Source: an uncultured Armatimonadetes bacterium
Lineage (GTDB): Bacteria; Armatimonadota; Hebobacteria; Hebobacterales; Hebobacteraceae
Direction of reading: 5' to 3'
DNA: 64,000 bases
Assembly: GCA_963716175.1 (NCBI GenBank)
Contig: OY970296.1
Span: 1,632,001-1,696,000, forward strand
Shown here: piece after piece, positions 1 to 64,000 of the stretch
Position numbering within the stretch: position 1 is the first letter of the stretch
Layout of the letters: each line of letters begins with the position of its first letter
Notes under the pieces: generated by a model
Database searches by the model: none
Seen by the model: the letters and a program-made list of their open reading frames with translations, nothing else
What the model was told of the DNA's origin: nothing
Program-made: the position numbers and the translations under genes

Positions 1-490
1 CACCCCCGCGCACGGCCTCGCGGGCGGCGAGCAAGGCCCCGCGCGGCTCCGGCACCACGATGGACTCGGCGGCCGCCTCCAGAGCCTGGAGGATCGGCAC
101 TCCCACCTGGAGCATTAGTCCGAGACGGCCCACGGCAAGGGAGTATTCGCGAAGCAGACGGTTGTGAGACGCCGGCAGGGATCGCTCCGCCTCCAGGCGA
201 TCAGCGAGCTTAGTCAGCGCAGGCCCGGGCGCGCCGTGCAGCTCACCGCTGAGGATGGTTCCCCAGACGAACGCTGGGACGCGGGAGATCAGCCCTCTCG
301 CAACCGTGGCCTCCGATACCAGGTTGTCTCGCATCGCGCGCAGGAGGGCTCGTGGCCCCGCGGGGGCGCGTGGAGAGATGCTGTCCAAGGCCTGCAAGAT
401 GGTGGTGTCGCCCTGCAGGGCGGCCGCCAGGCGGCGGCAAACCCAGACTACGTCCTTTGCGGCCTGCGCGGAAAGCTGGTTCTGGCCCAT
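1..490 (-). CDS. Type II secretion system F / PilC-family domain protein (runs off the window edge)
   Basis: Manual translation from ATG at 490: MGQNQLSAQAAKDVVWVCRRLAAALQGDTTILQALDSI...ELHGAPGPALTKLADRLE...GRLGLMLQVGVPILQALEAAAES. Two T2SSF-like motifs. Not in the ORF track because there is no stop inside the window. Confidence 0.7.
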   Translation of the reverse strand, partial: MGQNQLSAQAAKDVVWVCRRLAAALQGDTTILQALDSISPRAPAGPRALLRAMRDNLVSEATVARGLISRVPAFVWGTILSGELHGAPGPALTKLADRLEAERSLPASHNRLLREYSLAVGRLGLMLQVGVPILQALEAAAESIVVPEPRGALLAAREAVRGG

Positions 491-534
491 GCCAAGGCCC
501 CCTTTCCAATGGCTATCACTGGTTATCATCAGTC

Positions 535-565
535 ATCATATACCATATTTGATAGGACATGTCAA
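535..565 (-). promoter_or_regulatory. Putative sigma70 promoter for the T2SSF-like gene
   Basis: Minus strand TTGACA (565-560) with TATATG/TATGAT 17-19 nt downstream, in an AT-rich patch. Confidence 0.45.
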
Positions 566-630
566 GGGGCTCCTGCATATTCCTCGCACCGTAGTGGCCG
601 GAGCAGATGGTAGGACGGTGAGGTGGAGCC

Positions 631-1542
631 GTGACGCCTGAGATTCCAGTATTGCCGCAGATGCGGGCCCTCGGACTGGAGGACCGAGCGATCCTGCATC
701 CACTCTTGGGGGAGCTGCGGCCCCAGCAGTCCGAGTTCACGTTCACCAATCTGTTCATCTGGCGTGACGCGCATCAGCTCCGGCTCTCCCGCGTGGGCGA
801 GGCGGTGCTGATCTTCTCGTGGCGGGCCGACCCGGAGGACTCGTTCCTGTTCCCTCCCTTGGGCGCGGGTGCGGATAGGACCGTGGTGCGCGCGGCGCTG
901 GAGCACATGGCGGCGGAGGGGCACAATCCCCGGCTGGCGCGGGCCACCGTGGAGGACCTGACGCGGTTGGAGGTGACGGAAGACGAGTTTGCGATCCAGT
1001 CCGATCGCGCGCAGTGGGACTACGTCTACCCGGTGCAGGACCTGATCGAGCTGCGCGGGAATCGCTATCATGGGAAGCGGAACCACCTGGAGCAGTTCAC
1101 CCAACGCTATCAGTTCAGCTATCATGGGCTGGCGGCGGAGCTGGCGCCGGCCTGTCAGGAGCTGCAGGATCGCTGGTGCGATGAGAAGCACTGCGACCTG
1201 GTGGCGACCCTGCACAGTGAGAGCCGGGCGGTGAAGGAGGCGCTGGAGGAGTTCGAGACGCTGGGGATCACCGGGGGCTGCATCGTGGTGGAGGGGAAAG
1301 TGGAGGCGTTCGCGCTGGGCGAACTCCTGAACCCCGAGACGGTGGTGATCCACATCGAGAAGGCGAACGCGGCCTTCCACGGTCTCTATCAAGCTGTCAA
1401 CCAGCAGTTCCTGGAGCAGGCATGGAGGCGAGTTCCTTACGTGAATCGAGAGCAGGATCTAGGCCTTGCGGGCCTACGCAAGGCGAAGGAATCGTACCAC
1501 CCACATCACATGGTCGAGAAATTCGAAGTGCGCCTGAAGTGA
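631..1542 (+). CDS. DUF2156 / phosphatidylglycerol lysyltransferase-like GNAT domain protein
   Basis: Motifs SEFTFTNLFIW, DYVY...LRGNRYHGKRNH, HIEKAN, YVNREQDLGLAGLRKAKESYHP. Confidence 0.85.
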   Translation: MTPEIPVLPQMRALGLEDRAILHPLLGELRPQQSEFTFTNLFIWRDAHQLRLSRVGEAVLIFSWRADPEDSFLFPPLGAGADRTVVRAALEHMAAEGHNPRLARATVEDLTRLEVTEDEFAIQSDRAQWDYVYPVQDLIELRGNRYHGKRNHLEQFTQRYQFSYHGLAAELAPACQELQDRWCDEKHCDLVATLHSESRAVKEALEEFETLGITGGCIVVEGKVEAFALGELLNPETVVIHIEKANAAFHGLYQAVNQQFLEQAWRRVPYVNREQDLGLAGLRKAKESYHPHHMVEKFEVRLK

Positions 1543-2399
1543 GAGCGCGTCTCCGCCAGCTCTTCGTCTCTGGACTCTGCCTGCTGGCGACGGCCGGCGC
1601 GGCGCGCGCGGCGCCCCGGATCGAGCTGGCCCCGGAAGGACCGCGGCCCGGGGAGGTGATACTGATCACACTGCGGCCCGAGCAGGCGCTGCTGCGCGCT
1701 TCCTGCTCGTGGCGCGGGCGCGCGTATGCTTTCCTCCCTGTCGAAGACGGCTACGGGCTGGTGCTCCCGGTGGCGGCGAGCGCGCGACCTGGCGGCTATC
1801 ATGCCACCATCTACTGGAAATACGAGGACGGCCAGGGCGGAGCGGTAAGCCTGCCGGTGGAGGTGGCACCGAGACGGTTTGGAGTGCAGCGGCTGCGGCT
1901 ATCGGCGAGCCAGGAGCGGCGGTATTCGGCGCCAGAGACGGCGCGGGAGTACCAGCTGATTGGGGCGGCGCTGGACCGGGTGGGCCCGCAGCGGCTGTGG
2001 CGGGGGGATTTCACGATGCCGCTGCATGGGCGTGTGAGCACGGAATTCGGGCTTCAGCGGTACGTCAACGGGCGCTTCGACTACCGCCACCGGGGGCTCG
2101 ACATCGCGGCGCCGCAGGGCACGCCGGTGCTGGCGCCAGCGGCGGGGGTGGTGGCGCTGGCCGACGCCTCCTTCCTGCTGCACGGGCAGACGGTGATCCT
2201 GGACCACGGGCAGGGCACGGCCTCACTCTACCTGCACCTGTCTCAGATCGAGGTCACGCCGGGCGAAGCGGTGGAGCAGGGCCAGGTGATCGGTCGCGTG
2301 GGGGCCACCGGGATTGCGACCGGGCCGCATCTGCATTACGCTGTCTACGTCTACCACGAGGCGGTGGATCCGCGGTGCTGGCTGCACCTTCCCCGCTGA
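1539..2399 (+). CDS. M23 family metallopeptidase (secreted)
   Basis: GTG start overlaps the upstream stop (GTGA); signal peptide; HRGLD, ILDHG, TGPHLH motifs. Confidence 0.9.
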   Translation: MRARLRQLFVSGLCLLATAGAARAAPRIELAPEGPRPGEVILITLRPEQALLRASCSWRGRAYAFLPVEDGYGLVLPVAASARPGGYHATIYWKYEDGQGGAVSLPVEVAPRRFGVQRLRLSASQERRYSAPETAREYQLIGAALDRVGPQRLWRGDFTMPLHGRVSTEFGLQRYVNGRFDYRHRGLDIAAPQGTPVLAPAAGVVALADASFLLHGQTVILDHGQGTASLYLHLSQIEVTPGEAVEQGQVIGRVGATGIATGPHLHYAVYVYHEAVDPRCWLHLPR

Positions 2400-2474
2400 A
2401 GATGGAGTGAGGAAAGCGGCGTTCCCTCGGTGTTACTCTGGCGCGCGCTGCTGCGAGCAGGGAGATCAGATAGC

Positions 2475-2507
2475 GATCGGGCGAGGGAGCATCTCCCTCG
2501 CCCGATC
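2475..2507. terminator. Hairpin between convergent genes (probable terminator)
   Basis: Perfect 15-bp stem gatcgggcgagggag-cat-ctccctcgcccgatc. Confidence 0.65.
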
Positions 2508-2518
2508 TCTTTCGCCGA

Positions 2519-2584
2519 CTACTTCTTCTTTTTCTTCGCCGATTTCTTTGCGACCTTCTTTGCGGCCTTCTTCTTGGCTGGCAA
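2519..2584 (-). CDS. 21-aa lysine-rich microprotein MPAKKKAAKKVAKKSAKKKKK
   Basis: TTG start preceded by the purine-rich RBS aagaagggggg; TAG stop; 12 of 21 residues are Lys; hairpin immediately downstream. Confidence 0.65.
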   Translation of the reverse strand: MPAKKKAAKKVAKKSAKKKKK

Positions 2585-2847
2585 CTCTGTTGCCCCCCTT
2601 CTTGCGTACCGCGTATGCGATGAGGACCGCATCACCTGTGCCCGGGCTCAGGCCCCTTTGGCGCGGCACGTTGATAGATGGCCTAACCGCCTCTTTGGCC
2701 ACTCGCGCGCGTCCGCGCGATGAGTCTGATCGCATATGCCACACTTTGGTCACTTTCTCGCACTCACCTCGCGAAAAAGTTTTGCACTGAGGTCGCGTGG
2801 GAGACGAGAGCGCGACACGAGAGGTGATGTCATGTGAGGACGCGGCA

Positions 2848-2951
2848 CTACTGAGCTTCGCCCAAAGAAATAACGGAGCGAAGCTCAGGCAACTGGTCAG
2901 ACGGGCCCGGAGCGGCGTTCGCACATTACTTCTCTGTGCGAACGCCATTAG
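2848..2951 (+). mobile_element. 104-bp twin-hairpin MITE-like element, copy A
   Basis: CTA...TAG ends; hairpins ctgagcttcgc...gcgaagctcag and ggcgttcgcaca...tgtgcgaacgcc; homologous to 6718-6821 and 15017-15120. Confidence 0.7.
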
Positions 2952-3021
2952 TGCACGATGACGCGGTCATCGGCAATCAGGTGCGCGCGGGGGCCGCATC
3001 GGGATCGACGATGGAGTCGGA

Positions 3022-3306
3022 CTACTCGCGCACGGCGAGAATGGAGTCTTCATCCAGCAGCACCAGGTCCTCGCCGCCTACCGTCACTTCGGTCCCCGCG
3101 TACTTCGAGTAGATTACAGTATCGCCGACCTTGATATGGAGCGGGATACGCTTGCCATTCTCCAAGCGCTTGCCGCTGCCGACAGCCAGCACCCTTCCCT
3201 CCTGGGGTTTCTTGCGAGCGGTATCCGGGAGCACGATGCCGCCCCGGGTGCGCTCCTCTGCTTCGTGCGGGCGCACCAGCACACGATCAGCTAGCGGCTT
3301 CAGCAT
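3022..3306 (-). CDS. groES: Co-chaperonin GroES
   Basis: LKPLADRVLV...TRGGIVLPDTARKKPQEG...VGDTVIYSKYAGTEV; RBS aaggagg. Confidence 0.97.
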   Translation of the reverse strand: MLKPLADRVLVRPHEAEERTRGGIVLPDTARKKPQEGRVLAVGSGKRLENGKRIPLHIKVGDTVIYSKYAGTEVTVGGEDLVLLDEDSILAVRE

Positions 3307-3473
3307 GAGCCTGTACCTCCTTGACGGTGTCTGACAACGCTGTGTTCAGGGCTCTATGAAAGCGGCCTACGAGCCGTGCCAACCCGGGTATCCGGTTCTG
3401 ATGCGGCTTCGGCGCAGACTCGCCCCGAAGCCCGCCACCGCCCTTCCTGGGCAAGAGCACGGACACGGGCGGT

Positions 3474-3502
3474 ATTGTATTTTCCGCCTGTGGGGTTGTC
3501 AA
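3474..3502 (-). promoter_or_regulatory. Sigma70 promoter of groES
   Basis: TTGACA-N17-TACAAT on the minus strand. Confidence 0.8.
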
Positions 3503-3538
3503 GCCAGCAGGGGCAGGAGCAAGCTCCTGCCCAACGAA

Positions 3539-3564
3539 CCCTACTTCGCCAAGGCTTCGTAGGG
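3539..3564. repeat. Imperfect palindrome of the cttcgccaaggcttcg family
   Basis: ccctac-ttc-gcc-aa-ggc-ttc-gtaggg; the same core recurs at about 20610-20633. Confidence 0.6.
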
Positions 3565-3601
3565 CAGGCTGCTTCTGGCCTGCTCACGCAGCCGGAGAGC
3601 C

Positions 3602-5053
3602 ATGGCCTTCGAGGGACTGCAAGACTACGCGGCGGCGCTGGAGAGGCGCGGCGAGCTGCGCACGATTGGGGCCTCGGTTGACCCGGAGCTCGAGATCACT
3701 GAGATCGCGGACCGGGTGCTGCGCGCGGGCGGACCCGCGCTGCGGTTCACCGCGCCCAAGGGATCGCGCTATCCGGTGCTGATCAACCTGTTCGGCACGG
3801 CCGCGCGGACGGCCTTCGCGCTGGGAGTCTCGAATGTGAACGAGATCGGGGCGCGACTGGAGGGCCTGCTGCGGACCCAGCCGCCGAGCTCGCTGCTGGA
3901 TAAGCTGCGGGCGATACCCAGGCTGGTGGAGATGAGCTCATGGGCGCCGCGCCAGGTGGGGACCGCGCCTTGCCAGGAAGTGGCGGAGGAGAATGCCTCG
4001 CTGTTGGACCTGCCGGCCCTGAAGTGCTGGCCGGGGGATGGCGGGCGGTTCCTCACGCTCCCCATGGTGATCACGCGCCATCCCGAAAGCGGGCAGCGCA
4101 ATGTGGGCATGTACCGGATGCAGATCTTCGACGAGCGCACCACGGGCATGCACTGGCACCCCCACAAGGTGGGGGCGGCGCACTACCGAGCCTATCAGGC
4201 GCGGGGGGAGCGAATGCCGGTGGCAGTGGCCCTGGGCAGCGACCCGGCGGTGATCTATGCCGCCACCGCGCCGCTGCCGGAGGAGTTCGACGAGATGCTC
4301 TTCGCCGGGTTCCTGCGGCGGAAGTCGGTGGAGATGGCGCGGTGCCGGAGTTGCGAGCTGGAGGTGCCGGCCGACGCCGAGTTCGTGCTGGAGGGATATG
4401 TCGAGCCCGGCGAGTTGAGAACAGAGGGACCGTTCGGGGACCATACCGGCTACTACTCACTGCCCGCCGAGTTCCCGGTGTTCCACTTGACGGCACTGAC
4501 GCGGCGGGCGCGCCCGGTCTATCCGGCCACCATCGTGGGGCCTCCGCCCAAGGAGGACTGCTTCCTGGGGAAGGCCACGGAACGGATTTTCCTGCCCTTG
4601 CTGCGAATGCAGGTTCCCGAGATCGTTGACATCAACCTGCCGATCGAAGGGATCTTCCACAACCTGGCGCTGGTGCGCATCGCCAAGCGCTATCCGGGGC
4701 AGGCCTTCAAGGTGATGCACGCGCTCTGGGGAATGGGCCAGATGATGCTGACCAAGATCATCGTGGTGGTGGATGAGGAGGTGGATGTGCAGAACCTGCC
4801 CCAGGTGATATGGCGGGTGGGGAACAACATAGACCCGGAGCGCGATGTCTGCTTCGTGCCAGGGCCGGTGGATATCCTCGACCACGCGGCCCGGCTGCCG
4901 GGCTTCGGCTCCAAGATGGGCGTTGACGCCACGCGCAAGCTGCCCGGGGAAGGCTTCTCTCGCCCCTGGCCGGAGGTGATCGAGATGAGCGCAGAGGTGC
5001 GGGCCCGGGTGGACGGGGTGATGGGGACGCTGGGACTGGAGGAAAGAGAATGA
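3602..5053 (+). CDS. ubiD: UbiD-family (MqnL-type) menaquinone biosynthesis decarboxylase
   Basis: NVGMYRMQ, EGPFGDHTGYY, YPATIVGPPPKED, GSKMGVDATRK; mqn gene context. Confidence 0.92.
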   Translation: MAFEGLQDYAAALERRGELRTIGASVDPELEITEIADRVLRAGGPALRFTAPKGSRYPVLINLFGTAARTAFALGVSNVNEIGARLEGLLRTQPPSSLLDKLRAIPRLVEMSSWAPRQVGTAPCQEVAEENASLLDLPALKCWPGDGGRFLTLPMVITRHPESGQRNVGMYRMQIFDERTTGMHWHPHKVGAAHYRAYQARGERMPVAVALGSDPAVIYAATAPLPEEFDEMLFAGFLRRKSVEMARCRSCELEVPADAEFVLEGYVEPGELRTEGPFGDHTGYYSLPAEFPVFHLTALTRRARPVYPATIVGPPPKEDCFLGKATERIFLPLLRMQVPEIVDINLPIEGIFHNLALVRIAKRYPGQAFKVMHALWGMGQMMLTKIIVVVDEEVDVQNLPQVIWRVGNNIDPERDVCFVPGPVDILDHAARLPGFGSKMGVDATRKLPGEGFSRPWPEVIEMSAEVRARVDGVMGTLGLEERE

Positions 5054-5646
5054 CGGAAGTAAAGGAGCTGTTCATCGCCATCACGGGAGCGAGTGGGGCG
5101 ATCTATGCCGATCGTCTGCTGCGCAGAGCGGCGGACCTGGTGGGCCGGCTGGATGTGGTGCTGAGCACGCACGGCGCGGAGGTGGCAGCTCACGAGTTGG
5201 GGTGGGCGGTGGACTTCGACACCCTCCACGTCACCGGGCCGCCGCCGGAGGTGCTGAAGCGGGCGCAGTTCTATCGGCCGGATGACCTCTCGGCGCGCTA
5301 CGCCAGCGGCTCGGCCGCGCCCGACGCCATGATCGTCATCCCCTGCTCGATGAACGTGGCGGGACGGATCGCCTCAGGCCTGGGAGATACCCTGATCACC
5401 CGCGCGGCGGCGGTGTGCCTGAAGGAGCGCCGGCCCCTGGTGCTGGTGGTGCGGGAGGCGCCTCTCAATCTGCTTGACTTGCGGAACTTCGTGGCCCTCA
5501 CGGAGGCGGGGGCGACGATCATGCCGGCGGCGCCGCCTTTCTACTCGAGCCCCAAGAGCATCGAGGAGCTGGCCGATTACTTCGCGGCGCGGGTGCTGGA
5601 CCAGGTGGGCCTGCGGGTGCGGCATCCGGGCCGCTGGGGAGGTTGA
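5050..5646 (+). CDS. ubiX: Flavin prenyltransferase UbiX
   Basis: AITGASGAIY, ASGS, PCSM, LKERRPLVLVVREAP, MPAAPPFY. Confidence 0.92.
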   Translation: MTEVKELFIAITGASGAIYADRLLRRAADLVGRLDVVLSTHGAEVAAHELGWAVDFDTLHVTGPPPEVLKRAQFYRPDDLSARYASGSAAPDAMIVIPCSMNVAGRIASGLGDTLITRAAAVCLKERRPLVLVVREAPLNLLDLRNFVALTEAGATIMPAAPPFYSSPKSIEELADYFAARVLDQVGLRVRHPGRWGG

Positions 5647-5659
5647 GAGGAGCCGCGCC

Positions 5660-6721
5660 ATGCCCTATCCGAAGCTCAAGCCAGCTCCGGATTTCGGCCG
5701 GCTCCAGCGGGTCTTCGCCCGCGGCGTGCCGGACCGGGTGCCGTTCATCGAGCTGTTCCTGGATGAGGAGATCATGGTGGCCCTCCGGGAAGCTCCCTTC
5801 TCCGCCGACCCCCAGCAGCGGTGGCAAGAGATGGCCGACCTCTACCTGCGTCTGGGGTACGATTATGTCCCGGCGGCTACTGGGTTCGGCTTCCCATATC
5901 GCACCATGGAGGCGGCGGACACGGCGGGGCTGAGCCGGGGCGAGCGGAGCTGGGTGGATGAGGCCCATGGGGCCATCGAGACCCGGGATGATTTCGAGCG
6001 CTACCCGTGGCCGCGGGCAACGGAGGAGCATTACCTCCCGCTGGAGCAGGCGGCGCAGGCGCTGCCGGAGGGGATGAAGGTGATCCCTAGCGGGCCGGGT
6101 GGGGTGCTGGAGAACGTGATGTGGCTGATGGGCTATGGGCCGATGAGCTATGCCATGGCCGACGAACCCGACCTGGTGCAGGCCATGTTCGACCGGGTGG
6201 GAGAGACGTTGGTGGAGGTGTTCCGCACCATGGCGAGCCATGAGGGTGTGGGGGCGGTGTTCCTCGGCGACGATATGGGGTTCAAGACCCAGACCATGAT
6301 CTCGCCGGAGGACATGAGGCGCTACGTCTTCCCGTGGCAGCGACGGCTGGCGGAGGTGGTGCACGCGGCGGGCAAGCCGTTCCTGCTGCACGCCTGCGGG
6401 AATCTCGAGGCGGTGATGGACGACCTCATTGACGACGTGGGTATTGACGCCAAGCACAGCTTCGAGGATGTGATCATGCCGGTGACCGAGGCGAAGCAGC
6501 GATGGGGCGATCGGATCGCGCTGCTGGGCGGGATTGACGTGGACCTGCTGACCCGGGGCCGGCCGGAGCAGGTGAGGGCGCGGACGCGGGAGGTGCTGGA
6601 GGCGTGCATGCCCGGAGGCGGGTACACGCTGGGGTCGGGGAACTCGGTAGCCAATTACGTATCGCTCGGAAACTACCTGGCGATGCTGGAGGAGGGGTGG
6701 CGCGTGGGGGTCTACGCCTAA
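5660..6721 (+). CDS. Uroporphyrinogen decarboxylase (UroD/MtaA-CmuA) family protein
   Basis: PDRVPFIE, GDDMGFKTQTMISP, LLHACGN, IALLGGIDVD, GGGYTLGSGNS. Start set at ATG 5660 after the RBS gagagg. Confidence 0.85.
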   Translation: MPYPKLKPAPDFGRLQRVFARGVPDRVPFIELFLDEEIMVALREAPFSADPQQRWQEMADLYLRLGYDYVPAATGFGFPYRTMEAADTAGLSRGERSWVDEAHGAIETRDDFERYPWPRATEEHYLPLEQAAQALPEGMKVIPSGPGGVLENVMWLMGYGPMSYAMADEPDLVQAMFDRVGETLVEVFRTMASHEGVGAVFLGDDMGFKTQTMISPEDMRRYVFPWQRRLAEVVHAAGKPFLLHACGNLEAVMDDLIDDVGIDAKHSFEDVIMPVTEAKQRWGDRIALLGGIDVDLLTRGRPEQVRARTREVLEACMPGGGYTLGSGNSVANYVSLGNYLAMLEEGWRVGVYA

Positions 6722-6821
6722 TGATGTTCGCACAACGAAGTAATGTGCGAACATCGCCCTGTGCCTGTCTGGGCCGCTTCTTCAGCTTCGCCGTGTTAGT
6801 TCATTCGGCGAAGCTCTTTAG
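6718..6821 (-). mobile_element. 104-bp twin-hairpin MITE-like element, copy B (inverted)
   Basis: Reverse-complement homolog of 2848-2951 with the same length; its end supplies the TAA stop of the UroD-like gene. Confidence 0.7.
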
Positions 6822-6863
6822 GGGTGGTATGGAGGCTCCACTCCTTCCGTTCCGCCGAAGCGG

Positions 6864-6987
6864 CGGCGGGCATGGGTGCCCAGGCCTGAAGGCCGGGATG
6901 TCCCTAGGCCCGATAGGGCCGGGATGGCGGCCGGCTCTGCCGGCCTAGCTAGCGGTCGCGGTAACCTGGCCACGTGCCCGCCCTACA
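6864..6987. repeat. GTAG-type REP with a long inserted loop
   Basis: Arms cggcgggcatg...cgtgcccgccctaca enclose small hairpins (ggcctgaaggcc; ggcccgatagggcc). Confidence 0.6.
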
Positions 6988-6992
6988 ATGAC

Positions 6993-7865
6993 ATGGCTGC
7001 AAGAGCTGTCATCCTGCTGAAGGCGATTCGGTTTGAGCATACTGCGTTTGCGCTGCCCTTCGCGCTCACCGCGACCTTCGTGGCGGCGATGGGGTGGCCG
7101 CGTCCCTGGACGCTGCTGTGGATTCTGGCGGCGATGGTGGGGGCGCGGACGGCGGCGATGGCGTTCAACCGCATCGCAGACCTGCCTTACGATCGGGCGA
7201 ACCCGCGCACCGCGGATCGGGCGCTGGTCACCGGCGCGCTGACAACTCCGCAGCTCTGGGTGGTGCTGGGGAGCGGCGCCGCGGTCTATTTTCTCTGGGC
7301 CGGGATGCTGAACCGGCTGGCGCTGTCACTGTCGCCGTTCGCGCTGGCGGTGCTGCTGGGCTACTCCTATACCAAGCGGTTCACGGTATGGACGCACTGG
7401 ATCCTGGGCTTCTGCCTGGGGCTGGCGCCGGTGGGGGCCTGGATCGGGGTGCGGGGCCGATTCGATCTGCCGCCCTTGATCCTGTGCCTGGCGGTGACCA
7501 CGTGGACGGCCGGCTTCGACATCATCTATGCCTGCCAGGATGTACAGTTCGACCGGAAGCAGGGCTTGTTCTCACTGCCGGCGCGGTGGGGCGTGCGGCG
7601 GGCGCTGGTGATCTCCACGGTGAACCATGTGCTCACGGTCTGGCTGCTCTGGCTGTTCGGTGAGGCGGCGCACCTGGGGGCGCTGTACTTCGCGGGCGTG
7701 GTGGCGCTGATACCGGTGCTCTGGTACGAGCACCACGTGGTGCGGCCGGAGGACCTGAGCCGGGCCGAGATCGCCTCCTTTTTCGCCAACGGCGTCTTCA
7801 GCATCGTGCTCTTCCTCTTTGCTGCGGCCGATGTTATCCTGGTCAGCAGCAAGATGCGAATATGA
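6993..7865 (+). CDS. ubiA: UbiA-like polyprenyltransferase (MqnP type)
   Basis: IRFEHTAFALPF, AMAFNRIADLPYDRANPRT, YSYTKRF, GFDIIYACQD; multiple TM helices. Confidence 0.9.
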   Translation: MAARAVILLKAIRFEHTAFALPFALTATFVAAMGWPRPWTLLWILAAMVGARTAAMAFNRIADLPYDRANPRTADRALVTGALTTPQLWVVLGSGAAVYFLWAGMLNRLALSLSPFALAVLLGYSYTKRFTVWTHWILGFCLGLAPVGAWIGVRGRFDLPPLILCLAVTTWTAGFDIIYACQDVQFDRKQGLFSLPARWGVRRALVISTVNHVLTVWLLWLFGEAAHLGALYFAGVVALIPVLWYEHHVVRPEDLSRAEIASFFANGVFSIVLFLFAAADVILVSSKMRI

Positions 7866-8968
7866 GCCAAGTCGTCTTCGAGTCAGCGGACCTGCGCGAT
7901 ATCGCGGACAAGGTCGTGCGCGGTGAGCGGCTCTCGCGGGAGCACGGCCTGCGCCTGATGGCGACTCCTCACCTGGCAGCGCTGGGGGCGCTGGCCAACC
8001 TGGTGCGCGAGCGATGGCACGGGAATGGCACTTACTACATCGTGAACCGGCACATCAACTACACCAATATCTGCGTCAACCGCTGCCGATTCTGCGCTTT
8101 CTCTCGAAGCGAGGGGGAGCCGGGCGCTTTCCTGCTGCCAATCGAGGAATGCCTGGCGAAGGCCGAGTCGTTCCGCGGGGGCCGGGTGAGCGAGTTCCAC
8201 ATCGTGGGGGGCTGCCATCCATCGCTCGGCCTCGATTACTACACCGGGTTGCTGTCCGGGCTCCGCGCGCGGTTCCCGGAGGTGCACCTGCAGGCCTTCA
8301 CCGCGGTGGAGGTGGCGCACATCGCCCAGGTGGCCGGTATCACGGTGCACGAATGCCTGGAGCGGCTGCGGGAGGCGGGGTTGGGGTCACTGCCGGGAGG
8401 CGGGGCGGAGGTGTTCTCCTCGCGGGTGCGGGAGGCGCTCTGCCCCCGCAAGCTGCCCGCGGAGGAGTGGCTGGAGGTGATGCGCGCCGCCCATTCCCTG
8501 GGCCTGCGCAGCAACTGCACCCTGCTCTATGGTCACATCGAGAGGGCGGAGGAGGTGGTTGATCACCTGCTGCGGCTGAGGGCGCTTCAGGATGAGACCA
8601 GGGGCTTCCTCGCCTTCATCCCGTTGGCCTTCCACTCCGGTCACACGGAGCTCGAGGGAGAGATCGCAGGGCCGACGGCCTGGGAGAGCCTGCGCCTGTT
8701 TGCGGTGAGCCGGCTGCTGCTGGACAATATCCCGCACCTGAAAGTGTTCTGGATCATGCTGGGGCTGAAGTTGGCCCAGGTGGCGCTGAGCTTCGGCGCG
8801 GATGATGTGGACGGCACGGTGGTGGAGGAGCGGATCACGCACGCGGCGGGGGCGGAGACGCCGGAGGCGCTGACGGTGGAGGAGCTGAAGCAACTGATCC
8901 AGGGCGCGGGGCGGCAGCCGATCGCCCGCGATACCGTCTACCGGCCGGTGCGGGAGGAGGTGTCGTGA
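7862..8968 (+). CDS. mqnE: Aminofutalosine synthase (radical SAM)
   Basis: NRHINYTNICVNRCRFCAF, SLPGGGAE, FIPLAFH, LDNIPHLKVFW, EERITHAAGA. Confidence 0.9.
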   Translation: MSQVVFESADLRDIADKVVRGERLSREHGLRLMATPHLAALGALANLVRERWHGNGTYYIVNRHINYTNICVNRCRFCAFSRSEGEPGAFLLPIEECLAKAESFRGGRVSEFHIVGGCHPSLGLDYYTGLLSGLRARFPEVHLQAFTAVEVAHIAQVAGITVHECLERLREAGLGSLPGGGAEVFSSRVREALCPRKLPAEEWLEVMRAAHSLGLRSNCTLLYGHIERAEEVVDHLLRLRALQDETRGFLAFIPLAFHSGHTELEGEIAGPTAWESLRLFAVSRLLLDNIPHLKVFWIMLGLKLAQVALSFGADDVDGTVVEERITHAAGAETPEALTVEELKQLIQGAGRQPIARDTVYRPVREEVS

Positions 8969-9756
8969 AGCAGCATCGCCTGGGCCTGGTCAGCTACCTC
9001 AACACCAGCCCGTTCCGCTATGGCCTGCGCGAGCTGGGCGAGACAGACTGGATGGAGCGGGTGCCGTCTCTGCTGCTTCCCCTGCTCGAGTCCGGAGGGG
9101 TGGAGGCGGCAACTCTGCCGGCCTTCGACGTGCTCAGTCATCCCCATCTACCAGTGCTGCCGGAATCGTGTATCGCCTCCCATGGGGCGGCCTATAGTGT
9201 CAGGCTATTCTCTCGCATCCCGCTGCGGCGAGTGAGCAGTGTGGCGCTGGATTCCAGCTCTCACACCTCGGCCGCGCTGACCCGGATCGTGCTCCACGCG
9301 CAGGGGTGCAGCCCGAGCTATTTCTCGATGTCGCCGGACCTGACCATGATGCTGAATGCGGCCGATGCCGCGCTGCTGATTGGGGATCCGTGCATGCGCG
9401 CCAACACCACCGGCTTGCTGGTGACAGATCTCGGGCAGGAGTGGCTGAACCTGACGGGCCTGCCGTTCGTGTTCTCGGTGTGGGCGGCCCGGCCCGGTGC
9501 GGATCACGGGGGTCTGACGCGACTCATCGCAGAGGCGAAGCGCAAGGGGCTGGCGGCGGTGGAGAGAGTGGCGGAAGAGGAGTGCGAGAGAGTGGCGCTG
9601 GACCGGGCGGTCTGCCTGGTCTATCTGCGGGACCACATGCGCTACGATCTGGACGAGGGCGCTCGCGCCGGGCTGGAGCGTTTCCGCCAGTTGGCAGTGG
9701 AGCAGAAGCTGATCGCCGATGCGGGACCGGTCCGTTTCCTGGAAATCAGCGCTTGA
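8965..9756 (+). CDS. mqnA: Chorismate dehydratase
   Basis: VSYLNT, ALDSSSHTS, LLIGD, DLGQEW...TGLPFVFSVW. Confidence 0.9.
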   Translation: MKQHRLGLVSYLNTSPFRYGLRELGETDWMERVPSLLLPLLESGGVEAATLPAFDVLSHPHLPVLPESCIASHGAAYSVRLFSRIPLRRVSSVALDSSSHTSAALTRIVLHAQGCSPSYFSMSPDLTMMLNAADAALLIGDPCMRANTTGLLVTDLGQEWLNLTGLPFVFSVWAARPGADHGGLTRLIAEAKRKGLAAVERVAEEECERVALDRAVCLVYLRDHMRYDLDEGARAGLERFRQLAVEQKLIADAGPVRFLEISA

Positions 9757-10795
9757 GCGAGCCGTCTGGGGAAAGCGCCTGCTAGCAGAGGAGGCGGTTG
9801 CTCTATTCGGCGCGCCGCTGGCCCTGCTGGGGGCGGCGGCTGATCACGCCTGCCGGCGGCTGCACCCGGAGCCGGTGCGGACCTTCGTGATTGACCGCAA
9901 CATCAACTACTCCAACATCTGCATCTCGGGGTGTCGGTTCTGCGCCTTCTTCCGCCCGCCGCGCCATGCCGAGGGCTACCTGCTCTCCCAGGACCAGATC
10001 CTGGAGAAGGTCGAAGAGGCGGTGGCAGTGGGCGCGACGCAGATACTGATGCAGGGAGGGCTGCATCCCGAACTGCCGCTGGAGTGGTTCGAGGAGACCT
10101 TTCGCGCCATCAAAGCCCGGTTCCCAATCACCATACACTCGCTCTCGGCGCCGGAGGTGGTGCACCTGTCTCGCATTTCAGATCTGACATTCAGGGATAC
10201 TCTGGCGCGGCTGCAGGCGGCGGGGCTGGACTCGCTGCCGGGCGGGGGCGCGGAGATCCTGTGCGATGACATTCGCAGCGCCCTCAGCCCGCGGAAGTGT
10301 ACCGTGGAGGAATGGTGTGGCGTGATGCGGGAGGCGCACGCGCTGGGGATGCGCGCGACGGCGACCATGGTATTCGGGCACATCGAGACCCCGGCGCACC
10401 GGGTGAGGCATCTACTGCGGGTGCGGGAGCTGCAGGACGAGACGGGAGTGTTCACCGCCTTCATCCCATGGACCTTCCAGCCGGCCAACACCGCGCTGGG
10501 AGGGAAGGCGGCCGGCCCACACGATTACCTGCGCACGCTGGCGATCTCGCGACTGGCGCTGGATAACATCGCGAACCTCCAGGCCTCATGGGTGACCCAG
10601 GGGGAGAAGATCGGACAGCTCGCGCTGGCCTTCGGGGCGAACGACCTGGGCAGTACCATGATCGAGGAGAATGTGGTACGGGCGGCGGGGGTGGAGTTCC
10701 GCTTGTCGGCCGATGAGCTGGCGGCGCTGATCCGGGGCGCGGGCTTCACGCCGGCGAGGCGGGATACCCAGTACCGCATCCTGGAGACGGTGTGA
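9719..10795 (+). CDS. mqnC: Cyclic dehypoxanthinyl futalosine synthase (radical SAM)
   Basis: FVIDRNINYSNICISGCRFCAF, TAFIPWTFQ, NLQASWVTQG, GANDLGSTMIEENVV. Confidence 0.92.
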   Translation: MRDRSVSWKSALERAVWGKRLLAEEAVALFGAPLALLGAAADHACRRLHPEPVRTFVIDRNINYSNICISGCRFCAFFRPPRHAEGYLLSQDQILEKVEEAVAVGATQILMQGGLHPELPLEWFEETFRAIKARFPITIHSLSAPEVVHLSRISDLTFRDTLARLQAAGLDSLPGGGAEILCDDIRSALSPRKCTVEEWCGVMREAHALGMRATATMVFGHIETPAHRVRHLLRVRELQDETGVFTAFIPWTFQPANTALGGKAAGPHDYLRTLAISRLALDNIANLQASWVTQGEKIGQLALAFGANDLGSTMIEENVVRAAGVEFRLSADELAALIRGAGFTPARRDTQYRILETV

Positions 10796-10810
10796 GCAGA
10801 AAGACGGAGC

Positions 10811-10836
10811 CGCAGATGAACGCAGATGGACGCAGA
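10811..10836 (+). repeat. Short tandem repeat of CGCAGAT units, 10-nt period
   Basis: cgcagatgaa cgcagatgga cgcaga; related arrays at 19879, 38439 and 56704. Confidence 0.6.
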
Positions 10837-11713
10837 GTGACAGCCCCTGATAGCCTGGCGGTGATTGGGGGCAGCGGGGCGCATGAGCTGCTGCGGGCGG
10901 AGGCGCGGAATGTGATGCGGCTGGGGCCGGTGTCCACGCCCTTCGGCCTCTCGGCCCCGCTTTATCGGGTGCGGCTGCGGGAGGCGCACTTCCTGTTCCT
11001 GCCGCGCCACGGCGAGACGGGGTATGAGATCGCGGCCCCGTGGGTGAACTACCGCGCCAACATCTACGCGCTGAAGGAGCAGGGGATCACTCGCATCATG
11101 GCCTGGTCGGGGCCGGGGGCGATAGCCCGCTCGCTGCGGCCGGGGCAGTATGTGCTGCCCAGCGACCTGATAGACCACACCCAGGGGCGGGAAGGAAGCT
11201 TCTTCAAGGGAACGGGGTTGGGGTTCATCCGGCAGCACCCGACCTTCTGCCCGGAGCTGCGAGAGGTGGCGGCGCGCGCGCTGGACGGGCTGCGGCTGTC
11301 CCACCGCGATTTCGGGACCTATGTCTGCACCCAGGGCCCGCGGCTGGAGACGGCGGCCGAGATCAAGATGTTCCGGGCCTGGGGCGCGGACATGGTGGGC
11401 ATGACCCTGGCGCCTGAGGCCTTTCTGGCGCGGGAGCTGGAGTTGTGCTATCTGCCGGTATGCTACATCACGAACTACGCGGGAAGGGGTGCGGGAGCTG
11501 CCGAGCAAGCCGGGAGAGCTGTTCGAGGGGTTGCTGGAGCAGGCGGAGGGAGAGGCGGCGGCGGAGGCGGCCTCGCGCTTCTTCGAGATCGGGGCGGCGC
11601 TCTTCCGCCTGCTTCCGAGGGAACGGCTTTGCCCATGTGCACTGGCGATGGAGCGCTTCCGAAAAGCCGGACGGGCGGGAGAAGATTGGCACACTTGGAT
11701 TGGGAAGGCGTGA
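10837..11713 (+). CDS. MTAP/MTIP-family purine nucleoside phosphorylase, with a frameshift at about 11481 (likely sequencing indel)
   Basis: AVIGGSG, FLPRHG, VNYRANIYALK, QGPRLETAAEI, DMVGMT, CYITNYA. The C-terminus continues in ORF 11489..11713 (VRELPSKPGELFEG...CPCALAM). Confidence 0.8.
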
Positions 11714-12873
11714 GCGGAGAACCGCCGGCGGGCATGCCCTTCGACTCCGCCCAGGGTAGACTCCGACATGCCCGCCCTACAGGGGAGGACTGGGATTTCG
11801 CGGACCTGGGGATGAAGGAGACTCAGGCCTCGGTGCATTTCTTCCACCACTGGACGGCGAAGTTCATCCCGCAGATTCCGCGGCGCATCATTGAGATGTA
11901 TGGCCGGCCGGGAGATGTGGTGCTCGACCTGTTCATGGGGAGCGGAACCACGCTGGTGGAGGCGGCGCGGCTGGGCCATGATAGCTGGGGCACGGACATC
12001 AACCCGCTGGCGGTGAAGATCGCGCAGGCGAAGACCGCGCGAGTGAACGAGTCAAGGCTGGACGATCTCATCGCGTGGTTGAGTGAAGCAGCCAGGAACC
12101 CCGAGCGTCACCGGGCGCGATCGGCTCATCTGTTCGAGGACAGCGAGAGGTGGTTCCGCGAGGATGTGGCTCGTGCCATCCGCGCCATCGTGAACCGGGG
12201 CCGAGCTCTGGACGAGGCGACGCGCAATTTCGTCGAGGTGGGGCTATCGGATCTGCTCAAGGGGATGAGCAACGCGCGGATGGACCGCACCATCCCCACG
12301 CTGCCGGACAAGCAGCAGTATGAGGACAAGAAACACTACTGGCGGATGGTGGACAATCGCACGCGGGAGATCAACCCGTTCGCGCGGCTGGCGGCGCAGT
12401 TGCGGCGGATGCAGGGAGCGCTGGCGGCGTTTCAGGCCCAGGCGGGCGGCCGGGCGGAGCCGCTGCTGCACGATGCCCGCCAGCTCGCCTCTCTGGGCCG
12501 GCGGGCGCAGCTTGCGGTCACTTCACCGCCCTACTGGAACGCGCAGAACTATCAGCAGTTGCACCTGCTGTCGTTCCGTTTGCTTGGATTGCCAGAGCCG
12601 GGGCGGGCCGAGATTGGTCGGCGGGCGCAAGATTACCTGGCAGACATGGAGGCGGTGATCGCGCAGCTCGCGCAGGTGCTCGACGGGCATTTCGCGTTGG
12701 TGATCGGGGAATCGAAAGAGGGGATTCACGAGGCGGTGCGCGACCAGTGCCTGGCGCATGGGATGCGGCTGGTGGACACGTTCACGCGGCGGCTGGTCAA
12801 CCAGGCCTTCTTTGCCAAGGCGGTGAAGCGGGAGTTCGTGTACGTGTTCTGTGGGAGGAGAGCGGCACGTTGA
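11710..12873 (+). CDS. Site-specific DNA methyltransferase (amino-MTase, SPPY type)
   Basis: GTG overlaps the upstream TGA; HHWTAKFIPQIP, VLDLFMGSGTT (motif I), TSPPY (motif IV). Confidence 0.8.
   Translation: MSGEPPAGMPFDSAQGRLRHARPTGEDWDFADLGMKETQASVHFFHHWTAKFIPQIPRRIIEMYGRPGDVVLDLFMGSGTTLVEAARLGHDSWGTDINPLAVKIAQAKTARVNESRLDDLIAWLSEAARNPERHRARSAHLFEDSERWFREDVARAIRAIVNRGRALDEATRNFVEVGLSDLLKGMSNARMDRTIPTLPDKQQYEDKKHYWRMVDNRTREINPFARLAAQLRRMQGALAAFQAQAGGRAEPLLHDARQLASLGRRAQLAVTSPPYWNAQNYQQLHLLSFRLLGLPEPGRAEIGRRAQDYLADMEAVIAQLAQVLDGHFALVIGESKEGIHEAVRDQCLAHGMRLVDTFTRRLVNQAFFAKAVKREFVYVFCGRRAAR
11726..11781. repeat. GTAG-type REP with nested palindrome, inside the predicted MTase ORF
   Basis: cggcgggcatg-cccttcgactccgcccagggtagactccga-catgcccgccctaca. 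Confidence 0.7.
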
Positions 12874-12879
12874 GTGGAC

Positions 12880-12920
12880 TCGAAGGGCGAGGCACATCCT
12901 CCCCCTTCGATTCTTCCCCC
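12880..12920. repeat. 41-bp hairpin repeat (second copy at 20794-20834)
   Basis: tcgaagggcgaggcacatcctcccccttcgattcttccccc; two mismatches to the second copy. Confidence 0.75.
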
Positions 12921-12947
12921 GCCTAACAGGGGCCGCAGGTGCACGGG

Positions 12948-14915
12948 CTAGCTCGAAAGCTGGAAGGCGCGGGAGACGTAGATCGCCATCTGGTCCCGGG
13001 TGACGGTGTCACTGGGATGATACAGGCCATCCAGGTAGCCCTTCACCACCCCATGGTCCACACAGGCCTTGATGGCAGTGCCGGCCCAGAAGCCGGTGAG
13101 GACATCGGGGAAGACCTGTGGCGCAGTGGTCATGTCATCCCCCAGAGTCACCCACCCCTGGGAGCGGGCCACGAACACCGCCATCTGGCCCCGGTCCACC
13201 ACGGCGTCTGGCTGATAGCTGCCATCCGCGTAGCCGGTGACCACGTTCGCCCCTTTCGCGTATTCGATGTACTTGAAGGCCCAGTGCTCGGCGCCAACAT
13301 CGCTGAAGCTGGGCGTCCCGGTGAAGGCCGGCACTTTGTCATCCCCGCCGGCCATCGCGCGGGCGATGTAGACCGCCATTTGATCGCGGGTGACGGGGTT
13401 GGCCGGCTGATAGGTGCCGCCAGGATAGCCAGCGACGATGCCGGCAGCGACACAGGCGTCAATGGCCGCATAGGCCCAGAACGGATCAACGCCATGCGGC
13501 CCGTAACCGCCCGGTGTGACATCGGAGAAGCTGTGCGGGACGAACCCACCCAGCCCGAAGGCCGACAACGAGGTGGTGCTCCCGTAGATCACGTTGCTGT
13601 CTGGGTCCCGCGAGGTCGTGACGTCCTCCCAGTAGCCCGCGGTGTTGTAGTGGAGCATGGCCAGCTGGCTCTCGGCCACGCCGGCCGGGAGATCCCCGTC
13701 CTGATAGGTCATCTGGACCTCGATCGGCCCGGCCGCCTCCGCAGTGCTGTGGATCTGGTAGAACTGCTCCGCCGCCTGATAGCCGTCTGGCAGTTGCGGC
13801 TGATCTTGATCGAGCACGATGGTGGTAAGGCCCGGCGTGGACACCTGGTCGAAGGTGACGGTGGTGTTGTCTACGGTCACCGTCGGGCGATCGGGGTAGG
13901 TGTTGTCCCCGTGCCAACTGAACCCGGAATCGGACCAGGCGTTGGTGGTGATCTGAGTGGCCAGGCCGCTGGCGAAGCTGTACATCCAGACCTCGCGCTG
14001 GAGGTCGTAGTGGGGGCCCTGCACGTCGAGCGGCATCGCCGCGCTGAAGACAACGAGGTCGGCGGTAGGCGCCCATTGCGGCTCCACCGGCCCGATGTTG
14101 CACAGCATGCCGTCAATGTGAAAGTCATCCGGCGTGAACCCGATGTTGGTCAGATGCGCAACCACGTCCGCATCCGAGATGAAGCGCTCGACCAGCACCT
14201 GGGGATTGCTGCCGTCCAGGTTGGTCAGCAGCAGGCGCCGGTACGTTCCCTGCGCGGTATCGCTGTGTTCCGAGACCGAGGAAACGATCTTCGAGCCATC
14301 AGGTGAAAGCGCAGGGGACCCGCCGACATTGGGCAGAACCTGCACGTTGGTGCCATCGGTGTTGATGAGAATGATCCCAAGGGACGACTCGCACATCAGC
14401 CGGCCGCCGTTGGACATCCACACCGGATAGGCCGTCGTGCCGAAGTCCGGCGTGGTCACGGGATGCGCGCCGGTGCCGTCGGCGTTCATGATCCAGAGAT
14501 GGAAGCCGGCGTCGCACGGGATCTGATCGGTCTGCGGCTCGGCGTGCTGGAAGGCGATCTGGCTGCCGTCTGGCGACCATCGGGCGAAGCAGTTGACGCC
14601 CGCGAGCCCGGCAGGCTGGGTCAGGTTCACCTGGTTCGAGCCGTCTATGTTCGCGGTCCAGATGTGGACACCCGTGTCGCTGTCGCCCATGATGTACGCC
14701 ACCTCGGTGCCGCTCGGCGAGATATCGCCGTTGTAGAACAACCCCGGAGGCGCGGGAGTGACGTTGTCGGTGTCGCCTTCCATGAAATAGACAGTCGTCT
14801 GCGTGAAATCCTGCCCGATCACCATCAGCTTTCCGGGGATCGGCATGGCGAGAGAGGCAGCCGGCGCGCACACGACTAGCAGGAATGCAGGCAGGCAGAG
14901 CGCAGCAGCACGCAT
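12948..14915 (-). CDS. Secreted PD40/TolB-like beta-propeller protein with three C-terminal SLH domains
   Basis: Signal peptide MRAAALCLPAFLLVVCAPAASLA; WSPDGSQIAF and LSPDGSKIV repeats; F.DV..YW..GY.DG.Y.P...TRDQMA three times. Confidence 0.85.
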   Translation of the reverse strand: MRAAALCLPAFLLVVCAPAASLAMPIPGKLMVIGQDFTQTTVYFMEGDTDNVTPAPPGLFYNGDISPSGTEVAYIMGDSDTGVHIWTANIDGSNQVNLTQPAGLAGVNCFARWSPDGSQIAFQHAEPQTDQIPCDAGFHLWIMNADGTGAHPVTTPDFGTTAYPVWMSNGGRLMCESSLGIILINTDGTNVQVLPNVGGSPALSPDGSKIVSSVSEHSDTAQGTYRRLLLTNLDGSNPQVLVERFISDADVVAHLTNIGFTPDDFHIDGMLCNIGPVEPQWAPTADLVVFSAAMPLDVQGPHYDLQREVWMYSFASGLATQITTNAWSDSGFSWHGDNTYPDRPTVTVDNTTVTFDQVSTPGLTTIVLDQDQPQLPDGYQAAEQFYQIHSTAEAAGPIEVQMTYQDGDLPAGVAESQLAMLHYNTAGYWEDVTTSRDPDSNVIYGSTTSLSAFGLGGFVPHSFSDVTPGGYGPHGVDPFWAYAAIDACVAAGIVAGYPGGTYQPANPVTRDQMAVYIARAMAGGDDKVPAFTGTPSFSDVGAEHWAFKYIEYAKGANVVTGYADGSYQPDAVVDRGQMAVFVARSQGWVTLGDDMTTAPQVFPDVLTGFWAGTAIKACVDHGVVKGYLDGLYHPSDTVTRDQMAIYVSRAFQLSS

Positions 14916-15016
14916 ATCGCACCCCCTGTGAGGCCGACCCGCCGTCCCATGGCCGTTCACAGAAGTGGTAGCGAGCAGCACTGGCGATAGGCTTCGACGC
15001 GGTGCAGGAGGCTCCT

Positions 15017-15120
15017 CTACTGAGTTTCGCCTAACGGAGTAACGGCGAAACTCAGACAGACCAGCTCTCAGAGCAGCAGGACGGCTTCGGCATGCTACTT
15101 CTATCTGCGAAGCTCATTAG
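15017..15120 (+). mobile_element. 104-bp twin-hairpin MITE-like element, copy C
   Basis: ctactgagtttcgcc...ggcgaaactcag ... tgcgaagctcattag; same length and ends as copies A and B. Confidence 0.65.
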
Positions 15121-15283
15121 GTTGAGCCGACTCCCACGAGCCACGTGTGACCAGCGAACGTAGCCGGCCAGCAGCGTGGCGTCGGGTGGATGAGGGAAGC
15201 ACACTCCACTCACCGCAGGCTGGCGGCGGTGGCACGTCGAAGCTATAGGGGGCGAGGCGAGTGCGCCGAACCGGGGAGAGCAA

Positions 15284-17772
15284 GTGAGCACTTTGCGGGT
15301 CCCACTGCGGTGGGCGATGGGAAGGCGAGTAGACAGGCTGCTGGCCGGAGTCGTCGTCTGGCTGTTGGTGGCCGGCGTGGCGGTGCCGGCGAGCGGGCAG
15401 ACTAGGGCCCCCAATGCCCTGGTGCTGCTGAGCTGCCAGGAGGAGGCGGGGATGCGCCAGGTGGTGGCCCGGATCGAGGCCGCCGGGGGCGAGGTGGACC
15501 ACCTGTTTCCGCCGCACGCGCTGATCGGTAGAGTGCCCGAAGCAGCGGCACGGGTGCTGGCAGGCGATCGCCGGGTTGACCGCATCTGCTACCGCCAGGT
15601 CGAGGCGGCGTTGGTTCCGCCCGCCTATGGCAGGGCGGCGCGGGATGCGGCCCGGGCCTGGAACGAGGTGTTTGCCAGTCCGCAGCCGGCGCCGGCTCCA
15701 CTGGCCCCGGGCAAGCCTCTAGTGGGTGATGCCCTCCCTCAGCCGCAGCCACCGGCCGGGCTCTCTCTCCAGGCGATGGGGGCGAACGCGCCGCCGGGAG
15801 CCAGTCGCTGGCAGACCAGCGAGTACCTGATGGGCAAGGTGGCAGTCTCGGTGATCCTGCCGGAGAGCACGGGCGCGATTGACCCAAGCACCGAGGATTG
15901 GGGCGCCGACCGGCAGTCGCTGGTGGTATCCGAGATCGTGGCTGGGATGAACTGGTGGATCTCGGTATACCCCTATTCGGTGGCGCGGCCTTCGTTCACC
16001 TATGTCTACCATTACGGGGTGCCAACAGGCTATGAGCCGATCATGCATCCCCAGGAGGAGCAGGGGCTGTGGATGTCCGAGGTGATGACGGAGCTGGGGC
16101 ACTCCTGCACCGCGCACGACTACTTGTCGGCGATCAACGAGTACGACAACGCGCTGAGGGAGAGCCAGCAGACGGACTGGGCCTTCACCATCTTCGTGGT
16201 GGACAGCGCCAATCGGACCACGGGCGAATTCCCGGATGGTGGTTTCGCCTACGGCTATGTGGGCGGGCCCTGCCTGGTGATGACCTATGGCAACGATAAC
16301 TGGGGGATTGGCCGCATGGACCGCGTGGTGGCCCATGAGACAGGGCACATATTCAGGGCCGGGGATGAGTACTGCGAGAGCAGCAGTAACTGCTGCGATC
16401 CGAAGGAGTACTGCGGCTATCTCAAGGTGGCTAACTCCAACTGCGACAGCGGCGTGCACTGCGTGATGGCGGATGTCGCCTGGAACGCGGTCTGCTCGGT
16501 GACCCGACAGCAGCTCGGCTGGCGGGACTCGGACGGAGACGGCTGCCCCGATATCCTGGAGGTGGCCCCCGCGGCTTCGATGAACACGTACAGCCCCGAC
16601 CCCACGGGGGACGCCACCCCTGCTTTCAGTGGTACTGCGTGGGTGAACTCTTACCCGAACCAGCTCTACCCGGGGAGCGACGTGACGATCAACCGCGTCG
16701 CCGGGGTGCAGTACCGGGTGGATGGCGGGGGATGGCGGGAGGCAGCAGCGGCAGACGGGGGCTTTGATGAGGGGACGGAAAGCTTCACCCTCACCACCCC
16801 CGTGATCCCTACCGGCACGCACACGGTGGAGGTGCGAGGGGTAGACAGCAGTGGCAACGTGGGCGCGCCGCCCTATGCCAGCGATACGGTCACCATCGTG
16901 AGAGCGCATCAGGTGCTGGTGAGCGCGGCGGCAGCCCTGACCCCGATCTACTCGCAGGCGGTGACACCACTGACCGCGGCGGCGACCGACGAGCTGGGGG
17001 ACGACATCATCTCCTGGCTCTGGAGTGATGGCGGCGCGGGAGGGAGCTTCTCGCCCAGCGGGGCGGTGCAGAACCCCAGCTACACGGCGCCGGTGAGGCT
17101 GGGGTCAGGGGATTTTACGATAAGGCTCACGGCCACCGCGACCTGCAATGGCGTGCCGCCGGCGCAGGGCGAGGGGATCGTGCAGTTGGTGGTGCACGAC
17201 TTCACGGATATCCCTCATGACCAGTGGGCGGCGGATGCGATCTACGCCTGCTATCGCGCCGGGATGGTTTCCGGCTATCCGGACGGCAGCTATCAGCCAG
17301 ACGAAGCCGTGACCCGGGATCAGATGGCGGTGTACCTGGCGCGGGCAGTGGCCGGGGGGAGGACAAGATTCCCGATGGCCCCGCGGTGCCGAGCTTCCCG
17401 GACGTGGAGAGCGACTACTGGGCGTATAAGTATATCGAGTACGCGAAGGGGCAGAATGTGGTGGCCGGCTACCCGGATGGCAGCTACCAGCCTACGGTGG
17501 AACTCGACCGGGGTCAGATGGCGGTGTTCATCGCCAGGGCCATCGCCACCCCCAGCGATCGGCCGAACCTAACCAGCTACACGCCGCCAACCACTGCCAC
17601 GTTCCCAGATGTGCCGACGAGCTTCTGGTCGTTCCAGTTCGTCGAGTACATCGCCGACCCGGCGCGGGGCGTGACCGAAGGCTACCTGGACGGCAAGTAC
17701 CACCCCGAGTACGTCTGCACCCGGGACCAGATGGCGGTGTATCTGGCGCGGGCCTTCAAGCTGCCGAGGTGA
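15284..17772 (+). CDS. Secreted zinc metalloprotease-like protein with Ig-like and SLH domains, frameshifted at a G6 run (17354-17359)
   Basis: HETGHIFRAGDEY zinc motif. The SLH repeats are split between ORFs 15284..17572 and 17224..17772; one extra G restores AGGEDKIP. Confidence 0.8.
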
Positions 17773-17860
17773 GGTAGGAGGGCGTCGCGACAGGAGTGTC
17801 GCTCCTGTGGACCTACTCGCGGTTCGGGCTAGATGTGCCGTGGCGGGAACAGATGCGCCC

Positions 17861-17912
17861 CGGGTGAGATGGCAGTCTATCTGGCGCGGCGTTCAGGCTG
17901 GCCGGGTGAGGT
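17861..17912 (+). pseudogene. Degenerate remnant of an SLH-gene 3' end
   Basis: gagatggcagtctatctggcgcggcgttcaggctg...gtgaggt resembles cagatggcggtgtatctggcgcgggccttcaagctg...gtgaggt at 17728-17775. Confidence 0.5.
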
Positions 17913-17993
17913 GCGACTGCCTCGCGACAGGAACGTCGCGCCTACCGCGGCAGGCAGAGGCCGGGTGCAGGGCAGTTCAGTGGGAGGTGAGGG

Positions 17994-18830
17994 ATGCAGA
18001 AGATCGGCTTGATCGGGGTGGGGAATATCGGGAGCCGGTTTGCGCAGATCTTGTGCCAAGCTGGGCATACGGTAGTGGTATTCGATGCTGACTCGAAGAA
18101 GATGGTGGCGACGGCAAGCCTGGGCGCGCGTCTGGCCACTAACCCGGCCGAGGTGGCGGCGAGGTCGGACGTGATCCTCCTGTGCCTTCCGGATAGCCGC
18201 GCGGTGGAGCACGTGATGGAGGGTTCGGAGGGGCTGCTAGCTGCTCTCAAGCCGGCGCAACTAGTAGTGGACACCGGGACCACTCATCCGGAGACCGATA
18301 TCCGCTATGCGCGGCGGTGCGAGGAGAAGGGCGCGGGCCTGATCGACGCTCCCATCACGGGCCGGAGCCAGGGCTTCATCTTCATGGTCGGCGGGACGCC
18401 CGAGAACTTCGCCAGGGCGCGGGAAGTGCTGGAGCGGCTGGGCTATAAGGTGAAACACATCGGGCCCGTCGGCCGGGGACAGATGCTGAAGCTGATGAAC
18501 CAGATGGTGCTGGCCGGCCAGTGGGCGGTGTGGGCGGAGGCGATGGCCTGGGGTGAGAAGGCCGGGGTGGAGCCGCGGCTGCTGCGGGACTATCTGGAGT
18601 TCCCGGTGGACGAAGGGCTGTATGGAGATGATTTCACAGGCGGGGGCACGCTGGCGCTGCACTACAAGGACCTGGGATATGCGCTCGATCTGGCGCACAA
18701 GAACGGGGCGGTGGTTCCGGTGACTAATGTCGTGCATGAGGCGTTCAAGGCGGTGAAGGCCTGGGGCGATCCGAGCTGGACGCAGGCCGGGATTGTCACT
18801 TACTGGCGTCGGCTGGGCGGGTGGAAGTAG
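17994..18830 (+). CDS. NAD(P)-dependent oxidoreductase (beta-hydroxyacid dehydrogenase family)
   Basis: KIGLIGVGNIG, DAPITG, FMVGG, GQMLKLMNQ, LHYKDL. Confidence 0.88.
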   Translation: MQKIGLIGVGNIGSRFAQILCQAGHTVVVFDADSKKMVATASLGARLATNPAEVAARSDVILLCLPDSRAVEHVMEGSEGLLAALKPAQLVVDTGTTHPETDIRYARRCEEKGAGLIDAPITGRSQGFIFMVGGTPENFARAREVLERLGYKVKHIGPVGRGQMLKLMNQMVLAGQWAVWAEAMAWGEKAGVEPRLLRDYLEFPVDEGLYGDDFTGGGTLALHYKDLGYALDLAHKNGAVVPVTNVVHEAFKAVKAWGDPSWTQAGIVTYWRRLGGWK

Positions 18831-18934
18831 CTGACGGCCAGCAGCGGGAGGGTGGCCGTTCCGCTCCAGACCAGGGCCCGCGGTGCTATCCGTAGATGGC
18901 GCAGACTGATGAAGATAACAGGCGAGGAGAGAGG

Positions 18935-19822
18935 ATGAGCAAGAAGGTCTGGTATACGGGCGAGGAGATTGTGGGGGGCCCGCGCCGGCAGGGCATCGAG
19001 GAGCCGCTTCACATCCACTTCCACTTCATCCCGCCGCGGCCGGCCGACCTGTGCATGACGCTGGACCCGGTGTCCAAAGAGGTGAACGCGATGGCGGGGA
19101 CGGTGGGGCCGCTCACCTGGACGCCGCTGACCATCTGCCTGCATATCGAGATCAGCGAGCTGAGCGACACCTACCGCAATCTCATCGCCACCAAGGAATG
19201 CGTGATCGCGTTCCCCACCAAGACGCAGTTGCGGGAGACCTGGATCCTCAACATGCGGCTGCCGCGGGGGATCAGCGAGCTGGAGGTGGCGCGCCTCACC
19301 CCGCTGCCCTCGAAACTGGTGGCGCCTCCCGGGGTAGCGGAGTGCCCGGTCAACCTGGAGTGCAAGGTCGAGTTCCACAAGGACTACTATAGCCACGGGA
19401 TCTTCTTCTGCCGGGTGATCGGCGGCAGCATTGATGAGGAGATGCTCGGCTGGCCCCGGGAGCGGGTGATGAACCTGTACCCGACCTATGAGGTGGATGA
19501 CACTCGGAACCAGTGGGGCGGACACATCGAGCGGCTGGGAGTCCTGGGCGAACTCTACGAAACCCCGGTGTTCCCGATGGGGGTAAAGGAGGGGTGGTGG
19601 CCGGCCGGGATCGAGGAGTGGATCGAGCAGTTGAGAGAGGAAGGCCGCCTCAGCGTGGAGGAGGCGAGGAAGATGTCGGGGTGGCAGCAGACCTTCGCGG
19701 CGGAGTTCGAGAGACTGGATTCACCCGCGCGGGCGGGGGCCCGCGCCAAGCTTACCCGCGCCTGCGAGCTGATCGCGTGGGAGGAGTGGGAGAAGGTGAG
19801 GGAGCACTTGCGGGGGAGGTGA
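18935..19822 (+). CDS. Flavin reductase-like FMN-binding protein with a C-terminal extension
   Basis: IPPRPA, DTYRNL, SELEVARLTPLPSKLVAPPGVAECPVNLECK. Confidence 0.75.
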   Translation: MSKKVWYTGEEIVGGPRRQGIEEPLHIHFHFIPPRPADLCMTLDPVSKEVNAMAGTVGPLTWTPLTICLHIEISELSDTYRNLIATKECVIAFPTKTQLRETWILNMRLPRGISELEVARLTPLPSKLVAPPGVAECPVNLECKVEFHKDYYSHGIFFCRVIGGSIDEEMLGWPRERVMNLYPTYEVDDTRNQWGGHIERLGVLGELYETPVFPMGVKEGWWPAGIEEWIEQLREEGRLSVEEARKMSGWQQTFAAEFERLDSPARAGARAKLTRACELIAWEEWEKVREHLRGR

Positions 19823-19878
19823 GCGCGGGGCGCGGCGGTTTCGGGCAGTGAAGTCCGGAAGCACCAGCAACTGCCATC

Positions 19879-19901
19879 CGCAGATTGCGCAGATTACCCA
19901 G
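19879..19901 (+). repeat. Short tandem repeat (CGCAGATTN)n
   Basis: cgcagattg cgcagatta cccag. Confidence 0.55.
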
Positions 19902-20041
19902 CTAGCGCGGTCTCGGGACTGAAGTCCCGAAAGACCGAGAGCTGACCGCACATTCCGCATGGCTTCGCCCCTGCCCGTTGGGCCGGGGCATCAGTTGCCT
20001 CTGGTGAGTTGCCTCCTGCCCTGCGCTCTCCGCCGCGAATG

Positions 20042-20284
20042 CTACCAGAAATGCCGCTTGGCAAACGCCCAGCCCGACCCAGTCTTGAGGTAGGCCTCGA
20101 ACGCGGCGGCCCTCTTGTCGTCCGCAAAGGCAAGCGCAAGGCACAGGTTCCAAGGGCGGTACTTCGAGGTGTGAGGTGATTTGCCAGCGTTATGGTCGGC
20201 CAAGCGCGCTTCCACGTCCGATGTCAGACCGATGTATCGCTGTCTGGGATGGCTAACACTTCGCAGCAGGTATACGCACTTCAC
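20042..20284 (-). CDS. Small GIY-YIG nuclease family protein (80 aa)
   Basis: VYLLRS...YIGLTSDVEARLADHN...HTSKYRPW...FEAYLKTGSG. Start set at GTG 20284. Confidence 0.9.
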   Translation of the reverse strand: MKCVYLLRSVSHPRQRYIGLTSDVEARLADHNAGKSPHTSKYRPWNLCLALAFADDKRAAAFEAYLKTGSGWAFAKRHFW

Positions 20285-20498
20285 CTGACACGCTCCCGAG
20301 GCTGACTTGGCAGTGGCGCATACCCCACGTTGCCCCCTCCGCCGGAGCGACTCGGCCAAGCCTCCATCGCCCAGGGGCGTCGGGGAGCTATGTGGGGCAC
20401 CCTTCGCCCGAGTGACACCGATTGCTGGCCGCCTCCGTGCGAGAATGGCTTGCCACCCGAAGCTCCTTGGCGCCCGCTAGGGCGACAAGGGCGAAGGG

Positions 20499-20572
20499 TG
20501 GTGGAGCCAGGCGGATTCGAACCGCCGCCTCGTCCGTGCGAGGGACGCGTCTTCCCACTCGACTATGGCCCC
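20499..20572 (-). tRNA. tRNA-Ala (CGC)
   Basis: GGGGCCA...TGGCTCCACCA acceptor stem with a G3:U70 pair; anticodon arm CGTCC-CTCGCAC-GGACG; T-loop TTCGAAT; encoded CCA. Confidence 0.95.
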
Positions 20573-20594
20573 ACGAGGAGACGTGAGTACTGAA

Positions 20595-20762
20595 CGGCGG
20601 ACATGCAGTCCTGCTTCGCCAAGGCTTCGCAGGACAAGCGACATGCCCGCCCTACAAGCTACCAGAGAGCAGAGGCAGCGTCAAGCAAGACGCGCCCGCG
20701 GCAGCCATAGCATCCGCCCTACAGAACGGCCGGCGGGCATGCCTGCAGCATACCCGCCCTAC
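20595..20762. repeat. Cluster of three GTAG-type REPs
   Basis: Units ending in ccgccctac at about 20656, 20723 and 20762; the first carries cctgcttcgccaaggcttcgcagg in its loop. Confidence 0.7.
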
Positions 20763-20793
20763 TCGTGGGAGGGCGGCCGAAGGTCTGGTGCAT

Positions 20794-20834
20794 TCGAAGG
20801 GGGAGGCAGATCCTCCCCCTTCGATTCTTCCCCC
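20794..20834. repeat. 41-bp hairpin repeat / terminator-like
   Basis: Perfect 13-bp stem tcgaagggggagg-cagat-cctcccccttcga; copy of 12880-12920. Confidence 0.75.
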
Positions 20835-20838
20835 TCCT

Positions 20839-21678
20839 TCAGAGGCCGGCGGCACGCCAGACGCCGAGCAGGGCTTCGGCGGTCAGGCGGATGGCCTCCT
20901 CGGGCGGCAGGCCTCGCAGCTTCTTGCTGAAGGGCTCCGGAACGACTGGGCCGGTGTAGCCGATCTCCTTCAGACCGGTGAGAAAGCCGACCAGGTCAAT
21001 CACCCCGGACTCGCCGGGGAGCCGGCGATCGTTGTCTATCTGCTCATCCGGAGCTCGTCCCTCCGCACCGTCGTTGATGTGGACATCCACGATCAGGGCA
21101 TCACTGAGCCGGCGGAGGTCCTCCAGGGAGCCATGGGAGGTATACCAGTGGAAGCAGTCGAGGAGGAGGCCCACGTTCCCAGTGCCGATGGCCTGGCACA
21201 GGTCGAGCATGCCGTCCATGGTGTGGATGAACTCGTGGGTGTGCCCCTGGCGGAGGGTCTTGGGCCCGACGAACTCCAACCCGAGTCTGCAGCCGTGATC
21301 GGCCAGCACCTCGGCGCAGCCGCGCAAGCGCGTCCGGTGCAGCTCCAGGTTCTGTGCGAAGGTCAAGCTGTCGGAGAAGGGCAGAATCCAGGTCGAGCAG
21401 CGGTCGGCCCCGATCTGCTTGGCCGCCTTTGCCAGGCGGGACAACCCCGCCAGCCCCTGCCGATAGCTCTCCTCATCGGCCCGGAATTCCACGGGCAAAC
21501 CCCAGGCTGCCGGCAGCAGCTTGTTCTTCTCCAACACCGACCTCACCCCGCCGATGTCCGCGGCCGCGGCTTCGATGCTCACGCCAATGCCTTTGAAGCC
21601 CGCGCCCGCGGCCACCCGGGCACATTCCTCAGACGGCAGATCCACACCGATCGCACCTGGTTCCAGAGCTGGGTACAT
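20839..21678 (-). CDS. Sugar phosphate isomerase/epimerase (xylose isomerase-like TIM barrel)
   Basis: LGLEFVG, VGLLLDCFHW, VHIND, RRLPGESGVID, GYTGPVVPE. Confidence 0.88.
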   Translation of the reverse strand: MYPALEPGAIGVDLPSEECARVAAGAGFKGIGVSIEAAAADIGGVRSVLEKNKLLPAAWGLPVEFRADEESYRQGLAGLSRLAKAAKQIGADRCSTWILPFSDSLTFAQNLELHRTRLRGCAEVLADHGCRLGLEFVGPKTLRQGHTHEFIHTMDGMLDLCQAIGTGNVGLLLDCFHWYTSHGSLEDLRRLSDALIVDVHINDGAEGRAPDEQIDNDRRLPGESGVIDLVGFLTGLKEIGYTGPVVPEPFSKKLRGLPPEEAIRLTAEALLGVWRAAGL

Positions 21679-21914
21679 GAGTCCCTCCACAGAGAAGGTG
21701 GCGGCTGAAGGCAGGCCGCGGGCGCAAGGGTAACATGCTCCATCGCTCAGATCAAGTCACGTGTTGCTGGTTCACCCGGCATGGTGTTGACAAATTGTCG
21801 TTGAAATGGGATAAGTGTCACGGTATAGGCCTTAATAAGCTCAAATGGCAGGAGCCAGTCTCCAGAGGCGACTAAAGCTTCCGCCCAGCGAGGCGCAGCG
21901 GCAAGGGTTAGCTC

Positions 21915-22109
21915 ATGTACCTGATGTCGGTGGAGGAACTGGCGGAATACCTGGGGGAGAGCAAACGCACCATCTACCGATATATCCAGTCGGGCGATTG
22001 CCCGCGCTACGTCCGCCTGACGGCCCGCAACATCAAGTTCGACAAGCGGGACGTGGACGCGTGGCTGGAATCCAAGAAGGTGGACCCGGGAAAGAAGGGC
22101 GAGCGATGA
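21915..22109 (+). CDS. Excisionase/MerR-like helix-turn-helix protein
   Basis: LMSVEELAEYLGESKRTIYRYIQSGDCP...FDKRDVDAWL. Confidence 0.85.
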   Translation: MYLMSVEELAEYLGESKRTIYRYIQSGDCPRYVRLTARNIKFDKRDVDAWLESKKVDPGKKGER

Positions 22110-22702
22110 GCTGGTGGCACGCGGTCAGATGGGTGGCTCTGGTGGCGATAGCCCTAGTGGTGACAGTGGGGCTGGCGCGCCTGTTCTCGGGGCCGGAGGA
22201 CACCTGGATCAGGGACGCTTCGGGGCAGTGGGCAGCGCACGGCCACCCGGCCGGGCCGCCGCCCGGAGCCGATTACCAGCGCCCGTGGAGCGAGCGTTTC
22301 CTACCGGCGTTCTTCCTGGCGGCCTTTGGCGCCGGGCTGCTGGCGGCCTTTCTCCGGCCTGCCCGGTCACCGGCCGGGCCGGAATCGCTGCGCCGGGGGC
22401 TGCAGTTGCTGCGCGCAATCAGCGTGATCTCGCTGGTGCTGGCGGGCGGCCTGGCGCTGGCGCTGCCGCTGAGCCTGGTGTCGGGTCTGTGGATGGCCCC
22501 GGAGCGACCAGAGGGGTTTGACCTTATGAGCGCGGTGGTCCTGCTGGGGCTGGCCGGGCTGACCGGATTCCTGGCGCTGTTGGGGGCGGTTGCGCATGCG
22601 GCGAAGAAGGTGCTGGAGGCGCACTACGACCTCAAGCGGCAGATGGCGCTGCTGCAGGAGACGATTGACCAATGGCCGCGGGCGCGGCTTGACAGCGAGT
22701 GA
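22106..22702 (+). CDS. Hypothetical multi-pass membrane protein
   Basis: ATGA overlap with the HTH gene; about 4 hydrophobic helices; extracytoplasmic motif EDTWIRDASGQWAAHGHP. Confidence 0.7.
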   Translation: MSWWHAVRWVALVAIALVVTVGLARLFSGPEDTWIRDASGQWAAHGHPAGPPPGADYQRPWSERFLPAFFLAAFGAGLLAAFLRPARSPAGPESLRRGLQLLRAISVISLVLAGGLALALPLSLVSGLWMAPERPEGFDLMSAVVLLGLAGLTGFLALLGAVAHAAKKVLEAHYDLKRQMALLQETIDQWPRARLDSE

Positions 22703-22799
22703 GAGCTTGAGATATGGTCGGCGCACTCGGGTCGCGAGGCGCCATGGGGCAGACTGTCGTGCTGCCCCAGCGACTGGAGCACCGGATGGAGGGTAAGCG

Positions 22800-24137
22800 G
22801 TGAGCTTTTCGCCCCATACCAGGGAAGACGTGGAGAGGATGCTGCGGGCGATCGGCCTGCCCCAGGTGGACCGCCTGTTCGACGAGGTGCGGGCGGCCCT
22901 GCCCCCGGGCGAGGTGCCTGACCTGCCCAGCTACAGCGAATTCGAGCTTCGCCATCACCTTTGGGATATCGCCCGCCTGAACGGCCGCCCCGACCAGACC
23001 CCCTGTTTCCGGGGCGCGGGGGCCTACGAGCACTACGTCCCTGCGGCCGTTTCCCACATCATCTCGCGGGGCGAGTTCCTCACCGCCTACACTCCCTACC
23101 AGGCCGAGATCAGCCAGGGCACACTGCAGGCGATGTACGAGTTCCAGACCATGGTGTGCGAGCTGATGGGCCTGGAGGTGGCGAATGCCTCCATGTACGA
23201 TGGCGCTTCCGCGCTGGCGGAGGCGGCGCTGATGGCGATGCGGATCACCCGCAAGCGGCGTCTGCTGGTGTCCGCCGCGATCCACCCTCACTGGCTTCAG
23301 GTGGTGAGGACATATACCGCCAATGTGGAGCCCGAGATCGTGCTGCTGCCCGCTCCGCAGGGGGTGACCAGCAGGGAGGCGCTAGCCGACTGCTTGGATG
23401 AGGAGACGGCGGCGGTGATAGTGCAGAACCCGAACGTGTTCGGTCTGATTGAGCCCACGCGGGAGATCGGATCCCAGTTGCAGGGCAGGGGGCTGTACAT
23501 CATCGCGGCCTATCCCACCGCGCTGGGCTTGCTCGCCAGCCCCGGGGAGGCCGGGGCGGACATCGCGGTGGGCGAGGGGCAGCCGCTGGGGATTCCGCTC
23601 TCCTATGGCGGGCCCTATCTGGGCCTGTTCGCCACCCGGATGGAGCACTTGCGCCAGATGCCGGGGAGGATCGCGGGAGTGGCGTACGATGACCAGGGCC
23701 GGCGGGGATATGTGATGAGCCTGCAGGCGCGGGAGCAGCACATCCGCCGCGAGCGCGCCACCTCTAACATCTGCTCCAACCAGGCACTGTGCGGACTGGC
23801 GGCCACGGTCTACCTGTCGCTGATGGGCCCCAGCGGATTGCGCACTATCGCCGAGCGGAGCTTCGTGATCGCCCACCAGTTGTCGGAGCGGCTGGCGGCC
23901 CTGCCAGGCTGCTCCTTGGCCTTCGACCAGCCCTTCTTCAACGAGTTCCTGCTCAACCTGCCGGTGCCGGCGGAAGATATGGAGCGGGAGCTCTGGAACG
24001 ACGGCATCATCTCGGGCTTGCCGCTGGGACGGTGGTGGCCGGAGCGAGGTAACCAGATGCTGTTCTGCGCCACGGAGATCATCACCGAGGCCGCCATCCA
24101 CCGGCTGGTGGCGGGGATGGAGGAGGCACTGCCGTGA
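22800..24137 (+). CDS. gcvPA: Glycine dehydrogenase subunit 1
   Basis: EFLTAYTPYQAEISQG, NASMYDG, QAREQHIRRERATSNICSNQ. Confidence 0.95.
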   Translation: MSFSPHTREDVERMLRAIGLPQVDRLFDEVRAALPPGEVPDLPSYSEFELRHHLWDIARLNGRPDQTPCFRGAGAYEHYVPAAVSHIISRGEFLTAYTPYQAEISQGTLQAMYEFQTMVCELMGLEVANASMYDGASALAEAALMAMRITRKRRLLVSAAIHPHWLQVVRTYTANVEPEIVLLPAPQGVTSREALADCLDEETAAVIVQNPNVFGLIEPTREIGSQLQGRGLYIIAAYPTALGLLASPGEAGADIAVGEGQPLGIPLSYGGPYLGLFATRMEHLRQMPGRIAGVAYDDQGRRGYVMSLQAREQHIRRERATSNICSNQALCGLAATVYLSLMGPSGLRTIAERSFVIAHQLSERLAALPGCSLAFDQPFFNEFLLNLPVPAEDMERELWNDGIISGLPLGRWWPERGNQMLFCATEIITEAAIHRLVAGMEEALP

Positions 24138-25606
24138 GCGCGCGCACGATTTTCGAGAAAGGCCGGAGCGGCCGGGGCACCAGCTATGTCTCCGCGCGGT
24201 GGGATGGCAGGCCTGCGCGACCAGCTCCCGGCCGATGCGGCGAGGCAAAGGCCGCCGGCACTGCCCGAGGTGACCGAGGGGGAGGTGGTGCGCCACTACA
24301 CCAACTTGGCGCGGAAGAACTGGGCGGTGGATGTGGGGTTCTACCCGCTGGGGTCGTGCACCATGAAGTACAACCCGCGGGTGTCCGAGCAGATCGCGGC
24401 CTGGCCGGAATTCGCGGCCGCCCATCCCCTGCGGCCGGTGCGCGCGGCGCAGGGATGGCTGCGGATCATGTACGAGACCGAGCGCATGCTCTCGCAGCTC
24501 TGCGGAGTGGAGCGGTTCACGCTGCAGCCGGCGGCCGGGGCGCAAGGCGAGCTCTGCGGGATGCTGATGATCCGGCGTTACCACGCCGAGCGCGGTGATC
24601 GCCGCAACACCGTGATCGTGCCCGACAGCGCGCATGGCACCAATCCGGCGACCGCGGCGCTGGCCGGCTTCTCCGTCAGGACTTGCCCCTCCAAGGATGG
24701 GCTGGTTGACCTGGGGGCGCTGCGGAGTCTGCTGGACGACCAGGTGGCGGGGATCATGCTCACCAACCCCAACACTCTGGGTCTGTTCGAGCGCGATATT
24801 CAGGAGGTGTGTGGCCTGGTGCATGAGGCCGGGGGCTTAGCTTACTATGACGGGGCCAACTTCAACGCGCTGGTGGGCCGGTTTCGGCCGGGCGATATGG
24901 GCTTCGATGTAGTGCACTTGAACCTGCACAAGACGTTCGCTACGCCACACGGCGGGGGCGGCCCAGGCGCGGGGCCCGTGGGCGTGGTCGAGAAGCTGGA
25001 GGCGTATCTGCCGGTGCCGTTGGTGCGGAAAGGACCAGAGGAGTTCGAGCTGGAGGAGGATCGTCCCCGCAGCATCGGGCGGCTGAACGCGTTCGCGGGG
25101 AACGCGCTGGTGATCCTGCGCGCCTATGCCTATCTTCGCCTGTTGGGGACGGCCGGGCTGAGGGAGGCGAGCGGGGAGGCGGTGCTGGCGGCCAACTACC
25201 TGAAGCATCGGCTGGCCGGGGCCTATCAGCCTTCGCAACCGGGTCGCTGCATGCACGAGTTCGTGCTCTCTGCCGCGCGGCAGAAGGAGCGCGGGGTTCG
25301 CGCCCTGGACATTGCCAAGCGCTTGATTGACCTGGGGTTCCATCCGCCCACGGTCTACTTCCCGCTGACCGTGCCGGAGGCGCTGATGATCGAACCCACC
25401 GAGACCGAGAACCTCGAGACCCTGGATGCCTTTGCCGACGCCATGCTGGCCATCGCCGAGGAGGCGGAGAGCAACCCGGAGGTGCTGCACGGCGCTCCGC
25501 ATCACACCCCGGTGGGCCGCTTGAACGAGGTGGCGGCGGCGAAGGACCTGAACCTGCGGTGGCAACCGGGGACGGCGGAAGGGAGGGGGAACATGCCGGC
25601 GCGTGA
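24134..25606 (+). CDS. gcvPB: Glycine dehydrogenase subunit 2 (frameshift near 24200; reads through into gcvT as assembled, so the end is approximate)
   Basis: MSARTIFEKG N-terminus in one frame; YPLGSCTMKYNP, HLNLHKTFATPHGGGGPG and EPTETE in the other. Confidence 0.88.
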
Positions 25607-26720
25607 GTCACCGCTGGCGGCGCTGCACGAGGAAGCCCAGGCCAAGATGGTGGAGTACGCGGGGTGGCGGCTGCCTCTGCAGTACACCTCGGTGGCGGAG
25701 GAGGTGCAGAGCACGCGGCGCGCGGCCGGCCTGTTCGACATCTCGCACATGGGGAATCTCCACCTGCTGGGGCCGGGGGCCGTCCGGGCTGCGCGGAACC
25801 TGCTGACCCGGAACGTAAGCGCGATTCCGGTGGAGTGCAGCGCCTATGCCCTGCTGTGCAATGACCGGGGGAGGATCCGGGATGATCTGTTCGTGATGGT
25901 GATCTCGGAGGCGGCGGTGGGACTGGTGGTGAACGCGGTGAACCACGACCGGGACGTGGGGTGGCTGAAGGAGCGCCTGGCGCTGGACCTGCGGGTGGTG
26001 GTGGAGGATCTGCGAGAGCGGAGCTTTGGGGTGGCGCTGCAGGGGCCGCGATCGGAGCAGATCCTGCGGAGCGCCAACATCCAGGGGCGGTTCCCCGATC
26101 TGTTCGCGACCTTCTCCTATATGCGGCTGGCGCGGGTGGACGTGCTGGTCTCGCGCACCGGCTACACGGGTGAGGATGGGTTCGAGATCTTCGGGGCGGC
26201 GCGGGATGGCCCGCTGGTGTGGAGGACGATCCTGGATTTCGGGCGCGAGCACGGGCTGGTGCTGGCGGGGCTGGCGGCGCGGGACGTGCTGCGCCAGGAG
26301 ATGGGGTATCCGCTGTGGGGTCAGGACATTGACGAGCAGACCACACCCCTGGAGGCCGGCCTGGGATGGGCGATTGACTGGGAGGGGGAGTTCATCGGCC
26401 GGGCGGCCCTGGAAGGGGCCAAGGCGAACAGGCAGCGCATCGGGTTCACCATGCAGGAGCCGGGCGTGGCGCGACATGGCGCCGCGATCTCCCTGGCGGA
26501 TGAAGAGATCGGCGTCGTCACCAGTGGCACCTACTCCCACAATCTGGGGGCGGCGATCGGGCAGGGATATGTGGCCGCCTCTGCGAACGCGGCGGCCGGG
26601 GCCGAGATCGGCATCGAAGTGAGGGCGAGGCGCCTGCGGGCGAGAGTGGAGAGGCTGCCCCTGATTCCGAAGAAGACGCGCAAGAGCTGGAGACAGACCG
26701 CGGGGAGGAGAGGGTCGTGA
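25593..26720 (+). CDS. gcvT: Glycine cleavage aminomethyltransferase T
   Basis: ATG after the RBS gggagggg; GLFDISHMG, SRTGYTGEDGFE, GLAARDVLRQEMG, TPLEAGL. Confidence 0.92.
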   Translation: MPARESPLAALHEEAQAKMVEYAGWRLPLQYTSVAEEVQSTRRAAGLFDISHMGNLHLLGPGAVRAARNLLTRNVSAIPVECSAYALLCNDRGRIRDDLFVMVISEAAVGLVVNAVNHDRDVGWLKERLALDLRVVVEDLRERSFGVALQGPRSEQILRSANIQGRFPDLFATFSYMRLARVDVLVSRTGYTGEDGFEIFGAARDGPLVWRTILDFGREHGLVLAGLAARDVLRQEMGYPLWGQDIDEQTTPLEAGLGWAIDWEGEFIGRAALEGAKANRQRIGFTMQEPGVARHGAAISLADEEIGVVTSGTYSHNLGAAIGQGYVAASANAAAGAEIGIEVRARRLRARVERLPLIPKKTRKSWRQTAGRRGS

Positions 26721-27112
26721 ATGTCCCGGATGAGCTGAGCTACACGAACACTCATGAATGGATGCGGCGAGGGCCGGAGGGGGTGACGGTCGGGATCACT
26801 GACTATGCGCAGGGCGAGCTCACCGACATCGTGTTCGTGGAACTGCCGGAGGTGGGCCGCCATCTCAACGCGGGGGACGAGGTCTGCGCGCTGGAGTCGG
26901 TGAAGGCGGTGGCCTATGTCTACGCGCCGCTCGCCGGCACCATCTCCGCGGTGAATGAGAGGCTGCGCAAAGAGCCGGAGCTGGTGAACCAGCAGCCTTA
27001 TGAGGAGGGGTGGATCGTGCGGCTCACGCCGGACGATCCGGGGAAGACGGTGACGCTGCTCGACGCGGCGGCCTATCGGAAGAAGGTCGAGGCCGCGGGC
27101 GCAAGCGGCTGA
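26717..27112 (+). CDS. gcvH: Glycine cleavage H protein
   Basis: HEW, VGITDYAQ, ESVKA lipoyl site, PYEEGW. Confidence 0.95.
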   Translation: MNVPDELSYTNTHEWMRRGPEGVTVGITDYAQGELTDIVFVELPEVGRHLNAGDEVCALESVKAVAYVYAPLAGTISAVNERLRKEPELVNQQPYEEGWIVRLTPDDPGKTVTLLDAAAYRKKVEAAGASG

Positions 27113-27165
27113 CCGGCAGGCCGCGCGGGAGACGGCAGGTGGCGGCGATTCCCCTCTCTGTCACC

Positions 27166-27795
27166 TCACCGTCTCAGGCTGATCAGCGCGGCCAGCCCGA
27201 ACCCCAGGATGATGGCACCTGAGAGGCGGTTAGCCCAGCGCAGGCCCGCGGGGCTGAACCGCGACCGGGACAGGCCGACGCCCCCGCTCAGGATCGCCCA
27301 CCAGATGGCCGACCCCAGGAAGATGCCTGACACCAGGAGCGCGGCTGAGACGTAGCTCCTATCTCCTGCCGCCATCCCCAGCCCCGCAAACACCGCCGCG
27401 AAGAACAGGATGGTAACCGGGTTGGTGAGCGTGAGCAAGAGCGTGGAGGTGTAGGCGCCCAGCAGCCCATCCCCCACATCGGCGCGGACCTCCGGGCCGG
27501 GCCTGGCGACGAACGTCCTGAGGCCGAGGTAGAGCAGAAACGCGCCGCCCACCAAGCGAAGCCAGAGCTGCTGCTTGGTCAGGAAGGTCGAGACGGAGGT
27601 GAGGCCGAAGGCGGCGACCGCACCGTAGATGCCATCGGCGGTGGCCGCCCCGAGCCCGGAGGCCAGCCCGAAGGCGCGGCCCCTGGCCAGGGTCCGGCGC
27701 ACGCAGAGCACGGCGATGGGGCCTACCGGCGCGGCGATGGAGAAGCCGATCACCAGCCCCTTGACCAGGAATCCGAGACCCCTATCAGTGAGCAA
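27166..27795 (-). CDS. LysE family translocator
   Basis: GFSIAAPVGPI, GLGAATAD, TLTNPVTI. Confidence 0.9.
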   Translation of the reverse strand: MLTDRGLGFLVKGLVIGFSIAAPVGPIAVLCVRRTLARGRAFGLASGLGAATADGIYGAVAAFGLTSVSTFLTKQQLWLRLVGGAFLLYLGLRTFVARPGPEVRADVGDGLLGAYTSTLLLTLTNPVTILFFAAVFAGLGMAAGDRSYVSAALLVSGIFLGSAIWWAILSGGVGLSRSRFSPAGLRWANRLSGAIILGFGLAALISLRR

Positions 27796-27813
27796 GGCAG
27801 GCCCAGTTCTCCT

Positions 27814-29664
27814 CTACGTATAGCCTTCGCGGGGCGGCTCGTCGCCGGGCCTCAACCACTGCTTCACAGTCGCACGTTCGCCCAGCGCGGCGAGCAGTTG
27901 GGGCACATCGGTCAGCAGCGCCAGCCCCGGGACCCAAGCCGTGTAAGCGATCTGCCCGAGCAGGCCTGGAGCATCGCGCAGGGTCCGCGGCATGCCGTGC
28001 AGTACGATTGGGGCCAACCGCGGCTCCACGGAGGCGGCCAGCACCGCGATCAGGCTGGCCTCGCCGCCGAAGGCCACCACTTTGCTGACTGCCAGTCCCT
28101 CTCGCTGCAGCCAGTGGAAGGCGGCGAGGAGGTCGGTCACTCTCCCACCGGGTAGGGGCTGCCCGGCGAAGGCGAGGTAGTGGCTGGCGCGCTGATGCCA
28201 CAGGTCAGCATCGGGCGCGGTCTCTCCCTGGCCGCGCCAGTCGAAGGCAGCGACCGAGGCAGGGGCAGGGCCGAGCTGCTGGAGCGCGGCCTGTTTGCCC
28301 TTGTCAGCGATGGCGAGGACGAGGGGACGACGGCCGCGCCTTCGCATCAGCATTGGCAGCGCCGCGCCGTCGCCGGTCTGCAGCAGAATGCGGGACCAGT
28401 CCTCTTCCTCTCGCCGCACCAGGCAATGGGCCTGCACTGGCCTCGCGGCTCGGCCCAGCAGGTGGTTGAGCGCGGCCGCGTCTAGGCGCTTGGGGCGCGC
28501 CTCTCGCAGGCGGGCGCGATAGAGGTCGGCCACCGTGAGGAAGCGGCGCGGCCGCTTGGGCAGAGCGCGCAGCCGCGGGTCGGACAGGTCTATGTCGTCG
28601 CTCTCATCGCCTGGGCCGGCCATGTCGCCGGGCCGCTTCAGGGCCTGCTCGAAGAACCGGTAGACTCCCTCCCGGTAATCGGCGGGACAGGCATGGCCGC
28701 AGTAGTGCTCCTCGATGCTGCAGCGGCCGCGCGCGCCCAGGGCGCGATAGGCTGCCCTGGCCTCCTGCACCGCGCGACGCGCCCCAATGATCGGGAAGAG
28801 AGGATCGCGAACTCCCGCGAAGACGCGCAGGGGCTTGGGCGCGAAGGCGGCCAGCAGGTCGTGATACTCCACCCCGGCCGCCCCCAGCCACGGCACCGCC
28901 TCGCAGTGGCAATAGGCATCGGAGCCGGAGTTGGCATGCTCCCACACCAGACAGGGCGCGTTGCAGGGAGCCGCGGCGGCGGGCCGGCCATCGGCCGCGC
29001 AGAAGAAGACGGTCTGGTTTCCACCTCCGGAGCTGCCGGTCACGCCAATCCGGTTCTCATCCACGAAGGGCAGCTCCGCGAGATAGGTGAAAGCGGCCGA
29101 GTTGTCCTGCACCATGATGGCCTGCAGCGGAAGATCGGCGAGCACCGGATACCAGAGGGCGTGGCCGGTGCCCTTGCGCTCATCCGCCTCGGGGAAATCC
29201 ACGAACAGAGCCACGAAGCCCCGGCGTGCCAGCCCGCGGCAGCGGCGCGCGTAGACGAGGCCGGACTTGCCTTCATAGGAGTGGCCATGGACGTGCATCA
29301 CCGCGGGGGCGGGCCGGGTGAGGCCGTCCGGGAGATAGAGGTGGGCGGTGATATACCATCCGCTTCCTCTCTCTATGGCCAATGGCTGGATAGAGAAGCC
29401 ATCGAAGTGGACGGGCGGGCGCTCGGTCACCCGGGTGGGGCGTGCGGGCAGCGCGCGGGGCGGCAACCCCAGGGCGCGCTTGAGGGATTGCCGGACGGCT
29501 CGCAGCCGCGTGCGCACCTCATCCGCGGACTTGCCCTGGTAGGGATAGCGCGGGTGGCGCTCCATGGCCTGCCGCGCCAGCTCCTTGAGCAGCCCCGGGT
29601 AGGGGAGCGGCTTCGGTTGCTCTCCCGTTTCAGGTTCCTGCAAGAGACTCTTGATCTCGGGCAT
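27814..29664 (-). CDS. Acetylxylan esterase-like tandem alpha/beta hydrolase
   Basis: HVHGH, RIGVTGSSGGGNQT nucleophile, DWRGQGET. Start set at MPEIK after the RBS gaggg. Confidence 0.78.
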   Translation of the reverse strand: MPEIKSLLQEPETGEQPKPLPYPGLLKELARQAMERHPRYPYQGKSADEVRTRLRAVRQSLKRALGLPPRALPARPTRVTERPPVHFDGFSIQPLAIERGSGWYITAHLYLPDGLTRPAPAVMHVHGHSYEGKSGLVYARRCRGLARRGFVALFVDFPEADERKGTGHALWYPVLADLPLQAIMVQDNSAAFTYLAELPFVDENRIGVTGSSGGGNQTVFFCAADGRPAAAAPCNAPCLVWEHANSGSDAYCHCEAVPWLGAAGVEYHDLLAAFAPKPLRVFAGVRDPLFPIIGARRAVQEARAAYRALGARGRCSIEEHYCGHACPADYREGVYRFFEQALKRPGDMAGPGDESDDIDLSDPRLRALPKRPRRFLTVADLYRARLREARPKRLDAAALNHLLGRAARPVQAHCLVRREEEDWSRILLQTGDGAALPMLMRRRGRRPLVLAIADKGKQAALQQLGPAPASVAAFDWRGQGETAPDADLWHQRASHYLAFAGQPLPGGRVTDLLAAFHWLQREGLAVSKVVAFGGEASLIAVLAASVEPRLAPIVLHGMPRTLRDAPGLLGQIAYTAWVPGLALLTDVPQLLAALGERATVKQWLRPGDEPPREGYT

Positions 29665-29673
29665 GGCTTCCCT

Positions 29674-29706
29674 CGGCGGCGATGCCTGCGGCATGGCCGC
29701 CCTACA
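29674..29706. repeat. GTAG-type REP
   Basis: cggcggcgatg-cctgcgg-catggccgccctaca. Confidence 0.65.
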
Positions 29707-29785
29707 GCGCTGGACTGGGATGCGTGAACGGAGTGGTATTAGGCGCGACGGAGGCCGTCCCCTTTGGCGGATGGCAGGGAGCGGC

Positions 29786-29814
29786 TTGACGACGGTCGGG
29801 GGGTGCCCTAGTAT
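29786..29814 (+). promoter_or_regulatory. Sigma70 promoter, nearly leaderless start
   Basis: TTGACG-N17-TAGTAT; ATG at 29823. Confidence 0.55.
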
Positions 29815-29822
29815 GGCGGGAA

Positions 29823-31233
29823 ATGGCGGGGGCATCGGCGGTAGATCAGGCGGTGGAGAGACGGCGGGCGTGGCTGATCGGGCTCGCCTTGCTCTGCGCC
29901 TACGGCTTTTTCTTCTACCGCGGCGGGAACTGGAATGTCGAGGCGCGCAACGCGCAGATCGTGTCGCTGGCCGAGGACCAGACTCTGGCGATTGACCCCT
30001 ATGAGCGCTGGACCGGTGACAAGGCCTACTATCAGGGCCATTACTACAGCGACAAGCTGATCGGCCCCAGCCTGGTGGCGGTGCCGTTTTACCTGGCTAG
30101 CAACCGATTGCTGTCGGCGGCGGGAGTGAGGCCGCAGTTGGCGCTGATGCTGGCCCTGCGCATCGCTAACGTGTTCGCCAATGCCGTTCCCTCGGCCCTG
30201 ATAGGCGGGCTGCTCTACCTCTTCCTCTCCGAGCTGGGGCTGGCCGCGAAGCTGCGGATCTGGCTGGCCTTCGCTTACGGGTTCGGGACGCTGGCGCTGC
30301 CCTACTCCACCGCGCTCTTCGGTCACCAATTCGGCGCGGTCTGCGCATTCGGCTGCTTCCTGCTTCTCTGGCGGCAGCGGGAGGTCTGGTCGGCGAGGCG
30401 AGCCGTGGCGGCTGGACTGCTCGCCGGGCTGGGAGCTATCTCTGACTTCACCACTATGCTGATCGCCTGCTTCCTGGGACTCTATGCCATCTGGCGGTCG
30501 CGCGGTCAGCCGGGCGACGCGCCCGGAATGGCCACGGTAGTGACGCGGGTGCTGCTCTTCGCCCTGCTGGCAGCGGTGCCGGTCTCGCTCCAGTTGAGCG
30601 CCAACTGGTCGAGTTTCGGGAGCCCGTTCGTGTTCCCCCACATCCACCACGTTCAGCCGAGCTTCCGGGCCCGGCACGCCGCCGGGCTGCTGGGGGTGCA
30701 TCTCCCGCAGCTCTATCCGCTCTACCAGCTCACGGTGGGCTCGTGGCGAGGGCTGTTCTACGCCAGCCCTGTGCTGCTGCTGGCCCTCCCGGGGTTTTTC
30801 CTGCTAGGCCGGGGACGGCGGGCGGAGGCGGCGCTGATCGCGGTGAGCTGGCTGGGGGTGCTGCTGATGAACGCGGGGTACGAGAACTGGACTGCGGGCA
30901 GCGCCTACGGTCCTCGCTACCAGATTCCGGCCATTCCATTTCCTGGTCTTCGCGGCGGCCCCGGCGGCGCAGCGCTGGCCGTTCCTGTTCAAAGTGCTGG
31001 CCACGATCTCGATCGCGTTCACCGTGATCGTGACCGCGCAGAGCCCGTTCGTGCCGGAAACGTTGCAGAACCCGCTGGGGGAGGCGCTGGCCGCGTTCTC
31101 CGTAGGCAACCTGCTGAACGGGAACCTGGGCAAGAGCATCGGCCTGCCGGGGATCTTCAGCTTGCTGCCGCTGGCTGCGGTGGAGGCGGCGTTTCTGTAC
31201 GCGCTTTCCGGGATGTCGGCGCGGGAGCAATGA
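29823..31233 (+). CDS. Polytopic membrane protein (GT-C glycosyltransferase-like), frameshift at about 30940
   Basis: TGDKAYYQGHYYSDK, RGLFYASP, YGPRY; many TM helices; the C-terminus continues in ORF 30994..31233. Confidence 0.65.
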
Positions 31234-31254
31234 GAGTACCGAGAGGAGGATGAG

Positions 31255-34200
31255 GTGCGAGCAGATGAGCGGCGCCGAAAGCAGGCGCCACCCAAGTGGG
31301 ACATCGTCTACACTCGCGGGCTGGTGACCCCCCATGTGAAATGGGCCGACCCCTATGCCAAGGGGCCGGTCCGCGCGTTCTTCATCTCCAGTGTGCACGA
31401 GGGCCGCACGGTGGTGGAGCTGATGCAGCGGCTCAGCCTGGAGGCGAGGGCGGTGAGCATTGACCCTCACTGGGATGTGAACCGGTGGTGCATTGACCGC
31501 TATCACGCTGACTTCGAGGATCGCGAGCCCAAGGACTACGCGCCCGTACATGAGACGCTGGAAGCGGAACTGGAGTCCGCGTGGCGCTACGACGTGCTGG
31601 TGATGCACAGCATCCTGGGCTGGAACCACCTCCCGGGCCGGGTGCGCGAGCTGATCCAAGCGCGGGTGAAGCGGGGGGAGGGCCTGGTCCTGGTGCATCC
31701 CCAGCTTGGGGAGGACGAGGCTGACAAGGGCTTGTGGGAGATGTCGCCGATCGTGGGGGTGGAGGCGACGAAGCTCACCGGCGCCGGGGCCGGGGTGGAG
31801 GAGGGATACCCGCAGGTGCCTCGCACCGCGATCTCGGGCGCGCCGTGGCGGAAGGTGGCCGATCACTTCATCGTGGACGGGATTCCGTTCGAGGCCCTCC
31901 CCTATCCCGCCCTGCGCCATTACCGCTATCGCCTCGGGAAAGGGGCGCAGGCGCTGGCGGCGGGGGAGGCGGGCGCGCCGGTGGTGGCGGTGAAGCAGTA
32001 CGGCCAGGGGCGGGTGGTGGGCCTGGCCTACCACAACTATGGTCTCTTCCCGGAGCTGGCGGCGAAGCGCGGGGAGCTGAACGAGAACTTCTGGGAGTAT
32101 CTGTTCAGCCTGCTGATGCGCGCCATGGTCTGGGCGGCGGGCAAGGAGCCGGAGGTGAGACTCCACGCCATCGAACCGTCCCGCCGCCGCTCCCTGGAGG
32201 GGCCGACGGGGACGGTCAGGCTTCGGCTGTCCAACGCCGGCCAGCCGGCGCGGGCGCGGGTGGCGGTAACTTTCCGCGACCATGAGCGCGTGGTGGAGGC
32301 GGAGACGGCGAGGGTGATCGTTGTCCCCCACGGGGAGGCGGAGGTGAGCTTCCCCTTGCCTGCGGGCGCGCCGGCGAGCGGCCAGCATTTCCTGGATGCG
32401 ATCGTGAGCGCGGCCGGGAGGAAGCAAGACTGGGGCACCGGGACCTACCAGGCGCGGCCGAGGGCCCGGGTGGTGAAGGTGACGCCGGAGGCGGAGGCGG
32501 TGGCCGCGGGGGACAGCCTGACCGGCCGGGTGCGGCTGGCCGGGGAAGTCCGCGGCCTGACGCTGGTGGCGGAGCTGTGGGACCTGAACGGGCGCTTGCT
32601 ATCCAGGCAAGAGAGCAAGGTGAGGGGCCGGGAGATGCGCTTTCGGCTGTCGTGCCTGGAGGCGCTGTCGAACCTGGGGTGGGTCAAGTGCCGCCTGCTG
32701 GATGGAGAGAGATTCGTGAGCGAGGGGAGAGCGCAGGTGGCGCTCACTGCACCCCGGCGCAAGTGGCAGGATTACGAGGTGGTGCTGCCGTGGCTGCATC
32801 ACGGGCTGTGGCCGTGGACGGAGGCGCTGGAAGGGCAGTATCGCCACGCGGGGATCACCAGCACTTCCGATCCCCAGTGGAACTTCCCGCTGACGGTCTC
32901 CATGCACCCACCGGGGTTTGGCATCTACTGGTTCCGCCGCCAGGCCTACCTGGAGCAGAAGAAGCGCTACGGCGAGACCAAAGATCGGAAGTACCTGGCG
33001 CGGGTGCCGTGCATGCACACGGATGAGTTCCGCAAGCCGGTGGCGCGGGCGCTGCGCCGGGGCATTCCGCCCATTCTGAAGTACAGCCCGCTGGCCTACT
33101 TCATCGCGGACGAGTCCTCCGTCACCTGCTATGAGGACGCGTTTGACCTGTGCTGGAGCGAGGCCACGCTGTCTGAGTTCCGGAAGTGGCTGCGGCGGCA
33201 GTATCGCACCCTGGAGGCCTTGAACGCGGAGTGGGGCACTCGCTATCGCACCTGGGAGCAGGTGATGCCGGCCACCTGGGAGGAGGCGCAGCGCAGGGGG
33301 AACCCGGCGCCCTGGGTGGATCATCGGCTCTTCATGAACCGCACCCTGGCCGCGGGGTTCGATTACGCGTGGCGGGTGGCGCAGCGGGTTGACCCGCGGG
33401 GCCTGGTGACGGTCTCGGGGACGCAACTGCCGGGATCGCACAATGGCTGCGACTGGTCGCAGATGGACAAGATCATCGAGTACCTCCAGCCCTATGATGT
33501 GGGCGGGCAGTTGGAGATGCACCGGTCGTTCAACCCGGAGATGATACTGACCGGGTTCACCGGCTACTCTCTCTTCGGGCCTCCCCTGGAGCATCAGGTC
33601 TGGCACCGGTTCTTCCACAGCCACCGGGGGGCCTCGATCTTCTGGGGCTACACGATACTCGACCCGGACCTGGGCCTCAGCCCGCAGGGCCGATCTCTGG
33701 CCAAGTCCTTCGGCGAGCTGCGGGGGGAGGGGATCTTCCGCGCCATCAGCGGGATGCGCCGCGCACACGACAGGATCGCGCTCCACTTCTCCATGGCGAG
33801 CGGGCACGTGTGGTGGATACAGGATGGGAAGCTGAGCTATCAGGGGATGGAGTACGGCCGGCGCAGCTCGCCCAGCTTCAGCCGCTTCATCCAGAATCGG
33901 GAGGGATGGACTGCGGCGCTGGAGGACATGGGGTATCAGTATGACTATGTGGCCTATGACGCGGTGGAGGAAGGCGCGCTGGCCGAGCGCGGCTTCAAGG
34001 CCCTGGTGCTGCCGGGTTCGATCGCGCTCTCGGAGAAGGAGGCGAGGCAGATTCGCGCCTTCGTCAAGGGCGGCGGGCTGCTGATCGCCGATGTCAAACC
34101 CGGGCAGACGGATGGGCATGGCAAGGGGCTGGCGCCAGGCGCGCTGGACGATGTCTTCGCCGCCGCTGGCTGTGGTAGGGGCAGGGCGGTGGTGCTGGAC

Positions 34201-34899
34201 CGGTGGTTCGACCAGTACGATGAGGCGCGCTGGGGACCGGAAGGAGACAAGCTGCGAGGGTTGGTGCTGGCCGAGCTGGAGAAGGCCAGGATCAGGCCGC
34301 GCGCGGTGGTGACAGGGAGGGATGGCCAGCATCCGCCGGCGGTCGAGCGGGTGAGCTGGCGGGGCGGGCGAGTGGAGGTGCTGGGCCTGTTGCGGGAGGC
34401 CAGTGGACGGCACCAGCTTCAGGCCGACGGAACGTTCAAGTACGAGATGAGCGAAGGGGCGAAGCCTGTGGAGCCGGTGCACGTGAGGCTGCCGCGGCGA
34501 GGGCACTGGTACGATCTGCGCGGCCACCGGCATCTGGGCGAGGTCGCGGAGATCAGAGCCAGCCTGAGGGGGGCGGACCCGAAGCTGTATGGGATGCTGC
34601 CCTACGAGGTGCGGGGCCTGGAAATGACGCTGATACCCGGCCGGAAGCGCGGGGAAACGGTGCGCTACCGGGTGCAGGTGAAGGCCAGGGCGGAGCGGCT
34701 GGTGAGGCATGTGGTGAAGATCGAGGTGTTCGGACCGGATGGCAAGAAGCCGCTGTACTGTCGTAATCTGGACGCCCGCGCTGGCGTGGGCGAGGGCGAG
34801 TTCCGGCTGGCGCTCAACGATGCCAGCGGGCGGTGGCGGCTGGTGGCGACGGAAGTGTTCTCGGGGGCGAGGGCGGAGAAGAGGTGGAGGGTCACATGA
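31255..34899 (+). CDS. Large GH42/beta-galactosidase-like domain protein
   Basis: FRKWLRRQYRTLEALNAEWGT, IADE, and a trimerization-like domain (GYQYDYV...ALVLP...FVKGGGLLIAD). Confidence 0.7.
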   Translation: MRADERRRKQAPPKWDIVYTRGLVTPHVKWADPYAKGPVRAFFISSVHEGRTVVELMQRLSLEARAVSIDPHWDVNRWCIDRYHADFEDREPKDYAPVHETLEAELESAWRYDVLVMHSILGWNHLPGRVRELIQARVKRGEGLVLVHPQLGEDEADKGLWEMSPIVGVEATKLTGAGAGVEEGYPQVPRTAISGAPWRKVADHFIVDGIPFEALPYPALRHYRYRLGKGAQALAAGEAGAPVVAVKQYGQGRVVGLAYHNYGLFPELAAKRGELNENFWEYLFSLLMRAMVWAAGKEPEVRLHAIEPSRRRSLEGPTGTVRLRLSNAGQPARARVAVTFRDHERVVEAETARVIVVPHGEAEVSFPLPAGAPASGQHFLDAIVSAAGRKQDWGTGTYQARPRARVVKVTPEAEAVAAGDSLTGRVRLAGEVRGLTLVAELWDLNGRLLSRQESKVRGREMRFRLSCLEALSNLGWVKCRLLDGERFVSEGRAQVALTAPRRKWQDYEVVLPWLHHGLWPWTEALEGQYRHAGITSTSDPQWNFPLTVSMHPPGFGIYWFRRQAYLEQKKRYGETKDRKYLARVPCMHTDEFRKPVARALRRGIPPILKYSPLAYFIADESSVTCYEDAFDLCWSEATLSEFRKWLRRQYRTLEALNAEWGTRYRTWEQVMPATWEEAQRRGNPAPWVDHRLFMNRTLAAGFDYAWRVAQRVDPRGLVTVSGTQLPGSHNGCDWSQMDKIIEYLQPYDVGGQLEMHRSFNPEMILTGFTGYSLFGPPLEHQVWHRFFHSHRGASIFWGYTILDPDLGLSPQGRSLAKSFGELRGEGIFRAISGMRRAHDRIALHFSMASGHVWWIQDGKLSYQGMEYGRRSSPSFSRFIQNREGWTAALEDMGYQYDYVAYDAVEEGALAERGFKALVLPGSIALSEKEARQIRAFVKGGGLLIADVKPGQTDGHGKGLAPGALDDVFAAAGCGRGRAVVLDRWFDQYDEARWGPEGDKLRGLVLAELEKARIRPRAVVTGRDGQHPPAVERVSWRGGRVEVLGLLREASGRHQLQADGTFKYEMSEGAKPVEPVHVRLPRRGHWYDLRGHRHLGEVAEIRASLRGADPKLYGMLPYEVRGLEMTLIPGRKRGETVRYRVQVKARAERLVRHVVKIEVFGPDGKKPLYCRNLDARAGVGEGEFRLALNDASGRWRLVATEVFSGARAEKRWRVT

Positions 34900-34900
34900 A

Positions 34901-34951
34901 CGGCGGGCATGCTTGGTTGCCTCCGGCGACCCGAGACATGCCCGCCCTACA
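34901..34951. repeat. GTAG-type REP with inserted hairpin
   Basis: cggcgggcatg-cttggttgcctccggcgacccgaga-catgcccgccctaca. Confidence 0.7.
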
Positions 34952-35012
34952 GAAGAGGGATCGAGTGTTGGGGTGAGAAGATAGGCGGAAACCTGGAGCT
35001 GAGGAGAGCACC

Positions 35013-35825
35013 ATGAAGATCGGGGCGATGACGACTTCGTTTCGCAAGCCATTTCAGGAGAGCCTGGAGGCGGCGGCCGCGTTGAAGGTGGACGGAGTGC
35101 AGATCTGGGCCACCAATCTGACGTACTACGATCCCGACCACGCGGTGGGGGAGCTGGATCCGGACCTGACCACGGAGGCCCAGAAGAAGGAACTGCTGGC
35201 CACGCTGAAGCGGCTGAACCTGGAGATAGCCGCGCTCTGCGGCGATCTGGGCCGGGGGTTCATCAAACCGGATCACATCGCCGAGGATGTGGCGAAGACC
35301 AAGCGCATGCTCGATTTCGCCAAATCGCTGGGAGTGAAGGTGCTGACCTCCCATATCGGCCGCATCCCGGATGACCCGAAGGACCCCGGGTACCGCACCG
35401 CGGCGGAGTCGCTGGAGGAGATCGGCGCGCATGGCGACAAGGTGGGTGTGTTCTTTGCCAGCGAGACCGGCCCGGAGGCCGGAGCGGCGCTGGCCGCGTT
35501 TCTGCGCGGGCTGAAAGCGAAGTCCATCAAGGTCAACTACGATCCTGCGAACATGGTGATGAGGGGATTCGACCCGGTGCAGGGCGCGTACGATCTGGCC
35601 GGTTTCATCGTCCACACTCACGCCAAGGATGGCATCGGGCCGGGGCCGAAGCGGGGAGAGGTGCCATTGGGCGAGGGCGAGGTCCCGTGGCCGCGGTACC
35701 TGAAGGCGCTGAAGGATATTGGCTATGACGGCTACCTCACCATCGAGCGGGAGGTCGGCGAGAACCCGGCGGCCGACATCACCACCGCGGCAAAGTTCCT
35801 GAGGCAGGAGTTGGGAAAGCTGTAG
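35013..35825 (+). CDS. Sugar phosphate isomerase/epimerase
   Basis: ASETGPE, NYDPAN, HTHAKD, GYDGYLTIERE. Confidence 0.9.
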   Translation: MKIGAMTTSFRKPFQESLEAAAALKVDGVQIWATNLTYYDPDHAVGELDPDLTTEAQKKELLATLKRLNLEIAALCGDLGRGFIKPDHIAEDVAKTKRMLDFAKSLGVKVLTSHIGRIPDDPKDPGYRTAAESLEEIGAHGDKVGVFFASETGPEAGAALAAFLRGLKAKSIKVNYDPANMVMRGFDPVQGAYDLAGFIVHTHAKDGIGPGPKRGEVPLGEGEVPWPRYLKALKDIGYDGYLTIEREVGENPAADITTAAKFLRQELGKL

Positions 35826-35829
35826 GGGC

Positions 35830-35900
35830 TGTAGGGCGGGGTCCCCTGACCCCGCCGGGCTCCTCTGTCATCCTTTGCTGCGCGCTCGCTCAGAATGACA
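35830..35900. repeat. GTAG-type REP plus a second palindrome family (tgtcatcct...cgctcagaatgaca)
   Basis: tgtagggcggggtc-ccct-gaccccgcc followed by tgtcat...atgaca. Confidence 0.55.
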
Positions 35901-35947
35901 GCCGCGGCGAGCCAGTCTTTGCGGTCATACCTCGGGCCGCCCCGCCG

Positions 35948-35976
35948 TTGACATGCCCCGCCCGGCCGGGTATGAT
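35948..35976 (+). promoter_or_regulatory. Sigma70 promoter of the rpmE-prfA operon
   Basis: TTGACA-N17-TATGAT. Confidence 0.8.
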
Positions 35977-36086
35977 AGCTGGTGGGTGGGGTGTGAGTGT
36001 TCCCAGGGCTGCGGCTATGCCGCAGCTTGCGCGGGGGTGGCGTCTTTTGTCGCGTGCGCCTTCGGCGCACGCCCAGGAGCTGAGCG

Positions 36087-36365
36087 ATGAAGGACAAGAT
36101 TCACCCCAAGTACGTGCCCGCGCGGGTGAGCTGCGCGTGCGGCAATAGCTTCGTGACTCGCGCCACCGTCCCGGAGATCCGGGTTGATATCTGCGCCAAC
36201 TGCCATCCTTTCTACACCGGACGGCAGAAGATCGTGGATACGGAGGGGCGGGTGGAGCGGTTCCAGCAGCGCTACGCGCGCTACGAGAGCAAAGTCAAGG
36301 AGGCCAAGGCCCGCCAGGCGAAGCCGGCCGCGCGGGCGAAGGCTCCGGCCGAACGCGCCGGCTAG
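36087..36365 (+). CDS. rpmE: 50S ribosomal protein L31 (zinc-binding type) with a basic tail
   Basis: [29 protein letters not shown]. Confidence 0.97.
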
Positions 36366-36383
36366 ATCGGGGGCGGCCGGCCG

Positions 36384-37346
36384 ATGGCCGACGAGCACGT
36401 GTCCCAAAGGGGCCAGGCCGTTAGCACGGGGGTAGGGAGTGCTCCTCCGCCGCAGGCGGAAGAGCACTTCTCATATGGGGGCCAGGCCGTGATCGAGGGG
36501 GTGATGATCCGGGGCCGCAAGGGGTATGCCACCGCGGTCCGGCTGGCGAGCGGGGAGATCGAGGTGGGGAAGCAGGCCTGGGAGCCCCTCGCCAGGCGCC
36601 ATCGGCTGCTCAGACTTCCCATCATCCGCGGCACCCCGGCTCTGATTGACGCAGTGCTGATCGGCTATCGCGCGCTGATCGCCTCGGCGGATGCGGCCTC
36701 GCGGGGAGAGGGGATAAAGCCGCCAAGCGCGTGGCACTACGCTCTCTCCATCGTGGTGGCGCTGGCGATTGCCATCGGGGGCTTCGTGCTCCTGCCCAGC
36801 GCAGTCATCCCGAGCGTACGGGAGCAATCTCTTGCCGCCATGCTTGGCAAGAACTTGCTGGAGGGCGCGATCCGGCTGATCGTGTTCGTGCTGTTCATCT
36901 ATGGGGCCTCGCTGATGCCGGACATGCGGCGGGTGTTCCAGTACCACGGGGCGGAGCACAAGGTGATCCACGCCTATGAGGGCACGGGGCGGTACAGTGT
37001 GGCGGAGGCGGCGTCCTATCGCACTCTCCACCAGCGCTGCGGCACGGCCTTCATCTTCATGGTCCTGTTCGTGGGCATCCTGGTGCATGCGCTGCTGGGG
37101 TGGCCTCCGCTGAAGTGGCGGCTGCTGTCGCGCCTGGTGGTGCTGCCCATCGTGGCCGGGATCGCCTATGAGCTGATCAAGCTGGCCGGGGCGCACAAGG
37201 AGTCGCGGCTGCTGGGGGCGCTGGTGGCGCCGGGGATGCTGCTGCAGAGGATCACCACGCGGCAGCCGACCGACGACCAGGTGGAGGTGGCGATTCGGGC
37301 CCTGGATGGGGCGCTGGAGTTGGACGGGGTGAAGGCGAGCGTGTGA
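36384..37346 (+). CDS. DUF1385 membrane protein
   Basis: [36 protein letters not shown]; typical rpmE-prfA context. Confidence 0.9.
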
Positions 37347-37347
37347 G

Positions 37348-38430
37348 ATGCTGAATCCGAACTTGCGAGAGAAGCTGCCGGAGCTGTCCCACCAGTACGA
37401 CGAACTGGGGGAGCAGTTGGGCCGGCCGGAGGTGGTGTCCGATCCCCGGCGGAGGCGGGAGGTCGGCAAGGCGCGGGCGCGGCTGGAGCCAGTGGTGAAC
37501 TCCTTTCGGGAGCTGGTGCAGGTGGAGGGGGATATCGCGGAGGCGGAGGCCCTGCTGGCGGAGGAGAGCGACCCGGAGCTGGCGGAGGAGCTGGGCCGGC
37601 TGAGGCAGCGAGAGGTGGAGCTGGCCGCGCACCTGGAGGAGGAGTTGGCGCCCCGCGACCCCGACAATGACCGGGACTGCATCGTGGAAATCCGCGCCGG
37701 CACCGGAGGAGAGGAGGCGGCGCTCTTCGCCGGGGATCTGCTCAAGATGTATATGCGCTACGCCGAGCAGGCCGGATGGCAGGTGGAGCTGCTGAGCCGG
37801 AACCCCGGAGATATCGGTGGGTACAAAGAGGTGGTGCTCTCGCTGAAGGGGCGGCGGGCGTTCGGGCAGCTCAAGCACGAGCGGGGAGTGCACCGGGTGC
37901 AGCGGGTGCCGGTGACGGAAGCCTCGGGGCGGATTCACACCTCGGCCGCCACAGTGGCGGTGCTGCCGGAGGTGGAGGAGGTGGAGGTGGAGATGAACCC
38001 GGCCAATCTACATATTGATACGTACCGCTCGGCGGGCGCCGGCGGCCAGAACGTGCAGAAGAACGAAACCGCAGTCCGGATCACGCATAAGCCCACCGGC
38101 CTGGTGGTGGCCTGCCAGGACGAGCGCTCGCAGCTCCAGAACCGGGAGAAGGCGCTGCGAGTGCTGCGGGCGCGGCTGTACGAGATGGCGCGGGCCCAGC
38201 AGGAGGCGGAGATCGCGCAGGCGCGCCGCTCTCAGGTCGGGACCGGCGACCGCAGCGAGAAGATCCGCACCTACAACTATCCCCAGGGGCGGGTGACCGA
38301 CCACCGGCTGGGCCGGAGCTGGCACAACTTGGCTGCGATCATGGAGGGGGGCATTGGGCCTATCCTGGAGGCGCTGGCGGAGCAGGATCGGCTGCAGCGG
38401 ATGAGCAGGGCGGTGCCGGGAACGACGTAA
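37348..38430 (+). CDS. prfA: Peptide chain release factor 1
   Basis: [21 protein letters not shown] (PxT motif), [17 protein letters not shown]. Confidence 0.97.
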
Positions 38431-38438
38431 GGGCAATC

Positions 38439-38496
38439 CGCAGATTCCGCAGATTGCACAGATGGTGTTAGGGCGGGCCCATGCGGGCCCGCCCTA
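38439..38496. repeat. CGCAGAT tandem array followed by a REP-like palindrome
   Basis: cgcagattc cgcagattg cacagatg; ttagggcgggccc-atgc-gggcccgccctaa. Confidence 0.65.
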
Positions 38497-38523
38497 AAAG
38501 GTGGTGTGACGGGAGGTCGCGAC

Positions 38524-39381
38524 ATGAATGTCGCTCCTGCGATATCGGAGGCGGTGGCGCGGTGCGCGGAGCGCTTGGCAGAGGTCGGCATAGAGAGCGC
38601 GCGAACGGAGGCCGAGCTGCTGGTAGGGGCGGCCTTGGACCGGAGCCGCGACTGGCTCTTCCTCCATCCCGATGAGCCCCTCTCGGCCGAGCAGCAAGCT
38701 CACCTCGCCGGCTTGCTGGCGCGCCGCGCCGCCCGCGAGCCCCTCCCCTACATCCTGGGTCGCGCTGAGTTCTATGGCCTCTCATTTCGGGCGACGCCGG
38801 CGGCGATTGTGCCCCGGCCCGAGACCGAGATCCTGGTGGAGGCGGTGGTGGAGCGAGCGCGGGAGGTGGGAGCAGAGGTGGCAGTGGATGTGGGTACGGG
38901 GTGTGGCGCCATCGCAGTGGCGCTGGCGAAGCAGCTTTCAGAGGTGCGCGTGATCGCGATTGACACGTCTCCGGAGGCGCTGCGGCTGGCGCGCGACAAC
39001 TGCCGGGCGCACGGGGTGGCAGATCGGGTGGCGCTGGTGGGCAGTGATCTGCTCAGTGCGATCAGACTCGAAGTGGACTGCGTCGTCGCCAATCTGCCCT
39101 ACATCCGCAGCGATGAGTTCCCGAGCCTCCAGCCGGAGGTGCGCGATTGGGAGCCGCGGGCGGCGCTGGATGGCGGGGAGGATGGGCTCGAGGTGATCCG
39201 TCGCTTCAGCGGTCAGCTCTGGGGCCATCTTCGTACAGGAGGATTCGCCGGTCTGGAGGTGGGCACAGGGCAGGCCGGGGAGGTGGCGAAGCTGCTCCGG
39301 GCTGGCGGACTCGGGGGCATCGAGGTGCTGCGCGATTATGGCGGGATCGAGCGGGTGGTGATCGGCTGGCGCGGCGGATGA
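38524..39381 (+). CDS. prmC: Release factor glutamine methyltransferase
   Basis: REPLPYILG, VPRPETE, DVGTGCG, ANLPY, ALDGGEDGL. Confidence 0.95.
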   Translation: MNVAPAISEAVARCAERLAEVGIESARTEAELLVGAALDRSRDWLFLHPDEPLSAEQQAHLAGLLARRAAREPLPYILGRAEFYGLSFRATPAAIVPRPETEILVEAVVERAREVGAEVAVDVGTGCGAIAVALAKQLSEVRVIAIDTSPEALRLARDNCRAHGVADRVALVGSDLLSAIRLEVDCVVANLPYIRSDEFPSLQPEVRDWEPRAALDGGEDGLEVIRRFSGQLWGHLRTGGFAGLEVGTGQAGEVAKLLRAGGLGGIEVLRDYGGIERVVIGWRGG

Positions 39382-39437
39382 GGAGCTGGGCCAAGAGAGC
39401 AGGTCGGCGAGCTGGCGCATGGGAAGGGGTGAAGGCC

Positions 39438-40097
39438 ATGGTGAAGCTGGAGACGCGAGTGCTGGCGGTGGACGCGCACGATCCCGAGCCGCGTGTGATT
39501 GAGGAGGCGGCGCGGGTGATCAGGGCGGGGGGCCTGGTGGTGCTGCCCACGGACACGGTGTACGGGCTGGTGTGCGACCCAGGCCAGCCGGCAGCGGTGG
39601 ACCAGATCTACCAGGTGAAGCAGCGCCACCGCGAGCTGCCGCTGTCACTGCTGCTGCACGATATGGCCCAGGTGAGCGCGTACGTCTACGATGTGCCCGA
39701 GATCGCGGTGCGGGCGATGCAGCAGTTCTGGCCCGGGGCACTGACGGTGATCGTGGGGCGTTGCCGGGAGACGACCGCGGCAGTGTGCGCGGGAAAAGAC
39801 ACCGTGGGCCTGCGGCTGCCGGCTCACGTGGTGCCGAGGCTGGTGGCGGGAAGCGCAGCCTGCGCGCTGGCCAGCACCAGCGCCAATCGCAGCAGACAAC
39901 CGGCCCCGCGCACGGCGGAGGAGGCGGTGGAGCAGCTCGACGGGCTGGTGTCGCTGGTGCTGGACGCGGGCCCTACGCCGGTGGGGCAGGAGTCCACGGT
40001 GGTCAGCTTCGCCGGTGATCCACCGCAGTTGCTGCGGGCGGGCGCCATCTCCCTGGCCCGGCTGCGGGAGGCACTGGGGGAGGTGAGAGCGAAGTAG
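39438..40097 (+). CDS. tsaC: L-threonylcarbamoyladenylate synthase (Sua5/YrdC family)
   Basis: PTDTVYGL, FWPGALT, STSANRS, ESTVV. Confidence 0.92.
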   Translation: MVKLETRVLAVDAHDPEPRVIEEAARVIRAGGLVVLPTDTVYGLVCDPGQPAAVDQIYQVKQRHRELPLSLLLHDMAQVSAYVYDVPEIAVRAMQQFWPGALTVIVGRCRETTAAVCAGKDTVGLRLPAHVVPRLVAGSAACALASTSANRSRQPAPRTAEEAVEQLDGLVSLVLDAGPTPVGQESTVVSFAGDPPQLLRAGAISLARLREALGEVRAK

Positions 40098-40124
40098 GCG
40101 GCCACCAAACCCGAGGGAGGAACC

Positions 40125-40634
40125 ATGGAGACTATTGCGGCCATCATGCAGAGGCGAAGCATCCGCAGCTATCTGGCGAGAGCAATCCCGGAAGAGGACT
40201 TGAACACCATTCTGGAGGCGGGCCGGCAGGCCCCCTCGGCGGCCAACCGGCAGCCGTGGCACTTCGTGGTGGTGCGGGAGGAGGGGCAGAAGAAGCGGCT
40301 GGCGGAGGCGTGCTCGGGGCAGAGCTGGATGGCGGAGGCGGATGCCATCATCGCCGGCCTGGGCAAGCCTGCGGTGAACGAGAAGTGGTACCCGGTGGAT
40401 GTGGCGATCGCGCTGGAGAACATGATCGTGGCCGCCACCGCGCTGGGCTACGGGACGTGCTGGGTGGGGGCATTTGACGAGGGGAAGGTGAAGAGCGTGC
40501 TGGGCGTGCCCGATGACGTGCGAGTGGTGGCGCTCACTCCGGTGGGAGCGCCGGCGGACAAACCCGACCGGCGGCCGCGGATGCCCGTTGCGGAGTTCGC
40601 GTCGCGGGACAGGTACGGGGAGAGGTGGAGCTGA
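40125..40634 (+). CDS. Nitroreductase family protein
   Basis: RRSIRSY, APSAANRQPW, GYGTCWVG. Confidence 0.92.
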   Translation: METIAAIMQRRSIRSYLARAIPEEDLNTILEAGRQAPSAANRQPWHFVVVREEGQKKRLAEACSGQSWMAEADAIIAGLGKPAVNEKWYPVDVAIALENMIVAATALGYGTCWVGAFDEGKVKSVLGVPDDVRVVALTPVGAPADKPDRRPRMPVAEFASRDRYGERWS

Positions 40635-40660
40635 GCGAAAGCCGGGCCGCCGCGCCGGCG

Positions 40661-40903
40661 TTAGCGCGCGCTCCGGTAGGCGCGAAGAAACTCGTCCCTA
40701 GTGATAGCTGCCTGGGTGCAGATCGCCCGAAGGGTTGAGCCTTTCAGCGTCGGATGGTTGGGGATGGTCATCGGGGTGATTGAGCCGTCGGGGTTACGCC
40801 GACGGAGTGCGATGTGCTCCGCCTCTCTAACCAGTTCGAAGCCCAGCGACGTCAGGGCGCGGATGACTCGCGCCTTAGGCGCATCCACGGGGAACTTGGT
40901 CAA
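40661..40903 (-). CDS. hicA: HicA family toxin
   Basis: VIRALTSLGF...EHI...TIPNH...KGSTLRAICTQA. Confidence 0.85.
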   Translation of the reverse strand: MTKFPVDAPKARVIRALTSLGFELVREAEHIALRRRNPDGSITPMTIPNHPTLKGSTLRAICTQAAITRDEFLRAYRSAR

Positions 40904-41139
40904 ACGAGCGGGACCTCGGTTTCGGCAGTGAAGACCTCCGCGACCTCGCTGGCCTCCTCTAGCACCTCTGGGCCAAAGGTCTGGAGGTGGAAGCGCACCG
41001 CGGATTGCACCTCCCGCAGGGCCTGGTCGTAGCTGTCACCCTGAGCGACGACCACGCCCTTCAGCCCCAGAGGGTAGGCGACGTAGCCATCTTCAGTGCG
41101 CTCGATAACAAGTTTGATCCGCCTTGAGGGGCCAGCCAA
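40900..41139 (-). CDS. hicB: HicB family antitoxin (short form)
   Basis: VIERTEDGYVAYPLGLKGVVVAQGDSYDQAL; TTG start after aggagg; TGcTATAAT at 41174-41182. Confidence 0.85.
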   Translation of the reverse strand: MAGPSRRIKLVIERTEDGYVAYPLGLKGVVVAQGDSYDQALREVQSAVRFHLQTFGPEVLEEASEVAEVFTAETEVPLV

Positions 41140-41339
41140 AGCATCCTCCTGTGCCCGCACATTGCCACTCAGGATTATAGCACATCAGTGGGCCTCGCAG
41201 GGTCGCGGTGCGCTCCTGGGCGATCAGGTCTGCTCCCGGGAAACGTCGCAAGGCCCGCATGGGCAGGCCCACCCTACAAAGCTCGGAGGCCCGCCTGACG
41301 GCGGGCCTCCGATGCGTCACAACCAACAGCTCGTCTCGG

Positions 41340-43105
41340 CTATTGATACCGGAAGTCCGTGTACTCGTGTTGAATGGGCTGGTTGGAGGTGCCGATCGCT
41401 ACCAGATACCACTCGCCTCCGAGCTGCCTCAGGCGGAAGGAGACGTACACCATGTGCTCGGCGCCATCGGGATCGTAGAACACCTGGCGGCCGGTGTAGA
41501 AGACTTCCTTGCTGGACAGCCAAATGGGATCGTCGAAGTCCATGGAAACCGTCTGGGTGGTGCTGACGGTGTCAAGCGTCATGGCGTAGAAGTCATCGGT
41601 GGTGGTGGTGTAGGAGTACTCGCCATCGAAGTAGACCCGGATATCGAGCTGGTCGGTGAGATGAGCGGCCAGCGGGCCGACATCACCATCCAGCCAGGCT
41701 AGCCGGATGTCCCTGATGGCCTCCGATGCACCCTGGTAGTCCAGGTGATAGCCACTGTAGTAGTAGCGGTACGGCGTCACCGGGACGTAAACGTACTCAA
41801 CGGGCGCGTAGTAGCACCGATCCGGGTAGATCCACCCCGGGCTCCAGCCGAAGTAGGCGTAGACGCCCGGGTAGTAACCCGGATAGTAGAGCCCGAAGAA
41901 ATAGGGGTCTGCGAAGTAGAAGGGGTACCAGAAGTTGATCAGGATCAGGGTGTGGTGGCGGCGGTGGAACCCGGTGAAGAAGCCGCCTCCCCGGCCCCAC
42001 ACCGCCCCGGGCGCGACCAGGTAGCCAAACCCAGGCCGCCCATAGTGGTTGACAATGGTGCTGTAGGTGCCCTTGATGTGGGTGACGTTGTCCCGCACCA
42101 GCCAAGCGGTGTCCTTGGCCACGGGATTGCCGACCACGTCGTGGCCCGGGCGCACGGTCTGGAAGCGTCCCAGCTGCGTGTTCTCCTGGCGCACCCGCTC
42201 CCGCAAGCGCGCCGGGAGCTGCTGCCGATCCTGAGGGGATACGAGTCGGACCTTCTGGTCGCTCTCCGCACCACGAAACTCGGCTTGCGGGACAGTGAAG
42301 CGCCGCGGCACGCGCGGCGGCGCGTTCGGGTTCACCACATTCTGCCCGGGAGTCCGGCCTGGCGTCGGCCTGCCCTCTGCGACACCGGGGCGCTGGCCCT
42401 GGGGCGTCTGCCTGGGGGGCGCGGCGGGCTGCTGCTCGCGCCCGCCAGCACGAGGCCGCTCTCTGACCTGTCCCTGCTCACCAGCCGTAGGCTTGGAGGG
42501 CCGCTCTTGGCCCGCCCTTGCTGATCGCTGGCGGAGCGGGAGGGCCGCTCTCTCGGGCTCGCCTGAGAGTTGCGCTCGCGGTTGCCCCACTCTGAGGCAG
42601 CAACTGGCGTGCCGGGGCGCTGGCGGTAGAGCTGGTAGACGTCGCCCTGGGATGGCTGCTGCCGCCGCGCGACGGGCGGGCGCTCGTAGCTGGGGGCCGC
42701 GCGCTGCTGGCCCCATCTCGGCTGAGGAACACCCTCTCCCTGCGACTGAGGTTGCTCAGGCTGGCGATACCATCGGAAAGCATCGGGCCGCGGGATCTGC
42801 TGCTGGCGGCCGCGCAAGCCCACGGCGGGTCCCTCTGGGCCAGGGCCTGGCCGGGCCGGAGGAGTGACCGACTGCGGCCCAGGTGTTTGGGCCTGACGGG
42901 GGGCAGCGCGCTCCTGTGCGGGCGCGCGCTCCGGCTGGCTGCGCGCCTTCTGGTCCGGCTGCGCCTGGCCGCGGTCAGACTGGCCCCGGTCGGATTGCCC
43001 CTTGCCCCGCTGACCCCAGGAGAATGACGGCAGCAGGGCCAGGCCGGCGAAAAGGACCGCGGTGAGGAGAGTGCTGCGAACTCGGTTGCTGTTGTGACCT
43101 GACAT
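41340..43105 (-). CDS. Secreted protein with a Q/P/R-rich disordered region, a Tyr-rich segment and a C-terminal NTF2-like domain (frameshift at about 42512)
   Basis: Signal-like STLLTAVLFAGLALLPSFSWG in ORF 42332..43129 joins ORF 41340..42716 at DQQGR/GQERP; ends ...RLRQLGGEWYLVAI. Confidence 0.65.
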
Positions 43106-43294
43106 CTCGCCCACCTTCCTTTCTACCATCTGCCCCCCGAAGGTGGCAGACAGAGCCTTGAAGGTCCCCGTCCGTGTATTCTATTGTACCGCGTTCTGGG
43201 CGTGGCTCAAACCCTGTGGCGGGTTGTCTGTCACCTGAAATCTGCACGGAGCCGCTCTGGGGGCCCGGCCTGCGTTTCAGCGGGTGAGGTAAGA

Positions 43295-43325
43295 GACAAC
43301 CCCCCGGCGACGCCGGGGGGTTGTC
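43295..43325. terminator. Hairpin downstream of the OmpM-like gene
   Basis: gacaaccccccggcg-a-cgccggggggttgtc. Confidence 0.7.
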
Positions 43326-43351
43326 GGTTGGTTCGGATGCGGCCGACCGGG

Positions 43352-45472
43352 CTAGAACTCCACGGCCAACTCGGCGCGGACCACCTGGACCGCGTCGTTG
43401 ATCGCGAAGTGCTGTACCTGGTCGGGGGTGGTGATGACCGGCACCTGCTGCCCTGACAGCATGTGGTCTGCCTCCCGCCGGCCGTAGAGCAGCTTGGCGG
43501 TCACGCTGTCGGAGAGCTGGTGCGAGAGCTGAACCCACCAGACCGGGTCGGCCCGCTCCCACTTGTCGGGCTTGGTAATAGGCGCGCCCGCGGAATCCAC
43601 CCCGCTGAACAGCATCCAGCTGAGGAAGCGCGGGTTGTAGCCATCGCCGGAAGCGTAGGAGATGGAGACCGGAGTCTTCGGCCCCAGCAGCTTCGGGAAG
43701 GTGGCATTGAAGTGCCAGCCCTTGGCGATGTTCGTGGGATCCAGGAAGAGCGGCCGATCCACCCAGTTGATGTAGTGGGCGTTGACTTCCGCCAGCGGGT
43801 GGAGGGCCGAGAGCGGCAGGTTGAAGGTGAACAGGTCGGAGCCACCCATGAAGGGGCCGACCTGGCTCCAGCCAGCGCCGCCAGGTGAGAAGGCGTAGCC
43901 TGGATCAATCAGGCCATACTCGCCGGTGAGGGCGAGCCAGTCGTTGTCCCACTTGAGGCCGGTGAACCAGGCATTGCGGCCCGCCTGCTCGACGGTCAGC
44001 TCGCTTGCATCCTGGACGCCGTCTCCGTTCGCGTCGAAGAACTTGAGACCGGTGGGCCACTTGCGCAGCTGCGAGAACTCGCCATAGAAGCCGAGGCCGA
44101 AGAACTTGCCGTCGAGGCTGGCGCTCCAGGCCTGCTCCTTGTTGAACCCGCTCTGCAGCCAGTTCACGCCCAGGTCCCAGCTCTTGCTGAGGGCGAAGTC
44201 GGCATAGTACAGGTTGTAGTTATCCTGACCATTGGTCTTGGGGGCGTTGAGCTCAGAGCCCGAGTACATCCCGACGCCTCCCACGATCAGAGGCGTGATC
44301 CCGGGTAGACCGAGGTCTCCGGTGCTGCGCCCGTAGAACTCCTCCCGATCGAGCAGCCCCCAGTAGATGCCCCAGGAGACGCGCTGCTCCTTGTTCCAGT
44401 CGAAACGGAAGCCCTTGGTCGCCTCCTGATCGTTGTCCACCAGCAGGCCTTCACCTCGGCGCACGTACTGCTTGCCCACGACCATGTCCATGGGGACCAG
44501 GAAGTGGGTCTTGTGGGCCACCCAGGCCTCGTTGATCTTGACCTCGTCCATAATCCCGTTGCCGGAGAGGGCATTGGGGGAGCCAACGAACTCCTCAGGG
44601 GTGTAGTCAACTTGGGCTACGTTCCCGATGTTGTTGGTCCTGGTGTCGGCCAGCAACTGCACCTTGACGCTGGTGGTATCGGAGAGCTGGCCCGCCAGGT
44701 TGATCCGGGTGCGCTGGGTGAGGAAGTCGCTGGCCTTGAAGGTATCCTTCAAGGCGTCGCTGATGGGGATGGTGCCCACGAACGACGGGTTGGTCCCGAC
44801 ATCGGTCCAGGCCCCGTTGACGAAGTCCGGCAGGTTGATCCCGCCATAGGGGGCCACCGACCCGAGGAAGGCACCACCGGCCACGGTGAGAGGCGCGTCA
44901 GCTCCGCCGCCTCCGCCGGTTCCCTCGGGACTGAAGGGATAGCCGGTGGACTCCACTTCCTGGGTGCCAAGCTTGGTGCCATAGAGGCCGGTGCGGACGT
45001 CAATGTCTCCGCTGACGGTGATGGTAGGACCCTTGGCAGCGGGCCGGGCCTCCAACTCCTCCACGCGCTTGGTGAGGTTGTCCAGGTCGGAGCGGAGGGC
45101 CTTCAGTTCGGGAGCGAACTCCTTGGCGAGGCGGTCCAGCAGAGCCTGCTGCTCGGCTGTCACACCTCCTCCGCCACCCGCCGGACCCGGCGGGCCGGGC
45201 TCGCCCTTGGGGCCCGGAATGCCCTTCATCTGCTCCATCCGCTCCATCATGCGCGCGATCGCCTGCGCGAACTCGTAACGGGTCAGGGGCTGCTTGCCCT
45301 TGAAAGTCCCGTCTGGATAGCCCTCGATGAGCCCGGTCTCGGCCAACTTGTTCACGGCGTTGTACGCCCAGTGGTCGAGCGGAACATCGGCGAAGGGCTG
45401 CTGAGCCAGCGCAGGGACGAGGGCACCGAGCAACACGACCACGGCGCCCAATACGAACCCTACTCTACGCAT
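43352..45472 (-). CDS. OmpM-like outer membrane protein (signal peptide, SLH, coiled coil, beta-barrel)
   Basis: FADVPLDHWAY...GYPDGTFKG...TRYEFA; coiled coil EFAPELKALRSDLDNLTKRVEELE; amphipathic strands; C-terminal VRAELAVEF. Confidence 0.82.
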   Translation of the reverse strand: MRRVGFVLGAVVVLLGALVPALAQQPFADVPLDHWAYNAVNKLAETGLIEGYPDGTFKGKQPLTRYEFAQAIARMMERMEQMKGIPGPKGEPGPPGPAGGGGGVTAEQQALLDRLAKEFAPELKALRSDLDNLTKRVEELEARPAAKGPTITVSGDIDVRTGLYGTKLGTQEVESTGYPFSPEGTGGGGGADAPLTVAGGAFLGSVAPYGGINLPDFVNGAWTDVGTNPSFVGTIPISDALKDTFKASDFLTQRTRINLAGQLSDTTSVKVQLLADTRTNNIGNVAQVDYTPEEFVGSPNALSGNGIMDEVKINEAWVAHKTHFLVPMDMVVGKQYVRRGEGLLVDNDQEATKGFRFDWNKEQRVSWGIYWGLLDREEFYGRSTGDLGLPGITPLIVGGVGMYSGSELNAPKTNGQDNYNLYYADFALSKSWDLGVNWLQSGFNKEQAWSASLDGKFFGLGFYGEFSQLRKWPTGLKFFDANGDGVQDASELTVEQAGRNAWFTGLKWDNDWLALTGEYGLIDPGYAFSPGGAGWSQVGPFMGGSDLFTFNLPLSALHPLAEVNAHYINWVDRPLFLDPTNIAKGWHFNATFPKLLGPKTPVSISYASGDGYNPRFLSWMLFSGVDSAGAPITKPDKWERADPVWWVQLSHQLSDSVTAKLLYGRREADHMLSGQQVPVITTPDQVQHFAINDAVQVVRAELAVEF

Positions 45473-45939
45473 CGCTTCCTCCTTCAATTCACGTCACAAG
45501 GTGGCGGAACCGATAGCGCAGATGAAGCCTGCCCGGAGCTTCCATGTTACCTCCCGGCTGCAAGCCCCCGCCTGGCTATCGCTTCTCGCCTGCGACCGGC
45601 GGCTTTCCGACCCAGCCATGCGCCTTGCTCAGCCACCTCCTTTCCGGCGCAGAGAGCCGCTGAGGCCGATAGGCCGCTCTCGTCAAGACTTCGAACTCGC
45701 TCGCGCCCAAGGCTGGGCTGCCAAGCGGTAGAATATGCCACGTCCCCTGCCCGACATCTAAAGGGCTGCTCCCCCTGCTGCCAGAGCTCCCCTTCGCCAG
45801 TGCGCCGAGGAAGCTCTCCGGTTCGAGCTCGAGGGCAGGCGCGCCTTGCCGGCGTGGATACGCTGATGCCTACGATTGCTGATCCCCTGCCCGATACGCC
45901 CGTCTCTTAGACACCAGACCTTCAGCAGAGTCGCGGGGC

Positions 45940-45968
45940 ATTATAGGCCACTCCCGGCGTGCTGGCAA
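45940..45968 (-). promoter_or_regulatory. Sigma70 promoter about 460 nt upstream of the OmpM-like start
   Basis: TTGCCA-N17-TATAAT on the minus strand. Confidence 0.65.
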
Positions 45969-46064
45969 CCCAAGATTGCACCATAGGGCCGACAAGGCCT
46001 GACAGAGGAGCGGGCCCAAGGGTCGCAGAATCCCCGGCCAGACTGCGGAGAGGAGCAGCTCAGT

Positions 46065-47189
46065 ATGGTGATCGGGGTGCCCAGGGAGATCAAGGACGGC
46101 GAGCAGCGGGTGGCGATCACGCCGGCCGGGGTCCGGGCCTTCCGGGAACACGGGCATCGCGTGCTGGTGGAGAGCGGGGCCGGGGAGGGGAGCCGGATCT
46201 CGGATGCCGAGTTCCGCCGCGCCGGGGGCAGGGTGGTGGGTGGGCCGGAGGAGGTCTTCGCGCGCGCCGAGCTGGTGCTGAAAGTGAAGGAGCCGCTGCC
46301 GCCGGAGTATGGGCTGCTGGGCGCGGGCCACATTCTATTCACCTACCTCCATCTCGCTTCTTCGCGCGAATTGCTGCACGCCTTGCTGGCCTCGGGAGTG
46401 ACGGCGCTGGGCTACGAGACGGTGCAGACGGAGAGTGGGACCCTGCCCCTGCTGGTGCCGATGAGTGAGATTGCGGGCAAGCTATCGGTGCAGATCGGGG
46501 CCCACCTGCTGGAGGCAGAGTGTGGAGGCAGAGGGACGCTGCTGGGGGGTGTGCCCGGGGTGCCGCCGGGCCAGGTGGTGATCCTGGGGTGCGGAGTGGC
46601 GGGCACGAATGCGGCCAAAGTGGCGGTGGGGACGGGGGCACATGTCACTATCCTGGATATCAACCACGACCGGCTGAAGTACCTCGACGACGTGCTCATG
46701 GGCAATGTGATCACGGTCTACGCCAACGCCTACTCCATCGAGCGCGCAGTCAGCTACGCGGATCTGCTGATTGGGGCGGTGCTGGTGCCAGGAGCGCGGG
46801 CGCCCGAGCTGGTGACCCGGGCGATGGTGCGAAAGATGAAGCCGGGGTCGGTGATCGTTGATATCTCGGTGGATCAGGGGGGGTGTGTGGCGACGATCCG
46901 CCCCACCAGCTACTCCGAGCCGTACTACGTGGTGAACGGGGTGCTCCATTATGCGGTCCCGAACATCCCCGCGGCAGTGCCCAGGACGGCCACGCACGCG
47001 CTCACCAATGCCACCCTACCCTGGGCGCTGGAGATCGCGCAGAAAGGATTGGCCGAGGCGCTGCGCACCAATCCGGCGCTGGCGAGGGGACTCAATGCGA
47101 TGGGGGGTCATGTGACGCACGCGGCGGTGGCGCAGGCCTTCCGCATGAGGCCGGTGAAGTGGGAAGAGCTGCTGGCGGAGGTGAGCTGA
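46065..47189 (+). CDS. ald: Alanine dehydrogenase
   Basis: IGVPREIK, KVKEP, FTYLHLA, PMSEIAG, VDQGG, HYAVPNIP. Confidence 0.95.
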   Translation: MVIGVPREIKDGEQRVAITPAGVRAFREHGHRVLVESGAGEGSRISDAEFRRAGGRVVGGPEEVFARAELVLKVKEPLPPEYGLLGAGHILFTYLHLASSRELLHALLASGVTALGYETVQTESGTLPLLVPMSEIAGKLSVQIGAHLLEAECGGRGTLLGGVPGVPPGQVVILGCGVAGTNAAKVAVGTGAHVTILDINHDRLKYLDDVLMGNVITVYANAYSIERAVSYADLLIGAVLVPGARAPELVTRAMVRKMKPGSVIVDISVDQGGCVATIRPTSYSEPYYVVNGVLHYAVPNIPAAVPRTATHALTNATLPWALEIAQKGLAEALRTNPALARGLNAMGGHVTHAAVAQAFRMRPVKWEELLAEVS

Positions 47190-47191
47190 AG

Positions 47192-48157
47192 ATGGGAGGG
47201 AGGTCCGGTCAGGTGCTGGCGCTTCCCTCCAAGCGCGATCACCCGGCCTGGCTGAAGGCGAAACGGCGCCAGCTCGCCAGGCTGCTAGGCGGTTTTCCGG
47301 CCCGGGCGCCGCTCCACGCTGAGGTCACCCGCCGGGAAGAGGAGCGCGACCGGGTGGTGGAGTGGGTGCGCTACGAGAGTGAACCGGGGGAGGTGGTGCC
47401 CGCGGTGATGCTGATCCCGCGGCGCCGCACTCCCCCTCTGCCGGCAGTTCTCTGTCACCACCAGCACGCCGGGCAGTACGAGCTGGGCAAGAGCGAGGTG
47501 CTCGGCTGGGCCGGCAATCCCCAGCAGGCCTATGCGGCCGAGCTGTGCGCCCGCGGCTACATCGCCTTCGCCCCGGACTGCATCGGGTTCGAGGAGCGAG
47601 GCCACCCGCGGCTCTCAGGGCCGGACTACGAGCGCTTCCTGGCCCATCACTTGCTGCTCCAGGGCCTCACCCTGCAGGGGAAGATGGTCTGGGATGTGAC
47701 CCGGGCGATAGACTATCTCATCTCCCGGCCCGAGGTGGACGGCGCCCGGATCGGCATGGTCGGGCACTCGCTGGGCGGATGCGAGACCTGGTGGTCAATG
47801 GCGCTGGAGCCCCGCCTCAAGGCCGGCGCCGCGAGCTGTGGCACCACCACCTATGCCGCGGTGCTGGCGGCGGAGCGCTACCACAACTACGGGTTCTATG
47901 TGCCGGACATTCTGAAATGGGGGGACCTGCCAGAGGTGGTCTCTCTGATCGCTCCCAGGCCGCTGCTGGTGCTGGCCGGGGCGGAGGACCGGGGCTTCCC
48001 GGTGGCCGGGGCCAAGCAGGTGGTGGCCCGCGCGGGCATGCTGTACCGGAGGTTGGGGGCGGCGGAGGCGCTGGAGTTGTTCGTTTCACCCAAGGGCCAC
48101 GAGTTCACAGATGAGATGAGGCACCGCGCCTACCTGTGGTTTGACCGGTGGTTGTGA
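47192..48157 (+). CDS. Dienelactone hydrolase-like alpha/beta hydrolase
   Basis: RIGMVGHSLGG, IAPRPLL, GHEF. Confidence 0.85.
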   Translation: MGGRSGQVLALPSKRDHPAWLKAKRRQLARLLGGFPARAPLHAEVTRREEERDRVVEWVRYESEPGEVVPAVMLIPRRRTPPLPAVLCHHQHAGQYELGKSEVLGWAGNPQQAYAAELCARGYIAFAPDCIGFEERGHPRLSGPDYERFLAHHLLLQGLTLQGKMVWDVTRAIDYLISRPEVDGARIGMVGHSLGGCETWWSMALEPRLKAGAASCGTTTYAAVLAAERYHNYGFYVPDILKWGDLPEVVSLIAPRPLLVLAGAEDRGFPVAGAKQVVARAGMLYRRLGAAEALELFVSPKGHEFTDEMRHRAYLWFDRWL

Positions 48158-48242
48158 GGCCGCCGGGAGAGGGAAGGAGAGGCGCGGCGGGGTGCGAACA
48201 GAGGGCCTAATTGTCCGTACCTCAATCGCGGAGGTGTGCGAG

Positions 48243-51104
48243 ATGAGAGCGCGCTCGTGGCTGCATCTGCTGGCCGTCCTGGTCTGCCTTTCTGTCTCTC
48301 CGGCTGGCGCCCAGACGATCGCGGAAGCGTGGCGGAGCCCCTTTGGCCAGGCGCGGTCGGTCTCGGCGAACACTGCCGACGGGTCCTGCTGGGCGGCGAC
48401 GGGTTCGAGCGTGATGCACATGGCCGCGGACGGCACAGTGCTCAGCCAGAGCAATGGCTTCGATTGCCCCGAATCAGTGTCGGTGAACTCGTCTGATGGC
48501 TCCTGCTGGGTAGCGGACACCGAGAACAACCAGGTGGTGCATCTGGCTGCGGATGGCCGGGAGCTGTGGCGGGGAGATGACTTCAACATGCCCTACGGGG
48601 TCTCGGTCAACGCGACGGATGGCTCCTGCTGGGTGGCTGACACCTACAACTCGGAGGTGGCGCATCTCGATGAGAACGGAGACGAGCTGTGGCGGGGCGC
48701 GAGCTTCAGCCTGCCTGCTTCCGTCTCGGTGAACGCGGCGGATGGCTCGTGCTGGGTGGCGGATACCGGCAGCAACCAAGTGGTGCACCTGGACGCGGAC
48801 GGCGGCGAGCTACGGCGGGTTGGTGGGTTCAGTGAGCCGGGCTCCGTCTCGCTCAATGCTGCGGACGGGTCGTGCTGGGTGGCGGACACCGGCCATGATG
48901 AGGCGGTGCATCTCAGGGATGATGGGCACGAGCTGCGGCGGATTGGCGGGTTCAACTGGCCGTTGTCAATATCGGCGAATGCGGATGATGGCTCGTGCTG
49001 GGTGGCTGATAGCTACGGCTACCAGGTAGTGCATCTGGATGTGGACGGCGGGGTGCTGTGGCAGGGAGGCGGCTTCGGGGTGCCGATGTCGGTGGCGGTC
49101 AGTCTGAAGGATGGCTCCTGCTGGGTGGCGGATGCGGAGAAGTGCGAGGTGGTGCACCTGGCCGAGAATGGCACCGCGATCTGGGTGGGCAAGGCCCTCG
49201 AGCAACCCAACTCGGTCTCGGTGAATGCCGGCGATGGGTCCTGCTGGGCGGCCGATAGCTACCACCTGGAGGTGGCGCACCTGAGCAGGCAGGGGGAGGA
49301 GCTGTGGCGGGGAGGGAGCTACCGCTATCCCTGGTCGGTCTCGGTGAACGCGGGGGATGGCTCCTGTTGGGTGGCGGTGAACGACGGGCTGATGGGCGAG
49401 GTGGCGCACTTATCCGAGAATGGGACAGAGCTGTGGCGGGGCGGCGATGTGGTTGGGCCGAATTCGGTCTCCGTCAACTCGGCGGACGGCTCCTGCTGGG
49501 TGGCGGATACCGCGGGCTCGGAGGTAGTGCATCTGGCCGCGGATGGCGGGCTGCTGTCGCGAGTAGGCGGTTTCAGCGGGCCCAGCTCGGTGTCTGTGAA
49601 CCCGATGGACGGGTCCTGCTGGGTGGCGGACGCTGGCAGCAACCAGGTAGTGCGTCTGAGCGAGGCGGGACTGGAGCTACTGCGCGAGGATGGGATCTCT
49701 CGGCCCGCGTCGGTGTCGGTGGACCCCGGAGATGGCTCGTGCTGGGTGGCGGATACGGGCAACGGGGAAGTGGTACACCTGAGCAGCACGGGGCAGGAGC
49801 TGTCGCGGGAAGGCGGGTTCGTCGCGCCCCTCTCGGTCTCGGTGAATCCGGCGGATGGCACGTGCTGGGTGGCGGACACGGGGAACGATGAGGTGGCGCT
49901 GCTGGACGCGGATGGAGGCGAGGTGTGGCGGGGGTGGGGATTCCTGCGGCCGGTCGCGGTTTCCGCGAATCCCAGCGATGGGTCGTGCTGGGTGGCCGAT
50001 GCCGAGAATGGGCAGATCGTACATCTGGTGACGGTGGCGGAGCCGAAGGCGGATTTCGTCGCCTCGCCGGTGAGCGGAGTGGCCCCGTTGGAGGTCACGT
50101 TCACCGATCGCTCCCAGGGCGAGCCGACCTCCTGGCTCTGGGACTTCGGCGATGGCGGCACTGCGACGGACCAGAGCCCGAGCCATCTCTACACCACGGC
50201 GGGCAGCTACACTGTGAGCCTCACGGTTTCGAATGCTGCGGGCTCGGACACCCAAACCCGAGTGCACTATGTCACCGTGGTGGCGATGGCGGTGACGGCG
50301 CGGTTCTCCGGCACACCGAGGAGCGGACCGGTGCCGCTGACGGTGGATTTCACAGATCAGTCGCCGGGGGATGCGACCTTCTGGTGGTGGGACTTCGGCG
50401 ACGGGGAGACCGCTGCGGACCGGGACCCCAGCCACCAGTACGCCAGGCCGGGCCGGTATACGGTGAGCCTGACGGTGGCGAACGCGGGCAGCTCGGACTC
50501 GCTGGCGAAGTTGCGCTACGTTGTGGTGACATTCGTGGACGTGCCGCCGTGGTACTGGGCCTTCTCTGAGATCATGGCCGCGGTGGACTCCGATATCGTC
50601 GCCGGCTATCCCGATGGCAGCTATCGGCCCACCCTCCCGGTCACCCGGGATCAGATGGCGGTCTATATCGCCCGCGCGCTGGCTGGCGGGGAGGCGATGG
50701 TGCCGACAGGTCTGGCAACGGCCTCCTTCCCAGATGTGTCCACCAGCTATTGGGCTTTCAAGTACATCGAGTACGCGAAGGGCCGGCAGGTGGTAGAGGG
50801 CTACCCGGATGGGAGCTACCAGCCGCTGGTGCCGCTGGACCGGGGCCAGATGGCAGCCTTCATGGCGCGGGCGATGGGCGCCGCCTCCGGCGACCCGGGG
50901 CTGGCGAGCTACTCGCCGCCGGAGGTGCCTACCTTCCCAGATGTGCCGGCCAGTTTCTGGGCCTACGAATACGTAGAGTACGTAGCCGACCCGGCACGGC
51001 GTGTCACCCACGGCTACCCGGATGGCAACTACCACCCCGAGTACCTATGCACGCGGGATCAGATGGCGGCGTTCGTGCAGCGGGGGTTCGCGCTGCCGAT
51101 GTAG
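48243..51104 (+). CDS. Secreted protein with 14 NHL-like propeller repeats, 2 PKD domains and 3 SLH domains
   Basis: PxSVSVNxxDGSCWVAD 14 times; WDFGDG twice; SLH three times. Confidence 0.88.
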   Translation: MRARSWLHLLAVLVCLSVSPAGAQTIAEAWRSPFGQARSVSANTADGSCWAATGSSVMHMAADGTVLSQSNGFDCPESVSVNSSDGSCWVADTENNQVVHLAADGRELWRGDDFNMPYGVSVNATDGSCWVADTYNSEVAHLDENGDELWRGASFSLPASVSVNAADGSCWVADTGSNQVVHLDADGGELRRVGGFSEPGSVSLNAADGSCWVADTGHDEAVHLRDDGHELRRIGGFNWPLSISANADDGSCWVADSYGYQVVHLDVDGGVLWQGGGFGVPMSVAVSLKDGSCWVADAEKCEVVHLAENGTAIWVGKALEQPNSVSVNAGDGSCWAADSYHLEVAHLSRQGEELWRGGSYRYPWSVSVNAGDGSCWVAVNDGLMGEVAHLSENGTELWRGGDVVGPNSVSVNSADGSCWVADTAGSEVVHLAADGGLLSRVGGFSGPSSVSVNPMDGSCWVADAGSNQVVRLSEAGLELLREDGISRPASVSVDPGDGSCWVADTGNGEVVHLSSTGQELSREGGFVAPLSVSVNPADGTCWVADTGNDEVALLDADGGEVWRGWGFLRPVAVSANPSDGSCWVADAENGQIVHLVTVAEPKADFVASPVSGVAPLEVTFTDRSQGEPTSWLWDFGDGGTATDQSPSHLYTTAGSYTVSLTVSNAAGSDTQTRVHYVTVVAMAVTARFSGTPRSGPVPLTVDFTDQSPGDATFWWWDFGDGETAADRDPSHQYARPGRYTVSLTVANAGSSDSLAKLRYVVVTFVDVPPWYWAFSEIMAAVDSDIVAGYPDGSYRPTLPVTRDQMAVYIARALAGGEAMVPTGLATASFPDVSTSYWAFKYIEYAKGRQVVEGYPDGSYQPLVPLDRGQMAAFMARAMGAASGDPGLASYSPPEVPTFPDVPASFWAYEYVEYVADPARRVTHGYPDGNYHPEYLCTRDQMAAFVQRGFALPM

Positions 51105-51131
51105 GCGGGTGCGACCAACGCACTGAGGGGA

Positions 51132-51161
51132 GCCGAGAGGGCGCCTTGGCGCCCTCTCGGC
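51132..51161. terminator. Hairpin downstream of the SLH propeller gene
   Basis: gccgagagggcgcc-tt-ggcgccctctcggc. Confidence 0.65.
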
Positions 51162-51225
51162 GTTCGCCGGCATCGCCCCGCCGGATTCGACGCCGACTGC
51201 CGGGCTTGTGGCAGCGGTGACATCA

Positions 51226-51256
51226 TGTTATCATAAATGCGCGTGGTGTTATCATA
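51226..51256 (+). promoter_or_regulatory. Putative antitoxin operator
   Basis: TGTTATCATA direct repeat at 51226 and 51247 (21-bp period), just upstream of the antitoxin gene. Confidence 0.5.
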
Positions 51257-51275
51257 GGCTAAGGATGACCCAAGG

Positions 51276-51533
51276 ATGGTTAGAACACAAGTCCAGTTGA
51301 CCAAAGAGCAGGTTGCCGAGCTGAAGCGGCTGGCGGCGGAGCGCGCGGTGTCTGTGGCGGAGTTGGTGAGGGAGGGCGTGGAAGCGGTGATAAAGGCATC
51401 CCGCGGCATGAGTTGGGAGGAGCGAAAACGGAGAGCGCTGGCGGTGCGCAGCTTCCATTCCGACGTTCCGGACCTGTCCATTCGCCATGACGACTACCTC
51501 GTCGAGTCTATCGTTGACCCGGTGTCGGAATGA
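51276..51533 (+). CDS. CopG/RHH antitoxin (VapB-like)
   Basis: MVRTQVQLT...SVAELVREGV...DLSIRHDDYL. Confidence 0.85.
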   Translation: MVRTQVQLTKEQVAELKRLAAERAVSVAELVREGVEAVIKASRGMSWEERKRRALAVRSFHSDVPDLSIRHDDYLVESIVDPVSE

Positions 51534-51994
51534 GCGTCTTCGTTGATACGTCTGCCTTCATCGCTCTCCTCGCGGATGAGGATTTGAACCACGCCTCGTC
51601 CAGAACTACCTGGGACAGCCTGCTAGGGACGGACGAAGGCCTGTGGACCAGCAACTATGTGGTGTCCGAGACGGTGGCTCTGCTGCAGCGTCGGGTGGGA
51701 ATGGGAGCGGTCCGAGAGTTGGTGGTAGTCGCGCTGCCGGCGCTGCAGATTGAATGGGTCACGCCTGAGGCGCATGATCCCGCCGTGGCCAGCCTGCTGG
51801 TGGCCGGGCGGCGCGACCTGAGCCTGGTGGACTGCGTGAGTTTTGAGCTGATGAGGCAGCGAGGGATTGCCAGGGCCTTCACCTTCGACGTGCACTTTGC
51901 CGAGCAGGGGTTTGAGTGCCTGCCGGGCAGCGTTGCCCAGTCGGCCGCAGATCCGCAGGCTGAGAGAGAGGACCGCGCGCCGTCTGTCCAGTGA
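51530..51994 (+). CDS. PIN domain toxin (VapC-like)
   Basis: VFVDTSAF, TSNYVVSE, LSLVDCVSF, AFTFDVHF. Confidence 0.9.
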   Translation: MSVFVDTSAFIALLADEDLNHASSRTTWDSLLGTDEGLWTSNYVVSETVALLQRRVGMGAVRELVVVALPALQIEWVTPEAHDPAVASLLVAGRRDLSLVDCVSFELMRQRGIARAFTFDVHFAEQGFECLPGSVAQSAADPQAEREDRAPSVQ

Positions 51995-52240
51995 TTCTGT
52001 TGCATCATGGGAACAGCCATGATGCAACAGAACGGGCTTCACGATCCCCACGTCTGGCTCTGTAGAGTTTCAGAATCATGGGAATATCCCCATGATTCAG
52101 GAAACTCTATAGAAGCTGTTTCATAACCTTCCCAGGGGAGGTTATGAAACAGCACTGCACAACGTCAGGCCGTGGCAGGCGCATTTCATGCGAGGGCGTA
52201 GTGCGGCCAGCCAGCAGGTAGGTTATGAAATGCGCTCTAG
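51995..52240. mobile_element. Two tandem twin-hairpin MITE-like elements
   Basis: Four hairpins: 51995-52032 (16-bp perfect stem), 52063-52109, 52115-52153 (15-bp stem), 52179-52235. The second unit has TIR-like ends tagaagctgtttcataacct / aggttatgaaatgcgctcta. Confidence 0.6.
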
Positions 52241-52309
52241 GGAAGGTGAGTCTGGCCGAGGGGAGGCGAGCTATGCAGGGCAAGCTGGGGTGGCTGCTGG
52301 GTCTGGCCG

Positions 52310-52573
52310 CGCTGGGCGCGGAATGTTGAGAGGCGGGACGTCGGCTCCTTCTGGCTCCCAACGGCCACGGACAGATTCCACCCGGATTTCGTTGCGGTGC
52401 TGGAAGACGACCGCTTTATGGTGGCAGAGCACAAGGGCGAGCTCCTGTGGAGCACTGAGGACTCGAAGGAGAAGAGGGCCGTGGGGGATCTCTGGGCTGA
52501 GCGAAGTGGCGGCAAGTGCCTATTCCTGATGACGAGAGGGAAGGATTGGGGGGCCATCAGAGCCAGTCTGTAG
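52310..52573 (+). pseudogene. C-terminal remnant of a type III restriction (Res) endonuclease
   Basis: Manual translation WARNVERRDVGSFWLPTATDRFHPDFVAVLEDDRFMVAEHKG...DSKEKRAVGDLWAERSGGKCLFLM...*; PD-(D/E)xK-like; no start codon or helicase region. Confidence 0.7.
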
Positions 52574-52875
52574 CCTGCAGGGCGGACCAGCATGGCGCGT
52601 GCCTACTAGGCAGTATTGGAGGACCTAGTCAGCCGCGATCCGGGTATCCTCCGCCGCCGGGGAATGGGAAGCGGACGCGCGCCGACGCGACGGCTAGCGT
52701 GAGGAGACACTGCGGGTCGGATGACTCGTGGCACCGGACCTAACGCCAAGTCGCCTGATGCAGGGCACATGGCTTGTCTCTCTGACCCGCACGATGTATC
52801 ATGCCGCCTGACGGCTACAAGTTGCCTCCATTGCGGGCGCGGCGACAGGAGGCCAGCCTTCAGGGGCGCGGTGAC

Positions 52876-53826
52876 ATGCGCCGGTTTGGCGGACTGAAGT
52901 TCATCGGGGGCATAGGCATTGCCATGGCACTGCCTGCTGTTGTGCCCTTCGGCGGCTGGCAGACCAACCCCCTTCTGGGATGGTACCAGCACTGGTTCAG
53001 GCTCGTCTGTGAAGGTGGACTGGCGGCCGTTATTGCGCTCACTGTGTCCTGTCTTGTGAGACCTCAGCGTCCCCAGCGCCTCGCGATGCTTATCGGAGGC
53101 CTGGTCGGGTGCTGGGCGCTGGTGATCCCTCAGCTGCGCCAGTTGCGATCGATCATGGGGCCGTACCTGGGCACGTTCACGTTTTCCTACGGCGCCCACA
53201 AGGTCGGCGACGCCACCTTCGTTCTGGGCCACCTCACGACCAGGGTCCTTCCCATCATGGTCTCCTGCTGGATCGGGGCGGACTACTGGCGCGCTCGCTC
53301 TCGGTCGGAGTTCTGGCACGGGATAGGGGGCACCGCGCTCAAGGGTGGACTGATCGCCGCAGCGATCGCCTCGCTCATCGCTGAAGCGGTCTACTTCGGC
53401 AGCTTCATCGGCATCGCGGCCTATTCGAGGTTGACCGAGCCGCTCAGTCACCAGGTTCGCTCGTTCCCCTGGTGGTACACGTGGGCCTACGCATTGAGTG
53501 GCATGGCATGGGGCGCGGTAGTCGCGGCGGTCCTCGCCGCATGGCGTCCCTCGCCATGCCGTGGGGGGCTGATAGGTGGAGGGATAATGTTTGCCTTCTC
53601 CCTCCTCTGGCTGTGCATCTACCTGGGGAGGCTGTACAGCAGTCTGCCACCAGCTGAGTTGACGCTGTACGTGACCCCGGCGGTGCGATTCCTCCTCCAT
53701 GCTGCCGCCCCCTTGATCTGGGCGCTGTCCGTCGGAGCGATCGCGGGTTCCATCGCCGGCCGGTGGCGCGGTGCGGCTGACGGCCAAGCAACGCTTGCAG
53801 CGACCGCCGATGGCGGCGCTTGCTGA
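52876..53826 (+). CDS. Hypothetical multi-pass membrane protein
   Basis: Open frame with many hydrophobic helices; no recognisable motif. Confidence 0.55.
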   Translation: MRRFGGLKFIGGIGIAMALPAVVPFGGWQTNPLLGWYQHWFRLVCEGGLAAVIALTVSCLVRPQRPQRLAMLIGGLVGCWALVIPQLRQLRSIMGPYLGTFTFSYGAHKVGDATFVLGHLTTRVLPIMVSCWIGADYWRARSRSEFWHGIGGTALKGGLIAAAIASLIAEAVYFGSFIGIAAYSRLTEPLSHQVRSFPWWYTWAYALSGMAWGAVVAAVLAAWRPSPCRGGLIGGGIMFAFSLLWLCIYLGRLYSSLPPAELTLYVTPAVRFLLHAAAPLIWALSVGAIAGSIAGRWRGAADGQATLAATADGGAC

Positions 53827-53882
53827 ATGTCGCGAGGTAAGGGATGAGGCGGTCCAGTGGAAGCAGATACGGGGCAGTACCC

Positions 53883-55112
53883 ATGCGCAACAGAAGGCCG
53901 TGCTTTGCGCTCTGCATGGCTCTCGCGGCTGCGGTCTTTGCGGGCGTTGGATGCCGAGGGCCCGAGCGCACTCAGGTGACAGTGATCGGCGGCACGCAGC
54001 CGGCGAAAGCAGCAGCTCCGGCCGAAGGTCAGCGGCTCAACATCATGCCGGGCGCTCGGCTTTCCCCCGACGGCAAGATGCTGGCGACGGATGTGATGTC
54101 TGCCGTCAGGAATAGCCGCACTCATCAGTATGTGATGCAGGTGTGGTTCATGGACGCTGACAGCGGCCAGGTGCTGGCAATGACCGATCCCGCGGTGCAG
54201 TCTATGTTCTATCGCTGGGGCCCTGGCAACAGCTACCTGATGAGTGTAGAGCGTCCGGGCCATGCTTCACAGTTGGTCTGGGCGCGATCGCCCACTGAGG
54301 CCTACACCACAATCGCCCCGAACGACCGGACCCTGGGAGACAGGATTCGCGGCGTTAGCCCGCACTTCGATCCCCAGATGAAATGGGTGGTCGTTGAGGC
54401 GAGCCCTGTAGGAGCACCAGAGGACGACCCTGCGACGGAAGTGCTGGCAATCCCGCTTCGTGGTGGCAAGACGCACAGGATTCGGCGGGGCAAAGCTTTC
54501 GTAGGGGTGGGCGGCTTCGTGAACAATCCCCGGAAGCCGGAAATGCCCATGGTCTTGGTTGGTGGCCAGGTAGACGAGAAGGCATGCGGCTCGGAGGTGG
54601 CCGCTATCGCCATTCCCTCCGGCGCGGTGCTCTGGCGAGCACAGCTCAGCGACGATTCTGGAACCGTGGGAGAGATCCAGCCCTATGGGCCCGGGCAGGT
54701 GATCGTTCCTCTGACGATAGGTGAGTACATCACTCCCGGGTCAGGCATCCACACAGAGATATGGCAGATCGATCTCGCAACTGGACGGGCAAACTGGAAG
54801 GACGATATCCCAGCTGACTGCGATGCCCTGGTCGTGTTTCAGGGTCGGGATCGCGCCTCGATCTTCATGGCAAGCAGTTGGGATGTGTGGCAAATCGGCT
54901 TCGCTGGGTCAGGCACAGAGACGAGGAAGGTAGTAGACGGATCGATCAGTGCACGTCCTTGGGGACCCATTAGACGCATCTCCAATGGAGGCGTTGAAGC
55001 CTACTTCTGGAGCAGCCACTCCCTCTATCGATGCCATCTCGAAGCAGGGACGACTGATCTCTTCTGGGGACGTCGACTACTCAGTGATGACCCACCGCGT
55101 GTAGCGCGGTGA
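53883..55112 (+). CDS. Putative lipoprotein with beta-propeller-like repeats
   Basis: MRNRRPCFALCMALAAAVFAGVGC lipobox-like signal; LSPDGKMLA. Confidence 0.6.
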   Translation: MRNRRPCFALCMALAAAVFAGVGCRGPERTQVTVIGGTQPAKAAAPAEGQRLNIMPGARLSPDGKMLATDVMSAVRNSRTHQYVMQVWFMDADSGQVLAMTDPAVQSMFYRWGPGNSYLMSVERPGHASQLVWARSPTEAYTTIAPNDRTLGDRIRGVSPHFDPQMKWVVVEASPVGAPEDDPATEVLAIPLRGGKTHRIRRGKAFVGVGGFVNNPRKPEMPMVLVGGQVDEKACGSEVAAIAIPSGAVLWRAQLSDDSGTVGEIQPYGPGQVIVPLTIGEYITPGSGIHTEIWQIDLATGRANWKDDIPADCDALVVFQGRDRASIFMASSWDVWQIGFAGSGTETRKVVDGSISARPWGPIRRISNGGVEAYFWSSHSLYRCHLEAGTTDLFWGRRLLSDDPPRVAR

Positions 55113-55520
55113 GGCGAAGAGAGGAGATCCATCTCGGTCGCAGGTTTGTACTGGGGCGCAGTTGACGGACGCATGGCCCGCTCACCCGCGCATTCTACTC
55201 TAGCGACCGCGGAACGGGAAGATGCTAGCTGCCTGACTGAGCTTAGACGTCAAGGCCTGGAGGTGCTCCGGCCAGCGCCTCCTTCGCCACCGAGATCGAG
55301 AGCAACGGTTCCGGCCCGTTCGCGGCACCGACCCGGAGTGCTATGTTTCTTTGGGCTGGCGATGTAGAAAGCGCTGCGTCCGGGCAGAGCCGAACGCAGC
55401 GCGGACCAGGGGCACGCAGAGGCGTGTCCGCCATTCTTATGCCACATTGGGACGGGTTTTGACCATCCGGCCTCACCGCAGAGGCGCAGAGGGGGATACC
55501 GCACCGCGGTCGCGGCTGGT

Positions 55521-55549
55521 TCGACACCGCGTCGGGTAAGTGCTAGAAT
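55521..55549 (+). promoter_or_regulatory. Sigma70 extended -10 promoter of proB (leaderless)
   Basis: TCGACA-N17-TAGAAT with a TGn extension; the GTG start lies 7 nt after the -10. Confidence 0.6.
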
Positions 55550-55555
55550 CTCTTC

Positions 55556-56695
55556 GTGCAAGCTGAGCGCTCCCAACTGAAGGGCGCCTCCCGGGTCGTG
55601 ATCAAGCTGGGCTCGAGGGTGGTGACCACGGCCGAGGGGGCGGTGGACGAAGCCCATCTCGCCCACCTCGCGGAGCAAGTGGTCGAGCTGGCGCGAGCGG
55701 GCAAGCAGATCGTGCTGGTGACGAGCGGCGCCATCCGGACCGGCCGGCACAGCCTGGGGATCAGCGATCAGAGCCTCGATCTCCCCGCCCGCCAGGCGAC
55801 GGCGGCGGTGGGGCAGATCGAGCTGATGTGGCGCTACCGGGAGATCTTCGGCCAGTTCGGACAGCCCATCGCCCAGGTGCTGCTGACCCAGGCGGAACTC
55901 TCGGACTTCCGGCGCTACCTCCATCTGCGGAACACGCTGAGCACGCTGCTCGGCGAATACCACGTGATCCCGGTGCTGAACGAGAATGACTCGGTATCGG
56001 CGGAAGGGGTGCAGATCGGGGAGAACGATCGGCTGGCGGCAGTGGTGGCCTCGAAGCTGGACGCCGATGTGCTGCTCTCCCTGTCTGATGTCGCCGGGTA
56101 CTACAGCGGCGATCCGCACCACGACCCGAAGGCGCAGCTGATCCCGGTGGTGCGAGAGATCACCCGGGAGATGGAACAGGCAGCGTGCGACTCGGAGGGG
56201 TCGGCGGGGCGAGGCGGGATGCGCACCAAGGTGGAATCGGCGAAACTGGCGATGAGTGCCGGCGTGGTGATGGTGATCGCGGGCGGGCGGGAGCCGTTCG
56301 TGATCCGCCGGATCATGGCGGGGGAGGAGATCGGGACTATCTTCCTGCCCAAGCCGGCGAAGATGCGGTCGCGCAAGCGCTGGATCGGGTTCGCCAGGGT
56401 GCCCAAGGGCAGGCTGCTGGTGGACGCGGGGGCGGCCCAGGCCTTGACCGCTGGCGGGAAGAGCCTGCTGCCGGTCGGGGTGCTGGAGGTGGAGGGTGAG
56501 TTCCAGGCCGGGGACATGGTATCTGTGGTGACAGAGGCGGAGGGGGATCGCCGCGAGGTGGCGCGGGGGCTGGTCAACTACGCCGCGGGGGACCTGCGCA
56601 AGATCCAGCGCTGTAAGTCGAAGGATATCGTGAAGCGGCTGGGGCATCGGGATTTCGACGAGGCGATTCACCGGGATAACCTGGTGGTGCTGTAA
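55556..56695 (+). CDS. proB: Glutamate 5-kinase with PUA domain
   Basis: VVIKLGS, VTSGAI, AAVGQ, NENDS, GENDRL, GGMRTK, GKSLLPVG. Confidence 0.97.
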   Translation: MQAERSQLKGASRVVIKLGSRVVTTAEGAVDEAHLAHLAEQVVELARAGKQIVLVTSGAIRTGRHSLGISDQSLDLPARQATAAVGQIELMWRYREIFGQFGQPIAQVLLTQAELSDFRRYLHLRNTLSTLLGEYHVIPVLNENDSVSAEGVQIGENDRLAAVVASKLDADVLLSLSDVAGYYSGDPHHDPKAQLIPVVREITREMEQAACDSEGSAGRGGMRTKVESAKLAMSAGVVMVIAGGREPFVIRRIMAGEEIGTIFLPKPAKMRSRKRWIGFARVPKGRLLVDAGAAQALTAGGKSLLPVGVLEVEGEFQAGDMVSVVTEAEGDRREVARGLVNYAAGDLRKIQRCKSKDIVKRLGHRDFDEAIHRDNLVVL

Positions 56696-56703
56696 AGCGA
56701 ATC

Positions 56704-56755
56704 CGCAGATTACGCAGATTGCGCAGATAAAGGGCGGGTCCGCGACCCGCCCTAC
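56704..56755. repeat. CGCAGAT tandem array plus a GTAG-type REP
   Basis: cgcagatta cgcagattg cgcagata; agggcgggtc-cgc-gacccgccctac. Confidence 0.65.
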
Positions 56756-56777
56756 GGAGGGGGGAGGCGGCTGGAAG

Positions 56778-57869
56778 ATGGCGGTGCCGCGGGGCCAGCG
56801 GATCCTGATGCGGGGCAATGAGGCGATCGCGCAAGGCGCGATAGATGGCGGGTGTCGCGCCTTCTTCGGTTACCCCATCACCCCGCAGAACCAGATCCCG
56901 GACTACTTCGCACTCCACATGCCAGCGGCGGGGGGCGTGTTTCTGCAGGCCGAGAGCGAAGTGGCCGCGATCAACATGGTGTACGGGGCGGCCGCAGCCG
57001 GGGTGCGGGCGATGACCGCCTCCTCCAGCCCCGGCATCAGCTTGAAGCAAGAGGGCATCTCCTATCTCGCCGAGGCAGAGCTTCCGTGTGTGATCGTGAA
57101 CATCATGCGGGGCGGGTCGGGGCTGGGCAATATCGCGCCCTCCCAGTCCGATTACTTCCAGGCGGTGAAGGGCGGCGGGCACGGCGACTACCGCACCCTG
57201 GTGTTCGCGGCCTGGTCGGTGCAGGAGCTGTACGACCTGACGCGAGAGGCCTTCGAGGTCGCCGACCGCTACCGCAGCCCGGTGCTGGTGCTGGGCGACG
57301 CGGTGCTGGGCCAGATGATGGAGCCGGTGGTGCTGCCGGAGCGAGTGGTGGACCCGGCGGCCTTGCCTCGCAAGCCGTGGGCGACAGATGGCGCCAAGGG
57401 CCGGCGGCGCAACATCATCAACTCCCTCTACATCAACCCGCCTGACCTGGAGCAGGTCAACTTGCGCCTGCAGGCCCGCTACGAGGCGGCGGCGCGGGAG
57501 GTGTGCTGGGAGGGTGAGCATCTGGAGGGGGCCGAGCTGGCGATCGTGGCCTACGGTACGGCAGCCAGGGTGGCCACGACCGCCATCGCGCAGGCGCGAG
57601 CGGCCGGCATTCGGGTGGGTCTGTTTCGGCCTATCAGCCTGTTCCCTTTCCCCAGCCGACAAATTGCGGAGCTGGCGACGCGGGTGAAACAGATGCTGGT
57701 GGTGGAGCTGAGCCTGGGGCAGATGGTGGAGGATGTGCGGCTGGCGGTGGAGGGGCGCTGCCCGGTGCAGCTCTACGGGCGCACTGGTGGGGTGGTGGCG
57801 ACTCCGGCGGAAGTGTTGGCCGAGGTGGAGCGCGTGGCGGAAGAGGCCGGCTGTGGACGTGTCTGCTGA
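56778..57869 (+). CDS. vorB: 2-oxoacid:ferredoxin oxidoreductase alpha subunit (VorB type)
   Basis: [41 protein letters not shown]. Confidence 0.88.
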
Positions 57870-58626
57870 GCAGCGAGTGGTGTTCACGCGGCCGCGGGCG
57901 CTGGAGCCGGTGCGGCTGCACTATTGCCCTGGCTGCACCCACGGCCTGGCCCATCGTCTGGTGGCAGAGGCGCTGGACGAGTTCGACTTGCTGGAGCGGG
58001 CGGTGGGGATCGCGCCGGTGGGGTGTGCGGTGTTCGCCTACGACTATTTCGCCTGCGACATGGTGGAGGCAGCGCACGGGCGCGCCCCGGCGGTGGCCAC
58101 CGGGATAAAGCGAGTGCGCCCCGACTTGTTCGTGTTCACCTACCAGGGGGATGGAGATCTCGCCTCCATTGGCATGAGCGAGACTATCCATGCCGCGGCC
58201 AGAGGCGAGAACATCACCATCATCTTCATCAACAACGCGGTCTACGGTATGACTGGGGGCCAGATGGCGCCCACTACGCTGCCCGGCCAGAGGACGAGCA
58301 CCACTCCACACGGGCGCGATCCCAGGGTGGCCGGCAACCCGATCCGGGTGTGCGAGCTGCTCAGCGCGCTGGAGGGGCCGGCCTACCTGGCGCGGGTGGC
58401 GGTGACCAGCCCGCGCCGGATGCGGGAGGCGAAGCGGGCGGTGCGAAAGGCGTTTCAGGCGCAGCTTCAGGGCCTGGGGTTCGCGCTGGTGGAAGTGCTC
58501 TCCACCTGCCCAACGCGGTGGGGACTGCCTCCAGATAAGGCGATCGCCTGGCTGGAGGAGAACATGGTGCCGTATTACCCCCTGCGGGAATTCGTGGTGG
58601 CCGAGCCCTTGCGAGACGAGGCATGA
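57853..58626 (+). CDS. 2-oxoacid:ferredoxin oxidoreductase beta (TPP-binding) subunit
   Basis: [35 protein letters not shown]. Confidence 0.9.
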
Positions 58627-59189
58627 GCAATCGCGGCCCGCATCACGAGGTGCTGATCGCGGGATTCGGAGGGCAGGGAGTGGTGCTGGCGGGCCGGCTG
58701 CTGGCCACCGCGGCCTTGAATGAAGAGCGCGAGGTGGTGTGGGCGCCGTCTTACGGGCCGGAGATGCGGGGCGGCCCGGTCCACTGCACGGTGATCGTGT
58801 CGTCCGAACGCATCGGATCACCCGAGGTCTCGCTCGCGGACTGCCTGGTGATCATGGATCGCGCTTCCCTGGAGCGGTTCTCCCAACGCGTGAAGCCCGG
58901 CGGGCTGCTGGTGCTGAACAGCTCCCTGATCTCTGAGAGGCCGCAGGAGAACGAGTGCGGGGTGCTGATGATCCCGGCGAACGGGGTGGCCGAGGAGCTG
59001 GGGAATCTGCGGGTGGCGAATGTGGTGATGCTGGGGGCCCTGTTGAGCCAGCGCCCGGTGGTGGCGCCGGCCAGCCTGGAGGAAGCGATACGGTCTGTGG
59101 GCGCGGAGGCGAAGACAGGGGACGAGTTGATCGAGTTGAACTTGAGGGCGCTGGCGAGGGGGAGGGAGCTGGGGCGGGAAGTGGCCTGA
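58623..59189 (+). CDS. 2-oxoacid:acceptor oxidoreductase gamma subunit
   Basis: [24 protein letters not shown]. Confidence 0.9.
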
Positions 59190-59205
59190 CCGGTGAGGCC
59201 GTTCT

Positions 59206-59354
59206 GTAGGGCGGCCATGCGTCCCAGAGCGAGAGCGAAGGGGCGCATAGCCGGCGAGAGCCTTGGGGTGGTGGCAGGGCCAGCCCCTGCCCGAGGAGCA
59301 ATGCGGCGGCGATGCCTCCTGCTTCTGGAAAGCACTCGGCATGGCCGCCCTACA
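59206..59354. repeat. Inverted REP doublet (REPIN/BIME-like)
   Basis: Outer 16-bp perfect inverted repeat tgtagggcggccatgc / gcatggccgccctaca; each half is itself a REP with an inserted loop. Confidence 0.7.
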
Positions 59355-59378
59355 ACAGGCACAGGTTGGTAGCCTGTG

Positions 59379-59951
59379 CTACTTTTGCTTCTGTCGCTCC
59401 AGTAGCATCTGCGTCTTGAGGATCAACACGCAGGAGGCGGCGTGGGTGATCTCGCCCCTGAGCACCGCGCGCAGGGCATCCTCGAAAGGCATTTTCACCA
59501 GGTCCAGCCGTTCGCCGGCCTCGGGGGCGCGGCGGGTCTGGGAGAGGTTGCGAGCCAGGAAGAGATGGTTCGGGGCGTTGACGATGGTGGTGAAGGGGTT
59601 GACCAGGCCCATGTCAACCCACTCCGAGGCGACGAGACCGGCCTCTTCGCTGAGTTCCCGCAAGCCGGCCATTTCCGGAGTCTCCCCGGATTCGATGGCG
59701 CCGCTGACCGCTTCCAGGGTCTGTTCGCCGAGGGCATACTTGAACTCGCGCACGAGGTAGACCTCGCCGGAGGGCTCCATCGCCAGCACGGTGACACCCG
59801 GCCTCATGGTCACCACGCCGAGAAGCGTCTCCTCGCCCCCCGCGGTGCGGAGGCGGTCTTCCCGCAGCCTGAGCCACGGGTTCTCGTACACGGGGCGAGA
59901 ATGCAGGACGGTGTAAGGCCCGACATAGCGTGCGCCCGGAGGGAAAGTCAT
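59379..59951 (-). CDS. NUDIX hydrolase (ADP-ribose pyrophosphatase-like)
   Basis: VYENPWLRLRED; Nudix box GAIESGETPEMAGLRELSEEAG; start uncertain (59951 or 59999). Confidence 0.85.
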   Translation of the reverse strand: MTFPPGARYVGPYTVLHSRPVYENPWLRLREDRLRTAGGEETLLGVVTMRPGVTVLAMEPSGEVYLVREFKYALGEQTLEAVSGAIESGETPEMAGLRELSEEAGLVASEWVDMGLVNPFTTIVNAPNHLFLARNLSQTRRAPEAGERLDLVKMPFEDALRAVLRGEITHAASCVLILKTQMLLERQKQK

Positions 59952-60066
59952 GGATTGCTGGCTCCACGGAGCGATTGGCCACAGGTCTTCTGTGACCATC
60001 GGAGAAGACCTGCGTGACTCCGGCAGCAGGCTGTCTGGCGGAGAGAGCAGCCCTAGGAGATAGCGC

Positions 60067-60822
60067 ATGAGCACTAACACACGACGAGATTTCCTGCGAA
60101 GGGGAGGCGCCCTGGTGGCCGTGGCAGTGGCTGGCCCCGGTGCCTTGCTGGCGCAAGTGGCGCCGCGGGAGGCGGGGCCGAAGGTGACCGCCCTGGAGGA
60201 TCTGATGCGGGAGCACGGCCTGCTCGCCCGCATCCTGCTGATCTATGAGCGACTGCGGATAGGCTTGGGCAGCCCAGAGCCCTTCCCTGCAGAAACGCTC
60301 ACCGCAGCGGCCGACTTCGTCCGCTCCTTCGTGGAGGACTATCACGAGAAGCTGGAGGAAGACCACGTGTTCCCGCGGTTCGAGAAGGCGGGCCAGCTGA
60401 CAGACCTGGTGGCGGTGCTGCGCGCGCAGCACCAGGCGGGGCGGCACATGACCGACCTGATCAAGGGCCACCCACCGCTGGATCGCCCCTCGGTGCGAAG
60501 GCGGCTGTCCAGCCAGCTCCGCGCCTTCGTCACCATGTACCGCCCTCACAAGGCGCGGGAGGACACGGTGCTGTTCCCGGCCTTTCATGCTCTGATCTCA
60601 CCGAAGGAATACGCGGCCCTGGGGGACGAATTCGAGAACAGAGAGCAGGCCCTGTTCGGGAGGGGCGGGTTCGAGAAGATGGTGCAGATGATCGCCGAGC
60701 TGGAGAAGAAGCTCGGCATCTACGAACTGGCGGAGTTCACCCCCAAGGGTGTGACACGCGGGCAGCCTGGGCGACCGCAAAGAAGGGTCACGCCGCGGCC
60801 GGCTCCAGCCGCTCCAGCTTGA
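60067..60822 (+). CDS. Hemerythrin-domain protein with a twin-arginine signal
   Basis: TRRDFL; LMREH, DYHEKLEEDHVFP, AQHQAGR, PHKAREDTVLFP. Confidence 0.85.
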   Translation: MSTNTRRDFLRRGGALVAVAVAGPGALLAQVAPREAGPKVTALEDLMREHGLLARILLIYERLRIGLGSPEPFPAETLTAAADFVRSFVEDYHEKLEEDHVFPRFEKAGQLTDLVAVLRAQHQAGRHMTDLIKGHPPLDRPSVRRRLSSQLRAFVTMYRPHKAREDTVLFPAFHALISPKEYAALGDEFENREQALFGRGGFEKMVQMIAELEKKLGIYELAEFTPKGVTRGQPGRPQRRVTPRPAPAAPA

Positions 60823-61097
60823 AGATGACCGGACGGAAGCCGTCGCTGCAGCAGGCGACAGTGACTCCAGGCCCGGCTTCCGATGAAATCCCCGCCCCGG
60901 GCGAGGGTGAGCACGTACTTCTGGATATCGCACCAGGCCCAGCTACAGAAGCCCAGGGGCATGTTCGCGCCCTCTGAGATGAATTCCTGGCCCTCACTCA
61001 ACCGCTCGCAAGGCTCCCAGATATGGGTGGCATAGCGGGCGAGCAGGTCCTCGTGGCGGGTGCGCCTGAGGACGGTGATCTTGATCTTGGCATCCAT
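60788..61097 (-). CDS. TIGR04076 family protein (frameshift at about 60873)
   Basis: KITVLR...PCERLSEGQEF...FCSWAW, then ACCSDGFRPVIFKLER in the next frame. Confidence 0.75.
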
Positions 61098-61298
61098 GCT
61101 GCGCCTCCGCCAGGGGGTCCTGGGTCGAGCCCAACTTTCCCCATGACGACGGGCGACACCTGCGGCTGGGGAGTGGCAAGAAGGGTGGGTTTTGCCGCAG
61201 GTGGGCTGTGAGAGGCGTTAGAAGGTTGTAGGGGCGTGTGGTAAGGTCTAGGCGGAAACGTGGGGGCAGAGCAGCCCCAGCAAAGGAGGCGTGCCCAA

Positions 61299-61589
61299 AT
61301 GGACGTGGTGTTCGTCACCAAGAGTGGAATGGTTAAGCGAACCAAGGCGGAGGAGTTCAGAGAGCAAGGACGCGGGGGCGGCGGGATCACTGCGGTGGGG
61401 GTGGGCGACGGCGACCAGGTGGTCGGGGCGGTGGCTCTGAGCGGCCAGAGCGTGATGGTGGTCACTGCCGGCGGCACCGCTATCCGGTTCTCGGCGCAGG
61501 AGCTGCGGGCCATGGGCCGGGGCGCACAGGGAGTGCGGGGCATCCGGCTGAAGGAAGGCGACAAGGTCGTTGCTGTAGTGGCCGTCTAG
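61299..61589 (+). CDS. Stand-alone DNA gyrase A C-terminal beta-pinwheel repeat protein (2 blades, 96 aa)
   Basis: RBS aaaggagg; VFVTKSGMVKRT...QGRGGGG...DQVV and VMVVTAGGTAIRF...MGRGAQGVRGIRLKEGDKVV; own TAG stop. Confidence 0.85.
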   Translation: MDVVFVTKSGMVKRTKAEEFREQGRGGGGITAVGVGDGDQVVGAVALSGQSVMVVTAGGTAIRFSAQELRAMGRGAQGVRGIRLKEGDKVVAVVAV

Positions 61590-61776
61590 CCGGCCTTGGG
61601 AACCGGTGGTCGGGGGTTAGTCCGCCTCGCTACGTCGGAGCGGACGATAAGCGCCGTGGAGTGAGCCAGTTCGCTCCACGGCGCGGTGTTTCTGGGGGGG
61701 ACCGGAATGCGCTTCATCTGCAATCACTGGCAGGGGAACAGGCGATCTGCGGGCGCGATGGGGCAGCGGACCCCAG

Positions 61777-61850
61777 GCGGGCATGGGGAGCCTACTCCGC
61801 CGAAGCAGCCGAGTCTACTCCGGCTACGAAGGCTGGATGCTCGCCCTGCA
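61777..61850. repeat. GTAG-type REP with a nested gccgaagc-family palindrome
   Basis: ggcgggcat...cctactccgccgaagc...gctacgaaggctgg...atgctcgccctgca. Confidence 0.55.
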
Positions 61851-61930
61851 GAGGTCGCGTGGTAGGTGAACTCCCCTCAGGCGCCGTAGTATCTGTGCGG
61901 ACCAGGAGGGCGGTGATGAAGGAAGGCGGG

Positions 61931-63328
61931 ATGAAGGGGCAGTTGGAGCGCCTGCGGGAGGAGGCGCTCCGGCGGCGGGTGGAGTTTGCGGAGGCCAGGT
62001 TCGCCACGGCGCGCTCCAGCAGCCTGCTGCTGCAAGACGGAAGGGCGGACCGGATGGGCACGGGGGAGCGGGCCGGGATGGGGGTGAGGGTGGTGGTGGG
62101 CGGGGCCTGGGGGTTCGCCAGCACCGAGTCCCGCGCCCTCCCGGACTGGCTCGCGTGCCTGGAGCTGGCGATCGAGATGGCGAAGGTCTCCGCGCAGCGG
62201 ATCGCCGAGCCGGTGGTGCTGGCGGAGGCGCCGGCGACGGTGGACGAGGTGAAGGCCAGCTATCAGATTGACCCCACGCAGGTTTCACTCGAGCGCAAGC
62301 TGGCGGCGGTGCGCGGGTACGAGGAAGCGTCTGCTTGCCGGGCCGGGGAGCGGGTGGCGAACGTGATGACCGGCTACAGCGATGCGCGGCAGAGCGAGAT
62401 GGTGTGCAATACCCGCGGCACGCTGGTCTCGATGGAGTCGGTGCGGACGATGGTATGGCATACCATAATCGCCCAGAATGGAGCCATCCGGCAGCGGGGT
62501 CGGGAGCTGCGCGGCCGGCAGAGCGGGTTCGAGCTGATAGAGGAAACTCCCAGCGCGGAGTTCAGCGTGAAGGCGGCCGAGCGCGCGCTGTCGCTGCTGT
62601 CGGCGCCGCCCGCGCCCGCGGGGAAGTTCCCAGCGATCTTCCACCCCTCGATCACCGGCCTGCTGGTGCACGAGGCGATCGGCCACAACACCGAGGCCGA
62701 CCTGGTGCTCGCCGGGCAGTCCATCCTGGAGGGGAAGCTGGGGACGCGGATCGCGGCGGACTGCATCACCATCGTGGATGATGCCACGGTGCCGGGGTCA
62801 TGGGGATCATATGCCTATGACTCGGAGGGGGTGGCTGGGCAGAGGCGGGTGCTGATTGAGAAAGGAGTGCTGAAAGGTCTCCTTCATTCACTGGAGACAG
62901 CCGCGCGAATGGGTGTTGCGCCCAACGGGTCGGCGCGGGCGGATGGATTCATGCATCGGCCCATCGTGCGCATGAGCAACACCATGATCCAGCCAGGGGA
63001 GGCCTCCCTGGAGGAGCTGATGAAGGACATCGAGCTGGGAATCCTGCTGCGGGGAGGGCAGTGGGGATATGTGTGGTGCGAGAAGGGGCAGTACACCTGC
63101 CATGCGGGGGAGGGGGTGATGATCCGCAACGGGCAGCTCGCCGAGCAGGTGAGGGATGTCTCGATCTCAGGGATGACGCTGGAGACGCTGGCGAACGCGC
63201 AGGGGGTGAGCCGGGATTTCGAGCTGGAGATGCCGGGGAATTGCGGGAAGAATGGGCAGAGCATGCCGGTCAATGGCGGCGGGCCCTATGTGAAGGTGAA
63301 GGAGATCGTAGTGGGAGGGCAGGGGTGA
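61931..63328 (+). CDS. tldD: TldD family metalloprotease
   Basis: GMGVRV...WGFAS, GLLVHEAIGH, YDSEG, PIVRMSNT, CGKNGQSMPV. Confidence 0.92.
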   Translation: MKGQLERLREEALRRRVEFAEARFATARSSSLLLQDGRADRMGTGERAGMGVRVVVGGAWGFASTESRALPDWLACLELAIEMAKVSAQRIAEPVVLAEAPATVDEVKASYQIDPTQVSLERKLAAVRGYEEASACRAGERVANVMTGYSDARQSEMVCNTRGTLVSMESVRTMVWHTIIAQNGAIRQRGRELRGRQSGFELIEETPSAEFSVKAAERALSLLSAPPAPAGKFPAIFHPSITGLLVHEAIGHNTEADLVLAGQSILEGKLGTRIAADCITIVDDATVPGSWGSYAYDSEGVAGQRRVLIEKGVLKGLLHSLETAARMGVAPNGSARADGFMHRPIVRMSNTMIQPGEASLEELMKDIELGILLRGGQWGYVWCEKGQYTCHAGEGVMIRNGQLAEQVRDVSISGMTLETLANAQGVSRDFELEMPGNCGKNGQSMPVNGGGPYVKVKEIVVGGQG

Positions 63329-64000
63329 GAGACGAGCTGCTGAGGATCGCGGAGATCGCCTGCGAGGCGGCGATTCGGGCGGGGGCCGAGTTCGCGGATG
63401 CGGCGGCGGAGCGGGGTGAGGCGCGCTCGATCGCGGTGGAGCGCAATGCCATCAAGTCCAGCGACGCCCGCCGCTGGGGGGCGGTCTCGGTGCGTGCTTT
63501 CTCCAGGGGCGGAACGGGCTGGGCGAGCGCTTCCGGGATCTCTGAGGAGACGGCACGAGAGGCGGGGGCGCAGGCGGCCGGCCTCGCCCAGAACGCGGAG
63601 CCGGACCCCGACTTCGTGGACCTGGTGAGCCCGGCGGCCTACCCCGAAGTGGTGGGCCTGTACGACGAAGCGGTGGCGCAGATCGCTGGGGCGCAGTTGG
63701 CGGAATGGCTGACGGGAAATGTAGATGCCGCGCGGGCGGTAGCCGCGGAGGCGGTGGTGAGCGGAGGCGCGTCGGCCCGGTGCCGGGAGTGGGCGCTGGT
63801 GAACAGCCGTGGGGTGCGCGCCGGGCAGCGCGGGACCAGCGCGTCTCTCAGCGTGAGCGTGGTGATCCGGCGGGATGACGATGTGGGGTCATTCTACGAG
63901 TGGGATGCGGCGAGATCCCTGGCCGAGCTGGCGCCAGATGGGCTGGGGGCGAAGGCCGCCGGGGAGGCGCTGAAGTATCTGAAGAGCCGCACCCTGAGGA
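63325..64000 (+). CDS. TldE/PmbA family protein (partial)
   Basis: GTGA overlap with tldD; AIRAGAEFADA...VSVRAF...GWAS...LVNSRGV. Confidence 0.8.
   Translation, partial: MRDELLRIAEIACEAAIRAGAEFADAAAERGEARSIAVERNAIKSSDARRWGAVSVRAFSRGGTGWASASGISEETAREAGAQAAGLAQNAEPDPDFVDLVSPAAYPEVVGLYDEAVAQIAGAQLAEWLTGNVDAARAVAAEAVVSGGASARCREWALVNSRGVRAGQRGTSASLSVSVVIRRDDDVGSFYEWDAARSLAELAPDGLGAKAAGEALKYLKSRTLR

Follow-up and report, generated by a model that had tools for sequence, protein, structure and literature searches.

The minus strand of the window (the whole stretch of 64,000 nucleotides analysed here, taken from an uncultured Armatimonadetes bacterium) carries between positions 2762 and 2475 a self-contained cassette of about 290 nt, composed of a promoter-like block, a leader, a short open reading frame (ORF) and a hairpin. 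Comparison with related sequences shows that the ORF is a microprotein gene which is conserved, under constraint at the protein level and unannotated. The most distinctive part of the cassette is its conserved, structured leader RNA.

Organization of the locus

The features of the cassette are the following, in order of coordinates.

2475..2507, minus strand: terminator-type hairpin of 15 bp with loop ATG (5' arm 2507-2493, 3' arm 2489-2475), with the GGGCGAGGG/CCCTCGCCC stem motif
2519..2584, minus strand: microprotein ORF of 21 codons plus stop, MPAKKKAAKKVAKKSAKKKKK
2593..2600, minus strand: Shine-Dalgarno (SD) sequence AAGGGGGG, 8 nt 5' of the TTG and complementary to the 3' end of the organism's own 16S rRNA
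2605..2670, minus strand: closing helix P3, 9 bp (2670-2662 with 2613-2605), enclosing P3a and P3b in a three-way element
2633-2614, minus strand: P3b, in which five of the six pairs change on both sides
about 2652-2634, minus strand: P3a, with two mutually exclusive pairings (support 85.7% versus 83.3%)
2679..2701, minus strand: hairpin P2, UGGCC-(loop with GAGGCGG)-GGCCA, the most sequence-conserved element of the leader
2703..2720, minus strand: hairpin P1, 7 bp with loop GACG, near the 5' end of the leader
2736..2762, minus strand: candidate promoter block TGCGAG-N15-TGGCAT, with TGGCAT at 2741-2736 and a T-run further upstream

The ORF starts at the TTG 2584-2582 and ends with the TAG 2521-2519, as had been claimed in a sequence-only reading of this DNA, and an ORF listing that includes TTG starts agrees. 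The strong purine ribosome-binding site (RBS) proposed in the same reading is indeed present at 2600-2593: the 3' end of the organism's own 16S rRNA (...GATCACCTCCTTT) pairs with it over 7 bp, with one G.U. The perfect 15-bp hairpin described after the stop was recovered by ViennaRNA and begins 11 nt past the stop codon; no T-run follows it in the window, and the terminator scan returned 0 sites. The leader, put at about 260 nt in that reading, is indeed non-coding but shorter: its conserved transcribed part, which the reading did not recognise as a structured RNA, measures about 135-150 nt (from roughly 2735 to 2585).

On its own strand, the cassette is preceded by a Cpn10/groES gene (3306-3022), ahead of which a predicted sigma-70 promoter, TTGACA-17-TACAAT at 3502-3474, is the sole match of the promoter scan. 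On its downstream side it faces a convergent gene for an M23 peptidase (1422-2399, plus strand), which is preceded in the convergent operon by a gene with an LPG_synthase_C domain. The groES gene of the window is an orphan third copy in the genome; each of the two others is followed on its own strand, after about 150-230 nt, by a Cpn60/groEL match. The stretch 2845-2954, outside the cassette, is a copy of a dispersed repeat of about 105 nt.

Conservation and distribution

Region 2400-3020 was used as the query of a DNA search against 40 related genomes, 14 from the same family and 26 from outside it. Cassette DNA from about 2794 to 2520 was matched in all 14 other genomes of the organism's own Armatimonadota family (Hebobacteria). 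Outside the family, one genome of the 26 was matched, through a spurious 25-nt hit inside an unrelated frame (L016). The sequence-only reading had named a conserved ORF in relatives as a check on its proposal: a Lys-rich ORF is present in 15 of 15 family genomes, with GAAAGGGGGG placed 7-8 nt ahead of the start (GAAAGGGGGG-N7-8-start), and in 56 of the 61 metagenome loci described below. The convergent M23 peptidase gene accompanies all 15 family loci. The LPG_synthase_C gene was seen in 11 of them and the upstream groES in 9 (one partial), the flanks fetched around these loci being short, so that a miss of either gene is not to be read as an absence. The papers retrieved on the Hebobacteria, PMC10290634 among them, are descriptions of the lineage.

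A scan of the genomes of 185,579 species with an exact pattern produced 10 matches, all of them in metagenome-assembled genomes (MAGs), labeled 'Candidatus Hebobacteria/Hebobacterum' (four), Armatimonadota/Armatimonadetes (three), Bacillota (two) and 'uncultured bacterium' (one). A looser pattern applied to metagenome contigs gave 61 loci, 56 of which have a Lys-rich ORF; the five others (L053, L055, L060, L061 and L068) were left out.

The hairpin is retained with the rest of the cassette. Of 51 distinct downstream sequences, 50 form a stem of at least 10 bp at 4-60 nt from the stop, and 40 display a stem motif of the G[G/A]GCGAGG type, with matched G-C to A-U swaps in both arms. Many relatives have a T-richer tail after the hairpin than the window. 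The hairpin motif is unique in the organism's own genome and is therefore not a generic repeat. In one family genome, G005, the cassette is present in triplicate. The ORFs there have 23, 14 and 15 codons, and every copy has a promoter block, a leader (degenerate in the third copy), the ORF and the same terminator hairpin motif. These three copies imply that the duplicating unit spans promoter to terminator. The view that the locus is a genuine protein-coding microgene with its own RBS and terminator is upheld.

Evidence for a coding sequence

The set used for coding analysis consists of 66 pattern-found loci with an ORF (10 from genomes and 56 from metagenome contigs) and four family loci missed by the pattern, which together yield 56 distinct leader-plus-ORF sequences and 50 distinct peptides. 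For most of them the search pattern already prescribed the SD, a TGCC, the start and parts of codons 2-7; invariance at those positions exists by construction and was not counted. Among the 56 distinct sequences, the start codon is TTG in 42, GTG in 12 and ATG in 2, and no non-start codon occurs there. At codon 2, CCN occurs with each of the four possible third bases, and at codon 3 the same holds for GCN, next to a single GTA. Codon 5, left free in the search pattern, specifies Lys or Arg in 56 of 56 (AAG 46, AGG 5, CGA 3, AAA 1, AGA 1). Past codon 7, where the pattern imposes no constraint, the frame still encodes Lys and Ala (58.6% K and 24.3% A, the remainder being V, R, T and P). The peptides share the N-terminus MPAK(K/R)K followed by a varying number of in-frame [A/V/T]AKKK units, and in 49 of the 50 distinct peptides the length is 14-72 aa, with a stop closing the AAG tract. 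The exception is L006 (genome G001), which lacks the stop and has a frame extending over 131 codons; its near-identical metagenome relative L040 retains an ORF of 40 aa.

Frame-breaking variation, the other check named in the sequence-only reading, was considered at the level of related strains. Contigs of such strains, obtained from four public DNA runs, match 2475-2721 only. Within the ORF they show substitutions and, close to the stop, insertions of 3 nt, while the indels in the leader and the hairpin loop measure 1 nt. Neither of the two checks refuted the proposal.

Other coding readings of the same DNA were rejected. An in-frame extension to 38 aa from a GTG at 2635 is not conserved, upstream stops being found at varying places in the relatives. 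The overlapping plus-strand ORFs 2314-2790 and 2430-2723 are not retained as genes either. Gaps of 1 and 2 nt in the aligned leader exclude leader coding on either strand, and Pfam returned no match for ORF 2314-2790 (plus) or for the other-frame minus-strand ORF 2466-2948.

Candidate promoter block and structured leader

About 210 nt upstream of the microprotein start are conserved. In the 55 aligned sequences, TaTGGCATA is at least 90% conserved, and the 15 family loci have a GTGCGAA block upstream of it at a fixed spacing, the family form being TGCGA(A/G)-N15-TGGCAT. This motif has two matches in the organism's own genome, including this locus. Block 2736..2762, which the sigma-70 promoter scan did not call, is a candidate promoter with a putative transcription start. 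The sigma-54 consensus has the spacing TGGCAC-N5-TTGC. The invariant TGGCA was rejected as a -24 box of this kind, the GC that follows it being about 4 nt too close. A long-range pairing of TGGCA with the TGCC at the start codon was also discarded: it comprises four invariant pairs with no covariation and is more simply explained as promoter and coding sequence.

The predicted transcript 2728-2466 folds at -116.8 kcal/mol with z = -6.1 (ViennaRNA). Pairing was counted on a plain MAFFT alignment of the 55 distinct sequences, fitted to no structure. Over the whole leader, 85.6% of the cells are paired, versus 29-47% when the partners are slid by 1-3 columns. Changes on both sides affect 17 of 32 pairs against a shuffle mean of 9.7, and 0 of 500 shuffles reach the observed value, a control that overstates significance as the aligned sequences are interrelated. 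The slid control and the wholesale replacements of hairpins are the stronger arguments for a leader structure. At the position of P1, relatives have a hairpin of differing sequence (GATATCACAT...ATGTGATATC in L015, GGCCGC.TGG...CCAGCGGCC in L007); the sequence of P1 differs between genera and MAFFT aligns it poorly, only 65% of its cells being paired. In L035, L078 and L081, P3b is exchanged for an unrelated GGGG...CCCC hairpin. In P2, 94.2% of the cells are paired across the 55 sequences; its GAGGCGG loop is nearly invariant, and a single compensatory change, from G-C to A-U, occurs in L033. P3 reaches 98.2%, five of its nine pairs being compensatory on both sides, and it is kept around a short loop in L014 and L076; slid controls for the P3 region give 27-47% of cells paired against about 85%. 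The SD begins 4-5 nt after P3. Sequestration of the SD by the 3' arm of P2 was rejected, as it is not kept in L012-type sequences, and no covariation support was found for alternative SD-sequestering folds.

An Rfam 15 scan of 1500-4000 at E <=1 gave two sub-threshold matches only (E 0.62-0.67, 19-22 bits versus gathering thresholds of 38-78), one of which takes the terminator hairpin for a miRNA stem. A covariance model, R1, was built from P2 through the start. Among 151 genomes drawn from the whole phylum it matches 7, every one in the organism's own family (its own genome and 6 of 6 others), and 0 of 144 elsewhere, with one copy in the organism's own genome. The leader is a candidate new cis-regulatory RNA motif confined to one family and supported by covariation.

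Occurrence of the peptide outside the leader context

In the phylum, 401 genomes were scanned with a DNA pattern for the N-terminus, and the reversed-pattern control gave 0 matches. The pattern was found in the organism's own genome, in 12 of 14 family genomes and in one genome from another family of the same class (G017), the two family misses being due to variant codons. The G017 copy has an ATG start (MPAKKKAAKKTAAKKKKR) and lies just downstream of nrdR (Zn_ribbon_NrdR and ATP-cone domains); R1 has no match there. A functional link with nrdR was rejected: in the organism's own genome, the gene after nrdR is large and resembles its ribonucleotide reductase, and no Lys-rich ORF is found there. 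Metagenome locus L058 encodes a 29-aa version behind an unrelated leader, and the gene convergent with it looks like a lytic transglycosylase. The peptide, to judge from these sequences, is older than the leader or outlives it. In G020, which represents a third family of the class, a Lys-rich frame ending in ...MMATAKKKKAAKK... was also observed.

Database status and related proteins

A search of Pfam and NCBIfam at E <=1 with six peptides of 21-72 aa retrieved no family except a chance DUF2188 row (E 0.65), a miss that is weak evidence because the composition correction of HMMER penalises sequences of the Lys/Ala type. A word-indexed homologue search with the 52-aa peptide of L008 scored 8000 candidates, none of them at E <=0.001. 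The expectation that gene callers miss the microprotein agrees with the protein records: 18 exact peptide forms, including longer upstream-start forms, are all absent from a collection of 15 billion proteins, this being an exact look-up under which other start choices may be recorded. Full-text literature searches on Lys-rich small proteins, AKKA/PAKKA repeats, nucleoid microproteins and new ribosomal proteins returned no paper on a free-standing Lys/Ala microprotein.

The closest parallels are the chlamydial Hc2 (HctB) and the other histone H1-like proteins (Hc1, AlgP), which are likewise Lys/Ala-rich, of low complexity and made of short Lys-rich units with in-frame number variation between strains and species; in Hc2 it is the number of Lys-rich pentamers that varies (PMC2848022). 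The presumed mode of action, binding of a polyanion, would be a further likeness by analogy. Hc2 measures 165-237 aa, versus 14-72 aa for the microprotein. Unlike Hc2 (PF07382), the microprotein has no Pfam or NCBIfam match, possesses a conserved MPAK(K/R)K N-terminus and a structured 5' leader without an Rfam match, and occurs in a different phylum. Repeats of the same chemistry (A/P/V/T plus KK) form the tails of mycobacterial HupB, HBHA and Ku, and the AKKA/PAKKA Lys/Ala repeats of HBHA and Ku are described as DNA-binding tails in PMC10665949 and PMC3553676. In HupB, HBHA and Ku the repeats are appended to folded domains, whereas here the tail is the whole protein and has its own monocistronic cassette: the ORF is bounded by a conserved SD and start and by the stop, fusion to a folded domain is absent, and the upstream frame is interrupted in the relatives. 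By analogy, the microprotein would belong with the bacterial histone-H1-like Lys-rich proteins.

Very small basic ribosomal proteins, such as bTHX, bS22 and bL37, are often missed by gene callers. They resemble the microprotein in size class and high positive charge, and autoregulated ribosomal-protein operons resemble the cassette in having a structured leader beside the SD. The microprotein differs from the small ribosomal proteins by the lack of a family match, its freely variable length and its pure Lys/Ala composition.

Lys-dense frames are rare in the organism's own genome (4.56 Mb, 66% G+C), which contains only five stretches with at least 8 Lys per 15 residues when all six frames are considered. 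One HU gene is present, and a protein of 122 aa combines AKK-type repeats with a hydrophobic N-terminus ahead of them. Cys pairs occur in two additional stand-alone Lys-rich micro-ORFs; one of them has a very similar RBS region of the GAAAGGGGG type and is also kept in two or more further genera.

Proposed function and alternatives

The balance of probability leans modestly towards a general nucleic-acid-binding role for the peptide, as a histone-H1-like polycation reduced to its tail. The product, a 21-residue Lys/Ala peptide with no folded domain and no Asp or Glu, would behave as a diffusible polycation that binds and neutralises nucleic acid, most likely DNA and possibly RNA. The condensation of DNA or RNA, or the binding of ribosomes, proposed in the sequence-only reading may be suggested by the composition (59% Lys, 24% Ala) and by the likeness to AKKA/PAKKA tails. 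It would be the total charge, rather than the exact sequence, that is under selection, which would explain the free in-frame variation in length. The leader and the weak TTG start would limit synthesis or feed back on it, and the peptide may bind its own leader beside the RBS, as in autoregulated ribosomal-protein mRNAs. The end of the leader beside the SD, together with the weak TTG in three quarters of the sequences, suggests translational control. This control is probably mediated by the leader and possibly involves autoregulation by the peptide. The peptides of 14-21 residues have 8-12 charges only and might bind weakly. Given the HU and the 122-aa AKK-repeat protein already encoded by the genome, the need for another polycation is not obvious.

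A ribosome- or RNA-associated polycation, in the form of a lineage-specific accessory ribosomal peptide that represses its own mRNA through P2 acting as an rRNA mimic, is rather unlikely. The cassette does have the layout of an autoregulated ribosomal-protein mRNA, in that its structured leader ends next to the SD and 42 of 56 sequences start with the weak TTG, and the P2 consensus marginally matches a hairpin of the organism's own 16S rRNA (GGCCTGAGAGGGTGTTCGGCCAC) at 19 of 26 positions. Dinucleotide shuffling, however, produced an equally good likeness in 15 of 300 cases, the P2 sequence of the window itself falls short of the best rRNA match, and the lone covarying P2 pair (L033) supports a register other than the one expected for the 16S helix, which we take to be that of the E. 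coli secondary structure. The variable length of 14-72 aa argues against a fixed ribosomal site, copies differ within one genome (G005), unlike fixed-site ribosomal proteins, and the peptide matches no NCBIfam or Pfam family. General nucleic-acid binding was ranked above such a site because a length that expands freely in frame between 14 and 72 residues agrees with selection on charge and not on a fitted binding surface. Binding of another polyanion, such as polyphosphate granules or anionic envelope polymers, in place of nucleic acid appears improbable. The peptide itself agrees with this idea in nothing but its composition; polyphosphate granules are reported to be organised by AlgP, an H1-like protein rich in Lys and Ala (PMC9239181), and the conserved neighbours of the cassette are envelope enzymes (the M23 peptidase and the LPG_synthase_C-domain protein). 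These neighbours are nevertheless convergent and not co-transcribed with the microprotein, which has neither a signal peptide nor a hydrophobic export segment, and the G005 paralogues and the G017 and L058 copies are located in other contexts.

The RNA could also be the functional product, with the Lys-codon ORF serving as a translation-coupled sensor (of Lys-tRNA supply or stalling) that governs how stable the transcript is, how it terminates or whether it reads through as antisense into the M23/aminoacyl-PG operon opposite. Both the leader and the 3' hairpin are conserved in structure, the latter lies in the window 11 nt past the stop, within reach of a terminating ribosome, and the convergent operon includes the LPG_synthase_C-domain gene, whose domain presumably uses Lys- or Ala-tRNA. 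This alternative is just as improbable as the polyanion one: no gene in the same orientation follows in 15 of 15 genomes; a stop-to-hairpin distance of 4-60 nt and an ORF of 14-72 codons are incompatible with a fixed attenuator geometry; the Lys/Arg exchange at codon 5 proceeds through non-similar codons, including CGA, which points to selection on the residue and not on a Lys codon; and the peptide persists with unrelated leaders and in unrelated contexts. A leader-peptide attenuator in the narrower sense was rejected on related grounds, nothing lying downstream on the same strand (15 of 15, with the convergent M23 gene next) and the ORF length and stop-hairpin distance being too variable. 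A type I toxin was discarded since the peptides have no hydrophobic stretch and consist of K, A, R, T, P and V to at least 99%. That the ORF arose by chance in a conserved non-coding region and that no peptide is made might be entertained on the ground that AAG-rich DNA is open in all three frames, but this explanation is close to refuted. Every start codon is TTG, GTG or ATG and has a conserved SD ahead of it, codons 2, 3 and 5 vary at the wobble position or between Lys and Arg, a stop is found right at the end of the Lys tract in all loci but one, and the ORF indels between strains measure 3 nt.

Implications

We tentatively suggest, as a conjecture that we hold to be doubtful, that the cassette is an instance of widespread and essentially unannotated bacterial 'tail-only' polycationic microproteins, of which the Lys-rich frames in three families of one Armatimonadota class would be further examples. 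They would act as tunable, diffusible counter-ions of the nucleoid or the ribosome and would here be restrained by a previously undescribed leader RNA that senses free peptide, cations or temperature beside a weak TTG. The gene is absent from gene finders and protein databases and yet is kept in every sampled genome of the family together with a dedicated structured RNA, for which its own product would be a simple ligand hypothesis. With in-frame lengths that range from 14 up to 72 residues, the relatives provide a natural series in which to ask how much charge such a peptide requires. If these peptides are abundant polycations, they would be a missing part in models of nucleoid compaction, ribosome electrostatics and polyamine/Mg2+ balance in uncultured bacteria.

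Surroundings of the cassette

The hairpin of the cassette that encodes the 21-aa Lys/Ala micro-ORF can also be read from the plus strand, on which the M23 peptidase gene runs convergently towards it. In this orientation, window positions 2475-2545 display the hairpin followed by a T-rich run, CTTCTTCTTTTTCTT, complementary to the Lys codons, and 75 nt separate the stop of the M23 operon from this hairpin and T-run. Since the hairpin precedes the T-rich complement on the plus strand, the cassette in this window, as judged from its sequence, also offers the convergent M23 operon a structure well shaped for intrinsic termination.

Two further features are located upstream of the cassette.

2845-2954 (window), dispersed repeat of ~105 nt between groES and the cassette
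3022-3306 (window), minus strand, third groES copy of the genome, an orphan

The dispersed repeat contains two internal hairpins, and a DNA search of the same genome retrieved thirteen further copies displaying 90-93% identity. The summed contig depth over the repeat is increased roughly 30- to 70-fold in four metagenome runs. The element, which is not conserved at the same site in the relatives, looks like a MITE or REP-type element. The near-consensus sigma-70 promoter at 3502-3474 belongs to the orphan groES; each of the remaining two groES genes of the genome is located ~150-230 nt upstream of a same-strand Cpn60/groEL match.

Lys-rich reading frames at other loci

Three additional Lys-rich reading frames were identified in the genome that carries the cassette (G000).

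G000:C1:496129-496188, plus strand, stand-alone micro-ORF (L119), GTG start, MSCGSCGKKAAPKKTKKKK
G000:C1:1917722-1917781, plus strand, third micro-ORF (L120), MAGCKTKKTCGTKKKAAKK
G000:C1:3506104-3506472, plus strand, 122-aa ORF, N-terminus hydrophobic, repeats of the AKK/KAK type (…KKAKGKAVAKKATKKVAVKAKKAKGK…)

The longest of these is, by its predicted sequence, a Lys-rich protein of larger size, either H1-like or secreted. The third micro-ORF, L120, has AAGGAGG as its RBS and is accompanied by a terminator hairpin; its only clear DNA match is found in the sister genus (G005), in addition to a 28-nt match in G011.

In another family of the class, a micro-ORF beginning with MPAKKKAAKK is located directly downstream of nrdR (L103, G017:C13, 807-1560). 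Inspection of the nrdR surroundings in G000 revealed no neighbouring Lys-rich micro-ORF. In a single genome, G001, the cassette micro-ORF lacks its stop and remains open for 131 codons (L006, 1681-2073); a metagenome contig closely related to this locus (L040) retains a 40-aa ORF. Either a genuine mutation or a fault in the assembly may account for the lost stop.

The RBS region of L119 is of the GAAAGGGGG type and closely similar to that of the cassette micro-ORF, and the L119 micro-ORF is accompanied by a strong terminator and a possible anti-SD hairpin. Its SCGSCGKK-containing frame is conserved in G011 and G003, and the Cys pair suggests a metal-binding head on a polycationic tail.

Follow-up and report, generated by a model that had tools for sequence, protein, structure and literature searches.

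Among the 64,000 nucleotides of uncultured Armatimonadetes DNA analysed here (the window) lies a short open reading frame for two blades of the type that makes up the C-terminal domain (CTD) of the gyrase A subunit. Is this frame a leftover of a gyrA gene, or can two blades of the DNA-wrapping domain of gyrase exist as a protein in their own right, and if so, what might such a protein do? No free-standing two-blade GyrA-CTD protein is described in the literature searched, where the beta-pinwheels named are all multi-blade domains on one chain.

A gene of its own, apart from gyrA

The coding sequence occupies 61299..61589 of the forward strand (C1:1693299-1693589 in genome coordinates), from an ATG at 61299 to the last base of a TAG stop at 61589, and specifies a two-blade protein of 96 aa and 9.7 kDa; it is supported by the open reading frame, a PF03989 match, orthologues and dN/dS. 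The initial annotation had described a complete 96-aa gene with a strong ribosome-binding site, an ATG and a stop, and this is right in all but the start given, 61280, which takes in the Shine-Dalgarno sequence. That sequence, AAGGAGG (61283..61289, forward strand), lies 9 nt ahead of the ATG and is identical in all nine orthologues. The strength of this site is the only hint at abundant expression. A longer, GTG-started frame from 61260 (109 aa) is not supported: the ATG, the MDV N-terminus and the preceding AAGGAGG are common to all nine orthologues.

Directly before the ribosome-binding site, the 5' leader holds a short G/C stem-loop, GGGG(G)...CCCC (61262..61278, forward strand), whose stem is kept in nine of nine orthologues while the sequence and length of its loop vary. 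The sole long conserved stretch further upstream in the nine orthologues is a promoter-like block at 61214..61247 (forward strand). It opens with GGCGTTAGAA (61214-61223), which includes a -35-like TTAGAA (61218-61223), and continues with an 18-nt spacer, a TG (61239-61240) and a -10-like TAAGGT (61242-61247). A sigma-70 consensus scan of 61050-61950 returned no promoter site, so it is the position and conservation of the block that suggest a promoter. A regulon search with GCGTTAGAA found two occurrences in the 4.56-Mb genome, the second of them inside a coding frame, and hence no regulon.

Downstream, a terminator scan identified a hairpin with 10 G-C pairs among its 15, after which comes GGTGTTTCTG (61651..61684, forward strand). 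This terminator-like element is the sole such site in 61050-61950 (mean in shuffles, 0.2), and relatives have a GC-rich hairpin at the corresponding place with both arms changed. An Rfam scan of 60900-62100 matched no family, including at the 5' leader stem-loop; a Guanidine-III hit over the terminator hairpin (17.3 bits, gathering score 36; E 0.67) was taken as chance. The same gene neighbourhood recurs in relatives, with no conserved partner gene seen in it. We give no weight to the adjacency of a downstream TldD/PmbA gene, because the terminator lies between the two genes and because in relatives a 256-aa HExxH peptidase-like gene is interposed on the opposite strand. The conserved upstream block, the Shine-Dalgarno sequence, the terminator hairpin and the recurring neighbourhood together indicate a transcription unit of its own, and we conclude that the mini-protein gene is real and selected, and probably transcribed independently.

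The locus is also seen in other assemblies. One metagenome contig (run X2) covers 60930-62289, and the 10 variants listed inside the coding sequence from other metagenome contigs, with codon positions assigned by hand, comprise eight synonymous third positions, one TAG->TAA and one A17V. A run search for the locus listed 20 runs from 17 studies, all recorded or guessed to be DNA.

The initial annotation had noted that no catalytic gyrA/parC sequence lies nearby, and the genome's sole PF00521 match (C1:4099259-4100572) is indeed about 2.4 Mb from the mini-protein gene. There, at about C1:4098116-4100671, a single-copy, intact gyrA encodes 851 aa and retains the full six-blade CTD; there is no ParC in the genome, which leaves one type IIA A subunit. 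The mini-protein is 31-45% identical to this host GyrA, so the near identity to part of the host gene that had been named as the mark of a recent fragment or misassembly is absent. Of 305 longer relatives, the 120 listed share 35-51% identity with the mini-protein and are either GyrA-type proteins or pieces of these that contain PF03989 alone. What looked like a CTD-only frame of 306 aa (L066) proved to belong to a MAG's gyrA that is split over several frames, and was set aside.

Databases contain numerous short predictions with PF03989 alone, many of them cut gyrA genes (65-160-aa matches, for example, the PF03989-only pieces among the longer relatives, and L066), which invites the objection that the present frame is likewise a decaying gyrA fragment, a misassembly or a functionless chance frame. 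This objection has to face an identity to host gyrA of at most 45%, a length and start that are constant in nine genomes with a dN/dS of 0.17, the conservation of ribosome-binding site, upstream block, terminator and neighbourhood, and the coverage of the locus by independent contigs. We judge it refuted, with hardly any probability left to it.

Blades, conserved loops and distribution

Pfam places two matches to PF03989 (DNA_gyraseA_C) in the product (E 2.3e-32; 110.6 bits, cut-off 27) and finds neither PF00521 nor any further domain, which bears out the initial count of exactly two pinwheel blades. The blade-type 1 repeat (residues 1-50; 61299..61448, forward strand; PF03989 at C1:1693302-1693436, 53.7 bits) resembles the odd-numbered GyrA blades, and the blade-type 2 repeat (residues 51-96; 61449..61586, forward strand; PF03989 at C1:1693449-1693586, 63.4 bits) resembles the even-numbered ones, blade 4 most. 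An HMM of the first half beats the other half at GyrA blades 1, 3 and 5 (in 95, 93 and 95 of 95 GyrAs, respectively), and at blades 4 and 6 the second-half HMM comes out ahead (94 and 95 of the 95, respectively); the odd/even alternation is also present among the GyrA blades themselves. In a genome scan the blade-type 2 repeat is the top-scoring PF03989 blade, and the two blades of the mini-protein are the most consensus-like in the genome. The NCBIfam GyrA models TIGR01063 and NF004043 score 70-76 bits against cut-offs of 877-902, with profile positions 605-695 alone covered, well short of a full-length GyrA.

Both motifs quoted in the initial annotation, QGRGGGG and MGRGAQGVRGIRL, are found in the product. 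The former (residues 23-29; 61365..61385, forward strand) had been likened to the GyrA box, for which PMC8216471 gives the consensus Q(R/K)RGG(R/K)G. The likeness is to a degenerate and not a canonical box: Q, R3, G4, G5 and G7 fit, but positions 2 and 6 are G instead of a basic residue, and the motif therefore resembles degenerate inner-blade boxes such as QGRGGIG in blade 5 of the host GyrA. Q23, R25, G27 and G29 of this loop are invariant in 41 family members, and G24 and G26 are at least 90% conserved. The loop MGRGAQGVRGIRL (residues 72-84; 61512..61550, forward strand), with the preceding R70, carries arginines aligned to mapped DNA-binding residues of GyrA blade 4; in this region R70, R74, G78 and L84 are invariant in the same 41 members, and M72, A76, Q77, R80, I82 and R83 are at least 90% conserved. 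Across the 41 sequences 20 columns are invariant. The family has a median pI of 9.8 and a median net charge of +3, with extremes among the 41 members down to pI 5.4 and charge -1. P0001 carries +4 per chain, and three chains would carry +12, the same as the host's own GyrA CTD.

Same-length homologues under purifying selection, which had been proposed as a first check on the gene, were found on both counts: 87 of 99 database relatives near in length measure 96-98 aa (53-99% identity), and dN/dS has a median of 0.17 (range 0.06-0.46) over 36 pairs of nine orthologues. Within the host's GTDB family of Armatimonadota, eight of nine further genomes carry the gene (one of these genomes is named Candidatus Hebobacteria); none of 191 genomes from other families of the phylum does. 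In the genomes surveyed the protein is thus confined to one family of Armatimonadota, a narrow distribution which means that most relatives can do without it.

Wider searches returned mostly gyrA. With the most divergent member (P0092) as query, eight proteins were retrieved, namely P0092 itself, six additional family members (97-98 aa) and, at 34% identity, a protein of 160 aa. In a scan of a genome collection, 78 of 80 kept loci were matches in long frames, gyrA dominating; the only short complete gene among the 80 was L008 (on the same contig as L100), and L039 is cut by a contig end. A representative-library search gave 7077 matches at E <=0.001, the best 150 of which are GyrA-type proteins or pieces save for one 98-aa member (P0087), so this search could not reveal other short families. 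From other phyla the ESM Atlas lists clusters of proteins of 102-139 aa with PF03989 alone, either complete genes or fragments, and free short PF03989 forms may exist outside Armatimonadota.

Predicted assembly and possible function

The AlphaFold2 monomer has a pLDDT of 80.7. Compared with solved GyrA CTDs, the predicted chain overlays two blades of the six (TMq 0.74-0.80, rmsd 2.6-3.3 A; 5ztj ranks first, E 5.5e-5). The sequence matches, in register, all three blade pairs of the Mycobacterium tuberculosis GyrA CTD (28, 57 and 46 bits), and its best sequence match is the GyrA blade 3-4 pair. The modelled fold of the mini-protein is that of beta-pinwheel blades. Neighbouring pinwheel blades are described as exchanging a strand or hairpin (PMC3797127, PMC8216471); since each repeat lends this element to the next blade, a chain of two repeats cannot complete its own blades and most likely oligomerises.

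The initial annotation had imagined a homotrimer that rebuilds a symmetric six-blade pinwheel, and had suggested structure prediction as a check. Prediction with three copies, the only number modelled, speaks for such contacts: ipSAE was 0.95 in three of three runs, as against 0.00 for the best control, with at least 97% of contacts in common between runs and a partner pLDDT of at least 93. On calibration, 20 of 30 one-chain pairs among solved proteins reached the tool's mark, as did 1 of 23 solved single chains; our job differs from this calibration in its three copies and its own alignment. In the model the scored copy contacts one neighbour with residues 1-46 and the second with residues 48-96, a head-to-tail arrangement, and the box-like loop falls within the predicted inter-copy contact (residues 20-35). 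The contact list includes no evident touch between copies 1 and 2, so closure of the ring is drawn by analogy, and the passing score may reflect the model's memory of blade-blade interfaces in solved GyrA CTDs, a caution that comes with the tool. With these models as the guide to both oligomer state and closure, we take the protein to be a homo-oligomer, probably a trimer that closes into a six-blade ring.

We accordingly favour, at somewhat better than even chances, the reading of the mini-protein as a homo-oligomeric, probably trimeric beta-pinwheel that binds and bends DNA as an accessory protein. Each 9.7-kDa basic chain would contribute one odd-type and one even-type GyrA-CTD blade; the chains would join head to tail, most probably as a trimer in the form of a closed, three-fold symmetric six-blade ring; the rim of this ring would show three copies of the conserved arginine loops, R21/R25 (degenerate GyrA box) and R70/R74/R80/R83; and the ring would bind and bend or wrap DNA, playing an accessory part in DNA architecture without the gyrase core.

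DNA binding is suggested by basic charge and by three aligned arginines, R25, R70 and R74, all invariant in the 41 members. In the alignment R25 corresponds to R745 of M. tuberculosis GyrA and R70 to R691 of the same protein, which equals R712 of Salmonella Typhi; R74 comes four residues after R70, as R716 comes after R712 in S. Typhi. Substitution of M. tuberculosis R745 or R691, or of S. Typhi R766, R712 or R716, with which the three arginines also align, is reported to abolish or weaken DNA binding. A nucleoid-associated, DNA-bending or topoisomerase-modulating role, as offered in the initial annotation, would likewise draw on the conserved arginines and the charge. The box-like motif without basic residues at positions 2 and 6, the existence of non-basic members and the narrow distribution of the family sit less easily with this picture. 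Replacement of a missing HU was considered and dropped: the genome carries one HU-family gene, so the mini-protein does not stand in for HU and there is no obvious gap for it to fill.

The same blades could instead serve gyrase. The mini-protein mimics the domain that wraps DNA for gyrase, and its best match, the blade 3-4 pair, has been proposed as a DNA-wrapping pivot in S. Typhi GyrA; the genome, with only one type IIA A subunit and ParC missing, must rely on one enzyme both to supercoil and to decatenate; and Borrelia Gac shows, by the account in PMC10127594, that a free CTD can take on a specific regulatory role. All the same, it seems unlikely to us that the protein modulates gyrase or DNA topology, tuning supercoiling by acting on the host enzyme or by competing with its CTD for the wrapped DNA segment, given that the GyrA CTD, closed and strand-exchanged, leaves no evident place for added blades and that the gene is unlinked to gyrA or gyrB. 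We put still less faith in reuse of the pinwheel for a ligand other than double-stranded DNA, such as an RNA or a protein partner bound by the conserved loops. That the family is lineage-specific and diverged from every GyrA blade-pair clan, and that its least basic members are not basic at all, would suit such a change of ligand, but the positions kept invariant line up with arginines mapped as DNA-binding, and neither another domain nor a conserved partner gene is seen.

Other assemblies of the same protomer are a dimer (four blades), a tetramer (eight) and an open spiral or filament in which protomers follow one another head to tail along DNA. Pinwheels do vary, in that Topo IV CTDs are described with 0-8 blades and open C-shapes and GyrA CTDs as often spiral (PMC8216471, PMC3797127), and in some proteins PF03989 is repeated 8 or 9 times; moreover, the three-copy contact list suits an open chain of three equally with a ring. 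We nevertheless regard these assemblies as improbable, since GyrA CTDs are reported in PMC3797127 as always six-bladed, the predicted monomer superposes on two blades of six-bladed CTDs (rmsd 2.6-3.0 A), and the three-copy model is very confident.

Origin and relation to known pinwheels and propellers

The initial annotation had further proposed that the protein could model pinwheel ancestry, and here the outcome is divided. In a tree of two-blade units from 28 diverse GyrAs, the family falls near the centre and outside the blade 3-4 clan (100/100), hence beside and not inside it; yet an AU test does not reject origin from blades 3-4 of the lineage's own gyrA (lnL 21.5 lower, p 0.214), which leaves that origin allowed. 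The mini-protein may be a relic or may be a secondary excision of GyrA blades 3-4. According to the review literature, the wrapping domain probably began as a free DNA-binding protein of repeated blades. The family could, at rather long odds, be a living pre-fusion state of this domain, making its pinwheel by homo-oligomerisation, whether as a surviving relic or as a natural re-creation; the consensus-like blades, the near-centre position in the tree and the odd/even alternation of GyrA fit such a pre-fusion state. If this were true, the six-blade GyrA CTD would be a tripled two-blade unit and not a six-fold amplification of a single blade.

A natural two-blade protomer under selection would make the free-protein step of this origin testable at the bench, along with ring assembly by a blade pair, DNA binding and wrapping, and the role of the box-like loop at the subunit junction. 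The favoured DNA-binding ring would be a natural oligomeric version of the gyrase pinwheel fold; it would add a new type of small DNA-architectural protein, from an uncultured lineage, and would offer protein designers a minimal, symmetric DNA-wrapping module.

The mini-protein shares with the GyrA CTD its repeat family, predicted blade fold, odd/even blade alternation, aligned DNA-binding arginines and basic charge. In GyrA, however, six blades are fused to the breakage-reunion domain, whereas here two stand on a free 96-aa chain that lacks PF00521 and an acidic tail, has a degenerate box and would need oligomerisation to complete its blades. Gac of Borrelia burgdorferi is likewise a GyrA-CTD-type protein made apart from gyrase, and is reported to bind DNA and repress ospC (PMC10127594). 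Gac is a complete CTD of 35 kDa, whose promoter and start codon both lie within gyrA (PMC10127594); the mini-protein, by contrast, has 9.7 kDa and two blades, and is the product of its own gene, 2.4 Mb from gyrA and diverged from it. It thus has neither the internal gyrA start nor the complete six-blade CTD of about 35 kDa that mark a Gac-type protein.

Short protomers that close into multi-blade toroids are found among the oligomeric beta-propellers (the Ralstonia solanacearum lectin RSL, the designed Pizza2 and Ph1500). RSL has two blades per chain. It is described as a trimeric beta-propeller, the double repeat of Pizza2 as a trimer that rebuilds a six-blade propeller, and the Ph1500 family as forming 12-bladed propellers by oligomerisation. 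These proteins have another fold with no detectable homology to ours, and are sugar-binding or designed, not DNA-binding; Kopec and Lupas treat pinwheels and propellers as analogous (PMC3797127). The ParC CTDs of Topo IV, reported with 0-8 or 3-8 blades (PMC3797127, PMC8216471), resemble our case in showing that a pinwheel can exist with other numbers of blades and in open form, and differ in being fused to a catalytic core and in lacking a GyrA box. ParC is a poorer match to the mini-protein than GyrA is, both in NCBIfam (42.6 vs 70-76 bits) and in PDB (E 1.7e-14 vs 1.5e-37).

A conserved two-blade gene

The mini-gene starts at an ATG at 61299, inside the open frame listed at 61260-61589, and encodes a protein of 96 aa (P0001; 61299-61589, + strand); a perfect Shine-Dalgarno match, AAGGAGG (61283-61289, +), lies 9 nt 5' of the ATG. 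The only Pfam domains in it are a pair of DNA_gyraseA_C repeats (PF03989, E 2.3e-32, 110.6 bits, cut-off 27), and the NCBIfam GyrA models match it at their positions 605-695 of ~800 only (70-76 bits, cut-offs 877-902); the mini-protein therefore amounts to just two inner blades of the six-blade GyrA C-terminal domain (CTD). The initial annotation, which had claimed a free-standing two-blade pinwheel and possible homotrimer, cited two motifs; both are found in the protein where it had placed them.

The host genome is assembled as one 4.56-Mb contig, with a marker-gene completeness of 90.85%. In it, the type IIA breakage-reunion domain PF00521 has one match, within an 851-aa gyrA ~2.4 Mb from the mini-gene, and no ParC gene was found. 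This gyrA (host locus L104, 358-2913, minus strand) has six PF03989 blades, with the box QGRGGKG in blade 1, so the host has retained its gyrase CTD, a point that the initial annotation had left to be checked. The case it had raised against its own reading, near-identity to host gyrA, is excluded by the 45%, 40% and 31% identity of the mini-protein to the three blade pairs of that gene.

Proteins of 52-168 aa were searched by word index, which yielded 142 candidates and from these 99 matches, 87 of which are 96-98 aa long with 53-99% identity, the same-length homologues that the initial annotation had called for. The other 12 range from 65 to 160 aa, and several align to part of the query only. 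An alignment of P0001 with 40 of the 99 matches (41 sequences) has a mean column identity of 76% and 20 invariant columns, including R21, Q23, R25, G27, G29, R70, R74 and G78. Among longer proteins there were 305 matches; the best 120 of these are GyrA-type or PF03989-only pieces thereof at 35-51% identity, thus leaving a gap between the family and the gyrases, and no fused form close to the family was seen among these 120. When a 50%-identity representative library (1.84 billion) was searched, the best 150 matches included one family member, P0087 (98 aa), the others being GyrA-type. A search seeded with the most divergent member returned eight proteins: the query, six more members of 97 or 98 aa, and a protein of 160 aa with 34% identity.

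Among 201 sampled genomes of the phylum (E up to 1e-20), the mini-gene is carried by the window's genome and by eight of the nine other genomes of the same GTDB family, and by 0 of 191 genomes of other families; the sole same-family genome without it is a 640-contig assembly. One further family match is named from an Armatimonadota MAG. The paper that described Candidatus Hebobacteria, an Armatimonadota class from marine sediments, makes no mention of gyrase in its text (PMC10290634).

In all nine orthologues the start ATG and the ribosome-binding site are conserved, and so is the position of the stop (96 or 97 codons). Nei-Gojobori dN/dS over their 36 pairs has a median of 0.17 (range 0.06-0.46; dS 0.46-1.44), in keeping with the purifying selection that the initial annotation had proposed to look for. 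Metagenome contigs from other runs also cover the locus; one, from run X2, spans 60930-62289 with 29 differences. Among the variant places listed, with codon positions read by hand and 24 more places standing outside the count, at least 10 fall in the CDS: eight synonymous third positions, one TAG to TAA stop change, and A17V, which falls in a column that is variable within the family. The mini-gene is genuine and under selection, is specific to its lineage, and encodes a two-blade pinwheel protomer.

Upstream, the nine orthologues (the window and eight relatives) cannot be aligned but for one block at 61214-61247 (+), comprising GGCGTTAGAA, an 18-nt spacer, TG and a -10-like hexamer. A consensus scan called no sigma-70 promoter at this block, a putative promoter by its position and conservation. 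Between the block and the ribosome-binding site lies a short G/C stem whose loop varies (61262-61278, +). Downstream is a 15-pair terminator-like hairpin (61651-61684, +), the sole such site in the region scanned; the relatives carry a GC-rich hairpin at the corresponding position, each arm of which shows changes. The mini-gene looks monocistronic. A Guanidine-III riboswitch match at 61617-61687, overlapping the terminator hairpin, was dismissed as chance (17.3 bits, gathering score 36, E 0.67).

Predicted assembly and putative DNA-binding residues

The AlphaFold2 monomer has a mean pLDDT of 80.7, with low confidence in two glycine/arginine loops (residues 27-29 and 71-80); the GyrA box is reported as likewise disordered in an S. 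Typhi crystal (PMC7210945). The top Foldseek ranks for this monomer are GyrA CTDs (TMq 0.74-0.80). Pinwheel blades are described as taking a strand or hairpin from the adjacent repeat (PMC3797127, PMC8216471), so that a two-repeat chain would be unable to complete its own blades. The multimer prediction proposed in the initial annotation was run here for three copies. Each of its three runs gave an ipSAE of 0.95, and none of the three controls scored above 0.00. The mark used is reached by 20 of 30 solved same-chain pairs and 1 of 23 solved single chains; these counts apply only roughly here, and a pass of this kind can arise from likeness to solved structures. The runs have at least 97% of contacts in common, with partner pLDDT of at least 93. 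In the model the scored copy contacts one neighbour through residues 1-46 and the other through residues 48-96, a head-to-tail arrangement. The predicted interface between copies includes the box-like loop (within residues 20-35), much as the GyrA box is reported to sit where blades 1 and 6 meet (PMC8216471). The mini-protein most likely forms a head-to-tail homo-oligomer, which would probably be a trimeric six-blade ring.

Residues were mapped by alignment to the M. tuberculosis CTD (3uc1), where adding 511 to the chain position to obtain the GyrA number recovers three of three published residue types (chain 66 Y, 180 R and 234 R, for Y577, R691 and R745). In this alignment R70 of the mini-protein falls opposite R691, R25 opposite R745, and I62 opposite Y577. 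Change of R691 or R745 to alanine is reported to abolish DNA binding and supercoiling (PMC1636481). A study of S. Typhi GyrA equates R712 with R691 and R766 with R745, and reports DNA binding lost at R716 (PMC7210945); R74 lies four residues past R70, as R716 does past R712. R25, R70 and R74 are invariant in all 41 aligned family sequences. The family is basic (median pI 9.8, median net charge +3), a few members being neutral or acidic (pI down to 5.4); P0001 has a charge of +4, and three chains would carry +12, equal to the host CTD. Judging from these residue correspondences, the mini-protein, as an oligomer, would probably bind DNA through its conserved arginine loops.

A two-blade super-repeat and the origin of the family

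HMMs of the two halves of the family were scored against 96 GyrAs (780-970 aa, from the best 120 of the 305 longer relatives, plus the host), 95 of them usable. The first-half HMM outscores the second at blades 1, 3 and 5 (95, 93 and 95 of 95 GyrAs), while the second-half HMM outscores the first at blades 4 and 6 (94 and 95 of 95). It also does so at blade 2 in 18 of 21 GyrAs, the number in which that blade is detectable. The top three within-protein blade-to-blade medians (94 GyrAs) all join blades of the same parity (B4-B6 69, B1-B5 63, B2-B6 48.5). The GyrA CTD thus has a two-blade super-repeat, and by sequence the mini-protein corresponds to one such unit. Review passages on pinwheel origin speak of duplication of a single blade only (PMC8216471). 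The likeness of odd blades to odd and of even to even is seen in GyrAs from the best 120 longer relatives (P0101-P0220) and in host gyrA.

In a tree of two-blade units, built on 102 alignment columns only from 28 GyrAs (the first of 41 passing a k-mer redundancy filter) and 17 family members, blades 1-2 (100/100), 3-4 (100/100) and 5-6 (99/89) each form one clan. The family adjoins the blade 3-4 clan but lies outside it (95/84), and the most divergent of its members branches off separately from the remaining 16. The blades of the mini-protein are also the most consensus-like PF03989 repeats in the genome (63.4 and 53.7 bits vs 35.5-54.5 for the gyrA blades). In an AU test, a tree that groups the family with blade 3-4 of its own lineage is not rejected (lnL 21.5 lower, p 0.214). 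The results fit an old branch that retained a generic blade state. They also fit a secondary excision of blades 3-4, in which the constraints of a symmetric homo-oligomer would have removed the features specific to each blade; we favour this secondary origin, given the narrow distribution of the family.

Related systems and gene neighbourhood

By function the nearest known system is Borrelia Gac, described as a whole CTD read from inside gyrA (PMC10127594). By architecture the nearest are oligomeric beta-propellers, the trimeric lectin RSL and the designed Pizza2, which differ in having a propeller fold, judged analogous rather than homologous to the pinwheel (PMC3797127). In the full texts searched, few subscription journals among them, no description of a free GyrA-CTD protein with two blades was found, and a published survey with pinwheel-seeded searches reports no highly repetitive pinwheel members. 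The protein is of interest to specialists in protein evolution and DNA topology.

Two proteins of the representative library exceed the usual six blades: P0221 (1002 aa), a GyrA piece with nine PF03989 stretches, and P0222 (493 aa), a PF03989-only protein with eight. Representatives of ESM Atlas clusters of 73-150 members, whose commonest phylum is Cyanobacteriota, Pseudomonadota or Bacillota, are PF03989-only proteins of 102-139 aa; these clusters may be cut gyrA genes or additional free short forms. A candidate free CTD gene in another genome (L066, 3155-5441) was rejected as a gyrA beside gyrB that is split over several frames in a MAG, most likely through multiple frameshifts in sequencing.

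In six of eight relatives the mini-gene is preceded by a NUDIX gene on the opposite strand; TldD lies downstream in five, and proB with 2-oxoacid:ferredoxin oxidoreductase farther upstream in three, several of the relatives' contigs being too short to tell. Neighbouring genes in the window and the eight relatives suggest no function for the mini-gene. Two genes that the window has between NUDIX and the mini-gene are absent from this position in the eight relatives. One encodes a hemerythrin domain (60067-60822, +); the other is a 124-aa frame that matches no Pfam family (60720-61097, -), and the two overlap at their ends by ~100 bases. Absent in turn from the window, a 256-aa peptidase-like gene (L099, a locus of another genome, 7812-8582, minus) sits between the mini-gene and TldD in relatives; it has an HExxH motif and a hydrophobic N-terminus.
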